Part shown: in pieces, positions 1-64,000 of the stretch
Layout: every line of letters begins with the position of its first letter
Position numbering within the stretch: the stretch's first letter is position 1
Source: Thermodesulfobacteriota bacterium
GTDB taxonomy: Bacteria > Desulfobacterota_D > UBA1144 > Nemesobacterales > CSP1-2
DNA length: 64,000 nucleotides
Reading direction: 5' to 3'
NCBI GenBank assembly: GCA_049682815.1
Contig: JBAUII010000078.1
Span: forward strand, 37,763 to 101,762
Program-made: the position numbers and the translations under genes
The notes under the pieces: model-generated
The model's database searches: none
The model's input: only the letters and a program-made list of their open reading frames with translations
Told to the model about the DNA's origin: nothing

Positions 1-1656
1 AGATATACCTATTACCGGTATACCCCAGAAGACTGCAAAGTAATCGAACTTCTCCCAATAAGTCCACCTGTCCAGTTTTGGACGAGCACCCAGGTATAAG
101 AACCAGCGTACGTTTCGATAGAGATCGACTAGGTCTTCCCTTCGAGGAATCATGGAATTAGGACCATACAGAAGGGTTATGTCGCCCTTTGAAAATATCT
201 TGTCCAGCATATAGCCGAGATGAAAACTAATGTAACCCAATGTCACTATTGCAAAGAATCTATGGAAGTACCTTGTTACCTCTACTCCACCGAGTATACC
301 TTCCAGAATTCTCCCCCACCACGTGTAATTATACATAAGCGGTAGTCCCGTCGCAGCAAGTCCTAAGAAACTAATAATAACGGCGACGTGGGTAATTCGA
401 GTGGGAAGGCTAAATCGGAGAACATACTTGCCACTGCTCCAGCGAGTAGGAACCTCTCCCTTCGCAACTGCTACAGCCGACCGTTGAAACCAAAGAACCA
501 TATGGAGCCCAAAAAAGCCAAAAACTGAAATAAGGAGCCAATTCATCAAGGAATAGACGTAATAAAGCAGAGGAGATCTATCCGGATCGCCGGGATCAGC
601 ATGTGGGTCATAGCTTACAAATTTCTCACTTATATCAGCGTGACACCTGCCACAAGTATTAATCAGATTGGCAGGGTAGACTGAAGAAAGTGGGTTGTCA
701 TTGGGGAGATTCAGGTGAGGTGTATGGCAGTCTGAGCATTTTGCAACCTGAACAAACCCTAGCGACGTTGACTGCCCGTGAAATGTATCCTGATAGGTAA
801 GCGCCCTCTCCCCATGGCATACACTGCACTCCTCTGATATCTGAAGCCTGAATCCAGCTGACACGGGCTCCGTGATCTGATGGGATTTGTGACATGTCGT
901 ACACACTGGTCCCACGTCAAGTCCTTCCTTCCAGAGCTGTCCATGTATACTCCTCTCATACTCATCATAAATTCCAAGGTGACACTTCTTACAGGTAAGT
1001 GGTATATTCTCTCTGTAGACACTCGAGTTTTTGTCAGTTTTTGGCCTTATGTTATGTGCACCATGGCAGTCGGAGCAAACCGCGGAGACAACTAATCCAC
1101 TGACAAGGACGCCACGGCCGTGAACACTTTCGCTGTAGCTCTCGATAAATTCCGGTGACGGGAGAGGGTGCTCCTTTGTGATCTTTTCGCTTGTATGGCA
1201 ATTTGAACATGTCGCAGGAATATTCAATGGGTTTATACGAGATTTAGGGTTATCCTTTGGAAGAATACCGTGTGAGCCATGACAACTCGTGCAAATTGGG
1301 GCATCGCTATCACCCCTCGCTATCGCTTCACCATGTATGCTTTCGGAGTATTCTTTTGCAATCTCCGGGTGACATGAAGAGCAATCAACCTTATTCGGAA
1401 TTTCCTCGTGGGGTATTTCTGTTACGTCCTGATGGCAATCTGTGCACTCGAAGCCACTATGGATTGAGGCATCTAAGAGTCCTTTATCAACCAAGGGTTC
1501 CATCGTTTCGTGACACACAAGACAGTCTTCGCTTTTAGGCTCTTCAGAACGGGAAGCAACTGTGAAGGGACAAAGAATTAAGAAGAAAAGAGTTAAAAAA
1601 AACAATGACTCATTTGATCGCGTAACTTTTATCACATGTTGCCTGTTCTTTAACAT
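1..1656 (-). CDS. Multiheme cytochrome c (11 CxxCH motifs) fused to a C-terminal diheme b-type cytochrome domain (HydC/FdnI/Ni_hydr_CYTB-like). The 3' end runs off the window. CbcL-like.
   Basis: The minus-strand frame is open from position 1 to about 1656, so it is absent from the complete-ORF track. Reverse-complement reading gives CLVCH, CTDCH, CSSCH, CTSCH, CSNCH, CSDCH, CKKCH, CTTCH, CSVCH, CSDCH and CGRCH. These are followed by four or more hydrophobic helices carrying conserved His (LHMVLWF, THVAVII, RYFHRFF..FHLGYM). The N-terminus MLKNRQ..SLFFLTLFFLILCPFTVAS is signal-like. The start is assigned to the ATG at 1656-1654. Confidence 0.7.
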   Translation of the reverse strand, partial: MLKNRQHVIKVTRSNESLFFLTLFFLILCPFTVASRSEEPKSEDCLVCHETMEPLVDKGLLDASIHSGFECTDCHQDVTEIPHEEIPNKVDCSSCHPEIAKEYSESIHGEAIARGDSDAPICTSCHGSHGILPKDNPKSRINPLNIPATCSNCHTSEKITKEHPLPSPEFIESYSESVHGRGVLVSGLVVSAVCSDCHGAHNIRPKTDKNSSVYRENIPLTCKKCHLGIYDEYERSIHGQLWKEGLDVGPVCTTCHKSHQITEPVSAGFRLQISEECSVCHGERALTYQDTFHGQSTSLGFVQVAKCSDCHTPHLNLPNDNPLSSVYPANLINTCGRCHADISEKFVSYDPHADPGDPDRSPLLYYVYSLMNWLLISVFGFFGLHMVLWFQRSAVAVAKGEVPTRWSSGKYVLRFSLPTRITHVAVIISFLGLAATGLPLMYNYTWWGRILEGILGGVEVTRYFHRFFAIVTLGYISFHLGYMLDKIFSKGDITLLYGPNSMIPRREDLVDLYRNVRWFLYLGARPKLDRWTYWEKFDYFAVFWGIPVIGIS

Positions 1657-1830
1657 ACAGCCAATAGTTTGGTGCAACCGGTATCTTTGACCATCAAACC
1701 AAGACGTGCGGGAAGCTTATGCATGTTTTTTCGCCTGAATCCTTTCATTTCGTTACGAAATCAAACGGATTTTTAAGTCACATTTTTAAGACATATTTTT
1801 AGCTTCCTATAACCCCTAACTTAAAAATTT

Positions 1831-3033
1831 CTACGTTTCAAGTTTAACCTCTGCTTCCTTCCATGGCGGCAACAGAGCAACGAGGATGTACAGAATAATA
1901 AATGGGAGCGTTAGAAAGAATAACGCCACCAAGAGCCCTTCAATTCCGAGCAATTCCATTTTGTAGGTTGTAAGTCCTCTTAAACTCTTGGAAAATAATT
2001 GCCCCCCGATAACCACATTCCATCTTATACTAAAGATTCCTATCAGGGTAAGAATTGCACTTCCAAAGTAGATAAGGCGCCTTAACTCATCAGGAAGGCG
2101 CGTCAACTTTGTCCATGCCAACAAAACCATTGGAATTATAGTTCCTAGCAGCATCTGAATCACAACCATACTGATGAACAGCTTACTGATTAAAAGCTGG
2201 TACAGTATTTTTATGGATTCTTCTGATTCGTAAATGCGGTGAATGAAGTCAAGGTTTTCCAGTGAGAAGTCCAGTATCATTGCATAGAGCAAAAAGGAAG
2301 CGAGCTTATCCATACAGGCCATATCCACGCTTCTTCGTCGAAAGAGAGTAATAACCATATAGAGTAACATGACAAGCGCAATCCCCGATACTATAGCGGA
2401 AAACAAAAAAACTACGGGCATAAGCACACTGCTCCACCAGGGATTCGCCTTTACAGAGCCAAAAATAAAACCCACATAACCATGAAGGAGGAAAGCGGAT
2501 GGAATACCGATGATGGTTATAAATTTTGCCGCCTTTCTGTCAAACTGAAGAGATCTTTCTGAGAGGTCTGAAGCCCCAAGCGTTAAGATGAGGTAAATAA
2601 ATCTTTTCAACCCCTTTTCTTTAGTAGACCAGACAACGATATCCTTTCTGTACTCAAACCACAATTCCACAAGAAGGACGACCAAGAGATACCAGCCATA
2701 TACAAAGCCAAACATGGCCATAGCGGACCTGAAATTGGGTGTGAGAAAAATTTCATAGGCCCGTTCGGGATGTCCTAGATGAGCCACAAGAGGAAGAGGC
2801 GCGACAATGAGGAAAGCAAGCGCAGTGAGAAGCGAAAGCCGGTAGGTAGGCTCTACCGCCTTAACATTAAAAACCCTTTCCAGGGAAGCAAGAATAAAAG
2901 CACCTGCTACAAGACCAGTAAGATAGGGATAAACAACAATGAGGATGCTCCAATGGAGCTCAATCTCATTGGGATAGATGAAGCCTGTAATTTCTTTAAG
3001 GGAAATGGCAAGTCGCTCAAGTAAGGGATCCAA
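1831..3033 (-). CDS. NrfD/PsrC-family polytopic membrane subunit (quinone-interacting, heme-less)
   Basis: A 400-aa ORF with 8-10 predicted TM helices and NrfD-like character (LHWSILIVVYPYLTGL..., HLGHPERAYEIF). It lies directly downstream of an NrfC-like FeS gene. Confidence 0.75.
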   Translation of the reverse strand: MDPLLERLAISLKEITGFIYPNEIELHWSILIVVYPYLTGLVAGAFILASLERVFNVKAVEPTYRLSLLTALAFLIVAPLPLVAHLGHPERAYEIFLTPNFRSAMAMFGFVYGWYLLVVLLVELWFEYRKDIVVWSTKEKGLKRFIYLILTLGASDLSERSLQFDRKAAKFITIIGIPSAFLLHGYVGFIFGSVKANPWWSSVLMPVVFLFSAIVSGIALVMLLYMVITLFRRRSVDMACMDKLASFLLYAMILDFSLENLDFIHRIYESEESIKILYQLLISKLFISMVVIQMLLGTIIPMVLLAWTKLTRLPDELRRLIYFGSAILTLIGIFSIRWNVVIGGQLFSKSLRGLTTYKMELLGIEGLLVALFFLTLPFIILYILVALLPPWKEAEVKLET

Positions 3034-3846
3034 CTAAGTAACCTCCTTGTCTAGATTCGCATAGTAGACCTTGGGTTCTGTATTAAGATAGGGCTTTAAG
3101 ACACCAATATTGTTGAATCGGACAAAACGCGCAAGGGGATTGTTGCGAGGTTTTACTTCTCCAAAAGTTCTTGCTCCAGTGGGACATACCTCTACGCACG
3201 CAGGCTGCAATCCCTTTACGATTCTGTGATAGCAAAATGTGCATTTGTCCGCCGTCTTTGTCTCGGGATTGAGATATCTCGCTCCATAAGGACAGGCCTG
3301 AATGCAGTAACGACATCCTATACAGTAATCTTTATCAACGAGGACAACGCCGTCTATTGACTGGTATGTGGCTCCAACAGGACAGACCTGCACACAGGGT
3401 GGATTATTACATTGATTACATAACTTTGGAACAAAAAACGTGCGTAGGATTTCCTTTTCACTAATGGGTTCAGGAAAACCGTGCATTCCACCTTCAGGAC
3501 TGTCCACACTCGTTTCCCCATCGACTGTAATAGTATATCTTTCCACCCAGGTTCTAAAGAAATAGGGTTCCTTAGGAACATTATTTTCAATCTTGCACGC
3601 CTCTACACATCGTCCACACCCTATGCACTTATCGATGTCAATACCCATAGCATAGTAGTGCTCCCTCGGATTGTATTTCCCATAAATACTTTCCAATGTG
3701 GAAGTGCTTTCACTAGATGCCTTTTTCAAGAAGGGGAATAGCTTAGAAAAAAGCCCGCCAAGAAAAAACCCGGAGGGGATTATGAGAAGGCTTTTAAGAA
3801 AGTTCCTCCTATTTGTTACGTTATCAAGAAGCTCTTTAGCATTCAT
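3034..3846 (-). CDS. Tat-exported 4x[4Fe-4S] ferredoxin subunit, NrfC/PsrB/HybA-like
   Basis: Twin-arginine motif RRNFLKSLLI. Four Cys clusters are present: CIGCGRCVEAC, CNQCNNPPCVQVCP, CIGCRYCIQACP and CTFC..CVEVCP. It overlaps the upstream cytochrome gene at ATGA. Confidence 0.8.
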   Translation of the reverse strand: MNAKELLDNVTNRRNFLKSLLIIPSGFFLGGLFSKLFPFLKKASSESTSTLESIYGKYNPREHYYAMGIDIDKCIGCGRCVEACKIENNVPKEPYFFRTWVERYTITVDGETSVDSPEGGMHGFPEPISEKEILRTFFVPKLCNQCNNPPCVQVCPVGATYQSIDGVVLVDKDYCIGCRYCIQACPYGARYLNPETKTADKCTFCYHRIVKGLQPACVEVCPTGARTFGEVKPRNNPLARFVRFNNIGVLKPYLNTEPKVYYANLDKEVT

Positions 3847-4592
3847 TGCTTCTCATCCTCCTTTGTGCGCGCTTCAGGATAATGGGGGTAGTGACACTCC
3901 CAGCACAAAAAACCATTGCCATGGGTTTTAATGTCGACACGCGGAATTTCAGGGGAACTTTCGGCTTCCTGTGCGTGGCACTGTCCACAGAATTCTCTAT
4001 TCCTCGGTTTATCCGGCAAAGCCATCCTTGGGTTTAATTTATGCTCTTCCTTCGCTTCGTGGCATCGAGTGCAGGCTAGGGGTGCGTGGGGTGACACAAT
4101 TTTAGTTCGAGCGATTTGCGTGTGGCATGGATCGCATTCTTCGGGCGTGACCGGAGGAACCGGATCATGGGGATTATGACAGAAAATGCAAGGCTTACCC
4201 GGATTATGCCTAACAGGGTCAATCTGTGGGAATCCTGTGGGTCTCGTGGGATTATATCCATGACACAATGGACAATAGGCGCGTTTTCTTGGTGCAGGGG
4301 GTTTGTACTCATACGGGTCCTGGGTATGGGCATAGGCAGGCCCATGGCATACTTCACAGGCGACCCCCCGATGGTATGATTTGTCTTTCAAAACGTATAT
4401 ATCATCATGGCATTCGGTGCATGCAGTTTCCCCGCCATACTTAATTTCCCTGGAGACTGCGGATTGTAATGAATCGGCACGATAATGACCGTATTGCCCA
4501 AAACTTGCGGGCATAAGAAAATGGCGGACAATTAGGAAAATGAAAATCAAGACAATAGAAAGGGCGAGAAGATATTTTATCTGTTGGGGCAT
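3843..4592 (-). CDS. Octaheme c-type cytochrome with N-terminal membrane anchor
   Basis: The 249-aa ORF contains 8 CxxCH motifs (CTECH, CEVCH, CPLCH, CIFCH, CDPCH, CTRCH, CGQCH, CWECH). An N-terminal hydrophobic helix YLLALSIVLIFIFLIV is present. Confidence 0.8.
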   Translation of the reverse strand: MPQQIKYLLALSIVLIFIFLIVRHFLMPASFGQYGHYRADSLQSAVSREIKYGGETACTECHDDIYVLKDKSYHRGVACEVCHGPAYAHTQDPYEYKPPAPRKRAYCPLCHGYNPTRPTGFPQIDPVRHNPGKPCIFCHNPHDPVPPVTPEECDPCHTQIARTKIVSPHAPLACTRCHEAKEEHKLNPRMALPDKPRNREFCGQCHAQEAESSPEIPRVDIKTHGNGFLCWECHYPHYPEARTKEDEKQ

Positions 4593-4722
4593 TCCTGACT
4601 CCTTTCACAATATCAAAAAATAATTAGGACCCCCTTTTTCTTCTGTCATAGTTTTCATGGACAAGAACGTTTTTAAGATCATCATGTTGTAAAGTCGCGC
4701 CTTTGCCTGAAATTTATGCAAT

Positions 4723-4750
4723 AAATGTGCCACAATAGATCGGCACATTT
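4723..4750. promoter_or_regulatory. Perfect 9-bp inverted repeat AAATGTGCC-N10-GGCACATTT between the dtxR 3' end and the cytochrome-operon 5' region
   Basis: Read directly. It could be the terminator stem for the feoB-dtxR unit or an operator for the cytochrome operon. Confidence 0.25.
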
Positions 4751-4826
4751 GCCATGTAACAATGCTTTAAACGAAAAAACTCGGTTAGTTTGTTCAAATT
4801 CCAGTAGCATATGGCAGCCAATGGAT

Positions 4827-5483
4827 CTACGTCGAGACCTTTCTTACGTATATATGTCTCGCAATTTCATCATCTATGGCAATATCTGTTTCTCCAGCTC
4901 TCAATACATATGCAGGTTGTTTTTGGTGGAGGACGATCTCCGCTCCAGGAATGATTCCCAGGTTGGTGAGTTGATGCAATCTTCTATGGTGCCTTGGTAC
5001 TAAAAAGATTATCTTTACCCTATCTCCGGGAATTACTTTGGCGAGTGGAACGACAAATTCTTTGGTTTCCTCTTTAAAAATTCCGCAGCATTCTCCCGGA
5101 GGGATCGGCTTTTCATGTGGACAAAACCTGGGATGTCCAAGGAAAGCGCAAATGGATTCCGTGACCTCTGAACCGAGAATATGTTCAAGCTCACAGGCCG
5201 TAGAGTCCATTTCACTGGAGCCTACCTGGAGTATGTCTTTAAGAAGCTTCTCCGCTAGACGGTGACGCCTGACTATCATTTTCGCCCTCGCGTCGCCCAT
5301 TATGGTAAGGCTTATTTTACCGTCAATATCACTTATAAGATCTGCTTCCAGAGCACATCTGATAGCTTTTTTCACGTCTTTATTCCAAGACCTTATGTAG
5401 ATTGTTTCTTCGTCTTGGATGCCTTCCTCCCTGAGCTTCCAGATAAGCTCAAGCAGTTCATCGCTTTCTTCATCGTATTTCAT
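4827..5483 (-). CDS. DtxR/IdeR-family metal (iron)-dependent transcriptional repressor with C-terminal FeoA/SH3-like domain
   Basis: The N-terminal wHTH and metal-binding regions resemble DtxR. The C-terminal part (VVPLAKVIPGDRVKII...GIIPGAEIVL) is FeoA/SH3-like. The gene sits downstream of feoB. Confidence 0.8.
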   Translation of the reverse strand: MKYDEESDELLELIWKLREEGIQDEETIYIRSWNKDVKKAIRCALEADLISDIDGKISLTIMGDARAKMIVRRHRLAEKLLKDILQVGSSEMDSTACELEHILGSEVTESICAFLGHPRFCPHEKPIPPGECCGIFKEETKEFVVPLAKVIPGDRVKIIFLVPRHHRRLHQLTNLGIIPGAEIVLHQKQPAYVLRAGETDIAIDDEIARHIYVRKVST

Positions 5484-5692
5484 GCTCTTCCCTCTTGTTT
5501 AAAGAATTTTTTTAGCCACAAAATAAGTCTTGACTCCTGGGGGAAGGAGTATCCGCATCTCGGGCAGCAGACCAACAGGCAGTCTCCTATACTTATCTGG
5601 CAGCTTATGCATCTTTCCCTTCCCTCTTCCTTATAAAATTCCTCTCCACACAAGGGGCAGGAGATTAGATTCCGAGGCTCCACAGTATCCAA
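5480..5692 (-). CDS. Small Cys-rich zinc-ribbon protein, possible Feo accessory
   Basis: The 70-aa ORF carries CPLC..CISC..CCPRC. It overlaps the feoB 3' end by 28 nt and the dtxR start by 4 nt. No RBS was evaluated, so confidence is low. Confidence 0.4.
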   Translation of the reverse strand: MDTVEPRNLISCPLCGEEFYKEEGRERCISCQISIGDCLLVCCPRCGYSFPQESRLILWLKKFFKQEGRA

Positions 5693-7629
5693 TTCGTCAT
5701 ACCTCCCACAATAATGGCTATGAAAAGAACTATCGCGACTATAATAAGGGCGGTTCTGAGCCCTTGTTCCTTTATAATGATTAGAAAGTTGGCAACACAG
5801 GGGACAAATAGCGTAATCGTAACAAGACTTACTAAAACCTGATGGCTGCTCAAGTATCCGCCCTGTTGAAGATCGAAAAGACCGGCAGCACCGTAGTCTC
5901 TTCTCAGGAATCCGATTAAAAAGGCATTCGTAGCCTCTTTGGGAAGGTCAAGGAATTTTACTACGACCGGTGAAGCCAGATTTTGTAAAAATCCAAGAAC
6001 CTTTAACCTATCCAAGACAAAAAGAATTATCGTTCCCAAGACAAACAGTGGGACCGCTTCTTTCAAATACCATTCGAGTCTCGCAACAGTCTTAATGATT
6101 ACGTTACCAATCTGTGGAATCCTTATGGGCGGAACCTCAATGATAAGATCTCGGCTTTCTCCTTTTACGAAGTAAGAAGCAAGGAAGCCAACTGTAAAAA
6201 GAACAATACAAATTTCTACCCCCCAAAAGAAAATACCCCACCGAGGTAGAGTAGAAGCCATAGCAAACACCACAGCCAGCTGGGCCGAGCACGGGATTCC
6301 TACAGCCAGAAGAAATATCACAATTAGCCTTTCCTTTTTCGTCTCGAGCATCCTAGTGGTAAGGGTTGCCATTGTGTCACATCCCAGCCCCAGTACCATC
6401 GGGAGTACAACTTTTCCATTTAGACCCATTAACTTAAACACCCTGTCAACCATAATGGCCAGCCTTGGGAGGTATCCGGAATCTTCGAGGATACTAAAAA
6501 AGATGAAAAATGTGCAGATTACGGGAAAGATTATTGCGAGCGAGTATGTCAGCGCCATAGTAATTATTCCAAAATCGCCTACGAGAAAATCAATCAATAT
6601 CTTGTAGGGAATAATCTTGGGTATGGCTATTTTAAAAAAGGGGTTTATATATCCTTCAAAGACGGTTACCTCCAAGAAATCAACGAATGTTCCTGCCCCC
6701 AGTTTTCCCACAAAGAGGTATGCGAGGTAAAGTATTAGAATTAATATAGGGATCCCAAATAGAGGATGAGTCGATGTCCGTCCTAAAAGATCCAGGGTTC
6801 GGTTGTCTGATTTAAAAGAAGGAGTTGATACCTTCTGAACGATTTCTCTTGCGAGCTCAAGCCTCTTCAGACCGATGAAATAGCTTATAGGATATTCCCT
6901 GGAGCCGAGCTTTGAGAGTGGATCAAGTCCGGCAATCGAGTCTAGCTTTTCTTTAGGAATTCTGCTAATAATGTTCTCATCCATGTTGCAGTCGCCTGAT
7001 ACAATAGAAAGACCTATAAATCTTGAGAAATGAGGGTTTGATAGAATTTTTTTCATTTCGTCTAACATTCCTTCTATAGCTTGAGAGTAAGAAACTCTCA
7101 GTTGAGGGATAGTCGAATTTACAAGTTCGTTCTTAATTCCTTCTATTCCTTTTCTTTCGATAGCCACAGTCGGAACGATAGGAACCCCAAGTTTCTGAGA
7201 GAGCTTTGCTATGTTAATGTCGACTCCTCTGTGTTGCGCTTCATCCATCATATTCAACACTATGAGTAGGGGAAGTCCCATTTCTGCAATCTGGGTTGTT
7301 ATATACAGACCCCTCTCCAGGTTTTTAGCGTCTATAACCTGAATTATAAAGTTAGCTTCACCTTCTAATAAAATATTTCTAACAACCCTTTCGTCTTCCG
7401 ACGTCGGCGTCAGGCTATTAATCCCGGGCGTATCGATAAGAGAAATCGTTTCTGACCCGATTTTCATCTCTCCCGAGGTTATCTCGACCGTTGTTCCGGG
7501 ATAATTTGAAACCGTAACGTATCTCTTGGTAAGCGAACCAAAGAGTAAGCTCTTTCCGACATTTGGGTTACCAATTAGAGCAGCCTTCTTTGGATGAGCC
7601 GGGTTCTCAGACTTGGTTTTGTTAAACAT
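5665..7629 (-). CDS. feoB: Ferrous iron transporter FeoB (G-protein domain plus membrane permease)
   Basis: The N-terminal GTPase has G1 GNPNVGKS and a DTPG motif. Long polytopic C-terminal domain; 654 aa. Confidence 0.9.
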   Translation of the reverse strand: MFNKTKSENPAHPKKAALIGNPNVGKSLLFGSLTKRYVTVSNYPGTTVEITSGEMKIGSETISLIDTPGINSLTPTSEDERVVRNILLEGEANFIIQVIDAKNLERGLYITTQIAEMGLPLLIVLNMMDEAQHRGVDINIAKLSQKLGVPIVPTVAIERKGIEGIKNELVNSTIPQLRVSYSQAIEGMLDEMKKILSNPHFSRFIGLSIVSGDCNMDENIISRIPKEKLDSIAGLDPLSKLGSREYPISYFIGLKRLELAREIVQKVSTPSFKSDNRTLDLLGRTSTHPLFGIPILILILYLAYLFVGKLGAGTFVDFLEVTVFEGYINPFFKIAIPKIIPYKILIDFLVGDFGIITMALTYSLAIIFPVICTFFIFFSILEDSGYLPRLAIMVDRVFKLMGLNGKVVLPMVLGLGCDTMATLTTRMLETKKERLIVIFLLAVGIPCSAQLAVVFAMASTLPRWGIFFWGVEICIVLFTVGFLASYFVKGESRDLIIEVPPIRIPQIGNVIIKTVARLEWYLKEAVPLFVLGTIILFVLDRLKVLGFLQNLASPVVVKFLDLPKEATNAFLIGFLRRDYGAAGLFDLQQGGYLSSHQVLVSLVTITLFVPCVANFLIIIKEQGLRTALIIVAIVLFIAIIVGGMTNWILWSLGI

Positions 7630-7643
7630 TTATAGAGCGCGAC

Positions 7644-7662
7644 TTGAACAATTAATTTTCAA
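7644..7662. promoter_or_regulatory. AT-rich 19-bp near-palindrome TTGAACAATTAATTTTCAA lying 15-35 nt upstream of the feoB start; candidate metalloregulator operator
   Basis: Dyad symmetry is read directly (TTGAA-N9-TTCAA, with inner AATT). Its position overlaps the expected feoB promoter/RBS zone. Confidence 0.25.
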
Positions 7663-8039
7663 TTTTTATGACATACGTGCAAAAATAAGGCCAATCAGCT
7701 GGCTCATTCATTCCGGAAGCGTGGTTAGGGTCCAAGTGGAACATAAAGAGATATCGAGAGAATTGCGGTAAAAGTCGGTTTATTAGAATAGGAATTTCCT
7801 GTAGTTATTGGCTATGAAGTACATAGATTTGGCTGGGCATTGGAACAAAAAAATTAAATTTGGATTTTCGAATTAAAGCTCTGACGAATTTATAAATGAT
7901 AGGCTTATTCCCTGTCAATAGCCCCTTCTTTGTGATGTAAGATTTTAGGACATTTTACAACTCTAACATTTCAATCACATAAATACGTCTAAGCACAACA
8001 GGCGGCGAAATTTTCTGTTATTAAAAGCATTTTAGTCTC

Positions 8040-8507
8040 CTATTTTGCGTATGGAGTTGCAGACAACGGTTGAGGCGGTTTCAAATTAGCATCCTGACTA
8101 ATAGGAGCTTTCTCAAGGTGTATCCGTTCTACTCTCTGTATCTTGTCATCTGCATCATAGTAGATAACAAATCTACCAGTTTCTTCCTTGCCAGCCACAG
8201 CTTCGACAGGCGTCCCGATTACTTCCCATAGTCCTAATGTGAGTACATCCATCACACCGTGACCAATAGCTCTACCGGCTGATGGATCATTCCCTTTTAC
8301 GATCAGATAAGTATCTACCCAATTACCGTCTTTATCTCTCATCTCTGCATCAGGCATCCCTACTTTGGCAATCACGAATGACCTCTCTGCGCCGTTATAG
8401 AAGACACTTGTATCCTTCTGTTCATTGCCGGAGAGTGCCATCCCGACAGAACATCCTGAACATAATATTACTAAAAGAATAACCCCAACTATTTTAAGGC
8501 GTCTCAT
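8040..8507 (-). CDS. Hypothetical lipoprotein
   Basis: Signal peptide with a lipobox (LVILCSGCS). GGAGG RBS upstream. No recognisable catalytic motifs. Confidence 0.5.
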   Translation of the reverse strand: MRRLKIVGVILLVILCSGCSVGMALSGNEQKDTSVFYNGAERSFVIAKVGMPDAEMRDKDGNWVDTYLIVKGNDPSAGRAIGHGVMDVLTLGLWEVIGTPVEAVAGKEETGRFVIYYDADDKIQRVERIHLEKAPISQDANLKPPQPLSATPYAK

Positions 8508-8809
8508 TTTGAACCTCCGAAGCTAGGTTTGGATTCCTCACATTAGTTATCCTAGCTTAGTATCCAAAAATCTTATCCTGACACTCCTGACAAAAGCCGG
8601 ATATTCTGTACTCCCTCTCCGACATACCATCCTTGAATTCACATCAACCTGAGTTCCTACTGTTGGGTTACCGACTTCCTGTGCGATAAGTTCCTGAATA
8701 TAAGCACTAGCCGAGACCCCTCTGGTTTTGGCCGTCCGCGGAGCGGATTAATCATAAGAATCTAATTTGAAATCCACCCCAATACGGCTCAATCTGCTTT
8801 CGGTTTCAT

Positions 8810-9157
8810 TTACGCAGTGAGTTGCGGAAGGTCCAAGCACTTCTTTTTACATCTGACTTTGCCGCTATCAAATGCCGAACACTGAGTAACATCATCGTAT
8901 TCTCTGAAAGTGAAGATACTGGGCTCGAATTTCGCTGAAACAACCTTTTTTTTAAAAGGGCAGAAAAAGGTTTTCAGCACTAGTCGCTTCGATATTGAGA
9001 TAGCTTCTGCCCCAAAGTAAACAAGAATGACTATCATGCCCAATAGAGCAATAAGCATTGCACCTACGGCATAAGGAGCCAATAATGCGATAAATATAAC
9101 AGCAGCGATACCTTTCATAATTTGCATCATCTTATTTATTACCTCCCTGGTGTTCAC
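8810..9157 (-). CDS. Hypothetical small membrane protein (2 TM, Cys-containing C-terminal tail)
   Basis: The 115-aa ORF has two hydrophobic helices. Dyad-rich putative operator region upstream. Confidence 0.4.
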   Translation of the reverse strand: MNTREVINKMMQIMKGIAAVIFIALLAPYAVGAMLIALLGMIVILVYFGAEAISISKRLVLKTFFCPFKKKVVSAKFEPSIFTFREYDDVTQCSAFDSGKVRCKKKCLDLPQLTA

Positions 9158-9238
9158 TTAGTTGCAATTTAAATGCCAAATGAAAGCCTAGTTTTTATAA
9201 TAATTTGTGTATGTTACGATACAGGCGCGGCGTCAACC

Positions 9239-9300
9239 TGTCAGATGTCAAATAAACTGACATTAAAGACTGACAAAGCGACGGAAGTACGATGGTACTT
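9239..9300. promoter_or_regulatory. Cluster of dyad repeats: TGTCA-ga-TGTCA-N7-TGACA-N8-TGACA, followed by GAAGTAC-gatg-GTACTTC
   Basis: Read directly. It lies 80-140 nt upstream of the start codon of the 8810-9157 gene (minus strand). Confidence 0.3.
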
Positions 9301-9915
9301 CGAGAAGAAAATTGACGATGCCTGCTTCTAATTTTCCATAAAGCTCTCATCAAGGGTTAGCAGACTTCTGGAGAGTATAAAGCCATTGAGACCCCGCTTA
9401 TTATTGATATAGGACTCGAAGATTTCGAAAACCTTTCCTATGAAAAAAAGGGGCGATCTATATCACCAATCACTCTTTGAATCAGTTGAATAAGTTAGGT
9501 TTATACATTGCAGCCGATTCATATTCAGCTAAGACATTGGGAATACGTTCATATTATATTGGTATGAAATTTGCAATCGTTTTAGTAGTCAAATGATAAT
9601 GAGAGGGAATAATACGGTAAGTGTTATTTTGATCCCAGTTACTTATTGGTGGATTCAGGAAGCGATGGCTGTTCATGGAACCTGGAAACGCTGTGAATCA
9701 CCAGTTCGGGTTTTGCTATTCCTTCTCACTACGCCATCTATGATCGGCTTAATTAGGTCGGGTTCTGGGACGCGAGACGGAAGTTCAATAGAGTATTTGG
9801 GTTCTGCTTTGCAAGTTCTAATGACATCCGATATAATTGATTCGAAATCTATTCTGGGGTCTTTGAGTTTTTAGTAGAAAAAGATTAAATAAAATAGATT
9901 TTACTCGGGTTAATC

Positions 9916-10575
9916 ATGAATCTCCTTTTAGCTCTGACTTTTATATCAATGCTTGGTTCGCTCTATGCTTCATTTATTTACGCGCCGACCGAGAGGATCA
10001 TGGGACCGATCCAAAAAATTTTTTATTTCCATATGGGAACCGTTTGGGTCGCCACAATTTCATTTGTAATCGTGTTTGTTGCAAGTATACAGTATCTGAG
10101 AAAAGAAAGTCGCAACTGGGATATTCTGGCCTACTCTTCTGCTGAAATAGGGGTGGTTTTTATCACGCTTACGATAGTATCGGGTAGTATTTGGGCAAAA
10201 CCAATCTGGGGGACCTGGTGGACTTGGGATCCGCAACTCACTACTACGTTTATTCTCTGGATTCTCTACATTGTTTATATGATAGTGCGTTCATCTGCGG
10301 GTAATGATATTAGGAAGGCAAAATTTGCCGCTGTTTTCGGGATTATCGCGTTTTTAGACTTGCCGCTTGTTTACATTTCGGCGAGAGTTATGCGTGGAAT
10401 CTCCCCGGTTGTGTTTGGATCCCGTGGGGGTGGTATTGCGCCGGAGATGATGGTAGCATTGCTCGTTACACTAGTAGCTTTTACTTTTTTGTTCATCTTG
10501 ATACTTAAGCATAGAGTAGAACTAGAAATCATGAAAGATAATATCCTTAGGATTAGATTAATGGAGGCAAAGTAA
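9916..10575 (+). CDS. ccmC: Heme exporter protein CcmC (System I cytochrome c maturation)
   Basis: Six TM helices. The tryptophan-rich WWD-type motif WGTWWTWDPQLT is present. Confidence 0.85.
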   Translation: MNLLLALTFISMLGSLYASFIYAPTERIMGPIQKIFYFHMGTVWVATISFVIVFVASIQYLRKESRNWDILAYSSAEIGVVFITLTIVSGSIWAKPIWGTWWTWDPQLTTTFILWILYIVYMIVRSSAGNDIRKAKFAAVFGIIAFLDLPLVYISARVMRGISPVVFGSRGGGIAPEMMVALLVTLVAFTFLFILILKHRVELEIMKDNILRIRLMEAK

Positions 10576-10581
10576 AAGCAG

Positions 10582-10725
10582 ATGTCTTATCTTTTCTGGT
10601 CGCAAGTAATTTTTTGGATTGTACTTTTGCTATATGTTTATTATCTTATTAGAAAAAACCATAACTTGAAAATTCAGTTAGAGTCTATCGAGTCTTCTCT
10701 GAATTCGAATGAAGGAAGTCGGTAG
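10582..10725 (+). CDS. ccmD: Probable CcmD (small single-TM heme-exporter subunit)
   Basis: A 47-aa ORF (MSYLFWSQVIFWIVLLLYVYYLIRKN...) sits between ccmC and ccmE. It has a single hydrophobic helix followed by basic residues. It is below the ORF-track size cutoff. Confidence 0.45.
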   Translation: MSYLFWSQVIFWIVLLLYVYYLIRKNHNLKIQLESIESSLNSNEGSR

Positions 10726-10752
10726 CTTATTTATTGCAGTGAGGACGGTTAA

Positions 10753-11169
10753 TTGATGCTAAAAGGAAAGACAAAATTCATAGTAGCAATCACTGTGATC
10801 GCAGTTGCTATAGCATACCTTGTTTACGGTGGCGTCAATGATACGATGATCTACTATCTTACCGTTCAGGAATTGAAGGACAAGGTACCTTCAGTGTATA
10901 AGCAAAAAGTAAGGGTCTCGGGAAAGGTTGTTCCCGGATCGATAAGGAATGAGATTGATGGAAGTCTAGAGTTTACGATTGCGGACGGGGAAGAAACATT
11001 GGATGTAAAGTATAAGGGAATAGTTCCGGATATATTTAAGGACGACGTCGAAGCGGTCGTTGAGGGTCTATATACACCGGATAACGTATTTGTGGCTAGT
11101 TTGTTGTTGGCCAAATGTCCCACCAAGTACGAATCCACAGATTCTTTAAAAAGGTCTGAAAATATATAA
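10753..11169 (+). CDS. ccmE: Heme chaperone CcmE, variant type with CxxxY (LAKCPTKY) in place of the canonical HxxxY heme-binding motif
   Basis: N-terminal TM followed by an OB-fold domain (VRVSGKVVPGSI...). The C-terminal motif has Cys where His130 normally occurs. Confidence 0.8.
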   Translation: MMLKGKTKFIVAITVIAVAIAYLVYGGVNDTMIYYLTVQELKDKVPSVYKQKVRVSGKVVPGSIRNEIDGSLEFTIADGEETLDVKYKGIVPDIFKDDVEAVVEGLYTPDNVFVASLLLAKCPTKYESTDSLKRSENI

Positions 11170-11170
11170 A

Positions 11171-13171
11171 ATGGTCGAAACTGGAAGTATTTCTATATTT
11201 TTAGCTTTTATACTCTCCGTCTACGTGATATTTGCTTCGGTCGTTGGTGCGAAAACCAGAAGGAATGATTTAATCAAAAGTGCCGAGAACGGTTCACTTG
11301 CAGTCTGCTTTCTTCTAATCATAGCAGCCGTCTCGTTGATACATGCTCTCCTGAATCTAGATTTCAGCCTTAAATATGTCGCCTTAAACGCCAGCAGCGA
11401 TCTCTCTACTATTTACAGGATAACAGCATTGTGGGCGGGCCAGGCTGGATCCCTGCTTCTTTGGTGCCTAATACTCTCAGTATATACATCCCTTGTAGTA
11501 ATTCAGAACAGGAGACGAGGCAGATTCACACCATTTGTTATCGCAACACTCGCTGCTGTTTCGACCTTCTTTGTATTTCTTATAGCCTTTGTCGAGAGTC
11601 CTTTTGAAAAGCTACCTTTCGTCGCCGAGGAGGGAAGGGGGCTAAACCCGATTCTGCAGAATGGCTACATGGCGATTCATCCTCTCACCTTATACCTCGG
11701 TTATGTCGGAGTCACAGTACCCTTTGCATTTGGGATGGGTGCTCTTCTGAGCGGCAAGTTGGATGACGAGTGGATAAGACAATGCAGAAAATGGGCATTG
11801 CTTGCATGGACATTCTTAAGCCTTGGTTTGTTGTTGGGTGCAAGGTGGGCCTACTTGGAACTCGGTTGGGGTGGCTATTGGGCATGGGATCCCGTGGAGA
11901 ATGCCGCATTTATGCCATGGCTTGCCGGAACAGCGTTTGTTCACTCGGTAATGATTCAAGAAAAAAGGGGAATGCTGAAGAAGTGGAATTTATCGCTGAT
12001 AATACTCACCTTTTTCCTGGCAATATTTGGCACCTTTGTTACCAGAAGCGGGATAATTTCCTCGGTTCATTCGTTTGCCCAGTCAGACATTGGCCCCTAT
12101 TTTCTGGGTTTTATAGGTTTCATACTTATTTTCTCATTTGCAATGTTCACTCTTAGATTAGATGATCTTAAAAGCGATAATCATTTCGACTCTATTCTAT
12201 CAAGAGAGAGCGCTTTCATATTTAACAACCTTCTTTTTCTGGGTGCCGCTTTTACCGTTTTCCTGGGAACAATATTCCCGATAATATCCGAACTAATTAC
12301 GCGGAACAAGATTCTTGTTGGTCCCCCCTATTTTAATAAAGTGAATGTTCCGATCGGTTTAGTATTGATACTTCTGATGGGAATCGGTCCGTTAATTTCC
12401 TGGAGAAAGGCCTCAAAGGATAATTTAGTCAGGAATTTCACGTTTCCAGTAGCAATCGGAGTTCTGACATCTGTAATCTTATTCGTTTTCGGAATCAGAC
12501 ACATTTATGCTCTTATTTCTTTCGGCCTGTGCGCGTATGTAACTGCAACCGTGTTTGTCGAATACTACAGAGGGATAAGAGTCCGAGTTAGAAGAGGGGA
12601 AAATTATTTGCGAGCCTTCGGGAGACTCGTATCCAAAAACCGTAGGAGATACGGTGGCTACATAGTCCATCTCGGAGTTGTTTTGGTAGTGATCGGTATA
12701 ACTGGCTCATCTGTTTTTGTTAAGCAAAAAGAGGCAACACTGAAACCAGGGGAATCCATGAGCGTTGGTGATTTTACTTTGAGCTTCGGTGATCTCAACC
12801 AGTATACGACAGATGCGAAACATGTGACAGCCGCTAGCCTCTCAGTATATAATGGCGAAAGAAAGATCGGAGCAATCGTTCCTGAAAAGAATGTGTATAT
12901 TTACTCCGGAAATCGTGAGATCAATCAAGAAACTGAGGTTGCGATTCTCTCTTCATTTACACATGACCTCTATGTAATACTTTCAAGTTTTCAAGATGGT
13001 AGCGCTAGCTTCAGGGTTTTAATAAATCCAATGGTATCGTGGATCTGGGCCGGCGGCGTGGTTCTACTTTTGGGGGCAATCGTTACTATGTGGCCTACTC
13101 CCAGCAAAAAGGAACAGGAAGTACTTGTCAGATATAGTATAGGATCAAAGGACAGGACGGCAGAAGTTTAG
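11171..13171 (+). CDS. ccmF: Cytochrome c-type biogenesis protein CcmF (heme lyase component)
   Basis: 666 aa and polytopic. WWD-type motif LGWGGYWAWDPVEN. The start codon follows the ccmE stop by 1 nt. Confidence 0.85.
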   Translation: MVETGSISIFLAFILSVYVIFASVVGAKTRRNDLIKSAENGSLAVCFLLIIAAVSLIHALLNLDFSLKYVALNASSDLSTIYRITALWAGQAGSLLLWCLILSVYTSLVVIQNRRRGRFTPFVIATLAAVSTFFVFLIAFVESPFEKLPFVAEEGRGLNPILQNGYMAIHPLTLYLGYVGVTVPFAFGMGALLSGKLDDEWIRQCRKWALLAWTFLSLGLLLGARWAYLELGWGGYWAWDPVENAAFMPWLAGTAFVHSVMIQEKRGMLKKWNLSLIILTFFLAIFGTFVTRSGIISSVHSFAQSDIGPYFLGFIGFILIFSFAMFTLRLDDLKSDNHFDSILSRESAFIFNNLLFLGAAFTVFLGTIFPIISELITRNKILVGPPYFNKVNVPIGLVLILLMGIGPLISWRKASKDNLVRNFTFPVAIGVLTSVILFVFGIRHIYALISFGLCAYVTATVFVEYYRGIRVRVRRGENYLRAFGRLVSKNRRRYGGYIVHLGVVLVVIGITGSSVFVKQKEATLKPGESMSVGDFTLSFGDLNQYTTDAKHVTAASLSVYNGERKIGAIVPEKNVYIYSGNREINQETEVAILSSFTHDLYVILSSFQDGSASFRVLINPMVSWIWAGGVVLLLGAIVTMWPTPSKKEQEVLVRYSIGSKDRTAEV

Positions 13172-13236
13172 AAATTTCCTCTCTTTGCCATTTTAATCCT
13201 TTTATTGAATAGTTCCAGAAAGCTAGGAATGTCAAA

Positions 13237-13764
13237 TTGGAAATAATTATCTTATTGGCGATTGTGATTCTTACGGCAGTCTTTATAACGTTACCTTTCT
13301 TCAGAAAAAATACCGAAGTAGAAAACCCCATTGAGCAGAAATCTAATCCTATTGAAAACCCTGCTTTAATAGAGTTGAAAAAGCTTACCTCTGAAAAGGA
13401 ATTACTATACACGGCGTTGAATGATATAGAATTTGATTACGGACTCGGAAAACTATCGAGAGAAGATTATGATGAGCTTAAACGAGAATACCAAGCAAAA
13501 GCTGTGTCCGTACTGAAAGAGATAGACGAAATTAGTAAAGGTCTACATTCTACAGAGTTAGAAGATGAATTAGAAAAAGAGATAACGGCGATAAGGAAGT
13601 CAAAATCACACGATGAAAATGAAATCGAAGATGAAATTTTGAAAGCCCGAAAACAGCACAACGATAAAAATAGATATCTAACATGTATTAATTGTGGGAG
13701 GCAATACAGCGCAGGGGATCTTTTTTGTTCAAGGTGCGGTATCGGCCTAAAAGATGTCAGCTAA
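13237..13764 (+). CDS. Membrane-anchored coiled-coil protein with C-terminal zinc ribbon (CINCG...CSRCG), function unknown
   Basis: N-terminal TM helix, charged coiled-coil region, and CxxC-N12-CxxC at the C-terminus. It is co-oriented with ccmF and overlaps the next gene by 11 nt. Confidence 0.5.
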   Translation: MEIIILLAIVILTAVFITLPFFRKNTEVENPIEQKSNPIENPALIELKKLTSEKELLYTALNDIEFDYGLGKLSREDYDELKREYQAKAVSVLKEIDEISKGLHSTELEDELEKEITAIRKSKSHDENEIEDEILKARKQHNDKNRYLTCINCGRQYSAGDLFCSRCGIGLKDVS

Positions 13765-15241
13765 GGTACTTAATTTCGAAGGAATAAATAATTTGTTTGT
13801 TATCTCGACGATAGCATTTTTGCTTCTTTCGTCTACGGTCTTTTTCGGAGTAGATATCTTTGCTCAGGTGGATGCCGAGAAGGCGGATCTTGGAAAGGAT
13901 CTATTTATCCAAAATCGATGCGTTAATTGTCATACAATTGGCAGGGGTAGATTTGTAGGCCCGGACCTGGCAGGGATCAGCAGCAGATACAGTAAAGATG
14001 AAATCAAGCAATGGATAGAGAATCCTCAACAGGTGTACCAGGCCAAGGGTAAAATGCCCATAAACGAGGGCTATCCTCCGATGCCTCCGCTACAGGTTCC
14101 GCAAGCTCATATTGACGTCATTGCAGACTATCTTTTTACTAAAAAACCCGTTCAATCTACAAAAGATTATGGTGATATTAAGGGTAGTGTCACGAACAAG
14201 ACTGGTGACGAGCCACCCGTTGGAATCGAAGTTGCCCTGCGTGAAATGTTAGGAGATCGTGTTACGGATGAAAAAACACTTATGACAGACAAAAATGGAG
14301 CTTTTGAATTTAGAGATTTACCCTGGAACCGTAGCTATACGATTACCCTAAATTATAGGGGCACCGAATATGTAACGGATAAGTTGGTTTTTTACCCGGA
14401 TGAGGATACGAAGACTATTGAGCTACCCGTATATGAACCAACCGAAAGTGACAGTGAGATAATAATAAAACAAGCTCATATGATCTTACAGGTCTCTACG
14501 GACTCGATTTCGGTCGCAGAATTATTGATGTTTGAAAACAGAGATAAAAAGATATACGTCGGTTCTGACGTGGTTGATGGGAAAAGGGAGACCTTAAAGT
14601 TTCGTCTACCCAGTGATGCCAGCAATATTCAGTTCATTCATGGCATTACAAGTGAAAACGTTGTTCAAACCGAATCTGGATTTTCGGATACGTCTCCGGT
14701 CTGGCCGGGTGCTAGAAGGGTGGTTTACACCTATACAATTCCATTTAAATCCGGGAACAATGTGATCGAAGACAGGGTGAATTATCCCACTGATAGTTTC
14801 CTGCTTCTTATTTCCGATTCGGCTGAGAAAGTGACTGTGGAGGGCCTTAGTGGAGGGGATGTCGTAGATATTCAAAATGAAAAGTTTGTTCAGTGGACTG
14901 GCAGCAATCTAAAACCTGGCTCTTCAATAGTGGTAACTATAAATAAATCGTTTGATCGTGAATCGATCGCTAAGTGGGCTGCATTTTGCGTGGTTTTACT
15001 TGTTGTTGGGGGTGGAATCCTATACGCATTTGTTTTCAAAGGAAAGGGGTTTGATAGAAATGAAAGCAAGAAAACTTTGAGTGATATTGAAAAGGAAAGG
15101 GCTATGTTGATACAGGACATTGCGGAGCTCGACGATAGATTTGAGAGTGGAGGGTTGGATGAGGAAATATATAGAAGGGCGCGTGCGGAGAAAAAAGGGA
15201 GATTAATTAAACTGGTTCAGCGAATAGCTGAACTAAGTTAA
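13754..15241 (+). CDS. Membrane-anchored monoheme cytochrome c domain protein with a beta-sandwich (carboxypeptidase-regulatory-like) domain, a second TM helix and a C-terminal coiled coil
   Basis: N-terminal signal/anchor, then a class-I cytochrome c fold (CVNCH ... KMP), then GSVTNKTGDEPP...NGAFEF. A second TM (WAAFCVVLLVVGGGILYAFVF) and a charged coiled-coil tail follow. Confidence 0.6.
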   Translation: MSAKVLNFEGINNLFVISTIAFLLLSSTVFFGVDIFAQVDAEKADLGKDLFIQNRCVNCHTIGRGRFVGPDLAGISSRYSKDEIKQWIENPQQVYQAKGKMPINEGYPPMPPLQVPQAHIDVIADYLFTKKPVQSTKDYGDIKGSVTNKTGDEPPVGIEVALREMLGDRVTDEKTLMTDKNGAFEFRDLPWNRSYTITLNYRGTEYVTDKLVFYPDEDTKTIELPVYEPTESDSEIIIKQAHMILQVSTDSISVAELLMFENRDKKIYVGSDVVDGKRETLKFRLPSDASNIQFIHGITSENVVQTESGFSDTSPVWPGARRVVYTYTIPFKSGNNVIEDRVNYPTDSFLLLISDSAEKVTVEGLSGGDVVDIQNEKFVQWTGSNLKPGSSIVVTINKSFDRESIAKWAAFCVVLLVVGGGILYAFVFKGKGFDRNESKKTLSDIEKERAMLIQDIAELDDRFESGGLDEEIYRRARAEKKGRLIKLVQRIAELS

Positions 15242-15284
15242 ATCTTATGGAATTCGAGACTTCCTGCGGGAGGGGCTTCGCTAG

Positions 15285-16007
15285 TTAAATACCCCCCAGA
15301 ATATGTTGGATTAAAGCGACCGCGACAATCGCAGCCGTTTCCGTCCTGAGCGTCCTGGGGCCTAGTCCAACAGGTGTAAATCCCCACTCCATGGCTAGGT
15401 TTATCTCAAATTCCGAAAAACCCCCTTCTGGACCTATAAATATTATAACAGTTGTCGGTAGTTGTGATACAGTCTTAATATAATCACTTAACTTAGTTCT
15501 AGAATTCTCATAGAATATAAGTCTCAAGCCACTACTATGACTGTAGATTTCAGTATCTTTAAACCTGATGACATCTTGAATATTAGGAATCGTCACGCTA
15601 CGACATTGTTTTGATGCTTCTATTGCAATTCTCTGCCATCTCAAAGCCTTATTCGTTTCTCTCACTTGGGATCTCTCAGTTACGACTGGTACTATATAAT
15701 TAACTCCTAGCTCCGTTGCCTTCCCAATGATAAAGTCCATCTTGCTTCCTTTTGGTATGCCCTGTAGGAGAGTAATTTTGGTGTCGGATTCGATATTAAC
15801 CTTGGTGGAGGTGAGTATCTCCACTCTTATCTCCGTCTTATTGATCTCACTTATCTTGCCGACATGTTCAAAGGAGGTTTCATCGAAGAGCACTACTTCG
15901 TGGCCTGGTTTTAATCTTAGCACCTTAACAATATGCCTGTAATCAGACCCCGTAATGATCGCCTCCTGATTGGATATACTCTTATTGCTGATGGGGAATC
16001 TTGCCAC
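15285..16007 (-). CDS. rsmE: 16S rRNA (uracil1498-N3)-methyltransferase RsmE
   Basis: N-terminal PUA-like domain. The C-terminal SPOUT domain has GPEGGFS..E and LGPRTLRTETA motifs. Confidence 0.8.
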   Translation of the reverse strand: MARFPISNKSISNQEAIITGSDYRHIVKVLRLKPGHEVVLFDETSFEHVGKISEINKTEIRVEILTSTKVNIESDTKITLLQGIPKGSKMDFIIGKATELGVNYIVPVVTERSQVRETNKALRWQRIAIEASKQCRSVTIPNIQDVIRFKDTEIYSHSSGLRLIFYENSRTKLSDYIKTVSQLPTTVIIFIGPEGGFSEFEINLAMEWGFTPVGLGPRTLRTETAAIVAVALIQHILGGI

Positions 16008-16015
16008 TTTAATTT

Positions 16016-17545
16016 TTACTTTGTTTGTCCGGCGGTGAAATAAGATGCAATTTCCTTTGTAAGTCCTTGAACCGTGTATGTTCCTGAAATAATCTCAGGT
16101 TCGATTCCAAAACTTCTTATCGTCTCGGCTGTTATTGGTCCAATACATGCAATCGTCGATCGCGAGATGATTTTTTTATCCCTTCCAATCATCGCGAAGA
16201 AGTTTTTAACGGTCGATGAACTTGTAAATGTAATAACATCTATGTAACCGTTCCGGAGCAACTTTCTAACCTTATCGATTTTCAATTTTCCCGGCATCTT
16301 GGTTTCGTAGACGGGAAATACATCGACACGGGCGCCCATTTTTCTGAGTTTCATTGGAAGTATTTTTCTCGCTATCTTTGCCCTGGGTATAAGAACCCGA
16401 CTTCCCTTAACATTGATTTTCTCGAAAAGCTTTATTAAACCTTCAGCCCTGAACTCTTCAGGAATCAAATCCACCTTAATACCCATCTTGTTTATCTCAT
16501 TTTTTGTTTGTTCTCCAATGGCTGCGATCCTTATACCCTTGAGGTCCCTTACATCGCTTTGCTTTTGCCTGAGCCTTTGGAAAAAGAAGGTTACCCCGTT
16601 TACACTCGTAAAAATAAGCCAATTGTAGCGGTCTAAATTCTCAATCGCCTTATCGAATCTGTTCCAAGTCCTGAGAGGTGCCACGTCGATAGTGGGAAAC
16701 TTAATTACCTGTGCTCCTTCCTCTTCTAGGAGTTCGGCAAATATTCTTGCCTGGTTTTTGGCCCTAGTCACCAGAACCGTTTTACCGAAGAGGGGCTTTG
16801 ATTCAAACCAATTTATCTTATCTCTTAAATTAACCACGTCGCCGACCGCGATGATCGACGGGGAAGATATTTTCTTTTCTTTTGATAAGCTAACGATATT
16901 CCCTATAGTTCCCGTGAGCGTTGATTGATTTGGGAGAGTGCCCCAAGTTATAATGGCCACCGGGGTCTCAGGTGACTTCCCCATCTCGATTAGCTTTTTC
17001 ATATTCTGTTCCAGTTTTTCAACTCCCATGAGGAATACCAGTGTTCCTATCTTAGCCAGGGCTTCCCACGGCAGCGAAGTTTTTACCTTTTTTGGGTCTT
17101 CATGGCCTGTAACTACTGCAAACGATGACGAATAATCCCTGTGTGTAAGCGGTATCCCGGCATACGACGTCACCCCTATGGGAGATGATACACCCGGAAT
17201 TACATCAAACCGAATACCGTGCTCTGCCAGTTCAACCGCTTCCTCGCCCCCCCTTCCAAATATAAATGGGTCTCCCCCTTTGAGCCTTGCAACGATTTTC
17301 CCCCCCAGTGCTTTCTTGGTGATTAGCGTGTTGATTTCCTTTTGCGGCATCTCCTTATGGCCTCTTTTTTTCCCAACATATATAATTTCCGCTCCTTCTT
17401 TAGCAAATATAAGCAGTTCTGGGTTTACGAGGTGGTCATATACTATTACTTCCGCCCGCGCCAAGAATTTCTTTCCCTTTAGCGTAAGTAGTTCCGGATC
17501 TCCCGGACCAGCACCAATGAGATGCACTATTCCCTTTTTCATCAT
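16016..17545 (-). CDS. Bifunctional uroporphyrinogen-III C-methyltransferase / uroporphyrinogen-III synthase (CobA-HemD fusion)
   Basis: The N-terminus has the GAGPGDPELLT... SAM-methyltransferase motif. The C-terminal half is HemD-like. Confidence 0.85.
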   Translation of the reverse strand: MMKKGIVHLIGAGPGDPELLTLKGKKFLARAEVIVYDHLVNPELLIFAKEGAEIIYVGKKRGHKEMPQKEINTLITKKALGGKIVARLKGGDPFIFGRGGEEAVELAEHGIRFDVIPGVSSPIGVTSYAGIPLTHRDYSSSFAVVTGHEDPKKVKTSLPWEALAKIGTLVFLMGVEKLEQNMKKLIEMGKSPETPVAIITWGTLPNQSTLTGTIGNIVSLSKEKKISSPSIIAVGDVVNLRDKINWFESKPLFGKTVLVTRAKNQARIFAELLEEEGAQVIKFPTIDVAPLRTWNRFDKAIENLDRYNWLIFTSVNGVTFFFQRLRQKQSDVRDLKGIRIAAIGEQTKNEINKMGIKVDLIPEEFRAEGLIKLFEKINVKGSRVLIPRAKIARKILPMKLRKMGARVDVFPVYETKMPGKLKIDKVRKLLRNGYIDVITFTSSSTVKNFFAMIGRDKKIISRSTIACIGPITAETIRSFGIEPEIISGTYTVQGLTKEIASYFTAGQTK

Positions 17546-17987
17546 TGATTAACTAATAGAAATCCGAAGGAATCGTTGCTTGTCAAGGACATTTTCGTCG
17601 AGAAGCTTCTTGGAATCGAATGATTGTCGGTTGATCTTTATTCCCCTACGGGATCGTCATTCACTGGTAATTTTTGATGGGTACCCTTGACCCACCAATT
17701 TTGCGCATTTACCCAGCTTGGCACAAGTGATCGTACGATTCTTCAAGGTCGGGTCAAGATAATGAAAGCTTTCAATGCCAACAGGGATGTTCTACCAACC
17801 TCGGATTAAATCCTTTTCCACTCTCGGTATCAATATAGCGGCCTCAAGCAAATGATATCAGAAAAAGTAGCCTGGCACTTGTCTCTTTTCATTTTCGGTC
17901 GCTTCCAATCATAAGAGTAAATTTATAATAACAATTCTTTTTTAGAAGATTGACAGTCCGAGCAATTATTAAGGTTTCTTAACTAAA

Positions 17988-19604
17988 CTATTTTTTTTCT
18001 TCTTCTCTCATGTCTATAAACCTTCCCTTAGGCATAAGGAATGCTGAAATAAAAGCAACTACTGCTATGAATAATCCGGTTAAAAATACGTTTCGTAGTG
18101 AGCTAGCTAACAAATGCGTTAATGCATCATGGATTTCAGGGGATAAAAAACTCCTTGCTTCGGGGTTTACAATCAAATCTGGATTCTTTAGGTAGTGCAA
18201 TTCCGAGGCCGCAAATGACTTTGAAAGTGAGCCGGTTCCATATAGCATAGTGGTACTCAGGACCATTCCCATTACACTTACTCCGATCGTAGCACCCATA
18301 GAGCGGAAGAACTGAGTTGCGGAGGTAGCGATTCCGAGCCTCGATCTAGGAACGGAATTCTGAACGGCAAGGAGTAAGGGAATGAAGATCATACCCATTC
18401 CCGTCCCAAGGATAAGCAATACTACTATTGTACCACCGTGCGATGTATCCTTACTCATACCGCTCAGAAGAAAAAATCCAATAGACAATAGAGCAGTGCC
18501 AATTATAATGATCTGTCGATAACCAAATCGAAGCATGAATTTCCCCGAGATGCTTGAGAAAAAAACCCAACTCAGTAACAATGGCGTAAGAATGGTTCCC
18601 GCTTGCGTAGCATTCGTTCCAATCACCCCTTGAATAAATAAAGGTATGAATGATATTGACCCGAACATTGCCATTCCCACGAGGAAGCCGGTGATGACGG
18701 ATGTCTTGAAAAATGGGTTTGAAAACAATTCGAGCGGGAGGATTGGATCTTTCGCAAGCTTCTGTGTTTTGATAAATAGCCACATTAAAGGGATGCATGA
18801 TACCAGCATCAGAGTTACAACCAGAGAGTGTAGGCTGTCTCCCTTGCCGATCTGTGTCAGACCAATTAGAAAAAGCGAGACAAGCGCAGTCAACACTGTC
18901 GCTCCCTTAATATCAAGGAATACTTTCCTGTTAGTAACTGTGTTTTCTTTGAGTGCAAACCATATTACTGATACGGCTATGATTCCGAAAGGAATATTAA
19001 GGTAAAAAACCCATCTCCACGAAAATTGATCTGTAATAACTCCTCCTAGAATTGGTCCAACAATGCTAGAAAGGCCCCAAACCCCGCCGAAAAGGCCCTG
19101 CACCCTTGCCCTTTCCTTTAATGAGAACATTTCTCCGACGATTATCATTCCCAAGGTCAAAAGGGCTCCGCCGCCGAATCCCTGAAGTGCACGAAATAAA
19201 ATTAAAGCATTCATGGACTTTGATTGTCCCGAGAGTGCAGATCCTATAAGGAATATGGCAATGCCGATAATGTAGAACCTTTTCCTCCCATAAAGGTCTG
19301 ACAGTCTTCCCCAGAAGGGCAGCGAAATAGTCGAGGTCAGAACATAGGCGGAAAAGACCCAACTGTAGATGCTCAGGCCCCCCAGACTTGAGACAACAGT
19401 AGGCATTGCGGTGCTAACAGCCGTAGCTTCAAGCGCACTTAGAAACATTCCGATCATTAGCCCCATGGTGACAAACATTCTCCTGGATTTGGAGATCATG
19501 GGAAACTGTAACGCAGCTTCGGGCAGATCTGGGGTGGACAGGTTTTCAGGCGCATCAAATCGTACAAAGTTAGCCGAGTCATTTCCCAGGGCTCTTTTTT
19601 TCAT
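17988..19604 (-). CDS. MFS transporter (DHA2-like, 14 TM)
   Basis: 538 aa with multiple TM helices and MFS signature-like GRLSDLYGRKR. Confidence 0.8.
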   Translation of the reverse strand: MKKRALGNDSANFVRFDAPENLSTPDLPEAALQFPMISKSRRMFVTMGLMIGMFLSALEATAVSTAMPTVVSSLGGLSIYSWVFSAYVLTSTISLPFWGRLSDLYGRKRFYIIGIAIFLIGSALSGQSKSMNALILFRALQGFGGGALLTLGMIIVGEMFSLKERARVQGLFGGVWGLSSIVGPILGGVITDQFSWRWVFYLNIPFGIIAVSVIWFALKENTVTNRKVFLDIKGATVLTALVSLFLIGLTQIGKGDSLHSLVVTLMLVSCIPLMWLFIKTQKLAKDPILPLELFSNPFFKTSVITGFLVGMAMFGSISFIPLFIQGVIGTNATQAGTILTPLLLSWVFFSSISGKFMLRFGYRQIIIIGTALLSIGFFLLSGMSKDTSHGGTIVVLLILGTGMGMIFIPLLLAVQNSVPRSRLGIATSATQFFRSMGATIGVSVMGMVLSTTMLYGTGSLSKSFAASELHYLKNPDLIVNPEARSFLSPEIHDALTHLLASSLRNVFLTGLFIAVVAFISAFLMPKGRFIDMREEEKK

Positions 19605-19925
19605 ATGTACTCCGGTTGAACGTGGGTTGTATCTTTACTTGACACTTACATATTTCAATTAAATCTTATTCCGAGCAAGGCTAAACATTGGGTTTGTCAT
19701 TGTTAATCTATGTTCTTTTGCCATACTTATTGCCCCGAAAATAATCATCAATTGCTGAATCACATGATAATGAATCGATTGGCGGTTGAGGAAATCTAAG
19801 AATGTTTGTTAAGTATCTGGCAAATTTTTCGTTCCGTGCTTATTATACCTAGTTAATTAACATATTTAATAGATCCGTAACATTTTCTTTGATTTTTAGT
19901 TACTAAAATATAAAATCTAATCTGC

Positions 19926-20510
19926 ATGCAGATGGAAACTGATATCGAGCTCATGAGGAGAGTCAAATCAGGGGACGACAGTGCGTTCACAGAATTAATG
20001 AAAAGACACTACAAGTCTATTATGAATTATATATATCGTTTTACTAATGATAGAAATGATTCAGAAGACTTAGCCCAAGAAGTCTTTTTAAGGGTTTACC
20101 GATCGGTAAAGGAATACAAACCGCAGGCTAAATTTTCCACATGGCTCTATAAAATTGCAACGAATGTGTGCCTAACTGAAATAAAAGTGAAAGGCAGAAT
20201 GAATAAAGTGAGTTTAGATGAAATTCAGGAGAATAAGCAGGATATCGGAGATTCGAACTCCCCGAGTGGTTATGATTTGATCAACAGAAGGGACATTAAG
20301 GATAGCATTTTTCAAGCATTAAATTCAATACCTGAGAAGGAGAGGATTTCGATTATTCTTTGCAAATACGAAGGGTTGTCCTACGATGAGGTAGCCGGTG
20401 TAATAGGATGCACCGTGGGCGCTGTTAAGACATATATTCATAGAGGAAGAATGAAACTGATCGAAAAATTAAAACCAATTTTGGAAGAGAGGGGAGAAAA
20501 TGAATTGTGA
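19926..20510 (+). CDS. RNA polymerase ECF-type sigma-70 factor
   Basis: The sigma-2 region (DLAQEVFLRVYR) and sigma-4 region (LSYDEVAGVIGCTVGAVKTYIHRGR) are conserved. Confidence 0.85.
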   Translation: MQMETDIELMRRVKSGDDSAFTELMKRHYKSIMNYIYRFTNDRNDSEDLAQEVFLRVYRSVKEYKPQAKFSTWLYKIATNVCLTEIKVKGRMNKVSLDEIQENKQDIGDSNSPSGYDLINRRDIKDSIFQALNSIPEKERISIILCKYEGLSYDEVAGVIGCTVGAVKTYIHRGRMKLIEKLKPILEERGENEL

Positions 20511-20991
20511 GAATTTCAAGGACTTGATACTCGATTACACTATCGATGACCTAGACGAGTCACGGACGCACGAGTTGAAAGTACATTTAGACGTGTGCAA
20601 AGAATGTAATGAATTTCTGTCATTCGCAGACCTAGAATGGAAGTTACTGGATAAATGGGAAGGGATCGAACCAAAAGACGACTATATAACAAAGTTTTGG
20701 GAAAGATCGAATCATCGGGAAGAAGGTCGTAAACCATCGTTATTCAATCTCTTTAACTACCGGGTGCCGAATTGGTCGTATATATCCGTTGTGTCTCTAT
20801 TCCTCATTATCTTTGTCGTTGCAATTGTATATGTGACGACGGAAAATAGTGTAGTTAAGTATACGGAGAAGGACAGAGAGGACGAAGAGCTACTATTCGA
20901 AGTTGACAGAACAATATCTTTCGACAGTGCGGACATGTTGGAGATCTATGGGCTTTGGAAGGTTGGCAACGACAGCAACAAGGGAGGGTAG
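20500..20991 (+). CDS. Putative anti-sigma factor (zinc-finger HxxxCxxC, single TM)
   Basis: It overlaps the sigma gene by 11 nt. HLDVCKEC motif and a central TM helix are present. Confidence 0.6.
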   Translation: MNCENFKDLILDYTIDDLDESRTHELKVHLDVCKECNEFLSFADLEWKLLDKWEGIEPKDDYITKFWERSNHREEGRKPSLFNLFNYRVPNWSYISVVSLFLIIFVVAIVYVTTENSVVKYTEKDREDEELLFEVDRTISFDSADMLEIYGLWKVGNDSNKGG

Positions 20992-20994
20992 GAA

Positions 20995-21414
20995 TTGAAA
21001 AAGACTTGCTTCATTATTTTATCTTTAATCTTGTTTTACTCACTAAACGCTTACAGTCATGGCGGCTTTGGGAGTGCCAAGTGGTGGAAAGATGCCGAAG
21101 TTGTCAAGGAACTTAATTTAACAAACGATCAAGTCAACCTCATAGAGCAAATATTCAACAGTAACAAAGGCCAAATAGCAGACTTGAATTCACTACTAAA
21201 ACAGAAACAATCAGAGTTCCGATCGAAGATCGAAGACCCAAATTCAAGTCGGGATGAAGTTCTGGAACTAAATGATGAGGTGGTGCACTTAAAGACAAAG
21301 TTGAAAAGACTCAGGCTAGATATGTTATTAAAAATAAGAGAAGTACTGACACCGGAACAAAGGCAAAACCTACACAAAATCAGGTTCACCGAATTTAAGA
21401 AGAAACATAAATAA
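20995..21414 (+). CDS. Periplasmic Spy/CpxP-like LTxxQ-motif protein
   Basis: Signal peptide, two LTxxQ motifs (LTNDQ, LTPEQ), helical and basic. Confidence 0.6.
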   Translation: MKKTCFIILSLILFYSLNAYSHGGFGSAKWWKDAEVVKELNLTNDQVNLIEQIFNSNKGQIADLNSLLKQKQSEFRSKIEDPNSSRDEVLELNDEVVHLKTKLKRLRLDMLLKIREVLTPEQRQNLHKIRFTEFKKKHK

Positions 21415-21557
21415 GCCGTTTCGACCCTCAAACCATTCAACGGAATATAATCCTTGAGGGCTATAGCTGTTAGCTATTTCTTCAGCCGACTTAACACAAG
21501 TCGATGAGTATTATTTACACGGTTACACATTTCAATTAGAATTTTAGTCGGGTAATT

Positions 21558-23567
21558 GTGTTAAATCTCTTTAAAATTAAGACGGATTTCTCTCCTAAAG
21601 GTGATCAGCCATCGGCCATAGATAAGCTTACAAAAGGTGTCCTTAAGGGCTTTAAGCATCAAGTACTGCTAGGAGTGACAGGAAGTGGCAAGACCTTCAC
21701 TATTGCAAAAGTCATCGCTAATCTGGACAAGCCAACGTTAATTATTGCGCATAATAAGACACTTGCCGCACAATTGTATGGGGAACTCAAAGAGCTGTTT
21801 CCGGAAAATGCGGTGCATTACTTTGTCAGCTACTATGATTATTATCAACCCGAAGCCTATATCCCGGAAACGGACACCTATATAGAGAAGGATGCATCTA
21901 TAAATGAACATATCGATAGACTAAGACACGCGGCAACCTCATCGCTCTTCGATAGAAGAGACGTAATTATAGTTGCAAGCGTTTCGTGTATTTATGGTAT
22001 AGGCTCTCCCGACGACTATTACGGTATGCTTACCATAATTGAGGAAGGGATGGCTTTCGAGAGGGACGAGTTTCTTAGGAAGCTTGCCGATGCGCATTAT
22101 GAAAGGAGCAACAACGAATTTTACAGAGGTAGTTTTACCGTCAGAGGCGACTCGGTAGAGCTCTTTCCATCTCACGAAGAGTCGATAGCGTTAAGGGTGG
22201 AATTTTTTGGTAATTATGTCGAATCAATAAAAGAGATCGAACCATTAAGAAGGAAAACGATAAGAAATATAAAAAAAGCTATCATATATCCGAACACACA
22301 TTATGTTGCGCCAACGGAGAAAGTAATTCGTGCAATAAAAGGTATAAAGGAAGAGCTAATAGAGAGAATAGCCTACTTTGAATATCGGGGAATGACCTTG
22401 GAAAAGAAACGAATAGAGGAAAAAACAAATTATGATCTCGAACTCCTCTCTACAATCGGTTTCTGCCCGGGGATCGAAAACTATTCAAGGCACCTATCGG
22501 GGAGGAGACCAGGGGAACCTCCTTGGACGCTATTGGACTATTTTCCAAAGGATTCGTTATTTATAATAGATGAAAGTCATCAAACAGTCCCGCAGCTTAG
22601 GGGAATGTATGAGGGCGACAGGAGCAGGAAGCTAACTCTGGTGGAGCACGGCTTTAGGCTTCCCTCCGCTATCGACAACCGACCACTTAACTTCTCTGAG
22701 TTTGAGGAAAAGATCAATCAAGTGATTTTTGTCTCGGCTACCCCCGGGCCATATGAGCTTTCGAAATGTAACACGGAGGTTGTTCAACAGATCATTCGCC
22801 CCACCGGACTGGCTGATCCTGAGATAGAAATACGACCCGCAGAGAATCAGGTGGACGATCTTCTAGAGGAAATAAAAAAGACGGTAGAAATGTCCGATCG
22901 GGTCCTTATAACTACTCTTACCAAACGCATGGCAGAGGATTTGGCCGAATATTATAGACGACTCGGTGTAAGGGTAAGGTATATACATTCCGACATTGAG
23001 ACACTGGAGAGGATTAGAATCATAAGGGACCTCAGGGTTGGGGTTTTTGATGTTCTAATAGGGATCAATCTTCTGCGCGAAGGTCTTGATATACCTGAGC
23101 TGTCCCTTGTTGCTGTATTAGATGCGGACAAGGAAGGATACCTCCGTTCAGAAACATCCCTGATACAGATCTTCGGCCGAGCTGCCCGCAATATACGGGG
23201 AAAGGTTATAATGTACGCAGATACGATAACAAGGTCGATGTCGAGGGCAATATATGAAACCCGCCGACGGAGGGAAATTCAAATAGCATTCAACAAGTCA
23301 AATCATATCACACCAAGGAGTATCGAGAAGAGGATAAGCGATATACTCGCTTCTATATACGAAGCAGACTATTTCACTGTTCCAAAGGATGATGAGGGTG
23401 AGATATTAGAAGTTGCTCCTGAAAAGATTCCGGGCCTTATTAAGACACTCACAGAGGAGATGAAACTCGCTGCGAATAAGCTCGAGTTTGAGAATGCAGC
23501 CCGCAGCAGAGACAAGATAAAGAGACTCCGTGATCTGGAAATTAAATACCTGGGGGAGATAAAGTGA
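21558..23567 (+). CDS. uvrB: Excinuclease ABC subunit B
   Basis: GVTGSGKTF Walker A, helicase motifs and a C-terminal UvrB/UvrC interaction region. Confidence 0.95.
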
Positions 23568-25618
23568 ACCTATCGCAGGCACAGGTTTTGTTCACGCATC
23601 TGATCGCTCTGTTAGGGTTTTTTTCAATATGGATTACGGGGGCGGTCAATGATCTATCGGCCATCGTTTTTGTGGCAGCGTTAACTTTTAGCTTCATCAA
23701 TTCAAAGAGTCCCAGACAATACTATATAAACGAAAGCCTATCTACATTCCTCGCTATATCGCTTGTAGTCTATGTTTTAATGAGCTTCTTTCTTCTTGGG
23801 GTCGAAGTCTTCAAGGCAATTTTAATTTTTTTGATCTATACCCAGATCATTAAACTTCTCGCAAGGAAGACAATAAGAGATATTGTTCAAATCTACATAC
23901 TGAGTTTCTTTCAATTCCTTGCTGGGTCTGTGGTTGCTATAAATTTTGGCTATGGAGTTGCATTCGTAGCGTACGTCGCAGTATCTCTTTCTGCGATGGT
24001 TATTCTTAATATCACAAAAGAATCTCATGATACTTCTAGCAAAGAGGATCCTAACTTTGTTACTGGAAAATTTTTAAGTACCACAGCTTTGATCGGTATC
24101 TGCGTTTTAGTATTTACTGCAATGATCTTTATTTCTGTCCCAAGAATTAGAACAGGTTTTTTTATGAGTAATTTTATGAGACCCGAATCATTGAGAACCG
24201 GATTCTCAGATGAAGTAAAACTAGGACAGGTTGGACAAATTAAGTACGATACTTCGCCCGTGATGCGGGTAATGATTTTAAACAAGGAGATAAAACGGGT
24301 TCCAAGACCTATTTATTGGAGAGGCATAGCGCTTGATCAATTTGATGGAACTCATTGGAGAGCCAGTAATCGCAACTATCGAACCATCAGAAAAAAAATC
24401 GATGGAGAAACAATGGTAAAGCACTCGGGAAATAAATTATTAGCCCAGGAGATATTAACTGAACCAATAGACACGGATATTCTATTTTCAGCTAACGTTC
24501 CTGTTGGCTTTCAAGGCCTAGAGGGAAGTATGATCACTGAGATAAATGACTCATACATTCTTCCGAATAAGACATCCTATAAGCTCAAATACTTAGCATA
24601 CTCAGATTTGCAAGTCCCGGAGGCCTATGACTTGAGAACCGACCAAGGGGAATATCCAGCTGAGATAATGAATAGTTATCTCCAACTACCAATTCTAAAT
24701 AAAAAAATTCAAGATCTTGCAAAACAGTTGACAATGGACAAAACCAATCCATATGATAGGGCGATTTCTATCAAAAATTATCTTCAAAACAATTTAAAAT
24801 ATACGAGAACCTTAGAAAAGGGAACCAGCGAATTCCCGTTAGATGATTTTCTATTCGAAAATAAGGCTGGACATTGTGAATACTTTGCTACATCCATGAC
24901 AGTTATGCTAAGGGCTCTGGGTATTCCTTCAAGAGTCGTTAATGGATTTATTGATGGTCAGTGGAATGCACTCGGCGACTTTTTTTTAATAAGAGAAAGC
25001 GATGCCCACTCCTGGGTAGAGGTCTATTTCCCGACAAATGGTTGGGTTAGTTTCGATCCAACACCAGAGAGTGCGGACCCAGATGCGGAAATGGGTGCCT
25101 TTTATTTCTTTAGTTCATATTTAGACTACTTGAAATTCCGTTGGAGTAGGTATGTAATAGATTATGATCAAAAGGATCAAAATCAATTCTTCAGTCATCT
25201 GAGGAGCAAGTGGGTCTGGCAAAAGAGAAAATTACAAACTAAGAGTTTTAGTGAACTCTTGGTTGGTAAGAGATGGTTGATAGCATTAGGCATTTTGACT
25301 TTTACCGCCTTGTTATTCTTGAAAACGCCCGTATTCACAAGACTGCCTAAGCTTCGAGAAAGCGACACTGAGAAAAGAGCCTCTTCAATTTACAAAAAAG
25401 CGCTCTACATGTTGTCTAAGAAGGGATTTAAAAAGCACGATTATATGACGCCAAGAGAATTTGCTAAAGCCGTAAGCCTAGATGACAATTCAGCATCGAA
25501 TACCTTTCGAGCTTTGACAGAGGAATATTTGGAGCTCAGGTTTGGCAAATCTAATGTCGATGAGAAGATTAAAAATTTAGAAAGGCTACTTCTTATTTTG
25601 AGAAACGATATTATATAG
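23564..25618 (+). CDS. Transglutaminase-like domain membrane protein (TgpA-like)
   Basis: N-terminal polytopic region. Transglutaminase core with Cys (GHCEYFAT), His (DAHSWVEVY) and Asp (FDPTP). Confidence 0.8.
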
Positions 25619-25642
25619 CCCTTTTTTACTCGGCTACCATCT

Positions 25643-25863
25643 GTCATTCCCGAGGACTGTTATCGGAAATCCATATTGTCATCGCGAAGCGCAAAGCCCT
25701 GTGGCGATCTCCTCCCTATCGCTCGAAAAACTAGGATACTTTGACGAATAAAAAGAAGAAAACAAGAAGGGTGAAGTTAACGACAAAGGAAGTAACAAAG
25801 ACAATCTAAAAAACAGCAGGGGAAAAGACCAAAAACAAAAATAGCTCATTTATTCATGACCCC
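25643..25863 (+). repeat. Repeat family copy A, about 220 bp. It shares the 5' block gtcattcccgaggactgttatcgg..gcgaag..ccctgtggcgatctcct and the 3' block aaaaacaaaaatagctcatttattcatgacccc with copies B and C.
   Basis: Direct alignment by eye with 26796-26940 (same orientation) and with the reverse complement of 29321-29532. Confidence 0.75.
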
Positions 25864-26010
25864 AGAGATTCTTCGCGGGCAAGACTTGCTGGGATAACAT
25901 GAGCCTTCGCTGGGAAGAGGTGGTAGCTGTGTCGGGTGGATGCAGTGTTGGGCCGCAATGTTTAAAGTACGCTAATAACGACCATCCTTTTCCGATGCAT
26001 GCGGGAGAAG

Positions 26011-26490
26011 TTAATCTGTAGCGCCCTTTGTTTGATTGGTGAGGTAATTCTCGAGACCCATCTGCCCGATTTGCTCACGTTGCATTTCTGCCCAATCCAC
26101 ATGATCCTCTTCCATCTTGAGAATGCGGGTCAACAGGTCAACACTGCTCTGGTCACCCACTTCGTGCGCCAGGGCGATGGCATCATTGTAAGCATGCACG
26201 GCTGCAAGTTCAGCATCCTGGTCGCCCGTAATAATTTCAAGGACAGTTGTGCCGACTTTGATCGGATTGAGCTTTGAGACAATCGGTGTGCCCTCTAGAA
26301 AGAGGATACGCTGGATAAGCCACTCAGCGTGGTGCATCTCGTCCTTTGCTTGTCCCTCAATGGCCTTGTGGAGCTTATCATAGCCCCAATTGTCGCACAT
26401 CTCCGAGTGCACCATGTATTGATTGATTGCAGTGAGCTCATCCGCGAGGAGTTGGTTGAGCACTGCCAGTAACTTTTCGTTGCCTTTCAT
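26011..26490 (-). CDS. bfr: Bacterioferritin
   Basis: MKGNEKLLAVLNQLLADELTAINQYMVHSEM... is typical of Bfr. The start is assigned to the ATG preceded by the AAGGAAGG RBS rather than the longer track ORF. Confidence 0.85.
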   Translation of the reverse strand: MKGNEKLLAVLNQLLADELTAINQYMVHSEMCDNWGYDKLHKAIEGQAKDEMHHAEWLIQRILFLEGTPIVSKLNPIKVGTTVLEIITGDQDAELAAVHAYNDAIALAHEVGDQSSVDLLTRILKMEEDHVDWAEMQREQIGQMGLENYLTNQTKGATD

Positions 26491-26559
26491 TTTTTTCCTT
26501 CCTTTATAAGTTGGAGTATCTGTCAAACATAGCATGAGACCAATGACAAAGTCAAAAGG

Positions 26560-26683
26560 GGTACGAAAAAAAATTGTGTAACAGCGCGTCGAGAAACTTC
26601 TCCCCGACGACTTTATTGAGGATCAAGTTCGTAAGACAATAAGGCGCGAGCACTACTCTTTTCGTACCGAAAAGAGTTATTTG
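26560..26683 (+). promoter_or_regulatory. Structured leader/attenuator-like element. A hairpin CTCTTTTCG-tac-CGAAAAGAG plus TTATTTG competes with long-range pairing GGTACGAAAA(26560-69)/TTTTCGTACC(26659-68). There is also a nested stem CGTCGAGAA..TTCTCCCCGACG.
   Basis: The complementarities are read directly. The two helices share the segment TTTTCGTACC and so are mutually exclusive. The element sits in the divergent bfr / rcnR-like intergenic region. Confidence 0.3.
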
Positions 26684-26795
26684 ACCTGAAAGAATGGAAA
26701 AAGGGGAGCATCCCCATTAATTTCGCACTCTTTCTCGTCATCGTACTTCGACTAGCCTGTACTGATTATGATCGAAGTGCTCAGTATAGACTCCA

Positions 26796-26940
26796 CTGTG
26801 GCGATCTCCTGCCTATCTGTTAAGGGACTAGGTTACTTAGACGAAATGAAACAAATGGACGAGAGGGATGAAGGTCAGGATAATTCAGAAAATACTGGGA
26901 AAGAAAAACAAAAATAACTCATTTGTTCATGCCTGACCCC
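26796..26940 (+). repeat. Repeat family copy B (3' two-thirds clearly conserved; the 5' part is degenerate)
   Basis: ctgtggcgatctcct..ctagg.tactt.gacgaa..aaaaacaaaaataactcatttgttcatgcctgacccc aligns with copy A. Confidence 0.7.
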
Positions 26941-27021
26941 CTGCCCATTCATTTAGTTTGACAGCATTCCTAGCAAAGCAGATTTCCTCTATTTGCTTCT
27001 TAATCCATTGAGAAATATACC

Positions 27022-27033
27022 ATACCGGGGTAT
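27022..27033. promoter_or_regulatory. Candidate CsoR/RcnR-type operator ATACCGGGGTAT (a G/C tract flanked by TAC/GTA inverted arms), overlapping a TATATT -10-like hexamer
   Basis: Read directly, 40-50 nt upstream of the RcnR/CsoR-family gene. It resembles the known architecture of CsoR/RcnR operators. A second GGGG tract lies at 27041-27044. Confidence 0.4.
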
Positions 27034-27074
27034 ATTATCAGGGGACACGGAACTACCAAGATGGAGAGAGAATA

Positions 27075-27353
27075 ATGGCTCATACAATCAGGGACAAAAA
27101 GAAGCTTATAAATCGAGTGCGACGTATCCGCGGTCAAGTCGAAAGCATCGAGAGGGCTCTTGAGGAAGAAAAGGATTGCTCAATTATCCTTCAGAGTATT
27201 GCTGCATGTCGTGGTGCGATTAACGGACTAATGGCCGAGATTCTGGAAGGTCACATCCGTTTCCATGTGTTCGATCCTGATCAAAACCCGACCTCAGAAC
27301 AATCTAAGGCCGCACAAGAAATAATTGATGTAGTAAAAACCTACTTAAAATAG
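27075..27353 (+). CDS. CsoR/RcnR/FrmR-family metal-sensing repressor with an RcnR-like W-X-Y-Z fingerprint H3-C35-H60-H64
   Basis: 92 aa with a helical DUF156-like pattern. His at position 3 (MAH), Cys35 (KDCS) and His60/His64 (EGHIRFH). Confidence 0.8.
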   Translation: MAHTIRDKKKLINRVRRIRGQVESIERALEEEKDCSIILQSIAACRGAINGLMAEILEGHIRFHVFDPDQNPTSEQSKAAQEIIDVVKTYLK

Positions 27354-27395
27354 ACCTATGACACCGTAAGGAGATTCATAAAAGAACAAAAGGCG

Positions 27396-29336
27396 GTGAT
27401 AACAAAAATGGATACTGATCCGGGAGTGGACATTCATCCAAAGCTCAAGAAAGAAAACAATTCAGTCGATGCGTACGACATTAAGCATGGAGAACACAAT
27501 CATATAGAATGGGTAGATCTGACTCGAATCGGCTTCGTCGCACTTGGGATTGTTGCAAGTTGGTTAGGACTTTGGAAGGGATTTACGAGCTTTGACGTGA
27601 TTAGCCTTGTGGCAACACTAATAGGTGGCTATCCGATCTTTCGGGAGGCAATCGCGTCTCTCATCTCCAGGCGGATGACGATGGAACTCTCTATGACCAT
27701 TGCTCTAGGAGCGGCTTTAGCCATTGGTGAGTTCTTCACCGCTTTGGTAATTGTGCTCTTTGTGCTGATCGCCGAAGTGTTAGAGAATCTTACTGTCAGC
27801 CGAGGCAGGGGTGCAATCAAAGATCTTCTTGAACTGTTGCCTCAGAGTGCTACTATCCGTCGCGAAGGCCAAGTGCAAGAGGTTCGTACTACTGAGATTC
27901 AAGCGGGTGATAGCGTCATCATAAAGCCTGGCAGTCGAATTCCAGTGGATGGGGTTGTTATCCGTGGAAACTCCTTTGTAGACCAATCTACTATCACCGG
28001 TGAATCGATGCCTGTAGAGAAGGTGAAAGGCTCACAGGTCTATGCCGGAACGATTAATCAATCGGGCTTGCTTGAGGTCCGACCGGTCAAACTCGGTCGA
28101 GATACCGCGTTCGGGAAGGTCATCCAGGCAGTTGAACAGGCTGAAAAGTCCCGTGCACCAATCCAAAAAACTGCCGACCGACTCGCAGGATACCTAGTCT
28201 ACTTTGCCATTATCTGTGCTGCGCTCACTTTCCTCGTTACACGCGATATGCGCTCTACTATCTCAGTTATCATCGTTGCTGGTGCATGCGGAATTGCAGC
28301 AGGTACTCCACTCGCTATCCTTGGTGCCATTGGCCGTGCCGCCCGCAACGGAACTATCGTCAAGGGTGGACTGTATATGGAAATCTTAAGTGTCATAGAC
28401 ACTGTTCCTTTGGACAAGACGGGCACATTGACATTCGGAAACCCAGAAGTTACCAATGTGTATCCGCGTAATGGAGCGACGACCCAGGCCGTTTTGGAAG
28501 CTGCAGCCATTGCTGAACGGTGTTCGGAACATATTTTAGGTAAAGCTATATTAAAGAAAGCCTCTGAAATATCCCTTTCTATCGCTGAACCAGAACGGTT
28601 TGAGTATATTCCAGGTAAAGGCATTATCTGCTCGCTCAACGGAGAAGAAATTATCGTTGGTAATCGGAGTCTTTTTGTGGAAAAACACTTTGATATCGAT
28701 GAGTTTGCAGGCACTTCTGACCATCTGTCGGAAGTGCTTGTTGCCCGTGATGGACAATTCCTCGGTACTCTGCAGATTTCGGACGTGCTGCGCCCGGAAG
28801 CTGTGGAGGCGGTACGCATGCTTCGAGAAATGGGCATAAGAACCATACTTTTGACTGGTGACTCAAAGGCTATCGCTCACGCAGTTGGAAATGAGCTTGG
28901 TGTGGACGAGATATTTGCTGAACTCCTTCCAGATCAGAAACTCAACAAAGTGAAGTCACTTATCCTAGAGGGAAAGAAGGTTGCCATGGTAGGCGACGGG
29001 ATTAATGATGCTCCGGCATTGATGCAGGCGAGTGTTGGTGTTGCAATAGGCTCTGGGACAGACATTGCAAGGGAGAGCTCAAATGTCCTGCTTATAGGCA
29101 ACGATCTTCTCAAATTCGTGGAGGTACTCAGGATTGCCAGGCAGTGCCATCGGATCATTATGACAAACTTCGCAGGGACTTTGCTTGTAGACGGAGTAGG
29201 TGTTGGGCTTGCCGCTTTTGGACTACTGAGTCCCCTCCTCGCGGCTTTCATCCATGTTTTCTCGGAACTTGTGTTTATCCTGAACTCGGCGAGAATGCTC
29301 CCTAGGAAGTGCGTGGGGTCAGGCGTGAATAAATGA
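27396..29336 (+). CDS. P1B-type heavy-metal-translocating P-type ATPase, with no N-terminal HMA domain, a His-rich N-terminus and a non-canonical TM motif
   Basis: TGES, DKTGTLT and GDGINDAPAL motifs. About 8 TM helices. The N-terminus has HGEHNH. The canonical CPC/SPC position reads AGACG (no proline). Confidence 0.85.
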   Translation: MITKMDTDPGVDIHPKLKKENNSVDAYDIKHGEHNHIEWVDLTRIGFVALGIVASWLGLWKGFTSFDVISLVATLIGGYPIFREAIASLISRRMTMELSMTIALGAALAIGEFFTALVIVLFVLIAEVLENLTVSRGRGAIKDLLELLPQSATIRREGQVQEVRTTEIQAGDSVIIKPGSRIPVDGVVIRGNSFVDQSTITGESMPVEKVKGSQVYAGTINQSGLLEVRPVKLGRDTAFGKVIQAVEQAEKSRAPIQKTADRLAGYLVYFAIICAALTFLVTRDMRSTISVIIVAGACGIAAGTPLAILGAIGRAARNGTIVKGGLYMEILSVIDTVPLDKTGTLTFGNPEVTNVYPRNGATTQAVLEAAAIAERCSEHILGKAILKKASEISLSIAEPERFEYIPGKGIICSLNGEEIIVGNRSLFVEKHFDIDEFAGTSDHLSEVLVARDGQFLGTLQISDVLRPEAVEAVRMLREMGIRTILLTGDSKAIAHAVGNELGVDEIFAELLPDQKLNKVKSLILEGKKVAMVGDGINDAPALMQASVGVAIGSGTDIARESSNVLLIGNDLLKFVEVLRIARQCHRIIMTNFAGTLLVDGVGVGLAAFGLLSPLLAAFIHVFSELVFILNSARMLPRKCVGSGVNK

Positions 29337-29532
29337 GTTATTTTTGTTTTTGTTCCCCGCGATTTCTTTGAAGCGTCCTTCCTATTTCCCGTCCCATCAA
29401 TTTTTTCCCTGTTGGCTTTCCTCTTTTCGTTTGAGGATCCTAACACTTGAAGAAATAAAAAGGAGATTGACACAGGGCTTCGCCCTTCGCAATGACCTCT
29501 CTATGGATTCCCGATAACAATCCTCGGGGGAT
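29321..29532 (-). repeat. Repeat family copy C (inverted relative to A and B). Its terminus overlaps the last 6 codons and the stop of the ATPase gene.
   Basis: The reverse complement aligns with copy A at both ends. ggggtcaggcgtgaataaatga encodes GSGVNK-stop of the ATPase. Confidence 0.75.
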
Positions 29533-29598
29533 GACCGTAGAAGAGAATAGGTGCTATTAAATTTATAGAAAAAAGCAATGGTCACGCTTTTCCCGGAA

Positions 29599-30102
29599 TC
29601 AAATGAAAAATATTAAAAAGCGAATGATTACATATGCCAGAAATCCCAATACAGAAATAAGGATTGCTCTAGATGTCTCACAGTCGAGTGCTTGCCTTAT
29701 TGCAACTATGAAGGTTAGAAATACCCAAATCGACGTAATATAGGGAACGAAATGTCCAATAAATGGCAACAGCATAAAAATGTTTAAAATACCGGGTGAA
29801 TAAGCGAAGCCTAGGCATCTGAGGAGTTCCCCCAGATCTGAAGAATGCCCAAACCCCCTGACTCCGATAACATAAATTATGACACTCCATAAGACCCAGG
29901 CTATAATTGAAGATACTACGCCAGTTATTATGCCCATTGAGCCCGATATACCAATCATTCCTATTCCATTGCTTATTGAAACAAGTAGTACAGCGAGGAA
30001 GGCTTCTTTTGTAGCAGCTGGGTCGCGCTCAACCTCATCGTAAAGGTTTATATCAAGTTTTGAAGCGGCGATCATTCTTCTTATGAGATCCATTGTAGTC
30101 AA
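29599..30102 (-). CDS. Yip1-domain family membrane protein
   Basis: 167 aa with 4-5 TM helices and a Yip1/DUF1282-like pattern. Confidence 0.55.
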   Translation of the reverse strand: MTTMDLIRRMIAASKLDINLYDEVERDPAATKEAFLAVLLVSISNGIGMIGISGSMGIITGVVSSIIAWVLWSVIIYVIGVRGFGHSSDLGELLRCLGFAYSPGILNIFMLLPFIGHFVPYITSIWVFLTFIVAIRQALDCETSRAILISVLGFLAYVIIRFLIFFI

Positions 30103-30337
30103 CCATTAAAACATTACATATAACAATTTTAAAATTGAAATTCAATTTTTAGAATTGAGAGATCAACTTTCGACCCTCTTTTTTGTTTACTTAATTTACC
30201 AAATCGACACCACCATTTAATTGAATGATTATAGAGGAATGTGGCATAAGTCAAATAAAAGTTTAGAATATTTATATCATTTATCGAATTATTCGATTTG
30301 CTCAATTAATTGAAATTAGGTAAATTTTTAAGACGAT

Positions 30338-30364
30338 GCGGGTATATTACCCGCATTTTTATTT
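30338..30364 (+). terminator. Intrinsic terminator-like hairpin GCGGGTA-tat-TACCCGC followed by ATTTTTATTT, immediately upstream of rimP
   Basis: Read directly. There is no plus-strand CDS upstream, so this is either a leader attenuator of the rimP-nusA-infB operon or the 3' end of a small RNA. Confidence 0.45.
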
Positions 30365-30382
30365 GAATTTAAAAAGATAGAT

Positions 30383-30862
30383 GTGAGTGGGCCCATGCGT
30401 TTTGAGAAACCAGATGTAATTGAAACTATTAAGAATTTGTTAGACCCGATATTGCAGGAAAAAGGGCTCGAACTAGTCGATATAGAATATGCGGGCGCTG
30501 GTCGGGGGGGCGTACTCAGAATTTTCATAGATAAGGAAAATGGTATAACAGTTCAAGATTGCGCTGATATTAGTCGTGAGTTTGGTTTTCTCTTAGACGT
30601 GCATGATGTAATTCCGTATTCATACACCCTCGAGGTATCGTCACCCGGACTAAATCGAGCGCTTAAGGATTCAAAGGACTTTATAAGATTTAAAGGGAAG
30701 AAGGTAAAGATTAAAACTAAAGAAAATCTATATCAAAGAAGGGTATTTATTGGCCATTTAATCGATTTTCATGATGATGTTGCATCGATTCAGGTAGAGG
30801 GTGAAGTTTATGATATTCCATTTTATGATATCGAGAAAGCCAATTTAGAATTAGAGCTTTAG
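30383..30862 (+). CDS. rimP: Ribosome maturation factor RimP
   Basis: LEVSSPGLNRAL motif and a conserved position upstream of nusA. GTG start (or ATG at 30395). Confidence 0.85.
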   Translation: MSGPMRFEKPDVIETIKNLLDPILQEKGLELVDIEYAGAGRGGVLRIFIDKENGITVQDCADISREFGFLLDVHDVIPYSYTLEVSSPGLNRALKDSKDFIRFKGKKVKIKTKENLYQRRVFIGHLIDFHDDVASIQVEGEVYDIPFYDIEKANLELEL

Positions 30863-30873
30863 GGGGATAACAT

Positions 30874-32172
30874 ATGGCTACGGAACTAAGCAGAGTTATG
30901 GAATCGGTTGGAAAGGACAAAGGGATCGAAAGGGATGAAATAGTGAGAGCAGTCGAAGAAGCGGTGCTCTCGGCGGCACAGAGGCTATTTCGCACAGAAG
31001 GCAAAGAGAAGGAGCTTGAAGTGCATTTTAACGATGAGGAAGGAGAGGTAGAGTTATTTGAATTTAAAACCGTAGTAAGAGAAGTCGAAGACCCCGAACT
31101 TGAAATTAGTGTCGAAGAAGCAACTGCACTTGATCCAGAGTCAGAAGTTGGCGACTTAATAGGAGTGAAAATAAATCCGGAGTTTACCAGAATTGCAATT
31201 CAGAATGCGAAGCAAAAGATATTACAGAAGTTAAAGGAAGCAGAAGGAAAGGTTATATATGAAGAATTTATTAACAGAAAAGGCGAACTCGTTAGTGGAA
31301 TAGTTAGAAGGATTGAGAGAAAAAATGTAATAGTAGATCTCGGGAGAACAGAAACGATTCTTCCATACGAGCATCAGGTTCCAAAAGAATACTATAAGCC
31401 CAAGGAAAGAATAAGGGCGATTCTCTATGACATAAAAGAAACAAAGCGTGGCCCTCAACTTATCCTTTCCCGTGCACATCCAAGCTTTGTCCGCAGGCTT
31501 TTTGAGGCTGAGGTCCCTGAAATAAGTGAAGGTATTGTCGAGATAAAGTCAATCTCAAGAGATCCAGGTGGCCGTACAAAGATAGCAGTTTATTCAAATG
31601 ATGCTGATGTGGATGCTGTCGGAGCATGTGTTGGCATGAGAGGGTCAAGAGTGCAGAATATCATTCAAGAATTAAGGGGAGAAAAGATTGATATCGTGCC
31701 CTGGGCGACAGATCCCGCCAAGTTTGTATGTAATTCTCTTTCGCCGGCTATTGTCAGCAAGGTCATTATTGATGAAAGCGATAAATCTATGGAAGTAATA
31801 GTGGATGATGACCAGCTTTCATTGGCGATAGGGAGAAGGGGTCAGAATGTCAGACTTGCTTCACAACTTACGCAGTGGAAGATAGATATAAAGACTGAAT
31901 CGCAGGTTAAAAAGGAACAACAAGAGGTAGTTTCACTCCTCATGACATTGCCGAACATTGGAGAAGTAACTGCCAATCTTTTGTATAGCGAGGGATTTCA
32001 CACTTTAGAAGATATTGCATTCTCCGACCGCGATACGTTGGTCAAAGTGGCAGGTTTCAAGAGCGACGAGGAAGCCCAGAGAATTCAGACTGCAGCCAGA
32101 ATTGCTCTCAAGGATAAACTCGACAAGTTGTCTGTTCCCGAACATCCATCGGTCGAGCCTGAGGAAAGCTGA
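30874..32172 (+). CDS. nusA: Transcription termination/antitermination factor NusA
   Basis: N-terminal domain, S1 domain and two KH domains; 432 aa. Confidence 0.95.
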   Translation: MATELSRVMESVGKDKGIERDEIVRAVEEAVLSAAQRLFRTEGKEKELEVHFNDEEGEVELFEFKTVVREVEDPELEISVEEATALDPESEVGDLIGVKINPEFTRIAIQNAKQKILQKLKEAEGKVIYEEFINRKGELVSGIVRRIERKNVIVDLGRTETILPYEHQVPKEYYKPKERIRAILYDIKETKRGPQLILSRAHPSFVRRLFEAEVPEISEGIVEIKSISRDPGGRTKIAVYSNDADVDAVGACVGMRGSRVQNIIQELRGEKIDIVPWATDPAKFVCNSLSPAIVSKVIIDESDKSMEVIVDDDQLSLAIGRRGQNVRLASQLTQWKIDIKTESQVKKEQQEVVSLLMTLPNIGEVTANLLYSEGFHTLEDIAFSDRDTLVKVAGFKSDEEAQRIQTAARIALKDKLDKLSVPEHPSVEPEES

Positions 32173-32342
32173 TTAGGCAAAGATGTCTCGATATCATGGA
32201 TTTCGCGATTTTAAATTAAATGCTGCAGATCGATTACGGTTGGTTTATATAAAAGCTCTTTGAATAGTATTAGTTTAGTTGGTATCTTATAAAAATTTTA
32301 AGCATAATAAGCAGATGGGTTAAAGAGTAGAGTATAAAGGTT

Positions 32343-34949
32343 ATGGGAAACTTAAGGGTTTACGAATTTTCAAAAGAATTGGGGTTATCAAATAAAGAGG
32401 TTATTGAGATTGCAAATAAACTTGGAATTTCAGTTCGAAGTCATACGAGTTCTATCTCAGGTGAAGATGCAGAAAAAATAAAGGGAAATCTTAAAACGGC
32501 GGATACGCAAGACCAATCATCGCCAGCTGAAGAGGATCAAAAAACCGATGAAAAGGTGAAGGTCTTCCGTTCAGACAGTGGTGAAGAGGTTGTCGAGAGG
32601 AGAAAGGGTAAATCCGTCATTCTAAGGAAAAAGAAAAAGGCAGAAGAACCTGAGGTCAAAGCCGCTCAAGTAATTGAAGAAGGGGTAGGGAAACCCACAG
32701 AAAAAGCACCGGTGGAAACTCAATTAGGAACTACTGAACAGGTATCTGAGGAAATAAAGGAGATTGAGACTGAAATCATACAAGAACAGCCGCTACTGGA
32801 ATCAGAAACTGGTAGGGAAATGATTCCAGAAAAGACGGAAGAACAAGAGCTTCGTATGGAGGAGGCCAAGGAACAAACAAAAAGGTTTGAGGAAGTTAGG
32901 GAAAAAGAGGAAGAAGCAACAGTAAAAAAGAAGGGACGTAAAGTAAAACCTAAAAGAGAAGAAATAATTGATGAAGATACACTTGAAGAGCTCCGCAGAG
33001 CGTTTAAAACTAAACTTCCGGGAAGAAAAAGGGAATATCTTGTTGAAGATCGCAGATCGAGGGTAAGGTCTGTTCAAGGAAGTCTCCAGAGGGAGAAACC
33101 CAGTTCAACAATGCGCAAAGATTACGCGAAGGATATTGAACCCGGTAAGTACGAAGCCCCGTCCGCAGAAATAATACCTTTTCCAACAAAACCCATTAAG
33201 AAAAGTATAAGGTTAGGGGATACCATAATCGTCGGGGAGTTGGCAAAGAAGATGAGAGTCAAGGCAGGTGAAGTTATAAAAAGGTTGATGGATCTGGGTG
33301 CGAAATATACCGTAAACCAATCAATTGATCACGAAACGGCCGCCATCGTAGCAGAAGAACTCGGTTTCGAAATTACAGTGGATAAATTTGAGGAAGATGA
33401 ACTTCTATTTGAGCGCGACCAAGAAGTAAAGGGTGAATATGTTCCACGTCCGCCTATTGTAACAGTTATGGGACATGTGGATCATGGAAAAACAACTCTT
33501 CTCGATACCATAAGGAAGACAAACGTTGTAGGAGAGGAAAGTGGAGGGATAACCCAGCACATTGGAGCTTACTGTGTGAGCGTTGACGAAAGAAAGGTTG
33601 TCTTCGTAGATACTCCGGGGCATGAGGCCTTTACGGCGATGAGGGCTCGAGGTGCTAATGTAACTGATATAGTTATCCTAGTAGTTGCCGCAGATGACGG
33701 AGTAATGCCCCAGACGGTCGAGGCCATAAACCACGCAAAAGCAGCGAGTGTACCGATTATTGTAGCTATCAATAAGGTTGATAAGCCTGAGTCAAATCCG
33801 GATATGGTTAAAAGACAGTTATCCGATATTGGTTTGATACCGGAGGAATGGGGCGGTGACACATTGTTTGCCGGGATCTCCGCAAAAAATAACGTTGGGA
33901 TCAACGAGCTTTTGGATTTGGTGTTATTACAGGCAGATGTAATGGAATTGAAAGCCATTGAGGATAAAAGAGCGAATGGCGCGGTGATAGAAGCCGAACT
34001 AAGCAGAGGGAGAGGTCCATTAGCGACGATAATTGTAAACGAAGGGACGATAAGGGTTGGCGATTATGTCGTTGCAGGTACGGCCTACGGAAGGGTACGA
34101 GCCCTTATCGATGATAAAGGAAATAGGAAAGATTCTGCGGGCCCGTCATTGCCAGTAGAAGTGATGGGTCTTTCGGGAGTTCCCAGTGCCGGGGAAAGAT
34201 TGTACGTAGTAAAAGATGAAAAGACAGCAAAAGAGTTAGTAACACACAGAGAAATGAAAGAAAGACAACGATTCACGGCTTCAAAAAGAAAGCTTTCGCT
34301 TGAAGACCTATTCGAATCGATTCAAAAGGAGGAAGTAAAAGAACTCCTTCTCATAATTAAGGCAGACACACAGGGTTCTGTTGAGGCTATCAAGGATGCA
34401 GTATCAAAACTATCTACAGATAAATGTCGTGTGAATATCGTGCATTCAGGCGTTGGTGCGATAAATGAAACGGATGTAACGCTCGCAGTCGCGTCGAATG
34501 CCATAGTCTTAGGCTTCAGTGTGCGTCCGGATGTAAATGCGTTAGGTTTGGCTGAAAAGGAAGGGGTTTCCATAGAGCTTCACACAATTATTTATGATGC
34601 AGTTGATAGAATAAAAAAAGCAATGGAGGGACTCCTAGAACCATTAATCAAGGAAAGGATTTCGGCTCATGCTGAAGTTAGAGCTACTTTCAGCATATCA
34701 AAGATCGGCACAATTGCGGGTTGTATTGTGACAGACGGAAAGGTTTCCAGGGGAAATAGAGTGAGGCTGCTGAGGGATGGAGTTTTGATATACGAGGGAA
34801 GGATAAGCTCGCTTAAACGATTTAAAGATGATGTAAGAGAAGTTCAGACTGGTTTTGAGTGCGGGGTCGGGATCGAGAACTTCAATGATATCAAAGTCGG
34901 CGATACGCTTGAGTTTTATGATTTAGAAGAGATTAAACAAGAGCTATAG
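32343..34949 (+). CDS. infB: Translation initiation factor IF-2
   Basis: The G domain has GHVDHGKTTLLD, DTPGHEAF and NKVD motifs. Charged N-terminal region; 868 aa. Confidence 0.95.
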   Translation: MGNLRVYEFSKELGLSNKEVIEIANKLGISVRSHTSSISGEDAEKIKGNLKTADTQDQSSPAEEDQKTDEKVKVFRSDSGEEVVERRKGKSVILRKKKKAEEPEVKAAQVIEEGVGKPTEKAPVETQLGTTEQVSEEIKEIETEIIQEQPLLESETGREMIPEKTEEQELRMEEAKEQTKRFEEVREKEEEATVKKKGRKVKPKREEIIDEDTLEELRRAFKTKLPGRKREYLVEDRRSRVRSVQGSLQREKPSSTMRKDYAKDIEPGKYEAPSAEIIPFPTKPIKKSIRLGDTIIVGELAKKMRVKAGEVIKRLMDLGAKYTVNQSIDHETAAIVAEELGFEITVDKFEEDELLFERDQEVKGEYVPRPPIVTVMGHVDHGKTTLLDTIRKTNVVGEESGGITQHIGAYCVSVDERKVVFVDTPGHEAFTAMRARGANVTDIVILVVAADDGVMPQTVEAINHAKAASVPIIVAINKVDKPESNPDMVKRQLSDIGLIPEEWGGDTLFAGISAKNNVGINELLDLVLLQADVMELKAIEDKRANGAVIEAELSRGRGPLATIIVNEGTIRVGDYVVAGTAYGRVRALIDDKGNRKDSAGPSLPVEVMGLSGVPSAGERLYVVKDEKTAKELVTHREMKERQRFTASKRKLSLEDLFESIQKEEVKELLLIIKADTQGSVEAIKDAVSKLSTDKCRVNIVHSGVGAINETDVTLAVASNAIVLGFSVRPDVNALGLAEKEGVSIELHTIIYDAVDRIKKAMEGLLEPLIKERISAHAEVRATFSISKIGTIAGCIVTDGKVSRGNRVRLLRDGVLIYEGRISSLKRFKDDVREVQTGFECGVGIENFNDIKVGDTLEFYDLEEIKQEL

Positions 34950-34959
34950 CTCTAAAGAA

Positions 34960-35250
34960 ATGGTTATAGGTGTTCTCAGGATTGAACTCTACTTGGATGG
35001 CAATAGATCCCTCAAAGGAAAGAGACAACTTCTCAAAAGTCTGATCCATAGAACCAAATCGCGATTCTCGAACGTTTCAATCTCCGAGGTAGATTCTCAG
35101 GATATGTGGCAGAGGGCCACTATTGGAATCACAATAGTTAGTAACGAGAAAAACCATGTAAATTCGATTTTGGACCAGGTATCCGGATTTATAGAATCGA
35201 CTGGGATTGCTCATATGGTAAGTCGAGAATTGGAAATAATTTTTTTCTAG
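34960..35250 (+). CDS. DUF503-family protein (YlxP-like), conserved between infB and rbfA
   Basis: 96 aa (VLRIELYLDGNRSLKGKR...) in the conserved operon position. Confidence 0.65.
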   Translation: MVIGVLRIELYLDGNRSLKGKRQLLKSLIHRTKSRFSNVSISEVDSQDMWQRATIGITIVSNEKNHVNSILDQVSGFIESTGIAHMVSRELEIIFF

Positions 35251-35262
35251 GAGATCAGTCCG

Positions 35263-35613
35263 ATGTCGGGCAGTAAACGCAGCCTCAGGGTGGGTGATAT
35301 GATACTCAAAGAGATATCCGAGATGTTAATCAAGGGTAATGTAAGGGATCCTCGGATTGAGCCTGTTGTTCTCACCGGGATAAAATTAACGGACGACCTC
35401 GGATTTGCTAGGGTTTATTTTACGGTTATCGGAGATCAGATTGATAAGCAGAATATCATGGAAGGGCTCCAAAGTGCCTCGAGTTACATTAAGAGGGAAC
35501 TTTCCAGGAGGCTTAGGATTAGAAGGATTCCCGACCTCAAATTCGAATTTGACGAGGTTCTTCAAGAGGGTTACAGGATTGATGAACTCTTAAGGAAGAC
35601 TAAAGGTGAATAA
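35263..35613 (+). CDS. rbfA: Ribosome-binding factor A
   Basis: KH-like RbfA sequence (RVGDMILKEISEML...VRDPR) in operon context. Confidence 0.9.
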   Translation: MSGSKRSLRVGDMILKEISEMLIKGNVRDPRIEPVVLTGIKLTDDLGFARVYFTVIGDQIDKQNIMEGLQSASSYIKRELSRRLRIRRIPDLKFEFDEVLQEGYRIDELLRKTKGE

Positions 35614-36595
35614 TCTAGTCAGAGTGGTAGAGGTTATTCAAAATTCAAAACGCATTCTTATCGCTTCCCATGAAAGGCCGGACGCTGATGCGATAGGCTC
35701 AGTGCTTGCCCTTGGATTAGTCCTCACACGATTTGAGAAAGAGGTCGTTTGTTATAATAAGGACGGCGTTCCCAAAGTTTTAGAATTTCTCCCGGGTTCA
35801 AGATCGGTGATTAAATCGTTGACGAATGTGAGAGGTAGTTTTGATTGTACCATAGTCCTGGACTGCACCGATGTTTCCAGGGTAGGTAAGGAATTTTTAA
35901 ATTTCATGAATAAGAAAAATTGTGGAACATCCGTAATCGTAGACCATCACCAAACTACTCGGGCAACTGCTGATTTATACCTTCTCGACCCGGCTTTCTC
36001 ATCGACAGGAATGATAGTCCATCTGCTAATAAGGGAGCTTAAACTGGAGATCAATCCAGACGTTGCTACTAATCTATATACAACAATAGTCGGAGATACA
36101 GGTTCATTTAGATACTCAAACACAAGCCCGGAAACTTTCAGGGTTGCTGCTGAACTGGTTGAACAGGGAGCAAACCCATCCGATATATCTCAAGCCCTAT
36201 ACGAGAGCGAAACTCCTGAAAAACTACGGTTGATAGGCCTAGCGATCTCGACACTTGAACTCTTAGAAAACGGGCGTATTGCCTCCGTCATACTTAACAA
36301 GGAAATGTTCAATCAGACGTGTACTACTGGTGAGGATTCCGAAGGAATTGTTAATTATCCTCGTAGTGTAAAAGGCGTAGAAGTTGCTGTGTTGTTTAAT
36401 GAATTGGAGAAGATTAATCATTCCGAATCCTTTTGGAAGGTTAGTCTGCGATCCAAGGGAGAAGTAGACGTAGCGACAGTCGCAGAGACCTTTTGCGGAG
36501 GAGGCCACAAAAGGTCGGCTGGATGTATGCTTAAGGGTTCATTGAATGATGTAAAACATCGGATTTATAGTTCTATAACCGAACAATTGACATGA
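35606..36595 (+). CDS. DHH/DHHA1 phosphoesterase (NrnA-like nanoRNase / pAp phosphatase)
   Basis: DHH motif (VIVDHHQ), Asp-rich N-terminal motifs (HERPDADAIGS), and a GGGH motif in DHHA1. Confidence 0.75.
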   Translation: MNNLVRVVEVIQNSKRILIASHERPDADAIGSVLALGLVLTRFEKEVVCYNKDGVPKVLEFLPGSRSVIKSLTNVRGSFDCTIVLDCTDVSRVGKEFLNFMNKKNCGTSVIVDHHQTTRATADLYLLDPAFSSTGMIVHLLIRELKLEINPDVATNLYTTIVGDTGSFRYSNTSPETFRVAAELVEQGANPSDISQALYESETPEKLRLIGLAISTLELLENGRIASVILNKEMFNQTCTTGEDSEGIVNYPRSVKGVEVAVLFNELEKINHSESFWKVSLRSKGEVDVATVAETFCGGGHKRSAGCMLKGSLNDVKHRIYSSITEQLT

Positions 36596-37506
36596 ACGGA
36601 ATATTGCTTATAGACAAGCCCAAGGGCAAGACGTCACACGTTATTGTGCGCGATATAAAGAAGATTTTGAAAGCGAGGCGTGCGGGCCACACGGGCACGC
36701 TTGACCCATTCGCCACCGGGGTTCTTCCGGTATGTTTGAATAATGCAACAAAAGTCATTCCATTTCTAGATGAAACTTATAAAGAGTATGAAGCTACCTT
36801 GAAACTCGGTGTAACGACTGACACCATGGATGAGACAGGGGAGATAACCAATGTGAAGGAGCTAGATGAAATAAGTCTAAACGATATTGAGATTGCTCTC
36901 GCCTTTGTTAAAAATGAACCAATGCAGTTACCGCCGATGTATTCAGCCCTGAAACAGAGAGGTAGGAGATTATATGAACTGGCGAGAAATGGCATCGAGG
37001 CGCAGAGGTCTCTTCGTGCGGTTAAGGTAGCGGAACTAAGAATTTTGGACTTTCGGTCCCCGTTACTGAAATTTTTTGTCAAATGTTCTCGAGGTACTTA
37101 CGTGAGAGTCCTAGCTCAAGACATTGGGAGCAAATTAGGATACGGGGGCCATCTGGTTGATCTTAGAAGATTAAAGAGCGGAAATTTCAAGATTGAAGAT
37201 ACAATTAGGATAGAGGAAATAATGCGTGGAGAGTTAAATCTCATACCAATAGACAGGGCTCTTTCCCACCTTAAGCAAGTATATGTGACGAAGAATACGT
37301 CCATTAGAATCAGAAATGGTGAACAGGTTCGTAAATCTTATCTTGATTTGTCGAACATCCCTGAGTTTGAAGCAGGTGAAAGGTTAGCGTTTTATGACAA
37401 TATTGATCTTATCTCTGTCTCGCAGGCCAGATTTAGTTCTCATGATTTCAACAAAATTGAGGATAGGCAGATTATCTTCAGTCATTTGAGGGTTTTTAAT
37501 TCATAG
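36592..37506 (+). CDS. truB: tRNA pseudouridine(55) synthase TruB
   Basis: GHTGTLDPFATGVLPVC catalytic motif with a C-terminal PUA-like region. Confidence 0.9.
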   Translation: MNGILLIDKPKGKTSHVIVRDIKKILKARRAGHTGTLDPFATGVLPVCLNNATKVIPFLDETYKEYEATLKLGVTTDTMDETGEITNVKELDEISLNDIEIALAFVKNEPMQLPPMYSALKQRGRRLYELARNGIEAQRSLRAVKVAELRILDFRSPLLKFFVKCSRGTYVRVLAQDIGSKLGYGGHLVDLRRLKSGNFKIEDTIRIEEIMRGELNLIPIDRALSHLKQVYVTKNTSIRIRNGEQVRKSYLDLSNIPEFEAGERLAFYDNIDLISVSQARFSSHDFNKIEDRQIIFSHLRVFNS

Positions 37507-37592
37507 ATTCAATTTGACTATTCTATAATATTAGTAAGATTATTTGTCAATAATTAACCTTGTTCAGAGAATATGTATTAAGGAGAGCGAAT

Positions 37593-37862
37593 ATGGTGTT
37601 AGAGAAAGAGGAAAAATTGAGTTTGATTAATAACTTTGGTTTACACGACAAAGACGTAGGGTCGTCTGAGGTACAGATTGCTTTATTGACAAGTCGAATA
37701 AACGGACTCTCAAGTCACCTGCAATCCGCATCAAAGGACTTAAGTTCGAGACGGGGGCTGATCGCTCTCGTTGCAAAACGTAGAAAATTGCTCAATTACC
37801 TGAAGAAGACGCAACCGGAGAAATACCAGGCTCTAATTGAAAAGCTCGGATTAAGAAAGTAA
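37593..37862 (+). CDS. rpsO: 30S ribosomal protein S15
   Basis: Start assigned to the ATG after the AGGAGAG RBS, giving 89 aa. S15 signature (GSSEVQIALLTSRINGLSSHL). Confidence 0.9.
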   Translation: MVLEKEEKLSLINNFGLHDKDVGSSEVQIALLTSRINGLSSHLQSASKDLSSRRGLIALVAKRRKLLNYLKKTQPEKYQALIEKLGLRK

Positions 37863-37883
37863 GTAACTTCAAGGAGGAACTAG

Positions 37884-40001
37884 TTGAATATTGGTTTTAA
37901 GAGTGTTAAAAAGCAGGTTCTGGGAAAGGATTTCGAAATCGAGGCTGGAAGGCTTGCGAAACAGGCTAATGGAGCTGTTTTAGTTCGCCATGGGGATATC
38001 GTGATCCTGGCTACGGTGGTAGCCGAGGAGGACCGGGTCGAAGGGGAAGATTTTCTACCGTTAACCATAAATTATCAGGAAAAATCTTATGCTGCCGGTA
38101 GAATCCCTGGAGGTTATTTTCGAAGGGAAGGAAGGCCGAGTGAGACCGAGATCCTGATTTCAAGACTAATCGATAGACCGATAAGACCACTTATACCAAA
38201 AGAATTCTGTTATGAGACTCAGATGATTGTTACAGTGCTTTCGGCAGATCCCGAAAATACCCCCGACGTACTGTCTGTCACGGCAGCATCGGCTGCACTC
38301 GTAGTGTCGGACGTGCCCTTCGACGGGCCGATTGCTGCGGTCAGAGTTGGAAGGATAGGGGGCGAGTTTATTTGCAATCCAACAAGATCTGAACTTCAGC
38401 AAAGCGATATAGACATCGTAGTCGCGGGTACAAGCAAAGCAATTGTGATGGTTGAGGGTGGCGCCGATCAAGTGGCAGAAGCTGAAATAGTTGAAGCACT
38501 TATGTTTGCCCATGAGCGCGTAAAAGAATTTATCGAGATTCAAGAAGAATTCGTAACTGGATTGGATATAAGAAAGAGGGAAGCACCTATATCGGCTGTA
38601 ACTGAATCGATCAACGAGGGTGTACTATCGCTTGTCAAAAATCGGCTGGGCGATTCTTTAGTATCTGCGTCAAAGATTGAAAGGAACGAGAAAATAAAAT
38701 CTATACTTCGCGAGACGATTGAAGCTTTATCTCCTGACTTTCCGGGAATGGAAAATGAGATAACGAATGCCTTTGAGAAAGTGTTAAAAGGCATTGTCAG
38801 AGAATTTATAGTAAGGGACGAAAAGAGAGTAGATGGCAGAAGGTATGAAGATATTAGGGATATAAGTGCGGAAATAAATTTTTTGCCCCGTGCACATGGA
38901 TCGGCCCTATTCACTAGAGGTGAAACTCAAGCCGTAGTCAGTACTACCTTAGGCACGGCCTATGATGAGCAGAGGATAGATTCGCTGGAAGGCGATTTAA
39001 CTAAAAGGTTCATGCTCCATTATAACTTTCTTCCTTTTAGCGTGGGAGAGATTAGTGGAAGGCTAGGACCCGGGAGAAGGGAGATTGGTCATGGAGCCCT
39101 CGCCGAAAGGGCTCTTTTGCCGGTTCTTCCGCCAAAGGATAAATTCCCATACACCATAAGAGTGGTATCCGAGATACTTGAATCAAACGGATCATCGTCT
39201 ATGGCTACCGTTTGTGGGGCGTCGCTATCGCTCCTCGATGCAGGTGTCCCCCTCAGCACGCCTGTCAGTGGTATCGCAATGGGATTGATTAAGGAAGGTG
39301 ACCAATTTGCGATCCTCTCTGACATACTGGGTGATGAAGATCATCTAGGAGACATGGATTTTAAGGTAGCGGGAACTAAAGATGGTGTGACCGCACTTCA
39401 GATGGACATTAAGGTCACGGGTGTCGCAAAAGAAATTTTAGTAGATGCGCTGAAGCAGGCCAAAGAAGCGAGACTGTTCGTGTTAAGTAAGATGAATGAA
39501 GTGCTCTCCGAGCCAAGAGACCATATATCGGTCTACGCTCCCAGAATTCTAACATTTCAGATCAATCCAGAAAAGATAAAGGACGTGATCGGCCCCAGTG
39601 GTAAAATGATAAAGAAAATAATCGAAATAACTGGTGCTAGCATTGATATCGATGATTCGGGGACTGTTAGCGTTTCATCTACAGATCCAGAGGGATGCGA
39701 AATTGCGGAAAGGATGATAAAAGAAATTATACAAGAAATTGAAGTTGGTAAGATATATCTTGGTAGAGTAAAACGTGTTCTTGATTTCGGGGCCATAGTT
39801 GAATTGTCACACGGTAAGGACGGATTGGTTCATATTTCGCAACTTGCGCCTACAAGGGTTGGCAAGGTTACAGATATTGTTGTAGAGGGTGATGAAATAC
39901 TTGTGAAATGCATCGGCAAGGATGATGACGGCAGGATAAGACTTAGCAGAAAGGAAGCATTGGGAGAAAATATAGAAAACTACAAAGGGACTTTTAATTA
40001 A
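37884..40001 (+). CDS. pnp: Polyribonucleotide nucleotidyltransferase (PNPase)
   Basis: Two RNase PH domains, KH and S1 domains; 705 aa. Confidence 0.95.
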   Translation: MNIGFKSVKKQVLGKDFEIEAGRLAKQANGAVLVRHGDIVILATVVAEEDRVEGEDFLPLTINYQEKSYAAGRIPGGYFRREGRPSETEILISRLIDRPIRPLIPKEFCYETQMIVTVLSADPENTPDVLSVTAASAALVVSDVPFDGPIAAVRVGRIGGEFICNPTRSELQQSDIDIVVAGTSKAIVMVEGGADQVAEAEIVEALMFAHERVKEFIEIQEEFVTGLDIRKREAPISAVTESINEGVLSLVKNRLGDSLVSASKIERNEKIKSILRETIEALSPDFPGMENEITNAFEKVLKGIVREFIVRDEKRVDGRRYEDIRDISAEINFLPRAHGSALFTRGETQAVVSTTLGTAYDEQRIDSLEGDLTKRFMLHYNFLPFSVGEISGRLGPGRREIGHGALAERALLPVLPPKDKFPYTIRVVSEILESNGSSSMATVCGASLSLLDAGVPLSTPVSGIAMGLIKEGDQFAILSDILGDEDHLGDMDFKVAGTKDGVTALQMDIKVTGVAKEILVDALKQAKEARLFVLSKMNEVLSEPRDHISVYAPRILTFQINPEKIKDVIGPSGKMIKKIIEITGASIDIDDSGTVSVSSTDPEGCEIAERMIKEIIQEIEVGKIYLGRVKRVLDFGAIVELSHGKDGLVHISQLAPTRVGKVTDIVVEGDEILVKCIGKDDDGRIRLSRKEALGENIENYKGTFN

Positions 40002-40057
40002 GCAATCACGAATTTAATCTTACGATAAATTAGAAACTAAATTGACCTCAAACATCA

Positions 40058-40993
40058 GTGACAAGCATCAAACCCAGGCTGCTGGTAATATTGGGTCCCA
40101 CCGCAATAGGTAAGAGCAGTCTTGCCGTAGAGATCGCCAGGAGAATAAACGGAGAGATCTTAAGTGCTGACTCTCTGCAGGTATATCGCTACTTAGATAT
40201 AGGAACAGCTAAGCCGAGCAAAGAAGAGCAAACCCAGGTTGATCACCACCTCATCGATATTATAGATCCAGACGAGGAATTTAACGCCGGATTGTTTAGA
40301 CAACACGCAAATTCAGTAATTCGCAAACTGACAAAAAATAGGACTAAACTTATTGTAGTGGGGGGCACATATCTATATGTCAGAGTGCTTCTCCACGGCC
40401 TGATTGCTGGTGCCGCTGGAAACAAAGAAATAAGGGATAGATTCAGGGTTCTAAAATCTTCTTTTGGTGTAAGATATTTTTATGAGAAACTAAAATCGCT
40501 CGATCCAGAGTCAGCTTTGGGAATTCACTCGAATGATTATGTGAGGATCGAACGCGCCCTGGAATCTTATTACCTAACCGGGGAGAAGATTTCGACTCTA
40601 CAGAAAAAGCATGGATTTCGGGATAATGAATACAGTTATCTGAAGATAGGTCTTTATGACGAAAGGGATGCGATAAGAAGGAGGATAGAAGACAGGGTAG
40701 ACTCGATGATCAGAAATGGGTTTATCGAAGAAGTAAAAAAGATTCGAAGTATGGGATTTATACCTACTTTGAAGCCATTGCAGTCGATAGGTTATAGGCA
40801 GGTAAACCAGTATCTTGACAATAAAATTTCTCTTAACACGGCAATAGAGCTCACAAAGCGTGACACCAAGAGGCTTGCAAAACGCCAGATGACATGGCTT
40901 AAAAGTGACAAGGAGATTAGTTGGTATCGTCTTCCCGAAGATTTGGGAGGATTGATGAATGAGGTGGGGGCCTTTTATAGAATAAAGGGTTAA
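40058..40993 (+). CDS. miaA: tRNA dimethylallyltransferase MiaA
   Basis: P-loop GPTAIGKSSLA and the SADSLQVYR motif. Confidence 0.9.
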   Translation: MTSIKPRLLVILGPTAIGKSSLAVEIARRINGEILSADSLQVYRYLDIGTAKPSKEEQTQVDHHLIDIIDPDEEFNAGLFRQHANSVIRKLTKNRTKLIVVGGTYLYVRVLLHGLIAGAAGNKEIRDRFRVLKSSFGVRYFYEKLKSLDPESALGIHSNDYVRIERALESYYLTGEKISTLQKKHGFRDNEYSYLKIGLYDERDAIRRRIEDRVDSMIRNGFIEEVKKIRSMGFIPTLKPLQSIGYRQVNQYLDNKISLNTAIELTKRDTKRLAKRQMTWLKSDKEISWYRLPEDLGGLMNEVGAFYRIKG

Positions 40994-41065
40994 GATTCAA
41001 AAATGAATAACTGAAAAAATATCTATCTTCGTCTTGTTGTGACAGATAATCTTTGGTTTTATCAC

Positions 41066-41425
41066 TTACTTTCCCAATATCATTTTTATTGAAACTATAA
41101 GCAGCAATACACCGAATAACCTCTTTAGGGTTAGGTCGGGGATATACGTAGCGAATTTCGCTCCCAAATAAGCTGCTCCAACAAAACCCAAAGCGATGAA
41201 TACTGCCATACGTAAATTAACGTTTCCTTCATTGTGGTATTTTATGGCTGCGAACAATAGAAGAGGAGGAGTAAGAACTGCAAGGGAAGTTCCCTGTGCC
41301 TCGTGTTGACTAAGATGAAAGAAATATACCATTGCGGGGATCATGACGAGTCCACCGCCGATTCCGAAAAACCCGCTTGCAATTCCAGCAGCAAAGCCAA
41401 TTAATATTGAACCCAAATCTATCAT
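41066..41425 (-). CDS. Half-size (4-TM) TSUP/TauE-SafE (DUF81) family membrane protein
   Basis: A GGAGGA RBS precedes the ATG at 41425 (MIDLGSILIG...). Only one 4-TM repeat is present, and the flanking sequence has no room for the second. Confidence 0.5.
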   Translation of the reverse strand: MIDLGSILIGFAAGIASGFFGIGGGLVMIPAMVYFFHLSQHEAQGTSLAVLTPPLLLFAAIKYHNEGNVNLRMAVFIALGFVGAAYLGAKFATYIPDLTLKRLFGVLLLIVSIKMILGK

Positions 41426-41571
41426 CTCATGATCCTCCGCGAAAATTTCTTGCTGACCAACCAAGCAGAAAAGGTGACAAGATCTGTCTCACGATTCATT
41501 TCAAACTTGCCTAAGTAAACCAGAACAGATCAACGAATTCTCATCAATACGAAAGTGATGCTGCGTTTAGG

Positions 41572-42207
41572 CTAGAACGTAAAATTGTTCGCCGAAAAAC
41601 CTGTTAAGACTTCTTGATAAATTTTCTCTGCCTCGGCACGTTTTCCCTGTTTTTCCAATGCCAAAGCCAAAAGTAGTTGAGCCTGTTTCGCGTAAGGGCT
41701 TTCATCTGAGTTGAGCTTAGAAAAGGAATCAATTGCGGGTTGCCAGCTACCTTTTTTGAAGTTGGCAACACCTATCGTATAGTTCGCCGCATCTTTCAAT
41801 ATGGTATCGGTATTTTCGATGCTCAAAAATTCATTTAGTCTGAGAATGGCTTCATCATACTTTCGATTTTCGAAATTTATGAGTCCAGTATAGTAGAGGG
41901 CTATGTCAGATATCTTTGAATCGGGATAATTATCCATAATGTTTGTAAATTCAGATAGAGCCGTCTCGGTGTTCCCAGCGGTGTAATGCCCAATAGCTGT
42001 CTGAAACTTGGAATTAGCCTCTAGATCCTGCTTTTCACGATAAACGCTGACAGAGAATATGGCCAATATGATTATTATGGCGACGCCAACACCGATGACA
42101 AATTTGACGTAGTAATCCGATATGAATTCGACTATACTTGAGATGGATTTTCTAAATTCGTCAGGGCTTTTTATTTCTTTCCTAGTGAATTTTACCTTTT
42201 TAGCCAT
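41572..42207 (-). CDS. Membrane-anchored tetratricopeptide-repeat protein (YfgM-like)
   Basis: N-terminal TM helix followed by TPR-like helical repeats. Confidence 0.55.
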   Translation of the reverse strand: MAKKVKFTRKEIKSPDEFRKSISSIVEFISDYYVKFVIGVGVAIIIILAIFSVSVYREKQDLEANSKFQTAIGHYTAGNTETALSEFTNIMDNYPDSKISDIALYYTGLINFENRKYDEAILRLNEFLSIENTDTILKDAANYTIGVANFKKGSWQPAIDSFSKLNSDESPYAKQAQLLLALALEKQGKRAEAEKIYQEVLTGFSANNFTF

Positions 42208-42349
42208 CCGTGAAATTATAATAACTACAGAATAAAAAACAAGCTGGATTCCTATTTAGATTTTTGGTTTTATCACGGTAAGTTAAGTGCGATCAGTCAA
42301 TTTGCAGTTTTCATATTAGAAAGCTACAATATCATTAGGAACCTTCAAT

Positions 42350-43693
42350 ATGGTAGCTAATCTATTGTTGATTTTTTTTTCACACATTCTCATCTCCGGG
42401 ATCAATCCCGCCCTTTCGGATTCGGATGTTAAAAGCGTAAAGAGAATAACATTGATTGAAATCGACGGAACAATAAATCCTGCTACGGTTGATTATATTC
42501 GATCCGGTATGGAAAGCGCTAAGGAAAACTCGTCCGAAGCGTTGATCATTCTCCTTGATACACCTGGCGGACTCCTCACTTCTACGAAAGAGATAGTAAA
42601 AACCCTCTTAAATTCAACAGTACCTATAATAGTCTATGTTTATCCGAGCGGCGCTACGGCAACTTCTGCAGGTGTTTTTATAACGTTGTCGGCCAACATA
42701 GCGGCGATGGCAGACGGCACAAGTATAGGTGCGGCTGCACCTGTAGTGTTGGGTCCTGGTGGAGGCGGCCCGAAGAGTAAGGATGAGGACAAGGAAAAAA
42801 ACGGAAATGATAAAAAGATGAGTGAGAAAATAGAGAATTTCGCCTCGTCGTTTATCGAAAGTATAGCAGAGAAACGTGGTAGAAATGTTAAATGGGCGAT
42901 AGATGCGGTAAGAAATAGCGCTTCGATAACCGCAACTGAGGCACTCAAGAAAAATGTCATCGACCTGATCTCTCCAAATTTAAATGAATTGATTAATGAG
43001 CTTGATGGGAGAGAGGTTACTCTCCCAACGGGAAAAAAGATATTAAATACAAAAGGGGCAATGGTAGACAGGGTTAATATGAATGCCAAGCAGAGATTAG
43101 TCGATATACTAAGTACTCCGGATATCGCTTTTCTACTCATTTCCCTGGGCTCGCTTGGCTTATTTATAGAATTTTATAATCCAGGTTTGATCTTTCCGGG
43201 GGTAGCGGGGGCGATATGTCTGTTACTAGGTCTTGTCTCTCTTCAAATTCTTCCATTCAATTACGCGGGCCTGGCTCTGCTGACACTATCGATCTTACTG
43301 TTCATTACCGAGGTATATGTCACGAGCTACGGGTTACTTGCTATTGGAGGTATCTTGAGCTTTATCCTCGGAGCCCTGCTGCTTTTTGATACTCCTGAAT
43401 CTGATGTGAGAGTCGGATTTAATGTAGTCATTGCAGCGGTCCTAGCAATTGGTCTTTTCTTCACTTTCGTAGCATACCATTTGGTTAAATCCCAGCGTGC
43501 CGCCATATCTCTTGGTTTTGAGGGTCTTATGGGAGAAATCGGAGTGGCGGTTACGAGTATCGAAAATAAAGGTAAGATATTTATTCATGGTGAATATTGG
43601 GATGCGGAGAGTGATGAGATAATAAGGGAGGGGGAGAAGGTAAAGGTTGTCGAACAGATTGGCGGATTCAAACTAAGAGTAAAGAAAGTGTAA
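42350..43693 (+). CDS. NfeD-family membrane-bound ClpP-class serine protease (long form with C-terminal OB domain)
   Basis: ClpP-like fold ([18 protein letters not shown]), central TM helices and a C-terminal beta domain. It lies upstream of a stomatin gene. Confidence 0.8.
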
Positions 43694-43715
43694 GTATTTT
43701 CTTGAGGAGGTACCC

Positions 43716-44468
43716 ATGACACCTATTTTTATTTTTGTTGCATTTATTGTGCTGTTTTTTCTTTCAGGAATCAGAATTCTGAATGAATATGAACGAGGCG
43801 TCGTATTTAGGCTTGGTAGGGTTATAGAGCCAAAAATGCCCGGTTTTAGATGGATTATCCCTGGTGTAGATAAGATGTTGAAGATTAGTCTCCGGATAAT
43901 CACGATGGACGTTCCCCCCCAGGATATAATAACGAGGGATAACGTTTCCGTTAAGGTTAATGCGGTAGTATATTTTCGTGTTATTGACCCCGTTAAAGCG
44001 GTAATTCAGGTCGAAAATTACCTCTATGCGACTTCACAGCTTTCCCAAACTACATTGAGAAGCATATTGGGACAGGTTGAATTAGACGAACTCCTGTCAG
44101 AAAGGGAAAAATTAAATGTGCAGCTCCAAGAGGTATTGGATAAGCACACCGATCCATGGGGTATAAAGGTGACGCTTGTTGAGGTGAAATACGTTGACCT
44201 TCCACAGGAGATGCAGCGTGCAATAGCCGGCCAGGCCATAGCTGAGAGAGAAAGAAGGGCCAAGGTTATTAATGCAGAAGGTGAATATCAGGCAGCAACA
44301 AAACTTTCAAATGCTGCTGATATTCTAGCAAAGAGCCCTATGGCGCTACAGCTTAGATTCCTCCAGACCTTAGTTGAAGTTTCGTCCGAAAAGAGCTCAA
44401 CGATAGTATTTCCATTGCCACTGGATCTTTTAAAGCCGTTTTACGAAAAGGCTTCACGAAGTGAATGA
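43716..44468 (+). CDS. SPFH/band-7 (stomatin-like) protein
   Basis: N-terminal TM followed by an SPFH domain ([10 protein letters not shown]...YFRVIDP). Confidence 0.85.
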
Positions 44469-44505
44469 GTCTTAGGCCTCATACTAAACTAACCAAGCTA
44501 TCGAA

Positions 44506-46167
44506 ATGAAAAAGAATTTGATCATTCTGATCTTGCCCTTTTTTATACCCCTTTTTCTAACCTCATGTAAGAGTGGAAGTGATCGGTCTGAATCGAAGGG
44601 TGACAAAGTCCAGGTTAGTGCGGAAACAGAACCATTTGAAGGTGATTGGCTGATCTATCATATCGGTGCAGAGCCCGCAACGCTGAATCCGATTACCGCT
44701 ACAGACGTATATGAGTCGATGATTAATAGTGGAAATATCTATGAGACACTTGTAAAAAGGGATAATGCAGCCCTTGACATAGTTCCACTCCTTGCAGAAT
44801 CTTGGAAGATTTCCGATGATAAACTCACCTACACGTTTTATATTAGAAAGGGAATAAAATGGCAGGATGGCATTCCATTCACATCGCAAGATGTAGTTTT
44901 CTCCTACTCAAAAATAATGGATCCTCAAGTCGATGCCCCCCACCTCAGAAACTACTATAAGGATATCAAGAGCGTAGAGGCAGTCGATGAGCTGACGGTT
45001 AAATTTACATATTCAAGGCCTTACTTCCTCGCACTCGAGTTCTGCGGAGGTATGCCAATTGTGCCAAAGCATATATTCGAAAAGGGTGATTTTAATACTA
45101 ACGAAGCCGGGCGACATCCGGTTGGAACAGGACCATACAAGTTTGTCAACTGGAACACAGGCAGGGAAATCGTATTGCAAAAGAATCACGCTTACTGGGG
45201 GGAAAAACCTCATCTTGACAGGATTGTTTTTAGGATAATTAATGATCCGACTGTCGCCTTTCAGGTTTTAAAAAGAGAGGAGCTGGACTTAATGGCTCTT
45301 ACGCCCATACAGTGGTCGAGGCAGAGCGATTCAGAAAATTTCAAAAGAAAGTTCGATAAGTTAAGCTATTTTACCCCTAACTATAGTTACATCGGATGGA
45401 ATACTAGACGGCCTTATTTCTCCGATACGCGAGTTCGCATCGCAATGTCTCATCTGGTAAATAGGGAACTAATACTTGAGAAGATCTTATTTAATCTTGG
45501 TACGATAGTTACTAATCCCTTCTTTATTAATAGCCCGGAATATGACAAAACAATAGAGCCATATAGCTACGATCCCGTAAAGGCAAAAGCACTTTTAGAT
45601 CAGGCTGGTTGGGTCGATCACAACGGGGACGGAATCAGAGATAAAGATGGTGTGAAATTTGAATTTGAATTCCTCATCCCAAATGGCTCCGAAACAGGTG
45701 ATAAGATTTCTACGATACTGAAAGAGGAGCTCGATAAGGTCGGAATACTTATGAATATCCGAAACACCGAGTGGGCTGTTTTTACAACGCGTCTCAATGA
45801 GAGAAAATTTGATGCGGTGACGCTTGGTTGGTCGATGGGGGTTGAGACTGATCCATATCAGATCTGGCATTCTTCTCAGCTCGAGCAAGGTTCTAATTTT
45901 GTCGGATTTACCAACAAAGAGGCTGACAGATTAATTGATGAGGCTAGGACGGAATTTGATAGGAATAAGCGAATTGAGCTCTACAGAAAATTTTCCAAAA
46001 TAGTACACGAAGAGCAACCTTACACCTTTCTCTTTTGTCGAAAGTCAACCGTAGCATTAAACAAGAGATTCAAAGGTGTGGTAGTCTATCCACTCGGTTT
46101 AGAGCCACGCGAGTGGTTTGTTCCACCGCCATTGAGAAAATACGAGCAAGCGGCATTGAGTCCCTGA
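44506..46167 (+). CDS. ABC transporter substrate-binding lipoprotein, family 5 (peptide/nickel, Dpp/Opp/Nik-like)
   Basis: Lipobox LFLTSCKSG; 553-aa SBP_bac_5-like. Confidence 0.85.
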   Translation: MKKNLIILILPFFIPLFLTSCKSGSDRSESKGDKVQVSAETEPFEGDWLIYHIGAEPATLNPITATDVYESMINSGNIYETLVKRDNAALDIVPLLAESWKISDDKLTYTFYIRKGIKWQDGIPFTSQDVVFSYSKIMDPQVDAPHLRNYYKDIKSVEAVDELTVKFTYSRPYFLALEFCGGMPIVPKHIFEKGDFNTNEAGRHPVGTGPYKFVNWNTGREIVLQKNHAYWGEKPHLDRIVFRIINDPTVAFQVLKREELDLMALTPIQWSRQSDSENFKRKFDKLSYFTPNYSYIGWNTRRPYFSDTRVRIAMSHLVNRELILEKILFNLGTIVTNPFFINSPEYDKTIEPYSYDPVKAKALLDQAGWVDHNGDGIRDKDGVKFEFEFLIPNGSETGDKISTILKEELDKVGILMNIRNTEWAVFTTRLNERKFDAVTLGWSMGVETDPYQIWHSSQLEQGSNFVGFTNKEADRLIDEARTEFDRNKRIELYRKFSKIVHEEQPYTFLFCRKSTVALNKRFKGVVVYPLGLEPREWFVPPPLRKYEQAALSP

Positions 46168-46245
46168 CCCCATAAATTTTTAATTTTCGGATTATCAATT
46201 TAAAACTATTATTATGACTGGTTATTTTACACCATAGGTTAAATC

Positions 46246-47247
46246 ATGAGAGACTATTTAATTAAGCGGTTGATTCTGTTAGTGCCAACGCTTTTAGGGA
46301 TCAGTTTAATCACATTTTTAGTTATTCAGCTTGCCCCCGGAAGCCCGGTCGAAAGAAAATTACAGCTTGAAGAGGGGATAAAAGCAGAATCCATTACAAA
46401 GGACATCATAGAACAGACCAAGAAATTGTACGGTCTAGATAAACCAATATACATTCGTTATTGGATATGGCTACGTCAAATAGCCACGTTGAATTTCGGC
46501 CGATCTTATAAGGATCATCGTCCTGTAGTCGATAAGATAGCCGAGAGACTCCCGGTCACTCTTTCGCTAAATATCATTTCGATCATACTCGTTTATACGA
46601 TTGCTATTCCCCTGGGTGTTATTTCGGCAATTAGACAGGGAAGGTTTTCAGATCGAATTATAACCTTTTGCTTATTTGCTCTTTATTCGATCCCAAATTT
46701 TTGGCTTGCGATGGTCTTGATATACTTCCTGGGAGGTGGGGACTTTTGGGATGTCTTTCCCGTGTACGGGATAATTTCACCCGGCGCAGAATTTTATCCA
46801 TTTTATAAAATTGCCCTAAATTTTCTCTGGCATATTACATTGCCCGTGGTTTGCCTGACATATGCGGACTTCGCATATCTTTCGAGGTATCAAAAAGGGA
46901 GTTTGCTTGAGGTACTTCGTGAGGACTTCGTGAGGACTGCTAGGGCTAAAGGTCTATCTGAATCCAGAGTGATACTGAAGCACGCGCTTAGAAACTCCTT
47001 AATACCCATTGTTACGATAGTTGCGTCCATTCTTCCCGCGATGATTGGCGGTAGCGTTATAATTGAAAGCATATTCTCTATCCCCGGGATTGGACAGTTG
47101 GGTTTCGAATCAATTCTCTCGAGAGACTATCCCGTGATCATGGCGATCGCAACAATAACGGCATTTCTCACACTGATTGGAATCCTTATATCGGATATAG
47201 CCTATGTATTTGTTGACCCCAGAATAAGCTTTGAAGGTAAAAGATGA
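46246..47247 (+). CDS. ABC transporter permease (DppB/OppB-like)
   Basis: Polytopic, with an EAA-like loop and operon context. Confidence 0.85.
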   Translation: MRDYLIKRLILLVPTLLGISLITFLVIQLAPGSPVERKLQLEEGIKAESITKDIIEQTKKLYGLDKPIYIRYWIWLRQIATLNFGRSYKDHRPVVDKIAERLPVTLSLNIISIILVYTIAIPLGVISAIRQGRFSDRIITFCLFALYSIPNFWLAMVLIYFLGGGDFWDVFPVYGIISPGAEFYPFYKIALNFLWHITLPVVCLTYADFAYLSRYQKGSLLEVLREDFVRTARAKGLSESRVILKHALRNSLIPIVTIVASILPAMIGGSVIIESIFSIPGIGQLGFESILSRDYPVIMAIATITAFLTLIGILISDIAYVFVDPRISFEGKR

Positions 47248-48239
47248 ATATGAGCACGAGTATCGGATTTTGGGGTACAGCGTGGACAGAATTCAAAAAA
47301 GATAGGCTTGCGTTGGCCGGTTTCATCATAATACTGTTTTTATTAGCAACTGCAATCTTCGACAATTTTTTAGCAGGAAACAGGCCCATATTTCTAAGGT
47401 GGAACGGCAAAATTTATTTTCCGGTGTTGTTTGATTATCAGGAGCTCTACGGTGTTGATTTCGAGAAAGTTAACAAGAATCTCGGCCAGGGAGAATTTGC
47501 CATATTTCCTCCGATAAGATATAGCCCGACACAAACCGATCTTTTTTCTGTACTTTCATCTCCGTCGATGTCTCATCTATTCGGGACTGACGATAGGGGT
47601 CGTGACGTGCTTAGCAGGATGATACACGGAGCGAAGATATCGCTCTCCATCGGGTTTGTGTCTATTGGGATCGCTGCTATTATCGGTATTGTATTAGGTG
47701 GCATAGCCGGTTTTTATGGAGGCAAGATTGACTTCATAGTTTCAAGGCTATTTGAAATCATGATGACATTTCCGGTCTTTTTTCTAATCCTGACGATTCT
47801 AGCATTCAGGAACCCGAGCATCTACAATATAATGATAGTCATTGGTGCAACCGGCTGGACTGGAATTGCGCGGTTAGTAAGGGGGGATTTCTTAAAGTTG
47901 AGGAAGTTCGCTTATGTTGAGGCTGCAATAGCTCTCGGGGGCAGCGATTTCCGTGTTATGTTAAAGCATATGTTGCCGAACGCGTTAGCTCCGGTGCTTG
48001 TTGCCGCAACTTTTGGTGTAGCAGGAGCGATTTTGGTCGAATCGGCTCTCAGCTTTCTGGGATTCGGCGTCCCTCCACCTACCCCGAGTTGGGGGGATGT
48101 TTTATCACAGTCGAAGAAATATGTGGACTTTGCCTGGTGGCTTGTCCTGTTTCCCGGGGCAGCTATTTTTCTTACCGTAACTTCGTTCAATCTGGTTGGA
48201 GAAGGTTTTAGGAATGCCATCGATCCAAAAATAAGATGA
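47244..48239 (+). CDS. ABC transporter permease (DppC/OppC-like)
   Basis: Polytopic permease overlapping the upstream gene by 4 nt. Confidence 0.85.
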   Translation: MNMSTSIGFWGTAWTEFKKDRLALAGFIIILFLLATAIFDNFLAGNRPIFLRWNGKIYFPVLFDYQELYGVDFEKVNKNLGQGEFAIFPPIRYSPTQTDLFSVLSSPSMSHLFGTDDRGRDVLSRMIHGAKISLSIGFVSIGIAAIIGIVLGGIAGFYGGKIDFIVSRLFEIMMTFPVFFLILTILAFRNPSIYNIMIVIGATGWTGIARLVRGDFLKLRKFAYVEAAIALGGSDFRVMLKHMLPNALAPVLVAATFGVAGAILVESALSFLGFGVPPPTPSWGDVLSQSKKYVDFAWWLVLFPGAAIFLTVTSFNLVGEGFRNAIDPKIR

Positions 48240-48273
48240 ATTAATGGCATGGGAATCGATTTTGTAGCTTGAT

Positions 48274-49257
48274 ATGAAGAATGCTCTCGAAATAAAAGAC
48301 CTGAAGGTTTCATTTGGACCCAGAAAAAGCAAAGTGGAGGTTGTAAGCGGAGTTTCGCTTCGTATACCAGAGGGTAAGATTGTAGGAGTAGTGGGAGAAA
48401 GCGGTTGCGGTAAGACGGTAACCGCTCTTTCAATCATGAGGTTAATACCCGACCCTCCTGGGAAAATTACTGGAGGAGAGATAACCTTCGATGGGGTAAA
48501 TCTGTTAGAACTATCGGAAAGCGATATTAGGGCTCTGCGTGGGAATAGAATTTCCATGATCTTCCAGGAGCCGATAAGCTCCCTTAACCCTGTTTTCCCG
48601 GTGAGTGATCAGATCGGTGAAGCTATAAGGACCCATCTTAAGTTATCAAAAAAGGAAGAAAGAGAACGGGTAATTGAGCTGCTGAGGCTTGTCGGTATAC
48701 CAGCGCCCGAGAAAAGACTGAATAGCTATCCACATGAGTTGAGTGGTGGGATGTGTCAGAGAGTTATGATCGCCATGGCTCTTGCGTGTCATCCGCAGCT
48801 TCTCATCGCGGATGAACCCACTACTGCGCTCGACGTGACGATTCAAGCCGGAATTCTTGAATTGATCGATGAGCTTAAAGAAAAGATGGGCATGTCTGTC
48901 CTGTTGATAACTCACGATCTTGGAATTGTTGCGGAGGTTGCCGATTATGTTTATGTTATGTATGCTGGGAAGATTGTTGAGCATGCTTCTGTAATTGATC
49001 TGTTTGATTCACCATCCCATCCTTATACAATAGGGCTGATGAACTCGATCCCGCGCTTGAATGACCAAAAGCAAAAACTAAACGCGATTCCAGGTACGAT
49101 ACCGAGCCCACATGAATTCCCATCGGCTTGTAGGTTCCAAGATCGATGTCCGTACGTGATAGATAAATGTAGGATCAACGAACCTCCCCTTGAACAGGTA
49201 AATAAAATGCATTATGCCGCATGTTTTAGGTCCGAAGAATTGATCGAAGGTCTATAA
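48274..49257 (+). CDS. ABC transporter ATP-binding protein (DppD/OppD-like)
   Basis: Walker A GESGCGKT, LSGGMCQR signature and a C-terminal oligopeptide-type extension. Confidence 0.9.
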   Translation: MKNALEIKDLKVSFGPRKSKVEVVSGVSLRIPEGKIVGVVGESGCGKTVTALSIMRLIPDPPGKITGGEITFDGVNLLELSESDIRALRGNRISMIFQEPISSLNPVFPVSDQIGEAIRTHLKLSKKEERERVIELLRLVGIPAPEKRLNSYPHELSGGMCQRVMIAMALACHPQLLIADEPTTALDVTIQAGILELIDELKEKMGMSVLLITHDLGIVAEVADYVYVMYAGKIVEHASVIDLFDSPSHPYTIGLMNSIPRLNDQKQKLNAIPGTIPSPHEFPSACRFQDRCPYVIDKCRINEPPLEQVNKMHYAACFRSEELIEGL

Positions 49258-50226
49258 ATGGAAATTCCTGCGCTTATAAGATTGGACAAACTAAAAAAGT
49301 ACTTTCCTGTTAGAACCGGAATATTTTCAAGCAAGGGTAATTCTATCAGAGCCGTTGATGGAATTGATCTCGATATCTATAAAGGCGAAACCCTCGGACT
49401 TGTGGGTGAGAGTGGATGCGGAAAGACTACCCTTGGGAAGACAATTATAAAGCTAATAGAGCCCACTGAAGGTCGCATATTCTATGATGGTGACGATATA
49501 ACGCAATACAGCACTGCGAAAATGCGTCATCTAAGGCGATATGTACAGATAATCTTTCAGGATCCATATGGCTCGCTAAATCCTAGAATGAAGGTCGAAA
49601 GCATAGTCGGCGAAGGGATACTCATTCATGGGATAGATATTACAAGATCCTATAAGGACGAGACCAAACGACTCATCGAGATAGTGGGTCTGAAGCAAGA
49701 CGCACTTACACGCTATCCACATGAATTCAGTGGTGGCCAACGTCAGAGGATAGCCATTGCACGTACGCTTGCCGTAAGACCTAGATTTATCGTCTGCGAC
49801 GAGCCTGTCTCTGCGCTCGATGTCTCGGTACAGGCACAGATTATAAACCTCCTAATATCTCTACAGGAAAAATTTAATCTTACTTATCTATTCATATCTC
49901 ACGATCTGAGAATAATAAAGCACATTAGCAATAGGGTCGCTGTGATGTATCTTGGTAAAATAGTGGAACTCGCGACAAGCAAAGAGCTTTACAAGAATCC
50001 GCTGCATCCGTATACGAAGGTTATACTCTCATCCGTGCCTTTGCCTGATCCTAGGACCAAAAGAAAAAGGATAACCCTTTCAGGAGATGTACCAAATCCA
50101 ATAAACCCCCCTTCCGGGTGCAGTTTTCATCCACGTTGCCCAATAGCTGTGGAGAGATGTAAGCACGAGGAGCCGGTCCTGCGTGACGCAGGCGGTGGCC
50201 ATATGGTTTCTTGTCACATGGCTTAG
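49258..50226 (+). CDS. ABC transporter ATP-binding protein (DppF/OppF-like)
   Basis: Walker A GESGCGKTT and FSGGQRQR signature. Confidence 0.9.
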   Translation: MEIPALIRLDKLKKYFPVRTGIFSSKGNSIRAVDGIDLDIYKGETLGLVGESGCGKTTLGKTIIKLIEPTEGRIFYDGDDITQYSTAKMRHLRRYVQIIFQDPYGSLNPRMKVESIVGEGILIHGIDITRSYKDETKRLIEIVGLKQDALTRYPHEFSGGQRQRIAIARTLAVRPRFIVCDEPVSALDVSVQAQIINLLISLQEKFNLTYLFISHDLRIIKHISNRVAVMYLGKIVELATSKELYKNPLHPYTKVILSSVPLPDPRTKRKRITLSGDVPNPINPPSGCSFHPRCPIAVERCKHEEPVLRDAGGGHMVSCHMA

Positions 50227-50313
50227 TAATTTATTCACTATACACTTGCAAATACCGAAAGCTATATTATTATTTTATATTTAATCTTTAGAATCTTTAG
50301 AGCATAATACAAG

Positions 50314-50829
50314 ATGAAAATTAAGGTTTCTGATATCGGTAACGAGGGATTAAGTTTAAATCTATCCAAAGAGCCCAACTGGTTGGTAAACGCGCCTGAT
50401 GTAGTCTCGGGTAAGGGAGGAATGCGCATATCTTCAGATTATGAGATTCGGCTCCACGTCTCAAAGGTGCTAAATGAAATTCATGTACAGGGAAACGTCA
50501 TTTTTTCTATTGTTTCTCCATGTTCAAGATGCCTCGATTCTGTTGAATCCAATCTTAAATCGGAAATAAATTTAACTCTCCTGCCACACAGACCTGGAAT
50601 TGAAGGGGATGAGACCGGGGATTATGAGAGTTATGATGGAAATGAAATTGATGTCGGTGGATACCTTAGAGAAATAATCGCAATGTCGCTTCCCGTGAAG
50701 ATACTGTGCGGCGAACAGTGCCGCGGTCTCTGTCAAAATTGCGGTGTAAACCTGAACTCAGCCAGTTGCTCCTGCGAGGATGAATGGATCGACCCAAAGC
50801 TTGCTGTTCTCAGAAACGTAAAATTATAA
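50314..50829 (+). CDS. YceD/DUF177 family protein
   Basis: Acidic protein with C-terminal CxxC..CxxC, immediately upstream of rpmF. Confidence 0.75.
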
Positions 50830-50845
50830 ACCGTGGAGAAATCAG

Positions 50846-51028
50846 ATGGCACTTCCGAAGAGAAAAATTTCTAAATCAAGATCTGCAAAACGCAGAACTC
50901 ATTATAAGCTCGCGCGTCCGGGTTTGTCAATTTGCCCAAATTGTGGTGAAATGAAATCGCCGCATAGGATCTGTAAAAGTTGTGGCTTCTATAAAGGAAG
51001 GACATTTAAAAAAGAACCAGAAGTCTAA
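50846..51028 (+). CDS. rpmF: 50S ribosomal protein L32
   Basis: [17 protein letters not shown].., with a CPNCG..CKSCG zinc ribbon. Confidence 0.9.
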
Positions 51029-51045
51029 GCTTTTCAAGGGCGTGA

Positions 51046-51996
51046 ATGAAGGGCTTGAATTTGATGAAAGCATTTGTATTTCCTGGACAAGGGTCTCAAT
51101 ATGTGGGTATGGGGAAGGATCTCTACAGAACGTTTAAAATTGCGCGAACGACGTTTGAAGAGGCCAGTGATGTAACTGGAGTTGATCTTTGCAGGGTCTG
51201 TTTTGAAGACCGTTATGGGGAGTTGACACATACGATTAATGCTCAGCCGGCAATTGTTACAGTGAGCGTGGCTGCATTGAGAGTGATTTCTGAGGAAACA
51301 GAAATAAAAGCGGATTATGTAGCCGGACATAGTTTGGGTGAGTATACCGCGCTCGTCGCGAGTGAAGCGATGGATTTTAAAGATGCTGTATGGATTGTGA
51401 GAAAACGCGGGGAGTATATGCAGAATGCGGTCCCGTTGGGTGTTGGTGCAATGTCTGCCATCATAGGGCTCCAGAAGCACGAGGTGGAGAAAATCTGTAG
51501 CGAGGCTTCTGTAAATGGGTTTATAGTAACTCCTGCTAATTTCAATGCCCCGAGCCAGACGGTGATTTCTGGCAATAAAGAAGCTGTTGACAAGGCTACC
51601 GAGTTAGCGAGATCGAATGGGGCAAAAAGGGTGATTCCACTTGAAGTAAGTGCTCCTTTTCATTGTCCACTCATGGCCCCCGCAGCGGAAAAACTCCGTA
51701 TGGATTTAGAAAAAATCGATATCTCGAGATATAAAATACCGGTTGTTACTAATGTTGATGCTAAACTAAATACCGACCCGGTAAAGACGAAAGCTACGCT
51801 TGTTGATCAAGTTAAAAGTCCTGTACAATGGTATGAATCGATTAAGCTGTTATACGATATGGGTGTAAGGAAATTTATAGAGATAGGCCCAGGGAAAACA
51901 CTCTCCGGTTTAATTAAAAGGTCAATTCCAGATCCGGTTGTATTAAACGTGGAAAATATAAGTGGCTTAGAGTTGTTAAGAGATAATGACTTTTGA
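51046..51996 (+). CDS. fabD: Malonyl CoA-ACP transacylase FabD
   Basis: FVFPGQGSQ and GHSLGEY motifs. An alternative start lies at 51064. Confidence 0.9.
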   Translation: MKGLNLMKAFVFPGQGSQYVGMGKDLYRTFKIARTTFEEASDVTGVDLCRVCFEDRYGELTHTINAQPAIVTVSVAALRVISEETEIKADYVAGHSLGEYTALVASEAMDFKDAVWIVRKRGEYMQNAVPLGVGAMSAIIGLQKHEVEKICSEASVNGFIVTPANFNAPSQTVISGNKEAVDKATELARSNGAKRVIPLEVSAPFHCPLMAPAAEKLRMDLEKIDISRYKIPVVTNVDAKLNTDPVKTKATLVDQVKSPVQWYESIKLLYDMGVRKFIEIGPGKTLSGLIKRSIPDPVVLNVENISGLELLRDNDF

Positions 51997-52729
51997 TAAT
52001 AAGATTGCTCTAATTACCGGTGCTTCTAGAGGAATTGGTAAGGCGATTGCTCTTGAACTTTCATCACGGGGTGCTTATGTGGTGGTAAATTATCACCGAA
52101 GCGTTTCGGCAGCGGAAGAAGTATCAAATAATATAGTAAATTCTGGAGGAAAGTGTAAAATAAGTGGTTTTAATGTCTCTGATTTCACTCGGGTTCAAGA
52201 GGAAATCGATAAAGTCGCCGAAGAACTTGGGGGCTTGCATATTCTGGTAAACAATGCGGGGATAACCAAGGATGGACTTTTACTGAGAATGAAGGAAAAT
52301 GACTGGGACGAAGTTCTCTCGGTAAATTTGAAAGGCGTTTTTAATTGCACAAAAGCGGCGTCAAAAATAATGGTAAAACAGAGATACGGTAGGATTATAA
52401 ACATAACATCTATCGTTGGAGAGATGGGTAATGTGGGACAAACCAATTACTCTGCATCCAAGGCAGGTATAATTGGGTTTACAAAATCAACCGCTAAAGA
52501 GCTTGGATCAAGGAATATTACCGTAAACGCGATAAGTCCTGGATTCATCGAGACCGATATAACTCAAGATCTTTCACAGAAGATAAAAGACGCTTACATC
52601 GAAGCTATTCCGCTTGGGAGATTTGGAAAACCGCATGACGTAGCGAAGGCGGTTATGTTTCTGGCATCTGATGATGCTTCTTACATAACTGGTGAGGTAA
52701 TAAGAGTGAATGGCGGGTTATACACATAA
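51986..52729 (+). CDS. fabG: 3-oxoacyl-ACP reductase FabG
   Basis: SDR motifs TGASRGIGKA and YSASKAG. Confidence 0.9.
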   Translation: MTFDNKIALITGASRGIGKAIALELSSRGAYVVVNYHRSVSAAEEVSNNIVNSGGKCKISGFNVSDFTRVQEEIDKVAEELGGLHILVNNAGITKDGLLLRMKENDWDEVLSVNLKGVFNCTKAASKIMVKQRYGRIINITSIVGEMGNVGQTNYSASKAGIIGFTKSTAKELGSRNITVNAISPGFIETDITQDLSQKIKDAYIEAIPLGRFGKPHDVAKAVMFLASDDASYITGEVIRVNGGLYT

Positions 52730-52754
52730 AATCTATATTTAGGAGGATGAGAAA

Positions 52755-53006
52755 ATGGCAACTCAAGTTGACCAAGAAATAGTGAGCGCGGTAAAAAAAA
52801 TGATAGCAAGCCAGCTTGGTAAGTCAGAGGATGAGATTACGCCCGACTCATCGTTTATTGAGGACTTAGGAGCAGATTCCCTGGATTTGGTTGAACTCAT
52901 TATGTCAATGGAAGACAAATTTGGGCTTGAAATAGCCGATGAAGACGCTGAGAGTATTGTTACCGTCCAAGATGCTATCAATTTTATCATGGAGCGAAAA
53001 AAATAA
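52755..53006 (+). CDS. acpP: Acyl carrier protein
   Basis: DSLD phosphopantetheine-attachment motif; acidic; 83 aa. Confidence 0.9.
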
Positions 53007-54244
53007 TGAAAAGAAGGGTTGTGGTCACTGGAATTGGTTTGATAACGCCAGTGGGGACTGGAAACAAATTGACCTGGGATGGTATATGTGAAGGCCGATC
53101 GGGTGTGCGAACTATCCAAAAATTTGATCCTGTAGCTGCTGACTTGAAAACACACATTGCTGGCGAGGTTCTGGATTTTGACCCGAATGATTTTATGGAT
53201 GCTAAGGATTTGAAAAAAGCAGATCGATTCATCCACTTTGCAATAGCTTCAACTAAACTGGCTCTTGATGACGCAGATCTTGAGATCACGGAAGAGCTAT
53301 CTCCACGCGTTGGAACACTAATAGCTAGTGGAATTGGGGGTATGGAGACACTTGTTAACACTCATTTTGTACTCCTGGAAAAAGGACCAAATCGTATATC
53401 TCCGTTTTTTATTCCATCGATGATTTCAAATATGGCAGCGGGGTTGGTATCTATCCGTTTTAATGCAAAAGGACCAAATTGTTGTACAACAACGGCATGC
53501 GCTGCAAGCGCTCATGCAATAGGCTATGCGGCGCACATGATTGAAAGGGGCGATGCAGACGTAATGATAGCAGGAGGGACAGAAGCACCTATAATAACAA
53601 TTGCTGTCGCTGGATTTAATGCGATGCGAGCACTGTCGACGAGAAATGACGAGCCGCATAGGGCGTCCAGACCCTTTGATAGGGAGCGTGATGGATTTGT
53701 GATGTCGGAAGGCGGTGGGACTGTAATTCTTGAGGAACTTGACTATGCAAAAAAGCGTGGAGCGAGAATCTATGCCGAGCTTATAGGGTTTGGGATGAGT
53801 GCTGACGCGAATCATATCACGTCACCCACACTTGACGGTCCCATAAGATGCATGAGGCTTGCGCTCAATGACGCGGAATTAAACCCCGAAGATGTAGGTT
53901 ATATAAATGCGCATGGCACGTCTACACCTCAAAATGATGTAAATGAGACGCGAGCAATTAAAGAGGTATTAAAGAGCCACGCCTATAATGTGCCGGTGAG
54001 TTCAACCAAGTCGATGACCGGTCATCTACTTGGGGCTGCCGGGGCGATAGAATCGGCCTTCACTGTTCTTTCACTTTATCACGGTATAATTCCGCCAACA
54101 ATTAATCTGGACTATCCGGACCCTGAGTGTGACCTAGATTATGTACCCAATCAAACAAGGGAACAAAAGATTAAGTATTCTCTTAGCAACTCATTCGGTT
54201 TCGGTGGCACTAACGCGTGTTTAGCTTTCAAAAGATTCGAATGA
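53006..54244 (+). CDS. fabF: 3-oxoacyl-ACP synthase II FabF
   Basis: KAS active-site Cys (TACAAS) and the His/His (HGTST..GHLLGAAG) pattern. Confidence 0.9.
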   Translation: MKRRVVVTGIGLITPVGTGNKLTWDGICEGRSGVRTIQKFDPVAADLKTHIAGEVLDFDPNDFMDAKDLKKADRFIHFAIASTKLALDDADLEITEELSPRVGTLIASGIGGMETLVNTHFVLLEKGPNRISPFFIPSMISNMAAGLVSIRFNAKGPNCCTTTACAASAHAIGYAAHMIERGDADVMIAGGTEAPIITIAVAGFNAMRALSTRNDEPHRASRPFDRERDGFVMSEGGGTVILEELDYAKKRGARIYAELIGFGMSADANHITSPTLDGPIRCMRLALNDAELNPEDVGYINAHGTSTPQNDVNETRAIKEVLKSHAYNVPVSSTKSMTGHLLGAAGAIESAFTVLSLYHGIIPPTINLDYPDPECDLDYVPNQTREQKIKYSLSNSFGFGGTNACLAFKRFE

Positions 54245-54533
54245 TAGAATAAAGCTTAATTCTGTTCCGAACTTGAAACAAATCCGTACCGGTCTTCGGA
54301 GTTCTGGGGAAATTTCATTTTCCATTATATAGTATTAAGAGCAGATTAATTAAAAATGGCAAATAGATATTTGAAACACTCGGTATCGTTAATCAACTAT
54401 TTTCAAACCTTAGAAATTTTGAATTGGTATAATTTGAGTATTTAACGTAATTCGGTATTTTTAAAGATTATACAATTGTGTTTATTTCCCGAAGAGTAAT
54501 TGATTGCAGTTTAAGTTCGTATGGTGAATAAAA

Positions 54534-57221
54534 TTGAGTGAAAATCTGAAGCGAGCGACATACACGAAATTTAAAACAACTGAGGGAGTGATTAACTTCT
54601 ACTCTCTTGAGCTCCTTGAACAAAATTTGGGAATTAATATTTCAAGATTCCCTATCTCAATTAAGATCCTCATAGAAAATTTAATCCGTAATTTTGACGG
54701 GACGACAGTAAATTCCGATCATATAAATAACCTTGCAACTTGGAGTCCTGAAAAACACAAACCCGAAGAAATACCGTTTAAGCCAGCCCGCGTAATCCTT
54801 CAGGATTTTACGGGTGTGCCTTGTGTCGTCGACCTTGCTGCAATGCGATCAGTTGTTAAAATGATGGGTGGCGATCCAACCAGAATCAATCCGATCGTTC
54901 CTGTTGATCTTGTCATTGATCACTCAGTTCAGGTGGATTTCTTTGCTACCTCAGACTCTTTTTCAAGAAATGTAGAGATTGAGTACTCAAGAAACGGCGA
55001 GAGATATGCTTTTCTTAGATGGGCTCAAAGTGCATTTGATAATTTCCGCGTTGTGCCTCCAGGCACGGGTATCGTTCATCAGGTTAATCTAGAATGCCTT
55101 GCAAGAGTTGTAGGCACGAGTGAGAATAATGGCGAAACGGTTGCATTTCCGGATACTCTTGTCGGTACTGATTCACACACAACTATGATCAACGGATTGA
55201 GTGTCCTCGGATGGGGGGTAGGGGGTATAGAAGCAGAGGCGTGTATGTTGGGGCAACCGCTTTATATGCTTATTCCCGAGGTTGTGGGATTCAAATTAAA
55301 CGGCTTTTTACCGCAGGGAGTAACTGCCACAGATCTCGTTTTGACCGTGACAGAAATACTCAGGAAAAAGGGCGTAGTGGGTAAATTTGTAGAGTTTTTC
55401 GGTCCAGGCCTCAGCCACTTGAGCCTGTCAGATAAGGCAACAATAGCAAATATGGCACCAGAATACGGCGCAACAATGGGATTCTTTCCTGTAGATATGG
55501 AAACACTCGGATATTTGAAGATGACAGGGCGAGACAGGCAACTTGTCGAGCTTGTAGAGATCTATAATAAGGAACAGGGATTGTTCCGGACAGATGATAT
55601 GGATGAACCTCTTTATAGCGATCTGATAGAACTCGATATATCTACCATTGAGCCATCATTGGCAGGACCAACGAGACCTCAGGATCGGGTTTCACTAAGG
55701 AGCCTGAAGCAGTCTTATAGGAATAGCTTAAAGGCAAGATTGGGGAATGATAGTGACATAATTGACAAGAGTGTTGAGGTTGAGACCGGCGATGGAAGAT
55801 ACCGGTTATCGAATGGATCGGTTGTAATTTCAGCTATTACAAGTTGTACAAACACGTCGAATCCTACCGTAATGGTTGCTGCTGGTCTGCTTGCAAAAAA
55901 GGCTGTTGAACGTGGTATTAGTGTTAATCCTACAGTTAAAACAAGCCTTGCCCCTGGCTCGAGGGTCGTTACTGATTATCTCGATGCTTCGGGCCTTACT
56001 CCTTACCTGGAGAAGTTGGGGTTTAACCTAGTGGGTTACGGTTGTACTACTTGTATCGGGAATAGCGGGCCACTCCCCGAACCAATTGAAGAAGCGATTA
56101 GAACACATGACCTCACTTGTGCTGCTGTACTGAGTGGTAATAGGAATTTCGAGGGCAGAATTCACCCGTTTGTAAAATTTTCATACCTTGCTTCACCACC
56201 CCTTGTTGTCGCCTTCGGCCTTGCCGGAACAGTTGACATAGATGTTTATAATGAACCTATTGGATATGATCGAGATAAGAATCCGGTTTACCTGAAGGAC
56301 GTTTGGCCGTCACAAGAGGAAATTCGAACCACTATTGAAAGGGCACTGAATCCTGAGCTCTTTAGAGCTCAATACTCACATGTCTTTGAAGGTGACAACA
56401 CTTGGAAATCCTTATCTACTCCAGAGGGAGGACAATATAGGTGGGACCCCGGATCAACTTACATACAAGAGCCGCCGTACTTTTTTGACTTCTCTCATGA
56501 ACTACCAAAACTCAACGACATAAAGTCTGCAAAGGTGCTGGCACTTCTGGGAGATTCGGTTACAACCGACCACATTTCGCCGGCCGGGTCTATACCAAAA
56601 GATGGTCCTGCGGGAAAATTCTTGATTGAACACGGCGTTAAACAACTTGACTTTAATAGCTTTGGATCTCGTCGAGGTAACCATGAGGTCATGATTCGTG
56701 GCACATTTGCTAACATCAGACTAAGAAACCTGTTGGTTCCGGGAGTCGAAGGTGGATGGACAATCCACGTACCAACGGGCGAGAAGATGAACATCTATGA
56801 TGCGTCTAAGAAATATCAGGAAGAAGGCACACCGCTTATAGTAATAGGTGGAAAAGAATATGGCACTGGCAGCTCGCGCGACTGGGCTGCTAAGGGCACA
56901 GCGCTTCTTGGTATTAAAGCTGTAATTGCGGAAAGTTACGAACGGATCCATAGAAGTAATTTAATTGGTATGGGGGTGTTACCGCTTCAGTTTAAGCCGG
57001 GAGAATCACGGGAGATGCATCAACTCTCTGGCTTTGAAGATTATGATATAGTTGGCATTTCCGAGGGGCTGTCCCCTGGTGAGGATATCACAGTTAGAGT
57101 TCGTAATGGGAGCGGAAGCGTGAAAACTTTTAAGGTAATATGCCGCTTAGACGGGCCAATTGAAGTAGAATACTACCGTAACGGTGGGATATTACAGACT
57201 GTTCTCAGGCAAATGATATGA
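54534..57221 (+). CDS. acnA: Aconitate hydratase A
   Basis: 895 aa. The N-terminus is similar to AcnA (YYSL..L..RLP.S.K.L.ENL). TTG start. Confidence 0.9.
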   Translation: MSENLKRATYTKFKTTEGVINFYSLELLEQNLGINISRFPISIKILIENLIRNFDGTTVNSDHINNLATWSPEKHKPEEIPFKPARVILQDFTGVPCVVDLAAMRSVVKMMGGDPTRINPIVPVDLVIDHSVQVDFFATSDSFSRNVEIEYSRNGERYAFLRWAQSAFDNFRVVPPGTGIVHQVNLECLARVVGTSENNGETVAFPDTLVGTDSHTTMINGLSVLGWGVGGIEAEACMLGQPLYMLIPEVVGFKLNGFLPQGVTATDLVLTVTEILRKKGVVGKFVEFFGPGLSHLSLSDKATIANMAPEYGATMGFFPVDMETLGYLKMTGRDRQLVELVEIYNKEQGLFRTDDMDEPLYSDLIELDISTIEPSLAGPTRPQDRVSLRSLKQSYRNSLKARLGNDSDIIDKSVEVETGDGRYRLSNGSVVISAITSCTNTSNPTVMVAAGLLAKKAVERGISVNPTVKTSLAPGSRVVTDYLDASGLTPYLEKLGFNLVGYGCTTCIGNSGPLPEPIEEAIRTHDLTCAAVLSGNRNFEGRIHPFVKFSYLASPPLVVAFGLAGTVDIDVYNEPIGYDRDKNPVYLKDVWPSQEEIRTTIERALNPELFRAQYSHVFEGDNTWKSLSTPEGGQYRWDPGSTYIQEPPYFFDFSHELPKLNDIKSAKVLALLGDSVTTDHISPAGSIPKDGPAGKFLIEHGVKQLDFNSFGSRRGNHEVMIRGTFANIRLRNLLVPGVEGGWTIHVPTGEKMNIYDASKKYQEEGTPLIVIGGKEYGTGSSRDWAAKGTALLGIKAVIAESYERIHRSNLIGMGVLPLQFKPGESREMHQLSGFEDYDIVGISEGLSPGEDITVRVRNGSGSVKTFKVICRLDGPIEVEYYRNGGILQTVLRQMI

Positions 57222-57295
57222 ACAAATGTTGAAATAAATTTATTTTAATATAGATTTTCACTTCTGATTATCTATGACTATTAGGAGCTCTTGCA

Positions 57296-58543
57296 ATGAC
57301 AGCTACAAATCTAAATGAAGGACAAAGAATAGAAATCAAGAAGGACGATGGAAGTCTTATTGTACCCGACAACCCTATTATTCCTTATATTGAGGGTGAT
57401 GGGACTGGCCCGGATATCTGGCATGCTTCTGAGATCGTTTTTGATGCCGCCGTAAAGAAGGCATACGACGGTAGGAAAAAGATTGTATGGCATGAAGTTC
57501 TGGCAGGAGAGAAAGCATTTGTCGAAACCGGCAACTGGCTTCCTACAGAAACCTTAGAAAGCGTAAAAAGGTATATCGTTGCAATCAAGGGGCCCCTGAC
57601 CACACCAGTAGGTGGAGGTATTCGTAGCTTAAACGTTGCCCTCAGACAGCAGCTTGACCTCTATGCGTGTGTCCGACCGGTCAGATATTTTAAGGGTACA
57701 CCCTCGCCAGTTAAAAGACCAGAATTGATGGATCTAGTAATATTCCGTGAAAACACCGAGGATCTTTATGCTGGCATTGAATGGCAGAGTAATTCAGATG
57801 AAGCAAATATGGTAATTGATTTTCTGCGCAAAAACCTGAATGTAACTATAAGACCCGGCTCAGGAATTGGCATTAAGCCGATAAGTCCATTTGGTACGAA
57901 GAGACTTGTAAGAAAAGCTATACAATACGGGATCAAGTATGATAGAAGAAGCGTAACATTGATGCATAAAGGCAATATCATGAAGTTTACCGAAGGCGCC
58001 TTCAGAGATTGGGGATATGAATTGGCAAAAGAGGAATTTGGTGATGTGACCATTACCGAAGACGAGCTCTGGGAAAAACACGGGGGAAAGATGCCAGATA
58101 GTAAAATTCTTATTAAAGACAGGATTGCTGACAGCATGTTTCAGCAGATCCTGACAAGAACAGATGAGTATGATATAGTGACAACGCCGAATCTAAATGG
58201 AGATTACCTATCCGACGCTTCCGCGGCGCAGGTCGGAGGCCTGGGTATGGCACCCGGGGGGAATATAGGGGATCCCTATGCAGTTTTTGAAGCGACGCAC
58301 GGAACCGCACCCAAATATGCCGGCCAAGACAAGGTAAATCCTGGCTCCGTGATTCTCTCAGGCGTGATGATGCTACAGTATCTTGGATGGAAAGATGCTG
58401 CGGACCTGATTGTCAAGGCTTTGGAAAAAACAATCATTGACAAAACCGTAACATACGATCTCCATAGACAGATCGAAGGCGCAACCCTTCTTAAGTGTTC
58501 AGAGTTTGGTGAGAAGATTGTAGAAAACATGGATCGGGTTTAA
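57296..58543 (+). CDS. icd: Isocitrate dehydrogenase (NADP-dependent, homodimeric type)
   Basis: 415 aa with IcdA-like motifs ([18 protein letters not shown]). Confidence 0.9.
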
Positions 58544-58641
58544 ATGTGAAATAGGTACAGAATTTAATCTCGTCTAAAATTTGGATTCTTAATCTAGTCA
58601 CAGACAGCAATTTAAGAATGAAATCAATCATTGGAGGGTGA

Positions 58642-59586
<945 letters not shown>

Positions 59587-59808
59587 GATTTAAAATCAGA
59601 GTAAGTTATTCTGAAATAAGAATAATCAGACCGAACCACTGTTTTTTAGAATGACATGGATTTCTTATTGCAAGGTTTAACTTCCGCCTTCTTGACTTTC
59701 CATATAAAATTATTATACTTTGACCCCCGAGTATGTGGGAATGAGTTACAAATCTCCTCGTCTCGTTTAGATTCGTTCAACTTCACAAGAAAAATAGGAT
59801 AAATAAAG

Positions 59809-61560
59809 ATGCCAGTACATGACGTTATCATTGTTGGAGGTGGTGGGGCTGGATTACGCGCTGCTATAGCCGTTGCCGAGGAAAACCCAAAATTCAGCGT
59901 AGGAATGATAAGCAAAGTTTATCCTATGCGTAGCCATACCGTGTCTGCAGAGGGTGGAGCCGCCGCGGTGGTTAAGGATAATGACAGCCTGGATGACCAT
60001 TTTAGGGATACCGTGGGAGGAAGTGATTGGTTGGCAGATCAGGATGCTGTCGAGATTTTTATTAAGGAAGCTCCTGAAGAAATGATTCAAATGGAACATT
60101 GGGGTTGCCCTTGGAGCAGAGAGCCGAATGGGAAGGTTGCAGTTCGACCTTTTGGCGGTATGAAAATTGAACGCACATGGTTTGCCGCTGACAAGACGGG
60201 TTTTCATATGCTCCACACACTCTATCAGACCTCGTTAAAATACGGAAACTTGACTTCATACGATGAGTGGTTTGCAACAAATATTCTGGTTGAAAGCGGC
60301 AGATGCCAGGGGATAACAGCATTGGAATTGAGGACCGGCAAGGTTGAGGTAATCGCCGCTAAGGCGGTGATAATATGCACGGGCGGGGCCGGTCGAGTAT
60401 TTCCGTTTACAACGAACGGAGCGATCAAAACCGGAGATGGAATGGCTTTAGCCTATCGTGCCGGCGTAGCTTTAAAGGATATGGAATTTGTACAATATCA
60501 CCCAACAGGTCTTCCCGGAACTGGTATCTTAATCACTGAGGCTGCTCGCGGAGAGGGTGGGATAATGGTAAACAAGGAAGGCTATAGATATCTTCAGGAC
60601 TACGATCTGGGTAAACCCTTAGATGTCTCTCACCCCGACCATCCTGTGAAAAAGAGTATGGAGCTTGGACCTCGAGACCGACTTAGCCAGGCCTTCGTGA
60701 AAGAGGTCGAAAAGGGGAGGACGTTCACTGGTGAATTCGGTGACTATGTTCACCTGGATGTAAGACACCTTGGTGAGAAAAAAATAAATAAGAAAATACC
60801 ATTCGTAAGGGAACTTGTTTCTAAATATGTTGGAATAGACCCCGTGTACTATCCCATACCTGTACGCCCTGTGGTCCATTACTGCATGGGTGGCATAGAT
60901 ACTGATAATGACGGTGCAACCAGTTTGCCAGGACTATTCGCGGCTGGAGAGGTTGCATGTGTTTCAATCAACGGCGCTAACAGGCTGGGTTCAAACTCTC
61001 TCACCGAACTTCTGGTGTTCGGAGCTAGGGCGGGCAGGTCGGCGGCTAGATTTGCGATGGAAAACACTGGACTAAACATGGATTCGCTGCAGAAACAGGG
61101 CGCAGATGAGCTGACAAGAATTAAAAATAACTTCACCGGTAAGCAAGGCGGCACAGAACGCATAGCAGATCTGAGGCAGGAAATGACGAAGGCAATGGAG
61201 ACGGGCGCAGGCATTTATAGGTCTGAGAATAGCTTAAAAGATACGTGTGACACCCTGGCCGAACTCCGCGGTCGATTCGGTAATATAGTAATTGAAGATA
61301 GGAGTCTCACATTTAATACAGAACTTGCTTCGGCGCTTGAGTTGGATTTCATGATAGATGTCGCACAGGCTCTAGCTCATAGTGCGCTCGCGCGGACAGA
61401 AAGCCGTGGTTCGCATCAGCGAACAGATTTTCCGGATCGGAATGATAAGGAATTCCTGAAGCATTCTCTCGCATTGCGAACGCCAGACGGGCCAAAGATA
61501 GAGTATAAAGATGTGGTAATCACGAGCTGGCCCCCCGAAGAGCGAGTGTATGGGAGATAA
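59809..61560 (+). CDS. Succinate dehydrogenase / fumarate reductase flavoprotein subunit
   Basis: FAD-binding [10 protein letters not shown], the HTVSAEGG covalent-FAD His region and HYCMGG. Confidence 0.9.
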
Positions 61561-61563
61561 CGA

Positions 61564-62322
61564 ATGACAGAGAAGACCATGGAATTGGAGATTCTACGCT
61601 ATCGACCGGAGCAGGACCAAAAGCCCTCTTTTCAAACCTATGTAATACCTTTCAAGAAGGAGTGGGTCGTTTTAGATGCCATTAATCACATAAAGGATCA
61701 TATAGATGGGTCTTTATCATACCGATGGTCATGTAGGATGGGTGTATGTGGGAGTTGTGGTATGATGGTCAACGGTGTGCCAAAACTCACATGCGCGGCA
61801 TTTCTTAAGGATTATTATCCTGAAAAGATTAGAGTTGAACCACTGAATGGATTTCCTATTCAAAGGGATTTAGTCATCGTGATGGACGACTTCATAAATA
61901 AATTGGAAGAAATCAAGCCTTGGATCATTCGGAAGGAGGGAGAAGAAAAATCACTAGAAGAAGGTGAATATCTGCAAACACCCGCTGAACTGGCTGCATA
62001 CAAGCAGTACTCTATGTGTATCAATTGCATGCTCTGTTATGCTGCCTGCCCCGTGTACGCTATTGATAACTCGTTTATCGGTCCCGCAGCAATTGCCCTG
62101 GCACAGCGATACAACATGGATTCTCGCGATCAGGGCCGCGAATTAAGACAGGAAGTCATCGCGAGTAACGAAGGGGTATGGGAATGCACCTTCGTTGGCG
62201 AATGCTCAGAGGTTTGTCCGAAGGACGTCGATCCTGCTGCGGCTATTCAGAGGGGTAAGGTGTCTGGAACAATCGATTATTTTAAGAATGTGATAATTCC
62301 TTGGGGAGGAAAGAGTAAATGA
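61564..62322 (+). CDS. Succinate dehydrogenase / fumarate reductase iron-sulfur subunit
   Basis: 2Fe-2S ([15 protein letters not shown]), 4Fe-4S and 3Fe-4S Cys clusters. Confidence 0.9.
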
Positions 62323-62702
62323 ATCCCTATGTTCGTCATTACCCAAATACCTGGTGGTTGAGTAGGCGCCCCTACTTCCTATTTATGGTGAGAGAATTTA
62401 CCTCAATTTTTGTTGCCGGGTATTGCGTTTTTCTCTTGTATTTCATACATAAGCTTTCCCAGGGTCCGGATTCCTATTACGGAGTGATCGAAGCATTGAA
62501 GTCCCCTTTATCGGTAATACTCCACATAATTGCCTTCATTTTCGCTGTGTATCACAGTATTACTTGGTTTAAACTTACTCCAAAGATAATGATCTTAAGG
62601 ATTGGAGAGGAGCGAATACCTCCATTTCTGATATCGGGGGCGAATTTTGTTGCATGGGTCGCGGTTTCCGCTATCCTGGTCTGGATAATCTCGGTGGTAT
62701 AA
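62319..62702 (+). CDS. frdC: Fumarate reductase membrane anchor subunit C (E. coli FrdC-like, heme-less)
   Basis: [16 protein letters not shown] resembles E. coli FrdC. Three TM helices. Confidence 0.75.
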
Positions 62703-62704
62703 TA

Positions 62705-63058
62705 ATGAGCAAGTCAAACGATGCAATTTGGTGGTCTTTATTTGCGGCTGGCGGAGTTGTTTCAGCCCTATTTATACCTATATTAATCTTAATCAGTGGT
62801 ATCGTAATCCCATTTACAGTGACAGGCAAAGATGCGTTTCTTTACGAAAGAATTCACGGAGCAGTTACGAACCCAATTATTAGGATTTTGATTTTTTGTC
62901 TTATCATTTTTCCTTTTTTTCACTTCGCTCATAGGTTTCGTTCGATATTAATCGACGTAGGACTTTCGAAATTTCGCCCTGCGATTTCAGTAATTTGCTA
63001 TGGAAGTGCAATTGTTGGAACGCTCCTCACAGCCGTAGTTCTGTGGAACTTTTCCTAA
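62705..63058 (+). CDS. frdD: Fumarate reductase membrane anchor subunit D (FrdD-like)
   Basis: AIWWSLFAAGGVVSAL..LYERI resembles E. coli FrdD. Start assigned to the ATG at 62705. Confidence 0.7.
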   Translation: MSKSNDAIWWSLFAAGGVVSALFIPILILISGIVIPFTVTGKDAFLYERIHGAVTNPIIRILIFCLIIFPFFHFAHRFRSILIDVGLSKFRPAISVICYGSAIVGTLLTAVVLWNFS

Positions 63059-63183
63059 AACTGCTAGTCGATCTTGAAGTAAAATTAATATCTTTTGAGT
63101 AATTTGTTCCACATTCTCATTATATTGGCAATTATTAATTTATTAACATCATAACGCGTAATCTCAAAGGAGGCGCCAGATAA

Positions 63184-64000
63184 GTGAATATTCATGAGTA
63201 TCAAGCAAAGGAATTACTTTCTAAATACGGGGTAAAGGTGCCGACCGGAAAGGTTGCTTTTAGCGAGGATGAGGCAGAACAAATAGCAAAGGATCTAGGT
63301 GTGAATAAATACGTTGTAAAGGCACAAATACACGCAGGCGGTAGAGGCAAAGGAGGTGGCATAAAGCTTTCTAATTCTCCAAGTGAAATCCCTCAGATAG
63401 TTTCTGAACTAATAGGAATGGGTCTCGTAACACATCAGACTGGACCGGAAGGTAAGATAGTTAGAAAGGTATTAATAGAGGAGGCTTCAGAGATTAAGAG
63501 AGAGTGCTACTTAGGAATGGTAATTGATAGGGAAAAAGAAAGAGTCGTCATCATGGCGAGCGGAGAGGGCGGAGTAGAAATCGAAGAGATTGCAAGAACA
63601 CACCCTGAAAGGATTATCAAAGAATATGTAGACCCTTCTCTCGGTCTTATTCCATTTCAGTGCAGGAGAATAGCATATTTTTTGGGTTTCGAAGGAAAGG
63701 CAGTAAACAGAGTAGTTGGTCTAATCACGGGTCTCTATAGAGCCTTTATCGAAAATGATTGCTCTCTCGCTGAGATTAATCCGCTTATTGTTACGAACGA
63801 AGAAGAGATCTTAGCATTGGATGCAAAGCTTAACTTTGACGACAACGCCTTATTTCGTCACCCTGAAATTGAAAAGCTGCGTGATCCGGAGGAAGAGGAT
63901 CCAGCGGAACTGGAGGCGAAATCTTGGGGAATTAGCTATGTCAAACTAGGTGGCAATATCGGATGCCTTGTTAACGGGGCCGGGCTGGCAATGGCGACCA
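63184..64000 (+). CDS. sucC: Succinyl-CoA synthetase beta subunit (ADP-forming), N-terminal part; runs off the window
   Basis: GTG start after the AAAGGAGG RBS. NIHEYQAKELL..VVKAQIHAGGRGKGGG ATP-grasp motifs. Confidence 0.85.
   Translation, partial: MNIHEYQAKELLSKYGVKVPTGKVAFSEDEAEQIAKDLGVNKYVVKAQIHAGGRGKGGGIKLSNSPSEIPQIVSELIGMGLVTHQTGPEGKIVRKVLIEEASEIKRECYLGMVIDREKERVVIMASGEGGVEIEEIARTHPERIIKEYVDPSLGLIPFQCRRIAYFLGFEGKAVNRVVGLITGLYRAFIENDCSLAEINPLIVTNEEEILALDAKLNFDDNALFRHPEIEKLRDPEEEDPAELEAKSWGISYVKLGGNIGCLVNGAGLAMAT

Follow-up and report, generated by a model that had tools for sequence, protein, structure and literature searches.

Three decayed repeats around a csoR-ATPase module as probable members of a multi-copy mini-gene element of Candidatus Dadabacteria

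The window analyzed here, a 64-kb stretch of DNA from a Thermodesulfobacteriota bacterium, holds three similar repeats, A, B, and C, around genes for a bacterioferritin-like protein (bfr), a csoR/rcnR-like regulator, and a P-type ATPase, and the ATPase frame ends inside the last of them. What are these repeats, and how do they relate to the metal genes between them? A sequence-only reading of the locus had left two options: a MITE-like or recombinogenic element marking a mobile or rearranged metal cassette, with A and B as relics of ATPase 3' ends, or a cis-regulatory RNA in which copy B pairs with copy C. The comparisons below make it probable, in our judgment, that the three repeats belong, as old and decayed copies, to a lineage-specific mini-gene element that is present many times over in Candidatus Dadabacteria (Thermodesulfobacteriota) and whose 3' block bounds variable DNA. 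The element family is previously undescribed.

Three repeats around the metal genes

The repeats have a 3' block of 33 to 37 nt in common. Its 23-nt core, AACAAAAATARCTCATTTRTTCA, occurs exactly three times in the window (25834-25856 and 26907-26929 on the plus strand, 29326-29348 on the minus strand), and 100 dinucleotide shuffles gave 0 matches, so none is expected by chance. A 5' hairpin block is common to copies A and C, and CTGTGGCGATCTCC is common to A and B. A profile made from related copies and run on the window found A, B, and C only, with E-values of 1e-33 to 1e-37. The repeats are thus real and lie about where they had first been placed (Table 1). Their extents were about right too, except that B starts farther upstream and C runs farther. 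A and B have the same orientation and C the opposite one, with B placed between bfr and csoR/rcnR, which diverge from each other, all as first described.

Table 1. Features of the locus, in window coordinates
Feature	Position	Strand	Basis
TgpA-like transglutaminase gene, conserved left anchor of variable locus	23564..25618	+	
Copy A, decayed	25643..25870	+	Profile match (E = 2e-37); shared blocks
Bacterioferritin-like gene (bfr), between direct copies A and B	26011..26490	-	
AAAGGGGAGCATCCCCATT hairpin, terminator-like on both strands	26700..26718		Same hairpin family as downstream of many element copies
Copy B, decayed	about 26739..26940	+	Profile match; shared blocks
Filler, 20 nt, B block end to module homology start	26941..26960		blastn alignment limits
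csoR/rcnR-like regulator and P1B-type ATPase module	26961..29304	+	Homology to modules elsewhere; raised GC; C-terminus comparison
Promoter-like TTGAGA-N17-TATATT overlapping palindrome ATATACCATACCGGGGTATAT	27008..27040	+	10/12 matches, best in region
Filler GGAAGTGCGT, 10 nt, module homology end to C block; encodes RKCV of ATPase tail	29305..29314		blastn limits; C-terminus comparison
Copy C, decayed, inverted	29315..29589	-	Profile match; shared blocks
TGAATAAATGA, complement of block in copy C	29326..29336	+	Sequence; ORF end at 29336
Conserved 167-aa membrane ORF, right anchor; then rimP-nusA-infB	29599..30102	-	

Each copy combines a block, a core, and hairpin modules. In copy A, nested hairpin modules (25643-25712) are followed by a purine-rich former ORF with a premature stop after ...LGYFDE and by a block (25831-25863) that has TAG as its stop and lacks 4 nt ahead of TGACCCC; next comes the canonical extension AGAGATT (25864-25870). 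Copy B starts with GTCAT-type and GTACTGA...TCAGTA modules (26739-26795, including a hairpin at 26759-26786), its core is still a 49-aa ORF (26768-26917) with an altered N terminus, and its block spans 26904-26940. Copy C, read inward from its block (29315-29351), has a core, hairpin modules at 29486-29535, and a decayed ORF start in which AAGCGTGACC replaces ATGTGTGACC next to a 14-nt insertion; about 10 nt separate its end from the 167-aa gene's stop codon. Read on its complement, the block had been said to give GSG(V/M)NK-stop in all three copies. This holds for C (GSGVNK-stop) and B (GSGMNK-stop), but A reads G-VMNK-stop because it lacks the 4 nt.

Within the window the copies occur at this locus only, as a local duplication or a chance AT-rich similarity with nothing wider behind it would have it. 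However, A, B, and C are only 67 to 70% identical to one another, and each has a closer relative elsewhere than the other two. Of 40 loci from a metagenome scan, 36 are real and independent, and intact copies form about 159 protein clusters. Together with the profile matches and the lack of chance matches, these results refute that explanation, to which we give practically no credence.

A mini-gene with a conserved block after its stop codon

The intact unit is about 250 to 300 bp long and consists of a sigma-70-like promoter (TTCCGA-N17-TATAAT), an ORF of 45 to 50 aa, and a conserved post-stop block. The predicted product begins with MCDPVLIAAILEELGYFDEKK and continues as a disordered, charged tail rich in Lys, Glu, and Asp. 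The block, CTCATTTATTCAYGCCTGACCCC, is usually followed by RGRGATT and often then by a small terminator-like hairpin. The intact protein clusters measure 38 to 84 aa and are all annotated as hypothetical; an exhaustive profile search gave 85 matches, all of at most 110 aa, and searches against Pfam, NCBIfam, and PADLOC gave none. AlphaFold2 predicts a helix at residues 4 to 13, with the rest disordered.

The start of the ORF evidently evolves as coding sequence, judging from its codons: across nine codons in eight copies, the variable columns number 2, 1, and 9 at codon positions 1, 2, and 3, and pairwise codon differences are 101 synonymous versus 26 non-synonymous. The signal disappears in shifted frames, and the 3' half of the ORF has no codon-position signal. 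Its stop codon, TAA or TAG, lies inside the 3' block at a position fixed in 31 of the 31 copies compared. Most copies were retrieved by searching with the block, so its conservation is partly a matter of ascertainment; among 17 copies found independently of that search, eight have the block with 1 to 4 changes, five instead have another, longer 3' module or other sequence after the stop, and those left are truncated or stop short of the block.

Coding capacity has been lost in many copies, among them all three in the window. In decayed copies, short GTCAT-type hairpin modules lie nested after codon 11, at the same position from copy to copy, and there are frameshifts and premature stops as well; such disrupted, non-coding versions have in turn spread to many unrelated loci. 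Intact copies have the promoter-like sequence upstream, whereas the window copies do not. Many loci hold two to five copies within a few kilobases, and at least eight (at least three intact and at least five decayed) were seen in about 42 kb of one related metagenome-assembled genome. The neighbors are dozens of unrelated genes, and those beyond the block are not clearly biased toward either orientation. The element has no terminal inverted repeats and its 5' boundary is heterogeneous. No enzyme was found, nor, for a single copy, any target-site duplication or clean pair of empty and filled sites.

Several known repeat families invite comparison. Pneumococcal BOX, Neisseria Correia, and enterobacterial ERIC are modular intergenic repeats of 100 to 300 bp with many copies per genome; they often lie at gene ends, can alter the 3' ends and C termini of neighbors, and mark rearrangement points. 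The Dadabacteria element shares all these traits. It differs in lacking terminal inverted repeats, in having intact members that are mini-genes under protein-level selection with promoter-like sequence, and in that its most conserved part is the post-stop block rather than a pair of termini. For the first two of these reasons, the element is not a classical MITE. The Escherichia coli LDR and hok/sok-type type I toxin-antitoxin repeats are families that proved to be small-gene loci, and here too a repeat of a few hundred base pairs is in fact a small ORF present many times over and flanked by conserved untranslated sequence; the copies are often clustered, and decayed ones occur beside intact ones. 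In contrast to those toxins, the peptide is hydrophilic and acidic rather than hydrophobic, and there is neither a conserved ORF on the antisense strand (the frame MSYFCF... ends there at varying positions) nor evidence for an antisense RNA. Putative mobile promoters are homologous promoter-bearing intergenic segments upstream of unrelated genes. The element likewise repeats a promoter-carrying segment beside non-homologous genes, but only some copies have a downstream gene in the same direction, many neighbors are convergent, and the window copies lack the promoter.

A foreign module and a borrowed stop codon

The csoR-ATPase module has about 90% nucleotide identity (blastn) to modules at three other loci (L052, L053, and L054) and about 83% to two more (L055 and L056), all in unrelated contexts without the element. 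Together with its raised GC content, these alignments indicate that the module was horizontally acquired. Its 3' end is incomplete. In this ATPase clade the native C terminus reads ...NSARLLPxxSK(N)-stop, while the window protein diverges after ...NSARMLP. The module is cut 15 nt before its own stop, and the pump frame therefore runs through the 10-nt filler into copy C. There, TGAATAAATGA offers stops in all three frames, TGA at 29326, TAA at 29330, and TGA at 29334, the last of which ends the ATPase. GSGVNK-stop is thus the actual end of the coding sequence, as had been noticed, and the stop codon is borrowed from the element.

Other genes have done the same. At least six unrelated genes of 100 to 565 codons end in the block complement, across all three frames; GSGVNK-stop also terminates a 235-aa ORF at locus L013, and others end ...GQA-stop or ...GHP-stop in the other two frames. 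GSGVNK is element sequence and not a native ATPase tail, and A and B are not relics of ATPase 3' ends; no frame inside A resembles an ATPase. Replacement of the last five or so residues probably leaves the pump unharmed.

Could the repeats still serve the metal genes as RNA? A functional cis or trans module for metal homeostasis would have B on the 5' side pair with C in the csoR-ATPase 3' UTR, or act as an antisense regulator. C does lie within the ATPase 3' UTR, and B and C are 86% complementary because they are inverted copies; if both were transcribed from the plus strand, they could pair over about 50 bp (-71 kcal/mol). However, shuffled sequence folds as well as the cores do (z from -1.1 to +1.3), no Rfam family matches, and the element stands beside dozens of unrelated genes. 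B has orthologues in three relatives (L007, L034, and L041), all without the operon, and the relatives of the module work without any element. The best csoR promoter-like site lies inside the module, downstream of B, and is conserved in the 5'-end alignment with L052 and L053; the palindrome that it overlaps is a candidate CsoR/RcnR-type operator, so that promoter and putative operator travel with the module. We regard this second option of the earlier reading as very improbable.

The 3' block as a boundary of variable DNA

The locus differs among relatives at the ends of the repeats. Orthologues of copy A lie directly after TgpA in L007, L021, and L030, but in L021 the DNA downstream differs and bfr is missing; L007 and L034 do have bfr. 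In L007, a close relative, the order is A'-bfr-B, and the csoR-ATPase module and copy C are absent; the 139-bp spacer of L007 shows no remnant of C. Immediately after the ...TGACCCC of B, four different sequences follow in the window, L007, L034, and L041. What remains of the first option of the sequence-only reading is that the element is dispersed and associated with recombination, and that it marks a metal cassette that is rearranged and variably present.

Such breakpoints could also come from a dedicated integron-like or att-like system, in which a recombinase encoded elsewhere swaps cassettes (toxin-antitoxin, defense, metal module) exactly after TGACCCC. The junctions are nucleotide precise and fall into two discrete classes, after TGACCCC or after TGACCCCRGRGATT. 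One locus (L051) resembles an array in which four copies in one orientation stand between ParE, Phd, and HigB-like cassettes, and another (L029) has a single gene bounded by facing blocks, as the module is by B and C. The attC or Vibrio cholerae repeats, of about 120 to 200 bp, similarly punctuate arrays of toxin-antitoxin and accessory cassettes with nucleotide-precise boundaries, as the element does between conserved genes. However, inspection of the block revealed neither attC-type R''/L''/L'/R' hairpin architecture nor a GTTRRRY core, and it is not dif-like. No integron integrase or other recombinase was seen in any fetched locus, and the window flanks are housekeeping genes. The copies are in mixed orientations, the repeat encodes a protein, and the module, truncated within a gene and bordered by fillers of 20 and 10 nt, resembles the product of illegitimate joining rather than of precise exchange. 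A dedicated system is therefore unlikely.

We consider it quite unlikely, too, that the repeats are a non-autonomous transposable element mobilized in trans, with the GGGGTCAGGC... block as the recognized end, a Tn3-like replicative enzyme or a Y1/RAYT-type transposase as candidates, and B/C as a duplicative inversion from intramolecular replicative transposition. The spread of disrupted versions would fit, as would the sharp 3' terminus, which reads GGGGTC from outside; Tn3-family ends start with GGGGTC. The same end points inward in both copies of B/C and of L029, and contigs, mostly 1 to 3 kb long where they carry the element, often break at it. Against this stand the lack of terminal inverted repeats, the fact that no target-site duplication could be identified, the heterogeneous 5' boundary, and the positions of A and B, each of which has been kept at its orthologous site in four genomes. 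The variable region of L041 holds a RAYT-like ORF, but its match of 59.9 bits is below the curated cutoff of 80. REP/BIME elements go with RAYT transposases (NCBIfam NF047646) and have the canonical 5' motif GTAG. The hairpin modules in A, B, and C are similarly imperfect palindromes of 25 to 40 nt with a conserved 5' motif; that motif is GTCAT, not GTAG, and the likeness is limited to the nested modules and does not extend to the mini-gene unit. Viral contigs, which were also searched, lack the element, an observation neither for nor against transposition.

Under the favored explanation, that of a mini-gene element whose block bounds variable DNA, copies would accumulate in accessory regions between housekeeping genes, and the 3' block would be a recurrent, nucleotide-precise boundary. 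The interval from tgpA to the 167-aa gene and rimP would be one such variable slot, in which the foreign 2.34-kb module was placed between the facing blocks of B and C; it would have arrived already cut, the pump frame then ending at the third of three staggered stops. We infer that the block is a recombination or insertion hot spot. Our best guess is that DNA has repeatedly been broken and joined at or beside it, with junction formation possibly helped by the near-identity of copies over 26 to 37 bp and by the palindrome that arises where copies stand tail to tail. The three-frame stop would make junctions inside gene ends tolerable. The hairpin family upstream of copy B (Table 1) also recurs about 25 nt downstream of many element copies.

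Three repeat copies around the metal genes

Window positions 25000-30200 contain all three repeat copies (A, B, and C) that the sequence-only reading had placed around the bfr, rcnR-like, and ATPase genes, and the gene content described there matches the genes found in the window. In an unbiased repeat search, A and B pair as direct repeats over 88 nt (72 % identity) and 28 nt (93 %), B and C are inverted repeats (51 nt, 86 % complementary), and so are A and C (30 nt and 27 nt, each 93 % complementary). The conserved 3' end of the repeat, here called the block, is 33 to 37 nt long, holds a stop codon, and ends in TGACCCC, which is usually extended by RGRGATT. Its 23-nt core occurs three times in the 64-kb window versus zero times in 100 dinucleotide shuffles, and the 5' motifs of the window copies likewise lie far above chance expectation. 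The observation was accurate as to the presence of the copies, and their ends needed correction, as C reaches about 29589 and B begins near 26739. The peptide GSG(V/M)NK-stop, said to be encoded on the complement of all three, is found in B and C, while A reads G-VMNK-stop because 4 nt are missing.

Features of the locus and of related loci (window positions unless a locus is named)
Feature	Sequence	Position	Strand
Stretch without a large gene	Window	8507-9916	
115-aa membrane-like ORF	Window	8810-9157	-
TgpA-like transglutaminase	Window	23564-25618	+
Copy A	Window	25643-25870	+
GTCAT hairpin module	Window	25643-25712	
Ferritin/bacterioferritin-like	Window	26011-26490	-
Copy B	Window	~26739-26940	+
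GTCAT hairpin module	Window	26739-26795	
csoR-ATPase module	Window	26961-29304	+
Promoter-like csoR site	Window	27008-27036	
CsoR/RcnR-family repressor	Window	27075-27353	+
P1B-type ATPase	Window	27396-29336	+
Copy C	Window	29315-29589	-
GTCAT hairpin module	Window	29486-29535	
167-aa membrane ORF	Window	29599-30102	-
rimP-nusA-infB	Window	from 30383	+
GTCAT hairpin modules	L051	7150-7260	
Alternative 3' module	L036	~640-730	-
Alternative 3' module	L014	2725-2820	
Alternative 3' module	L010	3900-3990	
Intact copy P0026	L048	10001-10144	
RAYT-like/DnaA-like ORF	L041	3653-4612	+
csoR-ATPase module	L052	5590-7927	

A profile of the repeat matched A (E = 2e-37), B (2.5e-33), and C (5e-35) and nothing else in the window. 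The stop, TAA or TAG, is in register in all three, which thus combine the core profile with the post-stop block and belong to one family, named here the MCDPVLIAAILEELGYFDEKK mini-gene element. Their pairwise identity is 67 to 70 %, and closer relatives exist elsewhere (79 % for A, 82 % for B, and 74 % for C), so they are old family members rather than a recent local duplication.

The window copies are decayed. A and B lack the promoter and the MCDPVLIAAI start of intact copies, and C has no promoter, keeps only a decayed trace of this start without its start codon, and has gained a 14-nt insertion. Short hairpin modules, for example GTCATTCCCGAGG...TCGGGAATCC and GTCATCGCGAAGGGC...CTGTGGCGATCTCC, are nested after codon 11 (at the end of GCAATCCTC) in A, B, and C and at the same position in many metagenome copies. 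A has a stop directly after ...LGYFDE, and B keeps a 49-aa ORF with a replaced N-terminus. Because the promoter and the full ORF start are missing, and because of the nested hairpins and premature stops, A, B, and C are pseudogene copies. The disrupted form is present at many unrelated loci, so an ability to encode the protein is not needed for the unit to spread or be copied. Hairpin modules starting with GTCAT occur in differing combinations in the window copies and at L022, L027, L036, L039, and L051, as if they were a smaller second repeat family with a preferred target; free-standing copies were not found elsewhere in the window.

GC content is 0.46 to 0.52 between A and C versus 0.36 to 0.42 in the flanks. 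The multi-pass 167-aa membrane ORF adjoins rimP also in a close relative (L007, 94 % DNA identity) and has no match in Pfam, NCBIfam, PADLOC, or PHROGs. Only one further long part of the window is free of large genes; it contains the 115-aa membrane-like ORF and about 750 bp with no ORF above 93 aa, upstream of a CcmC-like gene; neither repeats nor an Rfam match were found in it. The window has no tRNAs.

A dispersed mini-gene of Dadabacteria

That the similarity might be confined to three local sites was refuted by a wider search for the repeat. Scanning a genome collection with a strict 22-nt pattern gave one true relative, L007, and six chance AT-rich matches (L001 to L006). L007 lies on a 727-kb contig of a Candidatus Dadabacteria MAG; NCBI places Dadabacteria within Thermodesulfobacteriota. 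A metagenome scan for the block gave 40 loci, 36 of them with a real copy, every one in a different sequence context, and four with chance matches (L024, L026, L037, and L044). With a profile built from the metagenome copies, many other loci were found to hold two to five copies within a few kilobases. In the MAG of L007, at least three intact and at least five decayed copies were seen in about 42 kb, with BrnT, ParE, Phd, HigB-like, AIPR, HEPN, and PD-(D/E)XK genes as neighbors. The block and the ORF start are both absent from viral contigs. The element belongs to no curated RNA or protein family, and Dadabacteria repeat elements and the literal peptide and DNA motifs go unmentioned in the library of papers searched. 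The contigs that carry intact copies are mostly only 0.5 to 3 kb long. Metagenome assembly of these organisms thus seems to break off at the repeat, which would explain the fragmentation of these genomes at such sites.

Several copies start with ATG TGT GAC CCA GTG CTA ATA GCC GCA ATT CTT GAA GAA CTA GGA TAC TTC GAC GAA AAG and continue in a single frame through a purine-rich middle to a TAA (TAG in A) inside the block, ...AAAAA-TAA-CTCATTTATTCAYGCCTGACCCC. Over the first codons of eight distinct copies, 2, 1, and 9 out of 9 columns are variable at codon positions 1, 2, and 3, respectively, and pairwise codon differences comprise 101 synonymous versus 26 nonsynonymous ones. The pattern is gone in both shifted frames and marks protein-coding selection. 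The 3' half of the ORF, which is of low complexity and often frameshifted, gave no signal in the codon-position test. This is a new, lineage-specific family of repeats, founded by an orphan 50-aa gene that is subject to selection at the protein level.

About 159 clusters of 38 to 84 aa in the protein database have this sequence, all annotated as hypothetical and none with a Pfam domain; the first 21 residues are near-invariant and lead into a charged tail that varies. A profile searched exhaustively against 1.84 billion representatives returned 85 proteins, all of 110 aa or less, so the ORF does not represent part of a larger protein such as a transposase. No convincing match came from Pfam, NCBIfam, PADLOC, or PHROGs, the sole match being phrog_12605 (E = 0.014 to 0.085, function unknown). 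AlphaFold2 predicts one short helix (residues 4 to 13, pLDDT of about 88) and disorder in the rest. Intact copies carry, some 12 nt before the ATG, a promoter-like TTCCGA-N17-TATAAT, and several copies have a small terminator-like hairpin, AAAGGGTTGCGTCCCCTTTAATT, about 25 nt past the block. Reading the block itself as an ITHLF(M/T)PDP frame was rejected, as most copies have an in-frame stop 6 to 15 codons upstream and substitutions in that frame are nonsynonymous. At three loci (see table), an alternative 3' module of about 75 to 90 nt, ending in ...CATGTCAAGGCCTGACAC, follows the same stop, and the intact copy P0026 has neither this module nor the short block.

Variable DNA at the block and a borrowed stop codon

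Variable DNA repeatedly begins or ends precisely at the block, which also gives stop codons to genes that abut it. In the window orientation, L007 is 91 % identical up to 25650, 88 % identical over 25850-26940, and 94 % identical from 29598 on, and 139 unrelated bp there take the place of the 2,657 bp of the window that comprise the csoR-ATPase module and C. The proposal that the element marks a mobile or rearranged metal cassette holds, and the cassette is variably present. The 139-bp spacer was rejected as a remnant of C, since 251 of 300 shuffles scored as high.

Copy B and its left flank are orthologous in the window, L007, and two metagenome loci (L034 and L041), and the DNA directly after its ...TGACCCC differs in all four. 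In L007, L021, and L030, as in the window, copy A lies directly 3' of tgpA; downstream of it, L021 has small toxin-antitoxin-like ORFs and a further two copies in place of bfr. Across all copies, either RGRGATT continues or the flanks diverge right after TGACCCC. One gene lies between two copies with facing blocks in L029, as the metal module does between B and C, and in L051 four co-oriented plus-strand copies separate toxin-antitoxin cassettes. The family thus delimits variable gene content in the poorly known class Dadabacteria. A comparison of L019 with L051 did not pinpoint a crossover within the repeat. Downstream of the B orthologue, L041 encodes a 319-aa ORF with a RAYT-like N-terminus and a DnaA C-terminal-like domain; its match to REP-associated tyrosine transposases scores 59.9 bits, against a curated cutoff of 80.

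On the complementary strand the block reads GGGGTCAGGCRTGAATAAATGAG, and its stretch TGAATAAATGA has TGA, TAA, and TGA in three different frames. The closest 28 homologues of the ATPase end in ...FILNSARLLPxxSK(N) and a stop, some after a short extra tail, and the window protein ends in ...FILNSARMLP-RKCV-GSGVNK-stop. The module is about 90 % identical in DNA to three loci (L052 to L054) and about 83 % identical to L055 and L056. Homology begins 114 nt upstream of csoR, promoter and operator included, after a 20-nt filler that follows the last base of B; it ends at 29304, 15 nt before the native stop, and is followed by a 10-nt filler and then C. In L052 to L056 the pair lies in wholly different neighborhoods, all without the element, and L052 and L053 have nothing in common beyond the module; it is therefore a horizontally moving module that is truncated in the window. 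The locus clearly illustrates how a metal pump that was gained horizontally and lost its 3' end is rescued by a stop codon from the repeat.

Unrelated genes end in the block as well: a 235-aa START-like ORF (L013, ...GSGVNK-stop), a 565-codon secreted repeat protein (L040, ...RGQA-stop), a 183-codon restriction-system fragment (L009, ...WGQA-stop), and a 223-codon HNH-like ORF (L017, ...WGHP-stop). The terminal peptide is therefore element sequence read backwards. The suggestion that A and B are relics of ATPase 3' ends fails on this point, on the differing native ends, and on the end of module homology before the repeat; a three-frame translation of the DNA inside A shows nothing ATPase-like. 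For annotation, the last 6 to 10 residues of genes abutting the repeat are nonnative sequence.

The pump has no N-terminal heavy-metal-binding domain, and at the site in the transmembrane helix where copper and zinc pumps have CPC (residues ~285 to 300), its sequence VAGACGIAAGTP lacks a proline. An FrmR/RcnR-like repressor is its partner, and as thousands of homologues exist at 65 to 75 % identity, it looks like a member of a distinct, widespread subgroup. A 100 %-identical protein in the database, P0121, is encoded on a 123.5-kb MAG contig whose label fits the placement of Dadabacteria in Thermodesulfobacteriota; exact-protein look-ups gave no record. The L052 module, 90 % identical in DNA to the bacterial copy in the window, lies next to SNF2-helicase, RadC, and MFS genes in an assembly labeled Thermoproteota archaeon (GCA_038826335.1), which reflects either cross-domain transfer or a binning error.

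Known element classes and mechanism

Copies B and C had also been read as a cis-regulatory RNA with long-range pairing. The predicted B x C duplex is strong (-71 kcal/mol), as it would be for any inverted pair. Rfam gave no match at gathering thresholds and one chance-level match elsewhere in E-value mode, and the cores fold like mononucleotide-shuffled sequence (z-scores of -1.1 to +1.3). B is present where the operon is absent, and the sole good promoter-like csoR site lies inside the module, downstream of B. Neighboring genes are unrelated and in both orientations, so the repeat has no constant position relative to a regulated gene class. A regulatory RNA is not supported; C may have a side effect on the stability of the ATPase mRNA. 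A testable account thus replaces the attractive but wrong story of ATPase relics and an RNA switch.

The element behaves like known intergenic repeat families, with a layout resembling integron attC arrays, but it does not pass the tests that define a MITE, an attC site, a type I toxin-antitoxin repeat, or a structured RNA. MITEs are small, noncoding, and dispersed in many copies; the element is small and dispersed, but its intact members encode a 45- to 50-aa protein under selection. Terminal inverted repeats are absent from the intact L051 and L048 copies and from A and B, and C has just a 13-nt, 77 % inverted match that is not common to the family; the 5' boundary is heterogeneous, and with no empty/filled pair found for a single copy, no target-site duplication was seen. 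On inspection, the block and flanks lack the paired inverted core sites of attC (RYYYAAC...GTTRRRY), and the purine-rich core, unlike an attC hairpin, folds no better than shuffled sequence. No IntI-type tyrosine recombinase or attI was found in the annotated genes of L048 and L051 to L056 or beside the window locus. Integron arrays have co-oriented repeats that separate single cassettes; this holds for the four plus-strand copies of L051, but not for L029, L010, or the window with its inverted C. Also by inspection, the block fits no dif/Xer, attC, or IHF consensus. In contrast to the hydrophobic toxins of LDR or hok/sok-like repeats, the ORF product is hydrophilic and acidic; a hydrophobic antisense ORF (MSYFCF...) varies in length among copies and was therefore rejected as a type I toxin. 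Only the outer GGGGTC resembles Tn3-type ends; Tn3-family elements and TIMEs have 38-bp inverted repeats at both ends and a 5-bp duplication, and the element has no second inverted end. We rate it as a protein-coding mini-gene repeat that bounds variable DNA.

The junctions would arise by breakage and joining at or beside the block, where breaks and exchanges could be favored by the 26 to 37 bp of near-identity between copies and by the palindrome of a tail-to-tail pair. Illegitimate joining of this kind, rather than precise cassette excision, is what the fillers and the truncated module point to. Nucleotide-precise ends would also fit a dedicated site-specific recombination system acting at the block or trans-mobilized transposition of the element, but no recombinase was found in the sequence examined, the block has no attC-like or dif-like architecture, and both terminal inverted repeats and identifiable target-site duplications are missing. 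We think it improbable that the block is the crossover site of an undescribed Dadabacteria gene-capture system, in which mini-gene and block would play the role of attC, assembling toxin-antitoxin, defense, and metal-resistance cassettes between housekeeping genes while the three-frame stop insulates the junctions. Were the block a true recombination site, this would be a new cassette-capture system. In the family consensus and at window positions 25852-25866 and 26925-26943, the ORF start, ATGTGTGACCCAG, resembles the block end, ATGCCTGACCCCAG, in direct orientation, and the block might be a cut-off start of the next unit or else a common core site.

Follow-up and report, generated by a model that had tools for sequence, protein, structure and literature searches.

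What does a metal-sensing repressor control when the pump encoded behind it lacks the M4 proline that the CPx/xPC motif of P1B ATPases requires, and which metal would such a pair handle? The class and the predicted metal of P1B pumps are read from motifs in the membrane helices M4, M5 and M6. The gene pair investigated here lies in a 64 kb window (the whole stretch of 64,000 nucleotides that was analysed, from a Thermodesulfobacteriota MAG), and the membrane site of its pump, as judged from motif comparison, is unlike that of all named P1B subgroups. We read the locus as a self-repressed two-gene efflux operon in which a DmeR/RcnR-type repressor responds to a metal, most likely Ni(II)/Co(II), that the pump exports, and we give this reading a probability of roughly 0.65.

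The first gene (27,075–27,353, forward strand) encodes a DmeR-like repressor of 92 residues from the CsoR/RcnR family, with a match to Pfam PF02583 (Trns_repr_metal) at an E-value of 1.3e-24 and 86.8 bits, against a gathering cut-off of 22.8. The first-pass annotation had assigned it an RcnR-type H-C-H-H fingerprint, and a gap-free alignment with E. coli RcnR (40% identity) places the four residues in the right register: His3 (27,081–27,083), Cys35 (27,177–27,179), His60 (27,252–27,254) and His64 (27,264–27,266) all fall in invariant columns, and the same columns are invariant in repressors linked to dmeF. The same residues serve RcnR and DmeR in handling Ni/Co (PMC7055735; PMC6044271). Two further ligands of E. 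coli RcnR differ: Glu34 is conservatively replaced by Asp34, and Glu63 by Phe, which counts against the Ni/Co reading. Position 63 varies across the clade, and Glu63 is also missing from the dmeF-linked repressors. Ala2 stands beside His3, a small residue of the kind expected where the N-terminal amine is free; of 59 pump-linked repressors, 53 carry H-C-H-H and nearly all have a small second residue (A, S, G or T), and we infer that removal of the initiator Met frees the amine.

A ATACCGGGGTAT dyad with a G-tract at 27,022–27,033 had been put forward as the operator of this gene. This proposal holds up, and the conserved element around the dyad is larger, forming a candidate DmeR/RcnR-type operator, ATA-CC-ATA-CCGGGG-TAT-AT-TAT, at 27,017–27,038 (no strand assigned). 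Its core dyad TACC-N7-GGTA (TACC-ATACCGG-GGTA, 27,018–27,032) has the G/C tract and the TACT/AGTA-like inverted arms of a type-1 operator, and the same TACY-N7-RGTA layout is found in the two sites of E. coli PrcnA, with TACTGGGGGGTAGTA, and in the DmeR box of S. meliloti dmeRF (PMC6044271). The element lies between the −35 and −10 hexamers of a candidate sigma-70-like promoter on the forward strand (27,008–27,036; −35 TTGAGA at 27,008–27,013, 17-nt spacer, −10 TATATT at 27,031–27,036) and overlaps the −10. This promoter, proposed on consensus match alone, agrees at 10 of 12 positions and is the top match in 26,500–29,700. Across the 64 kb window, ATACY-N7-RGTAT occurs twice against 0.12 occurrences expected. 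In most related loci, TACY-N6-8-RGTA with a G/C tract was observed 28–66 nt 5′ of the regulator ATG; the operator is conserved across phyla, and in some Acidobacteria it is identical to the E. coli PrcnA site. A second palindrome, at 5–21 of the window, has no G/C tract and no adjoining gene and was not taken as an operator. An Rfam scan of the window gave no match.

The second gene, on the same strand, runs from 27,396 (GTG, 646 aa) or 27,408 (ATG, 642 aa) to 29,336; the NCBI annotation of an identical protein, P0001, uses the ATG. Its product is a P1B-type ATPase by profile score (TIGR01525, 543.6 bits against a cut-off of 346), with eight predicted TM helices in the P1B topology MA, MB, M1–M6 and intact DKTGT (28,413–28,427, the family-invariant phosphorylation motif), TGES and GDGINDAP motifs. 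As noted earlier, it carries a His-rich N-terminal stretch, H-G-E-H-N-H (27,486–27,503), and no HMA domain was matched in profile searches; the N-termini of its homologues are likewise His-rich and variable. M4 reads V-A-G-A-C-G-I-A-A-G-T-P (28,275–28,310). The phmmer alignment with A. fulgidus CopA sets 'vacpcafglatp' over 'vagacgiaagtp' with no gap, so CPC corresponds to G296-A297-C298 (28,281–28,289) and no indel restores an xPC motif. The absence of the M4 proline, reported from the first reading of the sequence, is therefore genuine, and GAC was found in 120 of the 120 closest homologues, in place of the Cys-Pro-Cys carried by almost every P1B pump.

Pairwise mapping onto representatives was used to assign the positions in M5 and M6. 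V598-D599 in M5 (29,187–29,192) puts an Asp at the place of the Asn of the CopA 'YN' motif and the ZntA-type Lys, while H620-V-F-S623-E624 in M6 (29,253–29,267), onto which the HEGST, DMGxS and MxxSS motifs of other P1B groups align, puts a His at the place of sCoaT H657 and ZntA D714. Where the pump has Asp599 and His620, ZntA has Lys693 and Asp714, so that the M5 position carries an acid in the pump and a base in ZntA. The M5 V-D and the M6 H, S and E are invariant in the family. A twelve-residue motif in M1, R-R-M-T-M-E-L-S-M-T-I-A (residues 92–103; 27,669–27,704), is also clade-invariant, with columns R92–A103 unchanged in 20 diverse members and kept in distant GAC representatives. Among PDB sequences, phmmer ranked CopA, ZntA and sCoaT highest. 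An AF2 model built from 120 sequences (pLDDT 80.4) has eight membrane helices, and its M4 helix is broken at A-C-G-I-A-A, at a local pLDDT of ~59–68; a model from 20 sequences, with a pLDDT of 68.8 and an M4 region below 50, was set aside for its low quality. Foldseek searches of the PDB with the 120-sequence model returned 7r0g as the top match (TM 0.71), so that the predicted fold is that of a generic P1B pump and picks out no subgroup.

GAC-type pumps were found in at least 577 species genomes, sharing the signature RRMTMELSM in M1, V-D in M5 and H-V-x-S-E in M6. The P1B-1 to P1B-7 scheme reportedly goes back to Smith et al. 2014; the motif definitions used here are from later papers. In place of the SPC (M4) and HEGxT (M6) of P1B-4, the pump reads GAC and H-V-F-S-E (definitions in PMC8880997), and V-D and H-V-F-S-E likewise stand where P1B-1 has CPC with YN/MxxSS and P1B-2 has CPC with an M5 Lys and M6 DxG. 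The PCP of P1B-5, the D[Y/F]SCA and HNxxT of P1B-6 and the CSC of P1B-7 are all absent from the pump (definitions in PMC13460109 and the ferrosome preprint). Neighbour joining recovers the GAC sequences as one deep, monophyletic branch that stands apart from proteins with SPC/HEGST, the latter clustering with P1B-2 types; as this tree carries no bootstrap values, it is moderate evidence for separation from P1B-4. On these sequence criteria the clade falls outside the seven named subgroups. We found no description of a GAC-type P1B clade, nor an experiment on any of its members, in the searchable literature, and it is apparently a large, widespread and undescribed P1B subgroup. The alignment with CopA, the homologues and the mapping onto representatives thus bear out the suggestion of a non-canonical P1B group.

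The further suggestion that P1B-4 is its closest relative did not survive the comparison, given the tree and the motifs, in which only the M6 histidine is shared. P1B-4 pumps (CoaT, CzcP, CtpD/J, PfeT; sCoaT, 7qbz) resemble the GAC pump in lacking an HMA domain, in their ~640–680 aa and 8 TM helices, in having a single M4 Cys (at the SPC Cys position) and the M6 His, and in their overlapping predicted substrates (Co, Ni, Zn, Fe). However, with GAC rather than SPC the pump has neither the Pro nor the Ser in M4, the M6 motifs differ (H-E-G-x-T against H-V-x-S-E), the M5 Asp and the M1 RRMTMELSM are particular to the GAC clade, and identity is ~36–40%. One protein, P0152, combines an M4 SPC with clade-type M5 and M6. 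We rejected it as an evolutionary intermediate to P1B-4, since it is a chimera: the greater part is P1B-4-like, and its 70% identity with the GAC clade is confined to the final ~120 residues. P1B-6 (D[Y/F]SCA, HNxxT; FezB, CtpC-like) and P1B-7 (CSC) also lack the M4 proline, have a His or polar motif in M6, and rank by score with the closest representatives outside the GAC type. They differ in their other M4/M5/M6 signatures, have no M5 Asp, and form separate clades in the neighbour-joining tree; moreover, FezB-type genes lie in ferrosome clusters, whereas GAC pumps lie behind a DmeR-like repressor.

This linkage is widespread. An H-C-H-H repressor gene lies directly upstream of the GAC pump in 57 of 75 loci from about a dozen phyla, and a repressor gene takes the same place in all three metagenome loci. 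About a quarter of GAC members have no repressor and are preceded by a TonB-receptor-like gene or a two-component system, which counts against the Ni/Co reading. The repressor's closest homologues outside the pump pairing adjoin dmeF in 5 of 5 plasmid loci, which backs the Ni/Co assignment made in the first-pass annotation. GAC pump copies were observed in Rhodanobacter, Dyella, Acidobacteria and on plasmids, where they adjoin czcCBA, transposases and HupE/UreJ. A bfr gene adjoins the repressor-pump pair in the window. It had been taken as a hint of iron handling; we rejected bfr as a functional partner of the pump because no ferritin/bfr cluster is among the recurrent neighbour-gene clusters of 83 related loci.

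DmeR-DmeF operons (Rhizobium, Agrobacterium, Sinorhizobium), which serve Co/Ni efflux, are among the closest known parallels to such an arrangement: the plasmid repressors beside dmeF are 53–64% identical to the window repressor and have His3, Cys35, His60 and His64 in common with it, the repressor gene likewise comes first with the exporter gene directly downstream, and a nested ATA-N2-RTA-(G/C)6-TAT-N2-TAT box overlapping the −10 is shared. DUF1289 genes recur as frequent companions of pump and dmeF modules alike. The exporters differ, DmeF being a CDF antiporter and the product here a P1B ATPase (a primary pump) in a Thermodesulfobacteriota MAG host. E. coli RcnR-RcnA is alike in its H-C-H-H residues, N-terminal xH motif and type-1 operator architecture (TACT-G6-N-AGTA), and differs in sequence (the identity given above), in keeping Glu63, and in having two sites and divergent genes where the window has one site and co-directional genes; RcnA is unrelated to the exporter in the window.

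Gene anatomy, motifs, conservation, linkage and the conserved operator were observed; for the pump, we infer the metal, the way in which it is moved and the ligands that hold it as follows. In the metal-free state, a tetrameric DmeR/RcnR-type repressor would sit on the G/C-tract operator TACC-N7-GGTA and, the operator lying between the −35 and −10 and overlapping the latter, would block RNA polymerase. Rising cytosolic Ni(II)/Co(II) would be bound at the N-terminal amine and His3, Asp34-Cys35, His60 and His64; the metal-loaded repressor would leave the DNA, and the single promoter would drive both genes. The pump would then export the metal by the usual P1B E1/E2 phospho-enzyme cycle, through a membrane site that combines a single thiolate (Cys298, in an M4 rich in glycine and devoid of proline) with Asp599 of M5 and His620, Ser623 and Glu624 of M6, and with the His-rich N-terminus in place of an HMA domain.

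The same architecture could serve another divalent metal, Zn(II)/Cd(II), Fe(II) or Mn(II), through a retuned sensor or a pump as promiscuous as P1B-4, a reading that we consider unlikely though worth weighing. Cys, Asp, His and Glu ligands with a His-rich tail are diagnostic of no single metal, and Glu63 is not kept. Nor does the fingerprint alone fix the metal, since an FrmR scaffold given H-C-H-H (E64H) senses Co and Zn in cells (PMC4528141). Some neighbours of GAC pumps would be equally in keeping with Zn, Cd, Mn or Fe: Nramp adjoins in 4–5 loci, ZIP in 5, and a ZitB-like CDF with a CadR/ZntR-like MerR in 5, besides the bfr gene of the window. However, bfr, Nramp and ZIP are each found in a small minority of loci, and the repressor's nearest homologues are paired with dmeF. 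To our knowledge, no member of the CsoR family senses Fe or Mn. All characterised H-C-H-H members (RcnR, DmeR) respond to Ni/Co (PMC7055735, PMC6044271), which also favours the Ni/Co reading.

Database scores raise a different possibility, in which the repressor senses no metal (but formaldehyde, like FrmR, or persulfide, like CstR) and the ATPase is co-located and answers to another cue. The repressor scores 109.6 bits with the NCBIfam FrmR model and 84.4 bits with RcnR, FrmR structures are its top PDB sequence matches, and roughly half of the clade has a second cysteine (Cys45). Yet both scores are under their cut-offs (133 and 138, respectively). At 84.4 bits the repressor is also no RcnR ortholog by the NCBIfam standard, a point that counts against the Ni/Co reading. 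FrmR needs Pro2, which forms a cross-link with Cys35. Residue 2 of the repressor is Ala, and Pro2 was seen in only one of ~60 linked repressors, from M. extorquens. With a His at the Z position, against the Cys of CstR and CsoR, and a metal pump as the partner gene in every locus, we regard a non-metal sensor as very improbable. Least probable of all is a Cu(I) pair of the CsoR-CopA type with a degenerate pump: CsoR-family repressors do classically lie upstream of copA and CopA structures are the pump's top PDB matches, but His64 makes the fingerprint H-C-H-H instead of x-C-H-C, the pump lacks CPC, M5 YN, M6 MxxSS and an HMA domain, the clade stands apart from P1B-1 in the neighbour-joining tree (no bootstrap), and the invariance of its membrane residues across phyla argues against decay.

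Beyond the operon itself, we tentatively propose, at somewhat less than even odds, that the GAC pumps form an eighth, as yet unnamed P1B subfamily dedicated to Ni(II)/Co(II), with a glycine helix break in a proline-free M4 and a Cys(M4)-Asp(M5)-His/Glu(M6) site, encoded in a mobile, DmeR-controlled cassette that spans at least a dozen phyla and replaces the CDF exporter DmeF. Members from hundreds of species are currently annotated merely as 'cation-translocating P-type ATPase'. If they are Ni/Co pumps, they would provide a signature by which to recognise Ni/Co-exporting P-type ATPases, so far poorly defined in sequence, together with a natural test of the need for the M4 proline in ion-site unwinding; DmeR-type sensors would then be modular, able to drive a CDF or a P-type exporter. 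The clade is also relevant to metal-resistance annotation in soil, groundwater and contaminated-site metagenomes. One feature is peculiar to the window pump and its two closest relatives: the N-domain motif SEHP reads S-E-H-I (28,524–28,535), with the His kept and the Pro lost.

The 92-aa repressor gene (27075-27353, + strand; PF02583, E 1.3e-24) and the P1B ATPase gene (27396 with GTG or 27408 with ATG, to 29336, + strand; TIGR01525, 543.6 bits) are co-directional and 42-54 nt apart, with no terminator-like site found on the + strand between them. The ATG start is used in NCBI protein P0001, which is identical to the window ATPase and derives from a Thermodesulfobacteriota MAG. The first-pass annotation was largely right about a repressor of Ni/Co type, an operator with a G tract and a non-canonical P1B pump lacking the proline, but wrong in its P1B-4 affinity and its bfr hint. 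The domain search returned E1-E2 and HAD domains for the ATPase and no match to an HMA domain. H-G-E-H-N-H lies at residues 31-36 and M4 reads V-A-G-A-C-G-I-A-A-G-T-P, both as previously given. A misread M4 motif, with an indel restoring xPC, is contradicted by the phmmer alignment to A. fulgidus CopA, which is gap-free through M4 and therefore makes C-P-C equivalent to G296-A297-C298. In the AlphaFold model (pLDDT 80.4, pTM 0.71), the pump has the eight-helix P1B membrane domain, and M4 is broken at A-C-G-I-A-A (local confidence about 59-68), the segment usually unwound by proline. A Foldseek search with this model returned CopA, ZntA and sCoaT without distinction.

The Gly-Ala-Cys (GAC) at the Cys-Pro-Cys position defines a widespread clade. 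All of the best 120 database homologues (65-91% identity) have GAC followed by G(I/V)AAGTP; the MAGs of origin carry labels such as Planctomycetota, Chloracidobacterium, Tectomicrobia and Gemmataceae. When a single genome per species was scanned, the M4 fragment was present in at least 577 genomes; among the matches listed are Acidobacteriota, Gemmatimonadota, Planctomycetota, Ignavibacteriota, Myxococcota, Binatia, Methylomirabilota, Obscuribacterales and Pseudomonadota, with Dyella lipolytica, Oleiagrimonas and Allopusillimonas ginsengisoli among the cultured carriers. Plasmid copies occur in Methylorubrum extorquens AM1, Rhodanobacter denitrificans, Novosphingobium pentaromativorans, Xanthobacter autotrophicus Py2 and Bosea. 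The membrane helices are nearly invariant: RRMTMELSMTIA in M1, E127 and E130 in M2, I-S-V-x-I-V-A-G-A-C-G-x-A-A-G-T-P-L-A in M4, N-F-x-G-T-x-x-V-D in M5, and P-x-x-A-A-x-I-H-V-x-S-E-x-x-F-I-x-N-S in M6. An exhaustive search of 50%-identity representatives showed the signature kept down to ~40% identity, and the next-best sequences beyond the clade were CPC types (M6 HQxSS or HNxGS), CSC/QSLPD types and SPC/HEGST types. The N-domain "SEHP" position is S-E-H-I in the window ATPase (28524-28535) and in P0002 and P0004, the two relatives closest to it; the rest of the clade retains the His-Pro dipeptide.

A neighbour-joining tree built from 127 core sequences, without bootstrap, shows the GAC clade as monophyletic and deep. 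The SPC/HEGST sequences group with the P1B-2 type, apart from the GAC clade, and the proposed P1B-4 affinity is thus not reflected in this tree. Mapping onto representatives (PMC8880997) places D599 at the position of the YN Asn in P1B-1 and of the counter-ion Lys in P1B-2, and H620 at that of sCoaT H657 in P1B-4 and of ZntA D714 in P1B-2. GAC is absent from the named TM4 motifs CPC, CPH, SPC, PCP, SCA and CSC (PMC13460109; ferrosome preprint), and no paper describing the type was found in the literature searched. An M4 without proline is not in itself new, since SCA and CSC also lack it. Two sequences stand apart: P0264 (839 aa), a P1B-4-type pump with HEGST in M6 yet GAC in M4, has apparently lost the proline independently, and P0152 (792 aa), which is mostly P1B-4-like but shares 70% identity with the GAC clade over its last ~120 residues, reflects either recombination or a chimeric assembly.

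The repressor carries A2-H3, C35, H60 and H64 exactly where they had been placed. It aligns with E. coli RcnR without gaps up to residue 68, with M1, H3, C35, H60 and H64 invariant, so the claimed H-C-H-H fingerprint is in register. NCBIfam scores were 109.6 bits for FrmR and 84.4 bits for RcnR, each below the equivalog cut-off, and FrmR structures are the best solved relatives. Pro2 is required for the formaldehyde chemistry of FrmR, and residue 2 here is Ala. Co(II) ligands in E. coli RcnR are the N-terminal amine, His3, Glu34, Cys35, Glu63 and His64 (PMC7055735); the window repressor keeps Asp34 but has Phe at position 63, so the two coordination spheres cannot match exactly. The closest homologues outside the ATPase pairing, 53-64% identical, came from a tblastn search of a plasmid collection, and dmeF, annotated as a CDF-family Co(II)/Ni(II) exporter gene, adjoins the homologue in 5/5 plasmid loci examined. 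S. meliloti DmeR carries His3/Cys35/His60/His64, and the sensitivity of the dmeF mutant is restricted to Co and Ni (PMC6044271). DmeR-like is accordingly the most fitting description of the repressor.

The putative G-tract operator was confirmed in the sequence, as part of an element larger than the ATACCGGGGTAT dyad (27022-27033) first noticed: ATA-CC-ATA-CCGGGG-TAT-AT-TAT at 27017-27038. Its core, TACC-N7-GGTA, has the 4+7+4 layout of both E. coli PrcnA sites, TACTGGGGGGTAGTA and TACTGGGGGGGAGTA (read from MG1655). Against an expectation of 0.12, the window contains two matches to ATACY-N7-RGTAT; the second palindrome, at 5-21, has no G/C tract and no gene alongside, and window 1-1830 matches nothing in Rfam and holds no ORF of at least 100 aa on either strand. 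The operator site falls within TTGAGA-17-TATATT (27008-27036), the top promoter-like sequence of the region, and overlaps the -10 of that sequence. In most related loci, a TACY-N6-8-RGTA site containing a G/C tract precedes the repressor ATG by 28-66 nt, and several Acidobacteria carry there exactly the reverse complement of the E. coli sequence. The regulatory logic would be that of RcnR and DmeR systems: apo-repressor would cover the promoter, metal binding would free it, and the pump would then export the metal.

A 90-92-aa CsoR/RcnR-family gene lies directly upstream on the same strand in 57 (including L019, L026 and L059) of the 75 related loci whose upstream sequence is long enough, and the arrangement recurs in 3/3 metagenome loci. 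Scanning in a fixed register yielded 60 candidate repressors, of which one is spurious; 53 linked repressors have H-C-H-H, and the others comprise two H-C-Q-H, one H-C-F-H, two single-contig C35 replacements and one register shift. No other gene was consistently linked among the related loci compared. Sensor class and dmeF-linked relatives point to Ni/Co as the probable metal. An H-C-H-H variant of FrmR senses Co and Zn in cells (PMC4528141). Zn, Mn or Fe would also suit some of the minority neighbours; the minority comprises TonB-receptor-like genes (22 loci), LytTR regulators (20), CDF (5), ZIP (5), Nramp (4-5) and MerR (5). The bfr hint of iron/cobalt overload handling found no counterpart, as the neighbour-gene clusters that recur across the loci included none of ferritin/bfr.

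The window bacterioferritin ORF (26011-26535, - strand) has ~15 surplus N-terminal residues as listed; translation probably begins at the internal Met (MKGNEKLL), because the TIGR00754 match begins at residue 16. The gene for a 167-aa predicted membrane protein follows closely downstream of the pump on the other strand (29599-30102, - strand); its product had no match in Pfam or NCBIfam. Repressor-less members have a large TonB-dependent-receptor-like gene directly upstream, co-oriented with the ATPase (L011 3691-6141; L029 3248-5449; L048 3294-6161; L081 3713-6121), an unexpected companion for an exporter. LytS/LytTR two-component genes are close by in ~20 loci, mostly acidobacterial. A small DUF1289 gene, not found in the window, recurs beside dmeR-dmeF and repressor-GAC-ATPase modules alike (L087 7955-8134; L086 5222-5440; L091 3784-3963; L092 3782-3994; L093 4784-4978). 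On M. extorquens AM1 plasmid p1META1 (L086), the repressor (5533-5811) combines Pro2, as in FrmR, with H-C-H-H, and HupE/UreJ and DUF1289 genes are close to the pair. Module GC content is 0.47-0.50 against 0.37-0.43 in the flanks (window 26500-29500), nearly identical copies turn up in the bins of a Spirochaetia MAG and a "Thermoproteota archaeon" MAG (L006; P0002), and transposases lie beside plasmid copies, which together suggests horizontal transfer or mis-binning.
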